A stretch of DNA of 63,816 nucleotides, filler included, from Collodictyon triciliatum (lineage: Eukaryota), in the NCBI GenBank assembly GCA_043381765.1. It is 4 parts of 4 records of this genome, joined end to end, with 100 filler letters (N's around TTAATTAATTAA, not from the genome) between each part and the next. Parts side by side here need not be neighbours in the genome. Positions count along the whole stretch, not along the records: positions 1 to 29,030 come from JBHJMP010000885.1; 3 more parts are not named here. One strand, 5' to 3'. The translations under genes and the position numbers were made by a program. The notes beneath the pieces are model-generated. The model did not search any database. It was given only the letters and a program-made list of their open reading frames with translations, and was not told where the DNA came from. How positions within the stretch are numbered: position 1 is the stretch's first letter; each line of letters begins with the position of its first letter. Below are positions 1 through 63,816 of the stretch, piece by piece.

Positions 1-12555: not shown

Positions 12556-14106
12556 ATGGACCAAACGACCTCCCCGACTTGCATCTACGTTTTGGCTTCA
12601 TGTGCCCATCTAGATAATGCTCTCCCGAAGGACAAGAGGATACATAGCGACTCTCTATGCAACGCACCGAGTGCCGGGGCTCTCCGTGAAAATAAGTCCC
12701 CTAACCTCACCATTGTGATTGAATCCTTGAACAGCGATACAAGCCTGAAAATCCAACTGGCTGATTCCTCGGGGAAAGCGATACCACACGGAATGTTTCT
12801 AAGGAACGGACGTAGCACCTCGGTAAGATGTAGCTTTCCTTTCTTTTTCTTCGTTTTTTTTTCTCCTTTTCGGATTGAGGATCAAATCAGCCACAGCCTA
12901 AAACCAAAAACTGACATACCTTCATATAAACAGCAGATATGTTCTAATATACTTCCGCACACACCGAACTTCCATGTCATCAAGAACTTTGGCATCTGCA
13001 AAACCAGTTGCGATGTCTATAAGTGCAATATTCGTGACTTGAGCGCAGGCGAAGTCGGACTTTTTCATCTGAAGGTTATCGTGTTGAACCTATATGATGA
13101 GCGAGTATTCTACGTGATGCCACATTATTCGTTTTCCAAGCTTGATTCAAAATCCAAAGCCATCTCAGGTCTCCGCCAAATGCGGGAGAGTTTTCTTGAT
13201 AGCTTCAATTTCCCTTACACTACTCGCATCACGGACGACCCACGCAAACCTCAGAGTCACCGCATCCATCCCAACAAACGCAATAATCGCTCAAGTCTAT
13301 GTGTCTGCTATGAGTTTGGTGAGTTTGATATTAAAATGTATTTTTTTCTTGCTGTAAATGATGTATTTCCTAACCAAACCAGACTCACACTTTCTCATGA
13401 CCACATACTTAACCGTACCGAGTGCAGAATCCTATGTACCAAGCTCACAGCTACCCACAGCAACGGTACAATCAGCTTTCACGAGCGCAGAATCGCACAT
13501 CCCAGCCTCATTTGCAGAGAATTCTGATACAACGACCAACCTTCTATCGCCACATTCGAACCTTTTTTCTCAGGTGAGCAAGAGTCTGATTCCTTCGAAG
13601 GATTGCCTCAGTGTGAACAAAACCACTTCATCTCGCGCGACCTTGCCATGCGCTTAACTGAAGAATCCTCTACCAGCTCTATAAGCGGTTCGTTGGAGCC
13701 TTTCCACCATGACCACCTCGCCCAGGATGCCAACCCAGCCGATAATCCGGAATTAGCACCTTATACGGAAGATACAAAATTTTATACAATGGGTGAGATA
13801 TATGAATTGTTAAACAATCAAAACTATCATGATAGCGAATTGATTCCGGTATAGCCGTATAGAACTACGTTCCATTCAACAAGCATACTATATATGCTGT
13901 GTTTTGCAGTCTATCCAGCTCATAACCATACCCGCAACCCCCCTTGCTTCACTCTATACCCATCACTCCAATCCAGGCAACCGCAACCTGGTTGGACGTA
14001 CGATGAAAATCCACCTTGCTTTCTCCCCCACCCGCCATCATCTACCACACCTCCAGGACGCTTGGCATGCTCAGCGCCCATCGTCAACAAAGAGATTGAG
14101 GAATGA
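12556..14106 (+). CDS. Hypothetical protein: beta-rich N-terminal domain resembling Runt/p53-like DNA-binding folds, plus S/T/P-rich C-terminus (3' end uncertain)
   Basis: 323-aa ORF with an in-frame GT-AG intron at about 12823-12936. Motifs LRENKSPNLTIV, FLRNG, NFGICKTS, GLFHLKVIV, TTRITDDPRKPQSHR. Downstream exons are low complexity. Confidence 0.55.
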
Positions 14107-14777
14107 TAATAATAATAATAAAAATAAAAAAAAAACAAATAGAAGAGGATTTTCGGAGAGCCTCAAGCCATTAGTCGATATTATTCACCCATAACCGTGA
14201 GTGCGCGTAGAAACAAGTGAAAGGAATTAAGCCATTTGCAAAGCCTACTTGGATTTTTTTTTTCATAGAATATGGCATGTATATCGGGAATTGTGGGGTG
14301 TTGAGCGTGTTTTACTGTATTCGGTTCTTCAGAAAAAGGAAAAAGGTGTCGGAGCTCCGTGTGAGATGGGGCGACGTGAGCGGCATTCTTTATTTTTCGA
14401 GACGGCTGTGGTTGGGGGTTGGATTCGTAAGGTGGTTTATCGCTGCATTTTTCGGCGGTGCGAAGCTCCCATCCTTTTGGGATATGTCTGACTCTTGAAA
14501 AAATAAAGTATGTTTCCATGTTGAAAGTATGTTGAAATATCACCTAGCCCTCCTAGGTTCACAAATCATTGGTGGGGAGGGTACATCCGCCTTTCCGTTT
14601 TGCTGTCAAGACCCGGATGACGTCAAAAGCTCCACATAACAAAGTAATACGCGAATGCGTTCTGGTGTCAAACACAGGCTTTGAGACTCCGCCCAGCAGC
14701 AGAGACGTGCTATATTTATTTTCCGCAAAAAGGAACATAGTGAATCATGCCAAAATTGATTAAAATCCACTTTTGTC

Positions 14778-17700
14778 ATGAATAAGCAGCGTCCTCATCC
14801 GGCCATTCACGGTACACTGCCACACAGACCACAGCGCCAGATGCACATAAATGGGCTTTTTTTAGTTGTGGTTTTAATCGGGCTGTCCGTGCTTTGGGAA
14901 GTCAAAGCATCGCTCAGAACACTCGCCGTAAAACAAGAGACAGGCGAGGCCACCACCAACCTTATCAGCTGCGCACACTCGCCAAGTTTCATCAAAGAGA
15001 CAGTCATCCAAACACTTTTTTCTTTCCATTGCCCACTGATCATTTATTCCGTCGTTCAATATTCTTTATACTTTTTTTTAGAAGAAAAGCGCTTGTTGGC
15101 TGCTGTTGCAAAAGACACGAGGTGGAATGACGCCGGGCAAAGAAACCCGAGAGGAGATCGATCGGGTGAGTAGTTTGGGTGGGAACCCCGCATTGAAGCC
15201 AGAGAGGCAAACTAAGTTGTGTGTAGTCGAAATCATTACTTGAGCGTCGCACAGAGACAATATGAGAAGAATGAAGGAACAGGACTCCCACTAAAGAAAC
15301 CGCTTCGCCAAAGGCACTTCTTAGATGGGTCAACTACCAGCTGGGCAAGATAGAATTGAAGGCAAACAACATATCCTCGGACATGGAGGACGGCTTCTTT
15401 TTGATAATGCTCATGGACATCGTCACAAAAGAGCCCGTCAAAGACTATCACTCGCGGCTGTTTGCGTGAGCACTTATCCTGCTCCATTGAAAATCTACCG
15501 TAGCAAACTGTGTACTTGTAGTGCTCTAAAGGATGTATCATGAAGTCTGTGGATTGCACTGCCACAGAACAAATTCCTGTTTTTCCACGGCCAATTCTAT
15601 TTCTGCTTCTATTTCCATATTCTAACTCTAAGTCTATTTTTTTTTTAACAGAGACTCGCCCATACAAAACGAGATTTTGGTTCAAGAAAACCAACAGACG
15701 TTTCGTGTAAATCTTGCTTCAAGACTTGGAGAGCACCAAAGCGAGGAATCTTTATTCGTCATGACAAAGGAGTTTAAAGGTGCCATTTTTATTATGTTGC
15801 ATGCGCCATATGATCGATTGAATCCGCCGAGTCTCTGCTCGTGACATACCAGTGGATTGATTCTGCGTATCGGTGATGATTCGCAAATGAATAGATATTG
15901 TAGAGCCTACGTTATGGTTTCTGATTGGAAAAAGCATTCAAAGAAAGGATAAATTTTCGGTTGGTGGATTCTAAAACAAAACAACGTAACATATCACTTT
16001 GAGTAAATGACTCCAGTATTATTAATTTATTTTTTTTTGCGTTCCTCTTCAAGTCAGTAATACTCATCTGTCCACAATTACCAGGAGACCGGCCCAGCTC
16101 GGTATTCAGAAGCAAGAAAGCTCTTTGAAATTGTAAAGGCACCTTTTCCTTTCGATGGTAATTACGCATTTCCTTGTGACAATTCTCTTATCCTTGAGTT
16201 AAGTGCGCTTATGGGAGTGAGCTGATATTTTCCACCCTTCGAAAAGATTTCGAACTTGAGGAAAAAGGGACTATCGTATTGATTCGAACTTGCATTCTCC
16301 TTGATAAGGTATGGCCGAGAATATCTCCTCCTTCATATCATTCTGCATCCGTTTCTATTGATTGGTTATAACTGAATTTTAGATGGAAGCTATCCGTAAT
16401 GAGCAAAAGGAAAAGAGACTACAGAAATGGATTCCTGCACCACAGCGCTATACGACCCCGACACCCTTAGATGTGAAAATATTCGACCAATGTGTTTTGC
16501 GAGTCTTCTTATCATCGACCTTTCGAGATATGCAAAAGGAGCGTGACCATTTTTTCAAGCACGGAGCCGTCGAGTAGAATTCAAATCGATGAATGCATAT
16601 TAAACTAATTTGCTGACCAGATTGTATGGTATTTAGCTTCGAATTTTGCACACACGTATTTTGATAAGTAATTCCTTAATTTTAATTACTCTAGACTAAA
16701 GAAGCTTGCAAAAGCAAGGGGCATCGAACTCGTATTTATCGACCTGCGCTGGGGACTCACGTCTGAGGACAGTAGCGAGGGATGGGCAAGTTATCTGTTT
16801 TGTTATCCCTTTATTTCTGCTTCTTTTCCCTATCGTTCTTTTCAAATATGCAAAAAGGAATGTGATGTTTATTCTCTACCCTCATTCAAATGATGAAGCA
16901 AACATGCGCGCAGGTGGTTATTCGGTGTTTGGATTCTATCAGCAAGTGTCCTTACTTTGTATGCTCTCTGGGAGCTCGGTACGGATGGATTCCTGACCAA
17001 AGCAAAACAGAGTTGAACAAGCATCAAAGATTGGAGGAGCTTCAAAAGACTAAACTAGAGGCCACAATCAACGACTTGTGGGTGGAATGGCGCTCAGAGA
17101 CGAACAAACGCTTTCCTTTTATCGATGGCATCCCGGGACTGAGTGTAACAGAGTATGAGGTATTGCGAAAACAAAGAAGAAAGAATTGCTACCGTCCGTA
17201 ATATCCTGATCAAACCATTTTATTCCGGTGATTGTAGATACAATATGCAGCCTTGATTGATAAGCCTGTTTGCAGCCGAGCATTCTTTTACTTCCGGGAC
17301 GAGGAATACGCAGTTGCAAATGCAGAGGATGAGAAAGAAAGAACGCTATTCAGGGCTGAGAATGAAGAGAGTGTAAGCCATCCAATCAGCCTAGGATATG
17401 CTTGATGACTTCTGAACAAATTAAATTAGCATGTGATCAAATACTTTTTTTTAAAAAAAACACACACACACACAAAATAATGCAAGGCAACAACTATCAT
17501 CTAGAGAAAGAGACAAAACGAACTCAAGGCTAAAGTAGAGACAAAGTATGGTCATGTAGTATACCAAGGGGCCAAGCAGTACTCTGATTTAGTCACAAAC
17601 CACCTTAGTTACGCAATCAACAGAGACTTCTCTAACCGCAAAGTCCTTAATGATTGATTGGAAAGCACCCATATGTATATTGAATACCTTAATGCAAGAC

Positions 17701-20700
17701 TGCCTGATGAGTTCTTTGAATGATTCCTTTATTTCAACTTACTATCCAGGTGAGAGACCCGGAAGACCAAGCTCAGCATCAATTCAAGATGCACCGGTTA
17801 GTAGGATTTGGTGGAAGGAAAGAGCTCCTTAAGCGTATCGTAGACGAGGTTTTCTTTGTCTTTTTTTCCCCTTTTTTCCTTTTTTCTTTCTTTTGTCATA
17901 TGATGTAATGGGAACGAAACCCTTTACAACTCGAAGGATTTATATTCTTGTTAAAGACTTTGAATTAGAAAGCATCGATATCTCTATGCGATCTACTTAA
18001 TGTGATTAAAATTTTTTCGAGTGCAGACCTTCGAGCAGTTGGATGAAGATAACAAAAAAATCACTGTTTTGGCAGCTGAATCAGGAATAGGAAAGTCGTC
18101 GTTGATGGCTGCTACTGTTCGAGACTTAGAAGGACTGACCCATCCGAACCTCCATGTATTCTACCATTTTGTTGGATGTACAAATCTCAGCAATTATGTT
18201 GAAAGGTAAGACAGTCAGAGAAACAACAATGTTCTTTGCGTTAAATGAATGGTTGCAACACGAAGCTTCTTCAGCGTGCAGCACATAACAGAAGCGAATC
18301 CTCTTGAATACATCGATAGAGAAAACACACAAAATAGGCAGTTAATCGTGTCATTTTGATGATATTTTTCTTCGTATGTTAGTATCTCGATACGATTCTG
18401 GGGATTGGTATCAAGTGCTGAGAATTCACTTGCTGGAGAAGGGAGAGGGGAAGCAGGTGAGTATTTCAAAAGGCGAAGAAGAGAACTCTTCACAAGAAAT
18501 AGCCATAGATATGAGAGGCCCTTCTGATACGCGAATGTGATAAATAATGGAATTACATATTGTTTAGTATTTAAATGAGTCAAAATAACATACTCTTAAT
18601 GATTTGGCAGAATTTGCAAAAGAGGGAATCCAGGGACTGTTTAATGCTCTATCTGAAAAGAACAGGTGTGTCCAACCACAAGTTCTAAACCTAATATGCA
18701 TGGCTCAATTCTTGAAGAATATTTTTAATTGTCTAGTTCGTCTTTGAATGATTCTAAAGAAGGATTGAAATTTATCTGTACCATACAGAACCAAGAGTAC
18801 CCGATTTGTATTTATGGTTGACGCCATTAATCAAATCTTGCCGTCCCAAGACACACCGGTTCCTCATCTCCTTAACTGGTTTCCCAAAAAAGCACCAAAA
18901 AACATCGCCTTGATAGTCTCAACTATCGACACCCACCAGTCATGCCAGGTTCGAGCTAGAAAGCAACTGAAAACTTATATTTTTAAATCATCTGATAGCT
19001 TGGGCCATTTTTTTTCAAGTTTCTTACTCGATGGATGCAGGTTGCCAAAAGCAGTGGGCTAGATGTCATTCCGGTGACAAAGTTGACTGAGGGAGAGATT
19101 CTGGAGAGCGCAACATCATTCTTGCATAGATATGACAAAACCTTAAGTGAAGTACAATTGAGGATGATACTTGCAGACCAGCAAGACACAGGTATATTTT
19201 GATTTTGATTTTGATTTTGATTTTGATTTTGATTTTGATTTTGATTTTGATTTTGATTTTGATTTTGATTTTGATTTTGATTTTGATTTTGATTTTGATT
19301 TTGATTTTGATAATATCTTTCCCCTCTGTTTTATTCTCAATTGCCACTTTATTTGGTTTTCTTACCATTCTTAAAATTTCCCATTTCACTTATTTTCTCA
19401 ATCCTGAATGCTCATCGCTATTTCCACAAGGCCATCCGTTATACTTGCGTATTGTGCTGGACGAGATACGAGTTTTTGGAGTGTTTGAAAGACTTGAAGA
19501 GGAGCTCAACACCCTATTGTCCACCTCGGGCGTCATCGACCTCTACACACTGATCATTAATCGATGGCAGCAAAAATACAACATCAAAGGTATTGAATAA
19601 ACCAATCCATTCACATTTCCGATGGTGAAACAGGAATACCATGGCATGAATCTGTGTAAGATGTAGGCTGTACTTTATTCGCTTCTTTACAATCCATTAT
19701 TGCAAGCCAAGGCATTGAAGCTCATTCTGCCAAAATACAGGGAAGCCCATTGTGGAATCATCCATGAAAGTACTGTACGTCTCTAGAATAGGAATGAACG
19801 AAGGGGACCTGGATAAATATGTTGAAAGCTATGTGGGTCAGGAATTTGAACTAGCGGAATGGTTTGCCTCTACTCAAATCCAAAAGTATTTTCTCATTTT
19901 TACTTTCATTAACCTATTATCCTCATAGGAAATCCTTTTTCTTTACACTCGTAGAGTCCTTGTTTGTTCGGAATGGAAGGTTTTTCTTTTCTTCAAATAC
20001 CGAAGTGAAAAGATGTTTCTAAAATGTTGGTTGAAAAAAAAAAGATATCTGTATTTTGGATGAATTCACCATGGCAATCAGGTGGTGAACACTGACCAAA
20101 CTTTGACGCATATATATTGCAATAGGTACATGTATTTCCACCAGTTGCTTTTGGAAACAACAAACAACTATTTCTTCGAAAGACCCGAATCCAAAATCCA
20201 GACGCACAAGGATTACGGGATGTGGATGTATGGACAATATGCTGACGAAGCCGATGTCGATGAGGAGCTTGTCGCGGAAATATGCTACCAATTAATGCAA
20301 GGCGAATGCTATAACCTGCTTGTCGAATACTTGAAAAATGACCACGTTAGCCGTCCTTTCTTTCTTATTTGCTAATTGAATATATATATTCTTCGTGATT
20401 TTTGTATTAGATGTCAAAGTCATGAAATGTGCAGGTTGTTATTCACATGCTTGGTGGAAGATATCGGTACGAGTTCTTTGGTTGCTGGAGAACCATCAAT
20501 TTGAAAGGGGTAGCCAACTACAAAGACGTATACATCAACAAAGTCAAGGTATCCATCCCATATGATTTAGCATTACAATGTAATGATGGGTGAAAAACGA
20601 TTAAAAAAAAAAAAAAAGGGCACACTCTTCGATGGTTTTGTAACATTTTTGTACTTGTTGAAAACAGTCCCTCGATAAAGTTGGAGATATGCTGGTTGAC

Positions 20701-23700
20701 TTTTTTCTGGAATGTTTCGAAAACTCATATCTTTCATCAGCCATTGTCCAACGCATAGCCAAGAGACGCACCGAGGGTGACATTTCCTTTCCTTTCCTTT
20801 CCTTTCCTTTCCTTTCCTTTCCTTTCCTTTCCTTTCCTTTCCTTTCCTTTCCTTTCCTTTCCTTTCCTTTCCTTTCCTTTCCTTTCCTTTCCTTTCCTTT
20901 CTTTTTTTCTTTTTTTCTTTTTTTCTTTTTTTCTTTTTGTTTTCTTCTTTTCTTGTTTTCTTGTTTCAGTTTTCTTTTTTTTCTTTTTTTAAAAAAAGTG
21001 GCATCATTTTAAGATTTTCTAAATTGATTCTGACCTCCATCTACGCGAAACAGATTCGAAGTTCTCAGACTATCAAACGCTTGGACGTGTTTACAAAAAT
21101 TTGCAAAGGTGAAAATAGCTAACATGAACAATCTTTGAGTGCAATTATCGGTTGATGCTAATAATATCACTTCATGCACCAGCTGGGATGAGTCGATGCA
21201 ATATTTTCAGAAATGCATGAGTATGAGGCGAGGCACATGCCGAGAAGACCTGGACTACATCGCACCCATCCTCGACGAGATTGGATACATATACCAAAAA
21301 GAAAACAGGCATTCAAATACATTGAACTACCAGACATAGTTTGATTATGTTGACCTGCCATACTATTATCATGATTAATTCTTTCTCATTTGAGATAAAT
21401 AAGACAAAATAACATTCCAACACGTGGCAGATTGGAAGATGCTCTGTCGGAGTTTAGAAAGTCCTATGATATTCGAATGCAACTATATGGCGACCAAGAC
21501 TTGCTTATCGCTCAATCAAGAGACCACTTTGGAGATATTTATTTGATTCAAAACAAGTATGTCAAGCTGAGATATGGACACCAGTCAATATTCCATCCAG
21601 GTGAGAATATAGAATAAACCACCTTTATGATATGACAGAGCGGAAGAAGCTGTAGCAGAGTATAAGGCATCGATGGAAATTCGCTCTAAGCGAGTAGGAA
21701 GTGATCACCCGTTGATGGCAACATCGCTTCAAAACCTTGGGCATGTATGCGTCTCAAAGAAAAAGTAAGGCATCTAAGTAAAAGTCGTTTATCAATTTTA
21801 AAAACTCTAATTATGCCAGTCGTCTTTTTGTTAACAATCACTTGGCTTCTATTCCTTAGGTACGACGACTCTTTGGAATACTACGAAAGAGCTAAAAGTC
21901 TTCTAGAAAAGACATTTGGGCAAAGACACCCGTCTGTCGCTATGGCGATGTTGAATAGTGCCGAAGTGCATATCACGACAGGAAAGTAATAAATAATAAA
22001 TCGGAATGAATGCTAATATCATTCAAAGAACTATATTCAATGATCTAAAATCATAACCGAAGGCCAGAATAATTACTTTTTGTCCGAATCTATGAATTAT
22101 TACCGAAGTCAGTTGGAATATCATCTTTGTATTCACTTCTTTTTTCTCAACCAGGAAAATGATGGCCTTAGCGTTACTTAATCAATCTTTGTCGATTTTC
22201 ATCGAAACAATGGGAGAAAACCACCCTAATGTCGTGCTGATATATGAAAAAATCGGAGACATTAATCACGACCTCAAAGAGTAGGATTTGGCTTTTATTC
22301 TTTTAATTCATGCACATATGGATAGAAAAAGAAGCTTACTTCAATTGGATGAAATTTTGACTAGCCTAGTATATATTGGATTTTGTAGATTCAATGTTTC
22401 CTTGGACTCCTACACAAAGACGTTAGAAATCAGAAAGAGAACAATAGGAAACGAGCACCCAGACTATGCAAAATCTCTCGAAAATGTTGGAAGGACAAAC
22501 TTTGAGTTGAAGAGGTAATAATTCTTTTGTTTTATTTGTTTTTAATTAGATTATATAATATTGTGTTACAATTGTTGTAAGGGAATCCTGAGCATGCTAC
22601 ATCTCGTTATTTGCTCAATTTTCTGGTTATTAAAATGGATTTTCTTTTTTTTTTAAAAAAAAAATCACAGAACAGACCAAGTGTTTGACCACTTCCAAGC
22701 GGCGTCGAATATAAGGTCATTAACAAAAACGATATCTTCTTTGAGTTTTGGCCCTCAAATAGATTGCATCACAAGATTTATGAGGGACAAGAAGGGATTT
22801 AAAACTGTCATTCAAAATTACAATGCGCTGATCAACATTTTTGTTCAACGGCATACTCTGGATTTTATCGGAATCAGAAACTCTTGTCTAGAAATTGATG
22901 CTATATTTAGCGAGCAAAATATGCACAAAGAGGCTTTAGCTTTCTGGGATGAGATGAAAGTAAGGTTTGAGAAAGGTCTTGGATGGATTCACGAAAGAAC
23001 CCTCCATGCTTACGATAGACTAGCGTGTCATTCCGGTAAGATTGGATTGAACAAAGAAGCATTTGAGTTTTCCAGATTGGAGTCTTTTCTTAAGGAAAAT
23101 ATTCAAGATTGCCCTGCTGACTTTGAATATAGTCGTGATGCTGTAGTGGATGCTTTGTTTGGGATAGTTTATACTTCAAGGACTGATGAAAGCAAAAGTA
23201 AAGCCGCATCTGAAGCAATCACTCTTCTGAATTTTATGAGAATCTCATTCAAGGGCATGAACCTATCTAACATCCGAATTCCCTACGCAAATATGAGATT
23301 TTCAGTTGTTGATGGCACAGATTTTACCGGTGCAGACCTTGAAGGGGTTAATTTTGGAAACTCGTTGCTAGGAGGGGTCATATTGAACAAAGCTAATATG
23401 CATAACTCTAACGTCGGGTTGTGCAATAATGTATTAACCGGACATCTTGAATCAATTAATAGCATGTGTCACATAATAGGACCAAACGGAGAACGATTGC
23501 TGGCCTCCGGAAGCATGGACAAAACGGTGAGGATTTGGGATATTGCGCTGGGGAGAGCCATTATGAAGCTTGAAGGTCACTCAGACCACGTAAACAGCAT
23601 ATGTCTTACCACGGGGCCGAATAGAGAAAAGTGGCTCGTTTCGGGTAGTAGAGATAAGACCATCATTATTTGGGATATTTTGACGGGCGAGAATCTTCGG

Positions 23701-24495
23701 GTGATTGAAGGCCATTCGGGGTACGTGACAAGTGTGTGCAGTTTTCATGGACCCGAAGGAGACACCCTTATTGTGTCTGGGAGTGAAGACAAAACCATAC
23801 GCATATGGAACCCCATTAGCGGGATGTTGTTGAAATCTTTCGAAACTGTGACACAAAACGTCTACGCAGTGACCAGTATAAATGGACGCGCTGGACAAAC
23901 ATGGATAGCATCAGCGGGACATGATAAGACCATCAGAATTTGGGACTTTGGGACAGGAAACCAACTTCGAGTTTTACGAGGGCACGGAAACTACATCTGG
24001 AGCATATGTTCCATGCAAGGGCCAAACGGGGAGTTATGGTTGGCATCTGCCAGTAATGATAAGACCATAAGAGTTTGGGATGTTGAGAGTGGAGGCCAGA
24101 TTCGTATCTTACAAAATCATACAAACTGGGTAAATACCATATGTAGACTGCCTGGTCAGAACGGAGACACTTGGATTGCGTCTGGCAGTCATGACAAAAC
24201 CGTTCGGCTTTGGAGCGTCACCACTGGGTGCGAGATCAGGATTTATGCTGATTTACCCAGTCCTGTTTACAGCTTATGCCACATACAAGGAAGTAATGGA
24301 GATTCATGGGTAGCTTCTGGAGGACATGATAGCACAATACACCTTTGGGACTATGAATTCAGTGTCACACCAATCGACCAGGCAGAATGGATTGCACCTA
24401 CAGGGGGTATCCAGATACGCGACACTCAGAATCTGAGCGGCTTTAACAAAAGTGTTCTTGGGTCGTTCGGTCTTTCTGAAACAGAGGCCCACTAG
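14778..24495 (+). CDS. NLR-like STAND NTPase: calponin-homology-like domain, DUF4062, NACHT-type P-loop NTPase (NPHP3/TEP1-like), 42-aa TPRs, pentapeptide repeats, 7 WD40 repeats; about 30 introns; start uncertain
   Basis: In-frame spliced model: LLRWVNYQL...SSDMEDGFFLIMLM (CH, 15317-15465); RVFLSSTFRDMQKERD...IDLRWG...CPYFVCSLGARYGWIP (DUF4062); AESGIGKSS (Walker A); FVFMVDAINQ (Walker B); GHPLYLR; six TPR exons 21183-22514; terminal exon 22671-24495 with GADLEGVNFG and GH...SGS.DKTIRIWD repeats. 16383-24495 is well supported; the join to the CH exons is less so. Confidence 0.88.
19196..19311. repeat. (GATTTT)n microsatellite immediately after a splice donor
   Basis: Perfect hexanucleotide run in an intron of the NACHT gene. 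Confidence 0.95.
20783..20901. repeat. (TTTCC)n microsatellite, intronic
   Basis: Perfect pentanucleotide run after the donor at 20777. Confidence 0.95.
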
Positions 24496-25202
24496 AATCC
24501 TCAGAAACACTTTCTTGTTGTCATCAGCATCTGGGCCACACCCAACTTGAGAATCAATAGGAATAAACCGTTCCTCTCACACTTTTTTTTTTCTACTCAT
24601 CCTCTTGCGTGGCGTGTGGCTATGGTCTCGCAACTGTGGCGCAATATTAATCGCCATCACAACTCTTAATGGGAGCAGCTTCGTCCCAACTGGCTTTTTT
24701 CTGTCATAGTTTCAACTGTCTCATTGCACGCACTGCCCTCTGACTTTGACGGTATTGCGCAGCGGTCCTTTTTATTTTATTTTATTTTATTTTTTTTTTG
24801 GGTGTTTGGGTTTTTGGGTTTTTTGAGTTTTTTGAGCTGGCGCCTCTCTCTTGCCTCTTGCTTGGCGAAGGGAACCGGCGAACACATATGTGGAAAATAT
24901 GCGGGGAACATTCGAGAAGGTTGTGGAATCATCGCGAGGGACGGCGCAAAACGAGATTGTATTCGTGTGTTTGTTTGTTTGTGTGTTTGTGGATCGAACG
25001 CTCGTCGGCGAACTCTGCCTGGGTTTGCATGTCTGCAGGAATCTCAACAACCACAACTCATACAAACCCGCTGCGTGTCTCTGCGCTTCGCTGGAGCTGC
25101 CGAGCCAAACAGACTTATTCTCTTTTGTCGAGGCTGGCCGAGAAGAGAGCCTCTTTTTCTTTCTTTTCCACAGAGCTTTTGTATTTCTCATTTTTCTTTA
25201 TG

Positions 25203-25296
<94 letters not shown>
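25203..25296. repeat. (TTA)n microsatellite upstream of the Hsp70-family ATG
   Basis: Perfect trinucleotide run. Confidence 0.95.
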
Positions 25297-25297
<1 letters not shown>

Positions 25298-25360
25298 GCG
25301 AACAACAATCTTGGTGTTGACTCAACATCAGACCCGACAACAGCGTTAATCATCGTCAGC

Positions 25361-38763: not shown

Positions 38764-41700
38764 ATGGCTGAAAATGCCGATGCGAGCACTGTTCGGGTTG
38801 TCTGTCGCTTCCGCCCACAAAATCAGAAGGAGATAGAAAACAAGGGTGAGATGATTGCCAGAATCGATCGACAAGCAAACTCAGTCTACTTGGAGGTGCT
38901 TACATCTGCTTCTATGTTTACTATTAAATTAAATTAAACCAAATTAAATCAAATCAAATCAAATCATATTATATTACATTATTTGCGTTTTATTTACCTA
39001 TTTACCGCCTGTTGGGTCAGTCAAGCCGCGATACACCCCACAAGTTTTGTTTTGACGACATATTGACGGAAGAGTGTTCCCAACAAACAGTTTTTGAGCG
39101 CGCAGCCCTTCCTGTTGCTAAGTGTACACACTCTCAATCATTTTTGATACTAGATCATTATCCCACAATCCTTCGTTTGCAGATTTGAACTACAATAGTA
39201 TATATACTATGACGAATCACCTCTGATAGTCATTCCGCCATTATCATAGCCAATATTTCTATTTGCATTTTTCTTTGTAAAAGTACAAACCTTTTCATAA
39301 TGATGTAGCTGTTCTCCAGGGATATAACGGAACCATATTTGCATATGGCCAAACATCAAGCNNNNNNNNNNNNNNNNNNNNNNNNNNNNNNNNNNNNNNN
39401 NNNNNNNNNNNNNNNNNNNNNNNNNNNNNNNNNNNNNNNNNNNNNNNNNNNNNNNNNNNNNNNNNNNNNNNNNNNNNNNNNNNNNNNNNNNNNNNNNNNN
39501 NNNNNNNNNNNNNNNNNNNNNNNNNNNNNNNNNNNNNNNNNNNNNNNNNNNNNNNNNNNNNNNNNNNNNNNNNNNNNNNNNNNNNNNNNNNNNNNNNNNN
39601 NNNNNNNNNNNNNNNNNNNNNNNNNNNNNNNNNNNNNNNNNNNNNNNNNNNNNNNNNNNNNNNNNNNNNNNNNNNNNNNNNNNNNNNNNNNNNNNNNNNN
39701 NNNNNNNNNNNNNNNNNNNNNNNNNNNNNNNNNNNNNNNNNNNNNNNNNNNNNNNNNNNNNNNNNNNNNNNNNNNNNNNNNNNNNNNNNNNNNNNNNNNA
39801 GATTCACGACCTACTCGACCGTATCATTTATTATGAACAACACGGCAGATCTAAGCCATCAACCATATCTTCAACTTTCAATAAAAAAAAACCTCGATGT
39901 ATTAAATAGCTTACGCCAGCCAATGGCGAGACTCTAAATTTTTCAATCAAAAATATAGCCAGCAAAAACAACCTACAAATCAGAGAGGAAAAATCACGTG
40001 GCATATGGGTGGCGGGTCTTACCGAGCACTATGTGTCATCAGCCGCTGATGTATTGACTTGGATGAAGTTTGGTCTTAAAAATAGAGCAAAAGCTGCGAC
40101 AGGTATTCTTTCATATTTTCTGTAAAGCTACAATGGCGTCACATGCGAACATTTGCATTTGTTTTTGGATATATATAATATTGCTGGTTGTTTCATACCG
40201 AGCTCTCAAGCAAAATTGTAATATTTTTCTGAAAAAAAAAAGGTATGAATGCAGACAGTTCGAGAAGTCACAGGTATCCAGTTCACTCTATGAATTACAT
40301 CTGAATCAAAGCTGACCTATCTCAACATCTAATGAAAATTAAATAAATACTACAAAATTCGACTTTCTGTTAATGAAAAAGTCTTCTGTCACTTACTGTG
40401 GAGCAAAAGAACTTGAATGATTTGCGCGTTAAGGTTGGTAAGCTATTTCTGGTCGACTTAGCTGGTTCTGAGAAGGTAATTTATTAATTAATTTATTAAT
40501 TTTTTTTAAAAAAAAGCTGTGGCTTCTTTTTCAACCAATTTTTTTAAGGCATTCATGTTTTGTCTGACTTTTTTCCCTCTTTTTTTTCATAATTCATTTG
40601 GTTAGATTTCCAAGTCACTTGTCGAGGGTATTCATTTGGATGAAGTTCGAGCCATCAATACAAGCTTGCATGTGTTAGGCAAAGTGATACACGCACTCAC
40701 TGACCCAAAGGTTTGCTATCGACAGCACATCGGACTTATCCTATCATGTTCGCGCTTCACAGAGCTTACTGACCGAAATTGGGCAGATGACATACATTCC
40801 CTACCGCGACTCGAAACTGACCCGCATTTTGCAAGAATCTCTGGGAGGAAATGCCAAAACTACATTGATTATCTGTTGCTCACCTAGCAGGTATTTCTAC
40901 ATTCTATTTCTCTTTTATCTTATCCTTGTATCCCCATTCATCCTTTTTCGTTATGGAGGAAAAATTCTGTATGAAAGTACCCATTTTTTTTACCATTTGT
41001 AAACCTGACTTTATTTAATCATGTTAAAATTAGTTACAATCTGCCTGAAACAATGTCAACTTTGCGATTCGGTGAAAGGTTTTCATATATTTATTTATTA
41101 CCAATTTAAAAGACAATTATTTTCAATTCACTCCTATACACACACACACACACAAACATATCTTTAACTCAACCATGTCTGCTTTTTGAAAAAAATAATC
41201 CTATTCCCTCGTCTGATAATAATAATAATAATTATAACCATAGGGCCAAGTCAATCAAGAACAAACCAAAAGTCAACGAAGAGAAAAGTGTTGCTGAGCT
41301 TAAGTTGATAATCAATGACAAAGACAAAGAAATTACAAAGCTCAAGCAAATCATATCGGGGCTTAGAGATGAAATTGGGTTGCTAAGACAAGGAAAAAAC
41401 GGTCTGAACCATATCATTTGAAATTATTATTGCTGCTCTAATTGAACCTGTAAATGATTATTTCCCTTAACTTACATTTAAAAATGGTCTATGGCAATTC
41501 ATCTCACCTATAGTGCCTCCATCTGCATCTGAGTTAGATGCTGAGAGTGGTGCAGATGCTGTTGGTGATGGTGAATTAGTGCCGACAAAGTTTGCTAACG
41601 ATGACCCGCTTCTCGAAACGCAAAGACAGGAGCAGATCGAATTCCTCCAAGGCATTCCATCACATATATATATATATATCACATACATATATATCTATGA

Positions 41701-44700
41701 ACAAATTATTTAAATGTTCAAATGTACACGTTGATTGATGGTGTGGCTGTGTCGATAGTTTTTGATTCAAAATCACCAACAACAACGTCCCTTAGATGCC
41801 TTGATTCAAATGGAGTTGAAGTATTCTGAACTGGAGACTGAAAGGAAGGACCTCAAAGCGATGTTTGATAGAATGTTAGACGAGCTCAGCAACGCAGTGA
41901 GCAAATTATTATATTAAACTATATGCAACTCCAACAATTTGAAGCTCTATTTCAATTTCTTTTATGATATCCAAACAAATTTACATATTTAAACCACGTC
42001 TAGGAGGCAAACAATGAAGAGCAGAAAGAATACATCGATATGTTGGAGCAGAAAGTAGGCGAGTTATGCTCAGAACTGGAAGAGGCACGAATGAGGCCAG
42101 AAATTGAAGATGGGGAGGTGCAGACAGACCAATCGTACGCTGATCTAATCGAAAAATACATGCAAACAGACCCCGTTATTACTCCAAAATCAACAGCTGA
42201 CATTCAAACCATCCCGATGCACGCATTTCTGGTTGCATCATCGACACAATCCGAAGTGGTAGCAAAAACCGAAACCGAGACACAGACTTTTTCAAGAACG
42301 AAAGATTCTGCTGTTGAGGCGAAGCCTGTTTGCAAAGAGGTTGGAGAAATGGTTGAAAATCTCAAACCAAGTCCTCCAAAAGTAAACGTATCAACAAACA
42401 CTAATCCACTAGAGAAAATGGCCAGCCTTGCGAACGAAATGAACGCTTCTCAACAAAACCTAGTGTCTGAAACAATACAAAATTTTGAAGCCTCCACTGG
42501 ATTAAGCAATGAATCAGGGGCCTCCCATCTCGAACATGTAGAAAATCATGATATTGTTTACATCACCAAGCACGAGCGAATTGAATTTAAAAACTTTATG
42601 AGCCATAAATCCAAAGCTCTACTTCTTCAAGATGCGTGTGTTGGTGCCGATTTAGCATATCTCCAAGACGACGAAGTTGATGGCGATGGCCAAGAATTAA
42701 TGGCCGATTCAAGTGAAGAAATTGATATAGACTTGGATGATAGCCATATCGAGCCAGCAGAGCAACTCACTACAGATGAAAATGGAACTTCGGCTATGCC
42801 TCGAAACTCACGTGGATTTCACGAGCACAGAGCAGCAAGGGATAGTGCCAGAGGCGGACAACTTCCAACACTTGCGCTGGACCAAACCAAAGCGGCTTCA
42901 ACAAGTTCCCCGAATCTATCGTCTTATCCAGGAAACGAGGCATCACCCAGTCGAAGACTCTCCTTTACAAACTCTGAAAGCGTGCTACCCATGGTTCCTC
43001 GAGGAATGACGTCTCAAAGGTCTGTCATCGTAATGTCGGTAGAGACACAGACACAACAACCAAGAACACCCGTTTTATCATCCAGCGTTGCTTCGTTTTC
43101 TCTTAATCCTGTTGAAAAGGCCTTAAGAAGCGTCGAAATACAAACATCCTTCTCTATAGCTTCGCTGATAGATAATGGCGTTCAAACAGATGATATGACC
43201 CTCGAAAAACCCAGTGTGGTTGATATGGCAATAAATACAGAGGCAAAGGTGATGAAAAATCAATATTCTGAAGTTGAGTTGTCGATTACAGTTCCTAAAG
43301 AGAACGAGGACGTGCAAGTAACACCAGCTCTACTGGGGATACATAAGGACTTTCAACAGCAGACAAACATTCTTGTGAAAACGTCTCTAGCATGCCAAAC
43401 AGAGACCGCAAGAGGTAATCATATCCCATAATGAAAAGATAATTTTGGATAGGTGGAATAGTCGATAAGATTGATGGAATATGCACATAAGATGTCAGCG
43501 TATTTCAAAACCATTACAGAAGAGATGCAGTCTCTCGAAATTATTATTATTTATTTATTTTGCTCACTGGGAATTTATATTTACCCATAGCTGTGGAATC
43601 CTTTTCGCAAACACCCGAAACCAGTTTCAAAGATGTAGAAGTCGAATGTCACATCTACGATGTATGAAAATGTTCAAATAAATAATGACGCACTGTATTG
43701 CTAAATTTTTGTTATTATTATTAAACCATTTGCATTTACCTCAATCAGATATCAATTAAAAATGAAAAGATCAATATCAATATCAAGTATACATAATCAT
43801 TTTGATAAAAATGAAATAAGCAAATATGATTATGTTGGCGATAGCCCAATAATGGTGTGTATAATTGTTCAGGTGAGAAAGAGATTTAGTGCGGCTTCAC
43901 CAAAAGTCAACTATCAAGCAATCGGTACTGATTCTCCAGCTTCTATAAGTCATGAGAGTCACTTCGCTGATGAGTTCACATCATCAACTCCTGATTGTTT
44001 GAATACTCCAACGACTGATAGGTAGGGCAAAAAGGAATATGCTTTCACTCATGACCATACGCAGCAGTAGCAAATAACCTACTTATGTAATGTGCAATTG
44101 TGTGTTCCTTTCCAAAGCAAGCTGAATCATCAATATCACACCAGGCAATCAGAGATATCCTCCCGAGACCATCAAGCCAATACGAGCGATGTACAGACAG
44201 ATAATATCTACTTCGAAGATGACGAGGAGCCCATGACATCACCAGAAGTTCTAAACAAGAGATTGAATGATTTAGAGGATGAAGTTGCAAATATGGCATT
44301 TACACCTGTATAATTCCAATATTTGTCAATAATATTTAGTTAATATATATATATCACTACATTATTGGCAACATTTTCGTCTTTGATAGTGACTGAAATA
44401 TCACTCGGGTCGCTCTGTGACTATAGTTGAAATTAATTATGATTTTCTTGAAAAAAAAAAAAGGCACAGGAAGGCATAGAGCGTGTTTTGGAGATTCTCA
44501 CTTCCCCTCAACTGCTACAGTCGGTGAGATAATTATAGTCACATCCTATTTATTTATATGTACACGTGGCTCATTTGAATATATAAGACAATCACTTCCC
44601 TTAGGAAATATTCCTCTCTTTCCCATAACATGTTTTTTTTAATTTTTTTTATTGCAATATAACACATTTCGTCCCAACAAAATGAGCGTTGCATCATTAC

Positions 44701-46087
44701 ATTCAATTTACAAATGGTGTTTGCAGTGTACTGAAGTTTCTCACACTGGCGAGCTCGACAAGCTTCGAGAACATGCTTTTCTACTTCAAAATACACTTGC
44801 TGCACTTTCTGAGAAGCACGATGAGGTATAATTTTTTATTTTATTTTTTTCTTATTGAAGTTTTCTCTTATACATGGTGGGAGAGTTTGCTCAGAATAAT
44901 GTTCTACAGAATTTTTCTCGATTCCTTGGTGAATATCCATGTTTGATAGAAAATACAAATGAAATGAGTATGATAAATGCGGCGTGTCGCCTCTGTAACC
45001 TAAATAATCGATTGAGCTATCTACTAACAGAGGGTATTATCTGCAGATATCGCGAGCATATCGAAATATACAATTCGACTATGATATCCGAATGGGAATA
45101 CTGGAACGACGTAACCAGCGAATCCGAGAACTTGAGGCTGAGTTAAAGAAGGACCATTCCAAAATCACAGAAGAGAAAGCATCCCACGAGAGGGCCATGA
45201 AAATGAAACAGAGAGAGCTCGCTGCGTAGGCTTTTCGTTATGTTTTCTGACACTCATTAGATATCTCATACAAACTTAGTTGTTTCTCTTGTGATTCGTT
45301 TTCTTTATATACATGCAATCCAACCTGCCAATATTCCTTGCTTCGTCTAGTGGCATCATTAAACTGGTCATTAGCCACACAATGGCAACCAACATGTTTA
45401 AAAATCTTGGAATTTTAGAACAGAAGAACAGCTGCGTTTAATGAAAATAATGATGGCATCAAGCAGTCAAGGTATTTCTTCCTTTTATTGGAGGCCTATT
45501 TCTGTATCAGATTATCAGCAATTTTCACAATCATGCTTTCTTTTATACCTATTTTAATCCATATTTTTTTTTAGTCTATTCAAGCGCGTCCACCGTCCGC
45601 CCGATGAAAACCGTTGTTTCCCGGAGCGGCTCATCGGCTTTGTATGAGCTAATCATAATGATTCGTATCTTTTCAGTCCCTTTCGATTCGATTGCTATTG
45701 ATTACTTCACTCATACCTTCACACAGGCCTCCCACATCGCCTCCACAATCGGCTCATGTATGTGACCACCCTGACAATATCACCACACATCCATCCATCC
45801 ATCCATCCATCCATCCATCCATCCATCCATCCATCCATCCATCCATCCATCCATCCATCCATCCATCCATCAATCAATCAATCAATCCATCCATCAACCA
45901 TTACTTTTGACATATCATGACTCAGAACACTGGTACGTTTACACCCGTGCGTAAACAATCGATATTTTCGCGCTTGTGGGGCCAAGATGACGCAGACCCA
46001 TCGCCATCCGACCGGCCAGCATCATCCGAGCAAAGCACACACCCCCCACAGCAATTGGAGCGAGTGGGCAAAGGCACAAAGAAGTGA
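38764..46087 (+). CDS. Kinesin, kinesin-1/KHC-like N-terminal motor, with coiled coil and long QT-motif-rich disordered stalk (part of the motor lies in an N-gap)
   Basis: [99 protein letters not shown]. The last exon ends GKGTKK-TGA. Confidence 0.93.
39362..39799. other. Assembly gap (N run) inside the kinesin motor domain
   Basis: N run starting within the P-loop codons. Confidence 0.95.
45788..45870. repeat. (CATC)n microsatellite, intronic
   Basis: Perfect tetranucleotide run. Confidence 0.95.
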
Positions 46088-46463
46088 GTCGCGCAAGGCC
46101 CAGAAAGCATCACGTACAGCCGCGCCTTCTCTCTGCGCTACATCTCACTGCCCTCACTCGGCTCCAAAGCTTTCTGCTTTCAATAAATATGGTTTTGTGT
46201 TTGCGCTGCTTGGTTTTTGGTAAACAGATTCCAGCACAAGAAAATAAACAAACAACAAAAATAAAAAAAAACCTGGTGTAAAAAAAGAAGAAAAGAAAGG
46301 CTCAGATGCTGCGTTGCGAGACAGGTCACCCTTTTCACCAGTATTATGTCACCTTATTTTCTTCTCTTAATCTATGGAGTGTCTACTTTCCGGACTGTCT
46401 CCTTTTCCTTTCTCTCCTTTTTCCTTCTCGGCAGCTAATCAATGCCTGCAGGGCGCTTGTTTC

Positions 46464-47440
46464 ATGGCAGACCAGAGCGGATCAGATGCCGAATCAGCTG
46501 CGGTTGTCAGCGTAGTGGTTGGCGAGCAGGAGCCACCGAGTATTCAAACGAGAAGCGCTACGCGAGCAAGACTCAACCAACTGTTCTCTCCGTATCTCCC
46601 TGCTGCCTTGTTCACCACCCCGCAGGCAAATCGTGACTATTATCCTTTCGAGAGCCTCCCTCCTTGGACAGACGAGGATGTTCAGCGCTTCATCGAGACA
46701 GACCATGTGTTTGGACCGCAGATGAAAGCCTTGTGCGAGGTTCAATTTATTTATTTATGTATTTATTTATTTACTTATTTATTTATTTATCAATTCATTC
46801 ATTCATTCATTCACGTCTTATTATACACAAAGCATTTGTACACATGTCCGCTTTGCTTCTATGTCGCGATGAATGATGCGAAACATTTAACTTATACATC
46901 ATCGCACAAGTATAGGCAGGAAAGTATTGTCGTCAGCTGGGCAGCGCTGCGGCAGTTGGCATGAGTATGTTTTTTGGGTTGCGAACAAAAAGCGTTTTGG
47001 GCGCGTTGGGCGGTGCGTTGGTTGGGTTTATCGGGGGCTTCGAGTTCGCGAACGGACAAACCCGGCTGTATGCTCCTACCTTTATTTTACAGCTATGAGT
47101 CTCTTCTCTTCTCTTCTTTCTTCGCTTCTCTTCTTGCTTCTCTTCTTGCTTCTCTTCTTGCTTCTCTTGTTTCTCTTCTTGCTTTTTTTATTTTATTGAA
47201 TGTTCTTCTAGTGAGGTTTTCATTACATTTAAGAAAAAGAGCCCTTTAACTAAATCAGCTTATTTCAGGCTTGCAACGCAGCGTATCAATACGCAGAATG
47301 TTCAACAGGCATTTCTTCGATACTGGCGTGAGAAAAACGGTATCCCCCAGCCTGAAAAGATCAAGTTTAGAAAGGGTCGCGTTTCGTCGTTCCTCGGGCT
47401 ATCGAAAAAAAAAGAACGAGAAATGAACGATGAGCAATGA
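46464..47440 (+). CDS. SDH6: Homologue of plant mitochondrial complex II accessory subunit SDH6 (three exons)
   Basis: Spliced product LPPWTDEDVQRFIETDHVFGPQMKALCE|AGKYCRQLGSAAAVG...GFIGGFEFAN...|...INTQNVQQAFLRYWREK matches, from recall, the plant SDH6 pattern LPsW..sDVeeFIasDpVhGP.lK.arEA...G.tfGqEvAN...dT...Q.kF..WW..K. Confidence 0.72.
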
Positions 47441-47544
47441 ACAGCCATTATGATGCGTATTGGATACACGATATCTCTGCAACCTTGGTGCCGGATCCAA
47501 AACCTCAAACTGTTTTGAGTGCCAACTTGTGATTAAAAAACAAA

Positions 47545-47644
47545 NNNNNNNNNNNNNNNNNNNNNNNNNNNNNNNNNNNNNNNNNNNNTTAATTAATTAA
47601 NNNNNNNNNNNNNNNNNNNNNNNNNNNNNNNNNNNNNNNNNNNN
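47545..47644. other. Artificial scaffold-concatenation linker
   Basis: 44N-TTAATTAATTAA-44N. Confidence 0.97.
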
Positions 47645-47751
47645 CATAAAAAAACATAAAAAAACATAAAAAAACATAAAAAAACATAAAAAAACATAAA
47701 AAAACATAAAAAAACATAAAAAAACATAAAAAAAACATAAAAAAACATAAA
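47645..47751. repeat. (CATAAAAAAA)n 10-bp tandem repeat at scaffold start
   Basis: About ten near-perfect copies. Confidence 0.93.
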
Positions 47752-47834
47752 TACGACGAAGAGAAAGCAGCCAAAAAAAAAGAGCTCCTATTTTATCTGA
47801 AAAACCAACTAAAAATAATGACGAATTTCCCAGA

Positions 47835-50800
47835 ATGAACCGCAACATCCTTGTTGCCTTGGCCATCGCCGCCTTTCTGTGCGCCTCTGGTAAGTGCTTT
47901 GCTTTTTTTCCTCTCTATTTCCCACCGAGTCATCAGCGAGCAAACGCTCATATCAACATCACGTTTCCCCAACCCCAAAGATCGAGTAAATTGGCCAAAC
48001 AAAACAAATAAACATATCCTGGGTTTAACATAGTCTTTGAAAAAATAAGAAAAAAAAAAGAAGAGGAAAACCACAACTCATTGCCATTTTTCCTTCCACA
48101 GCACTTGGCGATCCGTGCCTCAACGAAGCCGAAGGCTACACTTTCGTCGCGGCCGACGGCTGCAACAATTGCGTCTGCACGGGTGGAAATGCCGTCTGCA
48201 CCGAAATGGGCTGCGGAAATCCGCCCGAGGACGACCAAGTCATCTGTACCGATGGCTCGCAGACAGTCTACGCGACTCCCTTCGAGACGTACTGCAACCC
48301 GACAGAAAACAACTCCGACCCTGCCGGTCAGACGCAGGTTGCTGTGGGCTGCACAGACCAGACCGTGTGCATCGAGATGGTCACCTTTGCGTGGAACGCC
48401 ATCGGGCAAAAGTATGTCTTCCCCAATGGCTGCCTGCCGGAAGGCTTCAAGCCTTTCGATGGTGTCTGTGAAGGTCAAGGTATACATCTAGTTATTACAT
48501 AGCAACACAATAGAGATGGGAATAGCCACTTAAGAAAAGATTCTTCAGATATTTCACCTTATGAACTCTTGATATCAATATGAATGTATTTTCCACTATT
48601 ATGACATTAAATTTATCTCGGTTTAGTTTCATGCACAGCGTCGCAGGAGACCGTCAGTGCCACCCCCTTTGACCAGTCGTGCGTGTCTAACTATGCACAG
48701 CCCGCTCCAGTAGGCTGCATTGATGCTGGACTAATTTGCCCACAGGTAATCACATATGCAACTGACGCTGCTGGAACTCTCTTTGTCTTCAGCAACGGCT
48801 GCATTCCCGATGGGTTCAGACAAACAGATGCCGTCCCGACCTGTGAAGGTATACTCCCACAGCAGAAGATGAGCAATTTATACATCCTACACATATGTTA
48901 TTTTGAAACAAAAGCAAGTCATAATCAACTCAAATTACGAGCCCCACAACACCCCTATCTTTTTGTGCTTACCATGCAATAATTCATCTCAGATATCACT
49001 GGCTGTCCCGCACAATCCCGCCCATCACACGCGATGCTCGCAACCAACTTCTGCTCCGTGGGTATTCAAGCCGAAAACGAGATTGTTGGATGTATCGAGA
49101 GCAACCTCATGTGTGCATCCATGCCGCTATTCGCCGCCAGCCCTAAGGGAATTCTTTACTATTTTCCTTATGGTTGCATCCCGCTCGGCTTCACCGTCGT
49201 TCCTGCAGATTGCTCTGGTTCTTTTTCTTAAAACTTAAAAGTCGTTCAGGAGTATTTCATGTTTAATTCCTAGAAATCAATCCACGGTCCTGATTAGTGA
49301 ATTGATTCAAATACTCTTGTATTAATATGAACAACCACAGACATCCTTGCCGCCGAATCATGCCCTGCCAATAGCCGCGTCGTAACTGCATCACCATTCC
49401 ACAGTTTCTGCTCCGGAGCCGAAAATGCTCCTTCCATTGGTGTCGGATGTGTTGAGAGTGATGCCATGTGCACACAGGAAGTCACATTTGCCAAAAATAC
49501 AAATGGGAACATTTTTGTCTTCAGTAGTGGCTGCATTCCTGAATCGTTCACTCGTGTGGATGAGGCGTGCCCTGGTACCCACTAACCCTCCCATATATCT
49601 CATTGTGATTGTAATTATGTCTTTATTTTGTATTGATTCAACTTCGTCTTCTTTTGATATTCACACTCTTCCTTCTAATCGGGCTAACTACGCAAAATAA
49701 ATATGCTATTGATCGCTAGAAAAACTCATGCCAACGACCTAACTGCAGGTGTCTGTGACGCTGGATTCAAACCCATGACGGCCATCGACGCTTCTGCACA
49801 CTGCTGGGGAGCTGCTCCGGGTGTGCCTGTGACCGAATCTATTGTCGGCTGCATTGAAGAAGATGTCATTTGCACAACCGTGGAGACTTTCGCTCGTGAG
49901 CGCGGCACCGGAGCCATTTCAATCTTCCCAACATCCTGCCTTCCACTCAACTATGAAAGCATCCCACAGATTACTGGATGCAATGGTGGGTATATGCTTT
50001 TCCTTTTATTCCATGTTCAGATGCAATCACGCATTTGCCATGTATATATGTCCCTTCTTTAATTTTCGAGATAGGGCTTTTGTCGATACATAATGTAAGT
50101 ACGAATGCATCTAAACTGAACTCACCACTAGATCTCATTTGCCTGGATGCTGATTGTGCATCATACAACCGCGTCTGCCAGTCAGTCCAAGTCGAGTGCT
50201 TCACGACTCCGTGTCCTCCCATTGCCCGATGCGTCGATGCGTAATGACCAATACCTTATTTTTATTTTTATTTTTATTTTATTTTATTTGGTTCTCATCA
50301 ACTTCTCTCCATCACATGGTTTTTTTAACCTGATAATTCGGATGCTCATTGATAGAATTGATGTAAATATTGAAAGCCTTGTGAACTCAATAGAGCTTGC
50401 GCTGACCAGGCTGTATACGATCAATTCGATGGAGATTGCGGGGCCATTTGCAGCTGTGATGAATACGGGTAACAATACCACCCACAAGCCTCACCCCAAT
50501 TTATATGATTGTCCAATTCTCGCCAGCTGAGCCTCTCTGTCTCTTGCAGAAATCTGACATGCAGCGAGTGCGCCAAAGAACCATCGTCCGACAACGACGA
50601 CGTAAACACACTCTTATTCCCAAGCAAAAAAAAAAAAAGCATCTCAACATCATGCGTCATCCGCCTGCTGTGAAGCCCTCCCATGCAAAGTCCTCTTTAT
50701 TCACCCAACCCCATCTTTCCCCAACCTTGCAACACCGAATGCAGAAATCTTCGACTGTCGTGATTGCCGCCGGTTCCGTCGGCGTTGCTGCTGCCTCCGC

Positions 50801-50897
50801 GGCTGCGTTTGTTGGATACCGCAAGTACTTTCACAAGACCGACGCGTTGTCCCTCGACCCAAAGGCCACATACGCTACCATGGAAGAGTCTGCCTAG
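47835..50897 (+). CDS. Cys-rich type I membrane protein: signal peptide, pacifastin/VWC-like module, five Cys repeats of about 75 aa, two small Cys modules, TM helix, short tail
   Basis: MNRNILVALAIAAFLCAS signal; DGCNNCVCTGGNAVCTEMGC; repeat C..A.pf..C...vGC....C..v.tfA....G....F..GCiP.gf x5; CQSVQVECFTTPCPPIARC; DCGAICSCDEYG|NLTC; VVIAAGSVGVAAASAAAFVGY-RKYF...TYATMEESA-stop. All exon phases join in frame. Confidence 0.85.
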
Positions 50898-51322
50898 GCC
50901 GAGCCGTGTTTGGGGCTGAAGGGGTGAGCATTCCTTCCCGCGATTTCCGTGCGATGACTCTGCCCACTCCGGGCAGGGATTAAACTCTTGCACACCCCGA
51001 TGAAGCATCTCCTTGTGAGAGGACGCAGGCCCACCCATGTTGTGCTCTCTGGTGCGGTGTTATTGTCTGCAAAATTCCGTGTTCCTTCTTTCCCTTTGGA
51101 TGTGGCAGGTTGCAGGTTGCACTTACCAGGCGAAAAAAAAAAGATGAAAAAACACGTACAGAAAACAGGGCTTGTGATTTAAAGACAGTGCAGGAGGAAG
51201 CTTTAGAAAGCGAATGGACTCGTCGATGCAGCGACACAAACCCCAAAGTAAGTATCAAGGCCAGGCAAATCAAGCTTATCTGATTTTACATAAACGTGTC
51301 GCCTATTCTCCAGTTGGGTCGC

Positions 51323-51367
<45 letters not shown>
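51323..51367. repeat. (GAT)n microsatellite, intergenic
   Basis: Perfect trinucleotide run. Confidence 0.95.
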
Positions 51368-51549
51368 GTGATTTCATGTGTTTAACAGGAGACAGGTTAT
51401 CGAATGATGACTGTTCTCCTCTGCAGCACCAGCATGGATGGCAAACAGATTGTCAGATGGGTTTGAGTACATTTTATGTTTTCGTGTGACAGGAGCAGAA
51501 AACGAAATACAAGGACCGCACAAGAAACGCGCTGATTCGTGGGAAACAT

Positions 51550-63816: not shown

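Follow-up and report, generated by a model that had tools for sequence, protein, structure and literature searches.

The + strand region 15297–24495 of the analysed window, a 63,816-nucleotide stretch of Collodictyon triciliatum DNA (filler included; assembly GCA_043381765.1), is predicted to hold one gene with 30 or more exons and 1807 codons. The order of modules in the predicted product is as follows: a CH domain, a linker of about 60 aa, DUF4062/NIR, a NACHT-type STAND NTPase with a helical region, six TPR_12 units, a helical stretch, a pentapeptide beta-helix and a seven-bladed WD40 propeller. The original prediction had proposed that one NLR-like STAND gene couples an N-terminal CH domain to C-terminal repeat arrays of two kinds, and all the domains it claimed were found where it had located them. 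Based on established STAND/NLR and NIR behaviour, we suggest that the gene encodes an NLR-like switch in which the repeats would sense, the NACHT part would oligomerise, NIR would hydrolyse NAD+ and CH would localise the receptor or act as an extra sensor. We consider this reading fairly probable. The novelty so far remains an architectural observation.

Relatives in Diphylleia rotans

Along its whole length, the window model runs collinear with P0004, a 2619-aa transcript-derived protein of Diphylleia rotans with its domains in the order CH, DUF4062, NACHT, TPR_12 (six units), pentapeptide repeats, WD40 propeller. The identities to P0004 were 40/99 for CH, 18/62 for the linker, 105/155 for DUF4062 and 397/677 for the NACHT/helical part; in the C-terminal half they were 101/280 (TPR), 81/200 (second linker), 24/60 (pentapeptide) and 111/257 (WD40). 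In a second paralogue transcript, P0002, CH is joined to DUF4062-NACHT, and a third one, P0014, contains TPR, pentapeptide and WD40 in one ORF. P0002 and P0004 are ORFs of two different Trinity genes. The predicted fusion of CH to DUF4062-NACHT within one gene is thus present in single frames of P0002 and P0004, and the continuation of the TPR array into pentapeptide and WD40 repeats in single frames of P0004 and P0014. Since these transcripts join the corresponding domains, the CH exons and the WD40 exon are assigned to the same gene.

At least ten paralogous clusters were found in one transcriptome, and the blade number across paralogues ranged from 7 to 19. Among 165 sequences, TPR and WD40 occurred together only in the model, P0004, P0154 and P0014, that is, in one subfamily, which agrees with the earlier statement that DUF4062-NACHT proteins usually end in one or the other. 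In 42 other relatives, DUF4062 (42/42), NACHT (41/42) and TPR_12 (37/42) were found, and WD40 was not among the 25 commonest families. The full domain combination was found in no paper, nor in family members outside its own subfamily.

Six relatives with long N-terminal extensions were scanned; four had FBA before DUF4062, and two of these four also had Malectin. Because the sugar-binding domains Malectin and FBA lie there in relatives, the N-terminal slot appears to be a variable targeting or second-sensor position and not an effector.

Exon Structure and Gene Boundaries

The 30-exon model has an open frame of 1807 aa with no stop or frameshift. Of its introns, 27 are of the GT-AG and 2 of the GC-AG type, with AG acceptors throughout. 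The corrected boundaries of the small upstream exons (see below) are homology-guided and placed at canonical sites, and the splice choice there is partly steered by similarity to the relatives.

A candidate 5′ exon was placed at 15081–15165 (+), with a strong T-rich acceptor, a GTGAGT donor and a phase matching that of exon 15297. Two alternatives are an ORF from the ATG at 14778 reading through to 15165, and an ATG exon, 15127–15169, with a weak GTAGTT donor. No Pfam families were found in the + strand ORFs of 13844–15243, and the N-termini of P0004 and P0002 gave no tblastn match. At the other end, a short C-terminal tail with a TAG stop occupies 24385–24495 (+); the final 45–50 tail residues, conserved between P0004 and P0014, were not found in the window.

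It is very unlikely that the architecture is real in the family while this copy is a silent or decaying paralogue making no protein. Decay would fit the two non-GT donors, of which GCATTC at 21309 departs strongly from the GC-donor consensus, as well as the 5′ exon and start codon, for which there are only candidates, and the tail, whose conserved end was not found. Against it, 1807 codons in 30 exons run open, every motif examined is intact, and the end of P0002 coincides exactly with the GCATTC-donor intron, as expected if this intron position is conserved and the intron sometimes retained.

CH Domain and Linker

The first CH exon (15297–15465, +), which covers the first half of the domain, matched Pfam CH at positions 5–48 (E 1.4e-5; as half a domain it reached 25.7 bits, the cut-off being 26), the PDB CH1 domains of filamin, MACF1 and beta-spectrin (E 3e-4 to 5e-3) and, by tblastn, P0004 (51% identity, E 1.9e-13). 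Its score was 19.8 bits on filamin-B CH1 versus 1.0 bit on filamin-B CH2. The corresponding regions of the relatives pass the PF00307 cut-off, with 34.1 bits in P0002 and 46.2 bits in P0004 (two stretches), and the P0002 CH, over its full length, could be matched with the CH1 domains of plectin, alpha-actinin and MACF1 (E 1e-5 to 2e-4). Judging by these similarities, the CH domain is closest to CH1 of actin-binding proteins, and it would probably either localise the receptor or act as an extra sensor. The originally proposed role, a receptor that would be tethered to the cytoskeleton or guard it, has this nearness to CH1 as its only support. Single CH domains in other proteins have many partners or none.

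Pfam gave no match to a second CH in the + strand ORFs of 13844–15243. The second CH stretch of P0004 lies N-terminal of, and separated from, the shared CH, and the N-terminal CH-like stretch of this protein had no tblastn match. Since one CH was detected in the window, with no CH2 after it, the tandem CH1-CH2 arrangement is not found here. In this respect the product differs from plectin, alpha-actinin, filamin, MACF1 and spectrin, whose CH1 domains are the most similar to it but are each adjacent to a second CH.

The CH domain continues in exons 15652–15779 (+), placed by AG/GT sites, phase and the joint alignment described below, and 15895–15959 (+), where it ends with a D-I-V...L-W motif. 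The linker is encoded by exons 16085–16157 (+), with a GTAATT donor and a P-F-x-F-D motif aligned with P0004 and P0002, and 16247–16308 (+), whose phase fits 16157 and 16383 and whose length equals that of the relatives. The in-frame splicing of the upstream exons into 16383, proposed originally, holds, while three of the five small-exon boundaries had to be corrected: 15895–15959 replaces 15904–15960 (acceptor 15895 outscores 15904 against the relatives), 16085–16157 replaces 16085–16138, and 16247–16308 replaces 16204–16309.

Aligned jointly, the four small exons scored 94 against P0004 (shuffles 26.2 ± 4.6; z 14.6) and 68 against P0002 (z 9.0), and in both comparisons 0/2000 shuffles reached the score. 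Taken one by one, the small exons had no significance with a two-sequence HMM. The score of exon 16085–16157 was reached by 1/1000 shuffles against P0004 and by 398/1000 against P0002; that of exon 16247–16308 was reached by 0/1000 against P0004.

These data bear on whether two or three adjacent genes (CH; DUF4062-NACHT-TPR; pentapeptide-WD40) were wrongly merged, the fused relatives being assembly chimeras. Exon 16383 opens exactly with an in-frame ATG, the last exon contains a Met 42 codons from its start, and the small linker exons are singly without significance, as separate genes might have it. However, the CH-to-DUF4062 linker is conserved, the CH-DUF4062 fusion occurs in two Trinity genes and the TPR-pentapeptide-WD40 fusion likewise in two, the genome agrees with this order, its phases being compatible and its frame free of stops, and the last exon begins partway through a TPR unit and shares the phase of the six exons before it. 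We therefore regard a merger as extremely improbable. The ATG at 16383 aligns to internal residues of the relatives and would allow a CH-less isoform of the single gene.

In another reading, which we consider improbable, CH is an integrated decoy or sensor, which would be bound or modified by pathogen factors directed at CH-domain actin-binding proteins, so that the NACHT switch is triggered from there instead of from the C-terminal repeats. Plant NLRs carry integrated domains, and here the ligand-binding Malectin and FBA occupy the same slot in relatives, with NIR, the true effector, lying between this slot and the NTPase. Nevertheless, CH shows moderate conservation among the paralogues (40/99 and 35/101 identical), and the protein has plenty of sensor surface in its three C-terminal repeat modules already.

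DUF4062/NIR Domain and NTPase

Two 2026 preprints describe DUF4062 ("NIR") as an NADase that is TIR-like, uses a catalytic Glu, is activated by oligomerisation and sits N-terminal in eukaryotic NLR-like proteins, e.g., TEP1 and NWD1 (bioRxiv 10.64898/2026.05.01.722283, 10.64898/2026.09.04.749371). Its recognition as an NADase effector common to bacterial anti-phage systems and the eukaryotic NLR-like proteins TEP1, NWD1/2 and TTC41 is recent. Because of this description, an NAD+-degrading output would be central to the likely mechanism.

In the window, DUF4062 lies N-terminal of the NTPase and starts in exon 16383–16573 (+; Pfam E 3e-4; tblastn to P0002, 52% identity, E 2.9e-15). It continues in exon 16695–16785 (+), followed by a GC-AG intron with the donor GCAAGT, and in exon 16914–17159 (+; Pfam E 2.9e-6, 27.8 bits versus a cut-off of 24.7; 66% identity to P0002). 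The Pfam scores of the relatives were 42.9 bits (P0002) and 40.4 bits (P0004), and the best PDB match of P0002 was the NIR domain of TEP1 (11gz_A, E 3.4e-15). In the motif S-[VI]-T-E-x-E, Ser and the last Glu were invariant in 152/152 aligned sequences and the first Glu was present in 131/152. The window keeps it as S-V-T-E-Y-E at the end of the third exon (17142–17159). The PDB alignments end before the invariant Glu, so its pairing with E1008 of TEP1 is putative.

Four + strand exons (17238–17372, 17505–17642, 17750–17848 and 18027–18205) lead from the end of NIR to the P-loop, as supported by tblastn collinearity, junctions and P-loop families. The NTPase continues in 18383–18456, 18611–18665, 18789–18948 and 19041–19191 (+), the acceptor choice between 18789 and 18798 being ambiguous. 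Walker A (G-I-G-K-S) was located at 18084–18098 and Walker B (F-V-F-M-V-D-A) at 18805–18825. The P-loop exon alone gave weak matches to NPHP3_N, nSTAND1 and NACHT, all below the cut-offs (only 15.1 bits for NACHT). The NTPase of P0002 reached 32.0 bits for nSTAND1 (cut-off 27.1) and, as a borderline match, 27.4 bits for NACHT (cut-off 26.7). There was no solved NLR among the PDB sequence matches.

The helical/winged-helix region was placed by tblastn and junctions in seven + strand exons (19431–19589, 19741–19861, 19929–19979, 20126–20345, 20435–20548, 20668–20776 and 21054–21108), with 37–77% identity to P0004, P0002 and P0014. No LRR family was present in the Pfam results for the window exons, P0002, P0004 and P0014, taken over the best 25 families for P0004, P0014 and the last exon. 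An LRR sensor as in canonical animal and plant NLRs (NACHT or NB-ARC with LRR) was thus not found among these families.

C-Terminal Repeats

The TPR array is encoded by six + strand exons of 126 nt (42 codons) each, all in phase 2 and aligned to P0004 and P0014: 21183–21308 (with the GC donor GCATTC), 21431–21556, 21639–21764, 21860–21985, 22155–22280 and 22389–22514. Pfam TPR_12 was found in five of the six (E 3e-6 to 1.4e-4), the first giving only E 0.18. The predicted passage from the last of these exons into 22671 is in order: the junction 22514 to 22671 is phase-compatible, and the TPR unit continues across it.

The last, intron-free exon starts with this continuation and about 188 aa of helical repeats (22671–23235, +), for which the AF2 model gave nine helices with pLDDT mostly 40–80. 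The sole longer-protein match of this start was a bacterial pentapeptide protein. The helical part is followed by a pentapeptide-repeat beta-helix of about 10 units (23242–23427, +; PF00805, 33.1 bits versus a cut-off of 20.2, E 3.9e-8), with a beta bridge at every fifth residue over residues 197–247 of the exon in the AF2 model. The WD40 blades, seven in number and repeating every 45 aa exactly, occupy 23440–24384 (+; Pfam 188.8 bits, E 3.5e-57, seven stretches), and the AF2 model shows a seven-bladed propeller of 28 strands with pLDDT of about 90. Rapid repeat homogenisation occurs in some fungal receptors. Here there is no sign of it, because the blades are only 27–51% identical pairwise.

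The lack of hypervariability in the blades would also suit a protein outside immunity, namely a nephrocystin-3-like scaffold of the cytoskeleton or flagellum, in which TPR and WD40 dock proteins, CH anchors the complex to flagellar-root microtubules or actin, and NIR is structural or regulatory and no death effector. The NPHP3-group Pfam families (TPR_NPHP3, NPHP3_N, NPHP3_hel and the NPHP3 domain) recur among the relatives, CH is a cytoskeleton-associated fold, and the NPHP3-like TPR and NIR signatures, as such, are equally compatible with such a scaffold. We nevertheless consider it rather unlikely: the family-invariant Glu of the NADase domain is kept, and the many paralogues in one species, with swapped N-terminal domains and 7 to 19 blades, look more like receptors than a housekeeping scaffold.

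Proposed Mechanism

By analogy with established STAND/NLR and NIR proteins, we suggest the following pathway for the NLR-like switch. At rest, the C-terminal repeat modules would keep the NTPase closed. A ligand on the TPR, pentapeptide or WD40 surfaces would permit nucleotide-dependent oligomerisation of NACHT. [quoted passage not shown] More speculatively, the CH domain, being like the actin-binding CH1, may bring the receptor to actin filaments (or microtubules) of the cytoskeleton. Since a lone CH binds weakly, filament avidity would perhaps arise only after oligomerisation. The position of CH ahead of the effector points to a cellular location or a guarded target.

A bolder proposal, to which we assign a low probability, would make the protein an NLR-like receptor that degrades NAD+ and is connected to the cytoskeleton. 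Its CH1-type domain would be either an integrated bait reporting attack on actin-binding proteins or a filament-binding part whose multivalency arises only once NACHT has oligomerised. If so, NAD+ destruction would be triggered or localised at actin structures, e.g., the phagocytic groove, and one receptor with three serial repeat modules could integrate several ligands. It would also mean that the "integrated-domain" logic of NLRs exists outside plants, in a deep-branching phagotrophic protist, coupled to an NIR effector.

Comparison with Known Systems

In NWD1/NWD2 and TEP1, too, DUF4062/NIR immediately precedes an NTPase of the NACHT type and its helical region, and a WD40 propeller forms the C-terminus; the conserved Glu motif is putatively common to them and the protein studied here. 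By the available descriptions, they differ in having no CH, no TPR between the NTPase and WD40, and no pentapeptide repeats, and the N-terminus of TEP1 carries a TROVE module instead of CH. The bacterial Avs2, Vulcan, Vesta and Swarozyc are described as having the same NIR effector domain, and the logic of Avs2 (N-terminal NADase, STAND NTPase, C-terminal sensor repeats) is alike; these systems, however, are prokaryotic, single-exon, anti-phage and, as described, without CH.

Regular WD40 propellers and pentapeptide repeats are shared with cyanobacterial proteins, which lack the STAND NTPase, NIR and CH. This lead (Atlas) had a score of 0.80, which is below the level of evidence for kinship, with Pentapeptide in 48% of the members of the top cluster.

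The nearest neighbours in a representative search were of the DUF4062-NACHT-TPR type. NPHP3/TTC41 and the wide family of this type in protists, animals and bacteria have the same NIR, NACHT and TPR_12 arrays but stop after the TPRs, whereas the window protein adds the helical stretch, pentapeptide and WD40 repeats and the preceding CH. Its sensor region would thus be a series of TPR, pentapeptide and WD40, while each of the relatives examined has a single type of repeat. The position ahead of NIR appears to be exchangeable, with CH here and Malectin/FBA in other lineages, a refinement of the common view that places the effector N-terminally in the NIR family.

Gene Organization and Domain Content

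The gene at 15297–24495 (+) encodes, in this order, a CH domain, DUF4062 (also named NIR), NACHT, TPR_12 repeats, pentapeptide repeats and WD40 repeats, with the conserved motifs of these domains. The window is eukaryotic and intron-rich, with short exons, introns of 67–277 nt and microsatellites in several introns. Long microsatellites lie in two introns of this gene (19196–19311 and about 20780–20990). The gene model was built by picking GT/GC...AG pairs for an open frame and the best fit to relatives. It comprises 30 exons and 1807 residues without a stop; 27 donors are GT and two are GC, and all acceptors are AG.

Based on Pfam scans of single exons, every domain of the original prediction was recovered. 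The CH profile matched exon 15297–15465 over profile positions 5–48 (E = 1.4e-5; 25.7 bits against a cut-off of 26). In the PDB, this exon matched CH1 of filamin A/B, MACF1 and beta-spectrin (E from 3e-4 to 5e-3), and it scored 19.8 bits on filamin-B CH1 versus 1.0 bit on CH2; a word-indexed protein search with it gave no match. DUF4062 was found on 16383–16573 (E = 3e-4) and 16914–17159 (E = 2.9e-6). The P-loop NTPase families NPHP3_N (E = 8e-4), nSTAND1 and NACHT matched 18027–18205, all under their cut-offs with this exon alone. TPR_12 was detected on five of the six 42-codon exons in 21183–22514 (E from 3e-6 to 1.4e-4), the first exon reaching E = 0.18 only. The pentapeptide profile scored 33.1 bits (cut-off 20.2), and the terminal ORF of 612 codons contained seven WD40 stretches (E = 3.5e-57).

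Upstream of 16383, five small exons had been proposed to splice in frame. The coordinates of the first two (15297–15465 and 15652–15779) proved exact, and the boundaries of the other three were corrected. For the third exon, a start at 15895, with an added D-I-V that agrees with the CH consensus, is more likely, and the end lies at 15959. For the fourth exon, no usable donor is present at 16138, and the corrected exon is 16085–16157 with the donor GTAATT. The fifth exon was changed to 16247–16308; its length then equals that in both relatives, P0002 and P0004 (Diphylleia rotans transcript ORFs), and the P-F-x-F-D motif is aligned. The four small exons, joined, scored 94 against P0004 (shuffles, 26.2 ± 4.6) and 68 against P0002, values reached by none of 2000 shuffles in either case, the splice sites having been chosen partly by similarity to these relatives. 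A two-sequence HMM of the CH domain and linker was significant for CH exon 1 only (iE = 1.2e-17). None of the four small exons was significant singly with this HMM, exons 2 and 5 appearing in the right order with iE of 9.5 and 3.4; codon-usage scoring of the small exons was uninformative. It should be noted that exon 16383 opens with an ATG aligned to internal residues of the relatives, and a CH-less isoform may start there.

Exon 15297 depends on a preceding exon for one base. Candidates for it (+) are 15081–15165, which combines a strong acceptor with a GTGAGT donor; a read-through ORF from ATG 14778, the originally predicted start, to 15165; and ATG 15127–15169, with a weak donor. These candidates showed no Pfam family and no similarity to the N-termini of relatives, and neither a second CH domain further upstream nor a conserved 5′ exon turned up in searches. 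At the 3′ end, the last 45–50 residues of the C-terminal tail are conserved between P0004 and P0014 (a further Diphylleia ORF), and a search for this tail downstream of 24495 gave nothing at E < 1 in the window.

Transcript contigs of three runs from other organisms, compared with 13500–19190, yielded seven pieces of 33–43 nt with 90–99% likeness and no joints. An unexpressed paralogue is a rival explanation for the locus.

Homologues in Diphylleia rotans

A search with exon 16914–17159 led to P0002, a 1245-aa transcript ORF with 66% identity to the exon and with recorded Pfam domains CH, DUF4062, NACHT and nSTAND1. Our own Pfam scan of P0002 gave 34.1 bits for CH, 42.9 for DUF4062, 32.0 for nSTAND1 and 27.4 for NACHT, and its CH domain aligned from end to end with CH1 of plectin, alpha-actinin-4 and MACF1 (E from 1e-5 to 2e-4). 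By tblastn, P0002 was collinear with the window from 15317 (CH) to 21309 (first TPR). When the part of P0002 from CH to its end was used in an exhaustive HMMER search, 9532 relatives were retrieved at E ≤ 0.001; P0004 ranked first, aligned from query residue 5. This 2619-aa ORF contains CH (46.2 bits in two stretches), DUF4062, TPR_12 and 16 Pfam WD40 stretches, together with pentapeptide repeats detected by a local HMM. P0014 is a fragment of 1219 aa that covers the helical region, the TPR and pentapeptide repeats and then seven WD40 blades.

The model is alignable to P0004 over its whole length, with identical/aligned residues of 40/99 in CH, 18/62 in the linker, 105/155 in DUF4062, 397/677 in NACHT and the helical region, 101/280 in TPR, 81/200 in the second linker, 24/60 in the pentapeptide repeats and 111/257 in WD40.

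The proposal that the CH exons belong to the same gene as DUF4062-NACHT is thus upheld by P0002 and P0004, which carry CH and DUF4062 in single ORFs, and by the collinear window. Adjacent genes wrongly merged into one would be the alternative, but the same fusions are present in Diphylleia rotans transcripts and the order in the window is identical, making a merger very unlikely. Look-ups of the nine nearest proteins, plus two others, placed them all among EukProt Trinity ORFs of this species that stem from different Trinity genes, so the domain fusions occur in independent transcripts. Given these and the same order in the genome window, an assembly chimera is also very unlikely.

Predicted NIR Effector Domain

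According to the available portions of two preprints (bioRxiv 10.64898/2026.05.01.722283 and 10.64898/2026.09.04.749371), NIR is a TIR-like NADase whose catalytic Glu is E1008 in human TEP1. Its activity increases with concentration, which the authors ascribe to oligomerisation, and several bacterial anti-phage systems use it as their effector, an Avs2 STAND protein among them. NIR occupies the N-terminus in most NIR-containing NLR-like proteins of eukaryotes (NWD1, NWD2, TEP1, TTC41), with NPHP3 just below threshold (same preprints, portions available). An NPHP3-like non-immune scaffold is a rival explanation for the gene studied here.

The best solved-structure match of P0002 was the TEP1 NIR domain (11gz_A, E = 3.4e-15). 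In the motif S-[VI]-T-E-x-E, the Ser and the last Glu are invariant in all 152 aligned family sequences, and the window keeps this motif, with a candidate catalytic Glu, at 17142–17159. The PDB alignments of NIR stop before the motif, and the counterpart of TEP1 E1008 among its Glu residues is a candidate only.

TPR Array and Terminal Exon

The six TPR exons (21183–22514) are each exactly 126 nt long, i.e., 42 codons or one TPR_12 unit; all are in phase 2, and their mutual DNA identity is 37–48%. This is a textbook exon-per-repeat structure. The last exon, from 22671, has the phase of the TPR exons, enters the repeat unit where they do and carries on as a TPR-like half unit, and both P0004 and P0014 read uninterrupted through the TPR-to-WD40 junction. 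The predicted joining of the last TPR exon to 22671 is thus supported.

The last exon was modelled with AlphaFold2 from an alignment of three sequences (mean pLDDT 74). The model showed nine helices in residues 1–188 with low to medium confidence, a beta bridge at each fifth residue in 197–247, corresponding to a pentapeptide helix, and 28 strands forming seven blades in residues 254–560 (pLDDT about 90). A word-indexed search with residues 1–270 of this exon matched, among longer proteins, a bacterial pentapeptide protein only (E = 1.6e-4). The best score in the ESM Atlas search was 0.80, which is lead level only.

The 1825 nt of coding sequence in 22671–24495 contain no intron, versus 29 introns in the approximately 3600 coding nt before it, a density of about one per 124 nt; the Poisson probability of such a gap is roughly 4e-7. 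This points either to 3′-biased intron loss or to acquisition of the helical-pentapeptide-WD40 block as an intron-free unit. Since the phase is shared with the TPR exons, intron loss is favoured.

GC-AG Introns

Of the two GC donors (+), the one following 16785, GCAAGT, conforms to the consensus; the one following 21308 is GCATTC. The ORF of P0002 closes with Arg and a stop precisely where this second GC-AG junction lies, as would result from retaining a canonical intron at a conserved position. P0002 is thus probably a retained-intron isoform, in which CH-NIR-NACHT would be produced without sensor repeats. In one 54-nt contig of another organism, the match ends at 16786 and 13 letters like the next exon follow, a break that fits a GC-AG intron there in a piece too short to count.

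Family Context

Using local iterated HMMs on 165 sequences (164 retrieved proteins and the model), WD40 was found in five. TPR and WD40 occurred together in only four of the 165, namely the model, P0004, its cluster mate P0154 and P0014 (P0110 has WD40 alone). From the local HMMs, only the WD40 and co-occurrence counts are used here, since many proteins in which they scored neither repeat do carry TPR_12 by Pfam. In 42 further relatives, Pfam detected DUF4062 in 42, NACHT in 41 and TPR_12 in 37; neither WD40 nor CH was among their 25 commonest families (each matched by at least five members). A family-specific CH HMM, which would miss other CH kinds, matched only the model, P0002, P0004 and P0154. 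By local HMMs, P0004 has 19 WD40 units versus seven in the window and P0014; therefore, the repeat number differs about threefold among paralogues.

The wider family includes proteins of Cyanophora, Parvularia, a crinoid, an Anaerolineaceae MAG and metagenomes. A metagenome scan revealed three intron-free, distant DUF4062-NACHT-TPR loci (22–30% identity) with no CH. Among six relatives with long N-terminal extensions, four have FBA before DUF4062 and two of those also Malectin; the slot N-terminal of NIR is thus exchangeable and elsewhere holds ligand-binding domains. The four FBA-DUF4062-NACHT-TPR proteins are P0047, P0094, P0071 and P0144 (Parvularia, Cyanophora, a crinoid and a Logan contig), and Malectin, like FBA a sugar-binding domain, also lies N-terminal of DUF4062 in P0047 and P0094. 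The available portions of 10.64898/2026.05.01.722283 and 10.64898/2026.09.04.749371 contain no mention of an FBA/Malectin-DUF4062 architecture.

The NIR-NACHT family and its NADase are already known. The word "Calponin" has no occurrences in two DUF4062 papers; studies combining CH and NACHT seem unrelated by title and the start of the abstract, and the papers found on NACHT with WD40, TPR and pentapeptide repeats concern bacterial conflict systems. In the portions of the literature covered, no published description was found of CH before NIR or of the serial order TPR, pentapeptide, WD40. The EukProt hits in Table S5 of 10.64898/2026.09.04.749371 may include these Diphylleia proteins.

Proposed Mechanism

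Based on knowledge of STAND and NIR proteins, we suggest that the repeats would sense a ligand and autoinhibit the protein, that the NACHT domain would then oligomerise, and that the clustered NIR domains would hydrolyse NAD+. More speculatively, the CH domain could direct the receptor to filaments, with avidity possibly gained upon oligomerisation; alternatively, it might act as an integrated bait.

Other Features of the Stretch

A single 1207-codon ORF at 58796–62419 (−) encodes a microbial-type PARG (poly-ADP-ribose glycohydrolase) catalytic domain (E = 4.1e-8) and has a long, Cys/His-rich C-terminal half. This ADP-ribose-related ORF lies 34 kb from the putative NADase gene along the joined stretch, in a different record. 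Nine runs of N, 1818 letters in all, interrupt the stretch, and three of them form pairs of 44-N blocks separated by 12 bases; the runs lie at 2303–2923, 29031–29130, 39362–39799, 47545–47644, 53342–53836 and 56069–56168; some cut through apparent coding exons. Further ORFs match a CorA-like Mg2+ transporter at 9007–9603 (−; E = 4.9e-37), an NSD-type PHD finger at 30181–30642 (−; E = 9.4e-8) and an O-fucosyltransferase at 36782–37630 (−; E = 2e-10). By eye only, exons at about 2900–8500 appear aconitase-like, and an exon at about 39281 resembles a kinesin motor P-loop.

Follow-up and report, generated by a model that had tools for sequence, protein, structure and literature searches.

In the brown alga Ectocarpus, the TPR domain of NB-ARC-TPR genes is a run of 126-nt (42 aa), frame-neutral exons (Zambounis et al. 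2012, PMC3341825). There, the TPR exon is described as a 34-residue TPR plus a linker, some positive selection on the TPR exons is reported, and inactivated TPR exons are found inside introns of the loci. Repeat number and order vary so much that an alignment of whole TPR domains was called meaningless (PMC3341825). A second kind of system, the Tetrahymena-type arrays, likewise consists of equal-length exons that carry one repeat period each; its authors read these arrays as the result of exon duplication. The literature searched held no report of one-repeat 126-nt TPR exons in a NACHT-type gene, and in it the phrase "TPR exon(s)" occurred in the Ectocarpus paper (PMC3341825) only.

Here we analyse a locus of the freshwater protist Collodictyon triciliatum that resembles both systems in its exon geometry. 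The window, by which we mean the whole stretch of DNA that was analysed, is 63.8 kb long. A preliminary description of this DNA had reported six consecutive TPR exons in an NLR-like gene and suggested that they act as a cassette sensor, diversified by shuffling of exons. We find the exons where they were reported and arrive at a different view of what they mean. With a probability of roughly 80%, the six TPR exons go back to ancient tandem duplications of an exon, have become frozen in number and order, and do not form an active shuffling system.

Geometry and splicing of the six TPR exons

All six intervals within 21183-22514 on the plus strand are exactly 126 nt long. Each is preceded by AG and consists of one base, 41 open codons and two bases. 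Hence, every flanking intron is in phase 2, and because the exons are symmetric, adding or removing one of them keeps the reading frame, as the preliminary description had stated. The exons of the TPR block, including the two that flank the array, are as follows (P0123, P0124 and similar numbers are homologues introduced below).

21054..21108, plus strand: 55-nt exon with the first helix of the TPR block; ends in phase 2; 72% identity to P0123 residues 1104-1121
21183..21308, plus strand: TPR exon 1; phase 2-2; GC donor at 21309 (gcattc); weak match to Pfam TPR_8 (E 0.047); collinear with unit 1 of P0123 and P0124
21431..21556, plus strand: TPR exon 2; phase 2-2; donor gtatgt; TPR_12 E 2.3e-4; collinear with homologue unit 2
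21639..21764, plus strand: TPR exon 3; phase 2-2; TPR_12 E 1.2e-6; RNA joint 21764>21860
21860..21985, plus strand: TPR exon 4; phase 2-2; TPR_12 E 3.2e-6; RNA joints 21764>21860 and 21985>22155
22155..22280, plus strand: TPR exon 5; phase 2-2; TPR_12 E 1.8e-4; RNA joints 21985>22155 and 22280>22389
22389..22514, plus strand: TPR exon 6; phase 2-2; TPR_12 E 1.7e-5; RNA joint 22280>22389, and the contig runs on into the last exon
22671..24495, plus strand: last coding exon with a helical linker, a short pentapeptide stretch and seven 45-residue WD40 repeats; stop codon at 24493-24495; 50% identity to P0004

The RNA data are Logan contigs from four small runs, and two studies gave junctions. Four junctions of the TPR block are confirmed by these contigs: the GT..AG joints 21764>21860 (X3), 21985>22155 (X1 and X3) and 22280>22389 (X1), and the link between 22514 and the last exon at about 22671, which is contained in one X1 contig. 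Further X1 contigs span 22680-24581, and the 3' part of the gene is expressed, spliced and polyadenylated. Run X4 yielded no contig for this part of the gene. The interval 21000-21604 is without RNA contig cover, a gap that bears neither on the expression nor on the skipping of exons 1 and 2, and the borders of these two exons rest on gap-free collinearity with mRNA-derived homologues. Five of the six donors are GT. The exception is exon 1, whose GC donor (gcattc) is a poor fit to usual GC donors. For exon 2, an alternative donor at 21584 was considered and rejected; it would add nine residues that are absent from the homologues.

Intervals of the form AG, 126 open nucleotides, GT in the phase of the TPR exons occur 81 times on both strands of the window, and about 0.85 of them would be expected in 1.33 kb of a single strand. 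The 81 include five of the six TPR exons, which stand in tandem in one continuous frame.

The preliminary description equated each exon with one 42-aa TPR. The period is right, since each exon does carry one 42-residue period, but the structural unit is not. The exon borders lie about 17 columns inside the Pfam TPR_10 unit; hence an exon runs from helix B through the G..HP loop into helix A of the following repeat and does not correspond to one TPR hairpin. The repeats belong to the 42-residue TPR_12/TPR_10 type (PF13424/PF13374), for which collinear homologues reach 136 bits. Single exons 2-6 match TPR_12 with 21.7-29.1 bits (E 1.2e-6 to 2.3e-4); as each covers half of the TPR_12 model, they stay under the 30.1-bit whole-protein cut-off. 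The G..HP motif, ascribed earlier to all six exons, is present in exons 3-6 and absent from exons 1 and 2.

The 55-nt exon and the last exon (from 22671) meet the TPR block at the very point of the repeat where the borders of the six exons lie, so the block contains seven homologous phase-2 introns. No such uniformity is seen in the rest of the curated model, where eight of 17 introns are in phase 0, four in phase 1 and five in phase 2.

Host gene and homologues

The gene has at least 26 exons. It encodes a calponin-homology (CH) domain, DUF4062, a NACHT-like STAND NTPase, a helical region, the TPR block, a helical linker, a pentapeptide repeat and seven WD40 repeats. The features outside the TPR block are listed here.

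15314..15466, plus strand: upstream exon with part of the CH domain; tblastn to D. rotans P0123 residues 189-239, 51% identity, E 1e-15
16383..20776, plus strand: seventeen curated exons with DUF4062, the NACHT-like STAND NTPase and the helical region; hand-curated, starting from a rough DP prediction and tblastn to P0123
24496..24581, plus strand: 3' untranslated end; poly(A) follows 24581 in an X1 cDNA contig

The automatic DP gene model had several short exons wrong, with a 153-nt exon 2 and a longer exon 1, and was replaced by curation guided by P0123. The curated frame is open over 25 exons and 1642 codons. Phases after the seventeen exons of 16383..20776 are 2,0,0,0,0,0,2,1,2,0,1,1,2,2,0,0,1. 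At 16786, GC (gcaagt) again has to serve as the donor, for a junction that matches the homologue.

DUF4062 (PF13271) is found with 27.8 bits in the ORF piece 16866-17198, against a gathering cut-off of 24.7, and with 42.5 bits in P0123. The CH domain scores 25.7 bits against a Pfam cut-off of 26 (ORF piece 15275-15469). WD40 (PF00400) reaches 188.8 bits over seven stretches and lies above the gathering cut-off, as does the pentapeptide repeat (PF00805; 29.4 bits, cut-off 20.2). All WD40 repeats of the gene lie within one exon.

The assignment to NACHT receptors stands in part. NACHT (PF05729) is the best Pfam match of what is a STAND NTPase, but it stays below the gathering score of 26.7 bits: two window exons, each taken alone, score 15.1 bits (profile 4-48) and 13.7 bits (profile 80-129) and follow each other in profile order. 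The contiguous P0123 comes close to the cut-off, with 25.3 bits for profile columns 4-158; nSTAND1 (24.5 bits) and NPHP3_N (23.1 bits) score almost as high there. In the N-terminal 1110 residues of the homologue, there is no Pfam match to NB-ARC at E up to 0.1; the list consists of NACHT, nSTAND1, NPHP3_N, AAA_16 and RsgA_GTPase. With Walker A defined as GxxxxGKS/T and Walker B as a subsequent hydrophobic strand ending in Asp, the P-loop exon 18027-18205 contains GIGKSS and the Walker-B exon 18789-18948 contains a hydrophobic run ending in D.

The closest relatives found are transcripts of Diphylleia rotans (EukProt EP00002), namely P0123/P0272, P0124, P0167 and P0122, and exon structure was read in the window gene only. 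A profile of the whole linker found three matches among 1.84 billion representatives, all of them D. rotans transcripts. P0123 has the domain order of the window gene, and the curated 1642-aa model aligns to it with 50% identity over 1593 columns and four gap openings. P0123/P0272, P0124, P0167 and P0122 share with the window gene the six-unit TPR block and the tail of linker, pentapeptide stretch and WD40 repeats. With a top identity of 50%, none of them is the window gene itself.

Other searches reached less far. Of the 120 matches listed for the whole last exon, nearly all are generic WD40 proteins, and P0004 and P0039 are the informative ones. P0039, a WD-40 repeat protein of Reticulomyxa filosa, resembles our gene from the last part of the linker through the pentapeptide stretch to the WD40 repeats (29% identity over 462 columns); the match starts within the linker and stops short of the TPR block. 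The linker searched against longer proteins gave one match, a bacterial pentapeptide protein. A JGI metagenome scan (alignment A1) gave 263 pattern places, of which tblastn confirmed none. The N-terminal 1050 residues of a rough model had no phmmer match at E 1e-3 among 121 proteins. On the window, Rfam (at gathering scores) and ARAGORN gave no match, and no homologue was found for a 1207-aa ORF on the minus strand (58799-62419).

A fixed array or an exon cassette

Number and order of the TPR units are the same wherever they can be compared. All three complete D. rotans homologues, at 27-50% identity, show the six units in unchanged order and need 1-2 gap columns. In alignments of the TPR block, identity is 42% to P0123 (359 columns, one gap), 41% to P0124 (369 columns, one gap) and 27% to P0167 (331 columns, two gaps). 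P0122 is truncated at its 5' end and is collinear from unit 2 onward. The exon junctions fit the homologues without indels, and units 1 and 2 correspond residue for residue to P0123 and P0124. When single units are compared, each window unit is most similar to the unit at the same position in P0123 (six of six rows); with P0124, the diagonal is best in five of six rows and in all six columns. The matrix for P0167 is not diagonal because a 2-residue insertion puts its 42-residue slices out of register. Contrary to what a shuffled domain would suggest, the units of P0123 and P0124 agree with those of the window gene position by position.

The array also appears to be old. Compared in register, the TPR exons share 37-48% of their nucleotides and 10-32% of their amino acids (shuffled exons share 26% of nucleotides). 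The seven introns of the block have no similarity to each other (best blastn E 0.027), and a TRF search of the block for tandem DNA repeats was negative. In this respect the preliminary description was correct: the exons have diverged and their duplications are not very recent. An HMM built from the six exons recovers from the six frames of the 63.8-kb window these six exons only (E 5.6e-23 to 5.3e-20). Orphan or inactivated copies, which an active cassette system might be thought to leave behind, are found neither in introns nor elsewhere in the window (next best E 0.27).

Between the window gene and related transcripts, there are eight differences in TPR exons 3-6, seven synonymous and one non-synonymous. 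Under a null model of transitions only, a synonymous bias of 7:1 has P = 0.003. For a sample as small as eight sites, the sequences indicate purifying selection on exons 3-6 without signs of diversifying selection.

The alternative that survives best, although we consider it unlikely, is regulated alternative splicing. The genomic array would be fixed, and single exons would be skipped in some conditions to yield five or six periods, possibly under the influence of antisense RNA. Every TPR exon is frame-neutral, and the Trinity assemblies of D. rotans give many isoform numbers, up to i14. There is also an antisense transcript with five canonical introns on the minus strand that overlaps TPR exons 3-6.

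21666..22881, minus strand: spliced antisense RNA without a long reading frame; five CT..AC joints (GT..AG on the minus strand), all from run X1

Its exons are 22881-22822, 22622-22570, 22409-22340, 22236-22104, 21939-21842 and 21773-21666 or beyond. They overlap the sense TPR exons 3, 4, 5 and 6 by 99, 80, 82 and about 20 nt. The splice contexts were checked, and all three frames contain stops; a loose end of the template-switch type lies behind 22881. This RNA comes from one run of one study. One could go a step further and argue that exons 3-6 are skipped in some states under such staggered antisense RNA, which would produce receptors of varied TPR length. We regard this more specific version as slightly less probable still.

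Spliced sense contigs speak against skipping. They cover exons 3-4-5 in X3 and exons 4-5 and 5-6-last in X1, and they join neighbours only; since contigs drop rare variants, minor skipping isoforms would escape such data. No joint that skips an exon, which the preliminary description had suggested to look for, is listed among the RNA contigs. Isoforms i1 and i10 of P0123 have the same length and differ by ten residues, all outside the TPR block. Furthermore, the position-specific conservation of the units suggests that all of them are needed.

We consider it very improbable that cassette diversification, as originally proposed, acts on the TPR exons of this NACHT-like receptor. In its favour, the unit (126 nt, 42 aa) and its frame neutrality are those of the Ectocarpus TPR exons (PMC3341825), the host gene is a STAND NTPase, and sequence change has been faster in the C-terminal half than in the NTPase half. 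Set against this are an NTPase that is not NB-ARC, exons and introns strongly diverged from each other, six units in unchanged order in three of three complete homologues down to 27% identity, a diagonal unit matrix, seven synonymous differences to one non-synonymous, and no orphan or inactivated TPR exon in 63.8 kb. As far as the data reach, the isoform is invariant, the order of the exons is kept in relatives and selection is purifying, which is the outcome that the preliminary description had itself named as evidence against its proposal.

The weakest alternative, that the gene is decaying or mis-modelled, with exon 1 or exons 1-2 outside the mature mRNA, could appeal to the poor exon-1 donor (gcattc), to the stretch 21000-21604 without RNA contigs and to the weak TPR match of exon 1, but we give it next to no credence given a 25-exon frame open over 1642 codons, units 1 and 2 whose alignment with P0123 and P0124 runs through both junctions without a gap, a second GC donor (16786) at a junction that matches the homologue, and a 3' part that is expressed, spliced and polyadenylated.

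We therefore return to the frozen array. Within the limits of the data, the TPR units are spliced constitutively and are under purifying selection. An old series of tandem exon duplications would have built a TPR solenoid of seven helix pairs inside a large STAND-type signalling gene. Each duplication probably took along a phase-2 intron with the 42-residue period that it copied, which would explain why all seven introns of the block lie at the same point of the repeat. As far as the data show, point substitution has since made the units position specific and no longer interchangeable. By analogy with the general behaviour of STAND NTPases, the TPR block would lie between the NTPase switch and the C-terminal WD40 propeller and most likely serves there as a conserved, rigid element, be it a scaffold or a surface that binds partners, and not as a variable cassette sensor. 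Between homologues, the TPR block is 42-43% identical, compared to 58-66% for the N-terminal half. This lower conservation would fit a role in determining specificity, with divergence by substitution.

The WD40 repeats are the more likely variable part of this family. The window gene has seven WD motifs and the homologues have 6, 9, 16 and 19. Judged from these sequences, the repeat number that varies between paralogues is that of the WD40 repeats, not that of the TPR units.

Comparison with known systems

Two animal genes resemble parts of the window gene. NWD1 has the order DUF4062, NACHT and WD40, and NPHP3 combines a STAND-type NTPase with a subsequent array of TPRs of the 42-residue type. 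There are weak Pfam matches to NPHP3_N (20 bits) and TPR_NPHP3 in the window, and P0124 matches TPR_NPHP3 with 89.7 bits (cut-off 100). Neither NWD1 nor NPHP3 is known to start with a CH domain or to unite TPR, pentapeptide and WD40 repeats in one protein. The locus is an example of a large multi-domain family that is hard to model, with many short exons, two GC donors and spliced antisense RNA.

Like the Tetrahymena-type arrays, the TPR array has at least three consecutive exons of equal length parted by phase-2 introns (six exons, seven introns). The Tetrahymena-type arrays, in contrast, encode LRRs and comprise tens of thousands of young, similar exons whose number varies between in-paralogues, whereas the window gene has one old array of six diverged TPR exons, fixed in number. 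Because repeat type, unit length and age differ, the likeness is one of architecture and not of membership.

The comparison with Ectocarpus is closer. Both systems have a STAND NTPase and a TPR domain made from 126-nt frame-neutral exons. The NTPase is NB-ARC in Ectocarpus and NACHT-like here. The Ectocarpus exon is described as a 34-residue TPR plus linker, whereas the introns of the window gene lie between helix A and helix B. Ectocarpus has pseudo-exons, shuffled repeats and positive selection, whereas the window gene has no pseudo-exons in the window, collinear homologues and purifying selection. Since the geometry of one period per exon is frozen and under purifying selection here, geometry alone is no sign of active shuffling, and the array can serve as a negative control where exon-cassette immunity is claimed for protists or algae. 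It is also a second STAND/NLR-like case of a TPR domain made from 126-nt symmetric exons, in a lineage far from brown algae whose nearest database relatives, judged from this NLR-like family, are Diphylleia. A bolder reading, which we consider improbable, would make the 126-nt TPR exon an ancient building block common to STAND genes of lineages as distant as a CRuMs-like protist and brown algae.

The TPR exon array and its gene

The six-exon TPR array is real and well supported. We consider it most probable (about 80%) that it is frozen, that is, an ancient tandem exon duplication followed by a fixed TPR solenoid. The exons discussed here are the following.

15314-15466, plus strand: exon with part of a calponin-homology (CH) domain, matching the N-terminal part of P0123
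21183-21308, plus strand: TPR exon 1
21431-21556, plus strand: TPR exon 2
21639-21764, plus strand: TPR exon 3
21860-21985, plus strand: TPR exon 4
22155-22280, plus strand: TPR exon 5
22389-22514, plus strand: TPR exon 6
22671-24495, plus strand: last exon

All six TPR exons are exactly 126 nt long and directly follow an AG. Each reads as one base, 41 open codons and two bases; hence the flanking introns interrupt a codon after its second base (phase 2). The preliminary description of six consecutive 126-nt exons in phase 2-2 is borne out, and it was correct in calling their geometry frame-neutral. Donors are GT in five of the six; exon 1 has GC at 21309 in a weak context. The introns between them measure, in order, 122, 82, 95, 169 and 108 nt. 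Intervals of AG, 126 open nt and GT in the same phase are not scarce as chance events, with 36 on the plus and 45 on the minus strand across the window; even so, a 1.33-kb piece of a single strand should contain only about 0.85 of them. Five of the six exons belong to this set, in tandem and in one shared frame.

Exons 2-6 individually match Pfam TPR_12 (E 1.2e-6 to 2.3e-4), and exon 1 alone gives a weak TPR_8 match and nothing more. In Pfam coordinates the exons start at about column 18 of TPR_10, a model of 42 columns, so that an exon comprises helix B and the G..HP loop of one repeat plus helix A of the following one. Judged from this register, each exon is one repeat period and not one structural hairpin. 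The earlier idea of one TPR with G..HP per exon holds for the period; it fails for the hairpin and for the motif, which is confined to exons 3-6.

The gene model, a rough dynamic-programming draft corrected by hand against P0123 (a homologous protein of Diphylleia rotans), has 25 exons and a 1642-codon open frame at 16383-24495. Some 900 nt separate the CH-domain exon from the ATG at 16383, which lies downstream of it. Hence the STAND gene probably begins further upstream than 16383 and carries a CH domain. Such a domain would be unusual in an NLR-like protein. The domain order is CH, DUF4062 (27.8 bits, cut-off 24.7), STAND NTPase, helical region, TPR block, helical linker, pentapeptide and WD40. 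The best Pfam match of the NTPase is NACHT, with 15.1 and 13.7 bits on two window exons, collinear within the profile, and 25.3 bits on the contiguous P0123 (cut-off 26.7); the preliminary description was right about the kind of gene (NLR-like). The TPR block is a 55-nt exon followed by the six 126-nt exons. The last exon holds the helical linker, a short pentapeptide stretch (29.4 bits) and seven WD40 repeats (188.8 bits; 23430-24380), each of exactly 45 residues and all in this one exon. All seven TPR-block introns are in phase 2 at the identical repeat position; the 17 introns elsewhere are in phase 0 (eight), 1 (four) and 2 (five).

The window is eukaryotic in character (GC about 0.38, short GT-AG introns, numerous microsatellites) and contains 1818 N in several blocks. 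Long microsatellites lie in introns and between genes (19196-19311, 20780-20990, 25200-25330 and others), including runs of a pentanucleotide in the intron that precedes the TPR block and of a trinucleotide in intron 11. The next gene downstream, at 25400-28000 on the plus strand, carries Hsp70-family exons (PF00012, E 3e-10 at 27248-27478). By eye, the translated letters at about 39281-40890, adjoining an N run, appear kinesin-motor-like. Two very long open frames occupy the minus strand. That at 58799-62419 (1207 aa) encodes a microbial-type PARG catalytic domain (E 4e-8), and a word-based search of 5.8 billion proteins gave it no homologue; that at 56454-58220 (589 aa) lacks a Pfam match.

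Transcripts of the array

Assembled contigs, in which rare variants are dropped, were compared with 21000-24600 for four RNA runs: X1, X2 and X4 from one study, and X3, a freshwater metatranscriptome. An index search had found part of the gene in three of them; the other was added from the same study. The check bears on exons 3-6 and the last exon; the contig-free stretch 21000-21604 takes in exons 1-2. GT..AG joints are seen at 21764>21860 (X3), 21985>22155 (X1 and X3) and 22280>22389 (X1), and a single X1 contig joins exon 6 to the last exon (about 22671). A poly(A) run directly follows 24581.

Regulated exon skipping, which frame-neutral exons would permit, is improbable. Every joint in the spliced sense contigs links adjacent exons, and no skipping joint occurs among them in 21000-24600, rare variants being dropped from such contigs. 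Two isoform proteins of P0123 are equally long, and the 10 residues at which they differ lie elsewhere than in the TPR block.

X1 contigs, from one run of one study, also contain a spliced antisense RNA (21666-22881, minus strand). Its five CT..AC joints correspond to GT..AG minus-strand introns of 199, 160, 103, 164 and 68 nt. The exons of this RNA overlap TPR exons 3-6 of the sense strand as well as the beginning of the last exon. It has stop codons in all frames and a template-switch-type loose end at 22881.

Age and order of the TPR units

A profile built from the linker and the pentapeptide stretch, searched against 1.84 billion representative proteins, was matched as a whole by three proteins only: P0122, P0123 and P0124. 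These and P0167 are Diphylleia rotans transcripts (EukProt). On the evidence of this one gene family, the window probably derives from a diphyllatean or a relative. The curated model is 50% identical to P0123 over 1593 columns with four gap openings.

Identity of parts of the gene to P0123
DUF4062 part: 66%
NTPase: 58%
Helical region: 64%
TPR block: 42%
Linker: 33%
WD40: 42%

It had been proposed that cassette-type diversification acts on this NACHT receptor. The tests that could be run contradict this, for the following reasons. First, the exons are, as already noted, divergent: 37-48% nucleotide and 10-32% amino-acid identity in register, with 26% for shuffled exons. Their introns are mutually unrelated, TRF finds no tandem DNA repeat in the block, and on this sequence evidence the six exons are old copies. 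Second, a six-exon HMM run over six frames of the 63.8-kb window finds neither further nor decayed intronic TPR exons (next best E 0.27); the suggested orphan copies are absent from this stretch. Third, the TPR block aligns end to end with P0123 (42%, 359 columns, one gap), P0124 (41%, 369 columns, one gap) and P0167 (27%, 331 columns, two gaps). Hence all three complete homologues share six full units in the same order; the incomplete P0122 is collinear from unit 2 onward. Unit by unit, the same position scores best in 6/6 rows for P0123, and in 5/6 rows and 6/6 columns for P0124 (the P0167 matrix is uninformative, its fixed slices being out of register). By these scores, the units are position-specific. 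Fourth, seven of eight exonic differences from related transcripts (X1-X3) in TPR exons 3-6 are synonymous (P 0.003, transitions-only null). The last exon has 6 synonymous and 9 non-synonymous differences among 15, a suggestive contrast (Fisher P 0.07).

Ongoing genomic shuffling of TPR exons, with which the symmetric geometry would be compatible, is thus very unlikely. WD motifs number seven in this gene and 6, 9, 16 and 19 in the homologues P0122, P0123, P0124 and P0167 as a group, so that the number of repeats changes in the WD40 region, which has no introns, and not in the TPR exons. Least credible of all is a mis-modelled or decaying locus: GC donors are required in 2/24 introns (16786, gcaagt; 21309, gcattc), and both junctions, which lie outside RNA contig cover, fit the Diphylleia homologue gap-free.

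Under the frozen-array reading, an exon-plus-intron unit would have duplicated in tandem early in the history of the family, which would account for seven introns that share one place in the repeat. Divergence would then have tied each copy to its own position in a fixed solenoid, so that the copies are no longer interchangeable. Frame neutrality would be a historical footprint, and loss of a unit would remove a conserved element specific to its position. By analogy with other STAND NTPases, the TPR block, placed between the NTPase switch and the WD40 propeller, would probably act as a scaffold or as a conserved surface for partners.

Comparison with known repeat-per-exon genes

In the literature searched, we found 126-nt TPR exons reported neither for a NACHT-type gene nor for any organism other than Ectocarpus. 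The Ectocarpus article describes 124 TPR exons of 126 nt at 13 NB-ARC-TPR loci, introns with inactivated TPR exons, paralogues that defy alignment and a degree of positive selection (PMC3341825). Unit length and exon symmetry are common to both systems, whereas pseudo-exons, variability, a positive-selection signal and the NB-ARC domain are not shared. Its text assigns to each exon a TPR of 34 residues and a linker, which suggests that the intron position within the repeat differs from that in Collodictyon. In the arrays of Tetrahymena LRR genes each exon is exactly 90 bp long, with >96% phase-2 introns (PMC6564038). They are a second precedent for equal-exon geometry, in a family that is young and variable like that of Ectocarpus and unlike the one here. 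Exon shuffling and alternative splicing of brown-algal ROCO genes are the subject of a 2024 paper (PMC11378527). The Collodictyon array is a further case of a known architecture, repeat arrays of STAND genes in which every symmetric exon holds one period. It documents a multi-domain family of unusual make-up from a sparsely sampled lineage, and its main value is as a frozen counter-example to exon-cassette shuffling.
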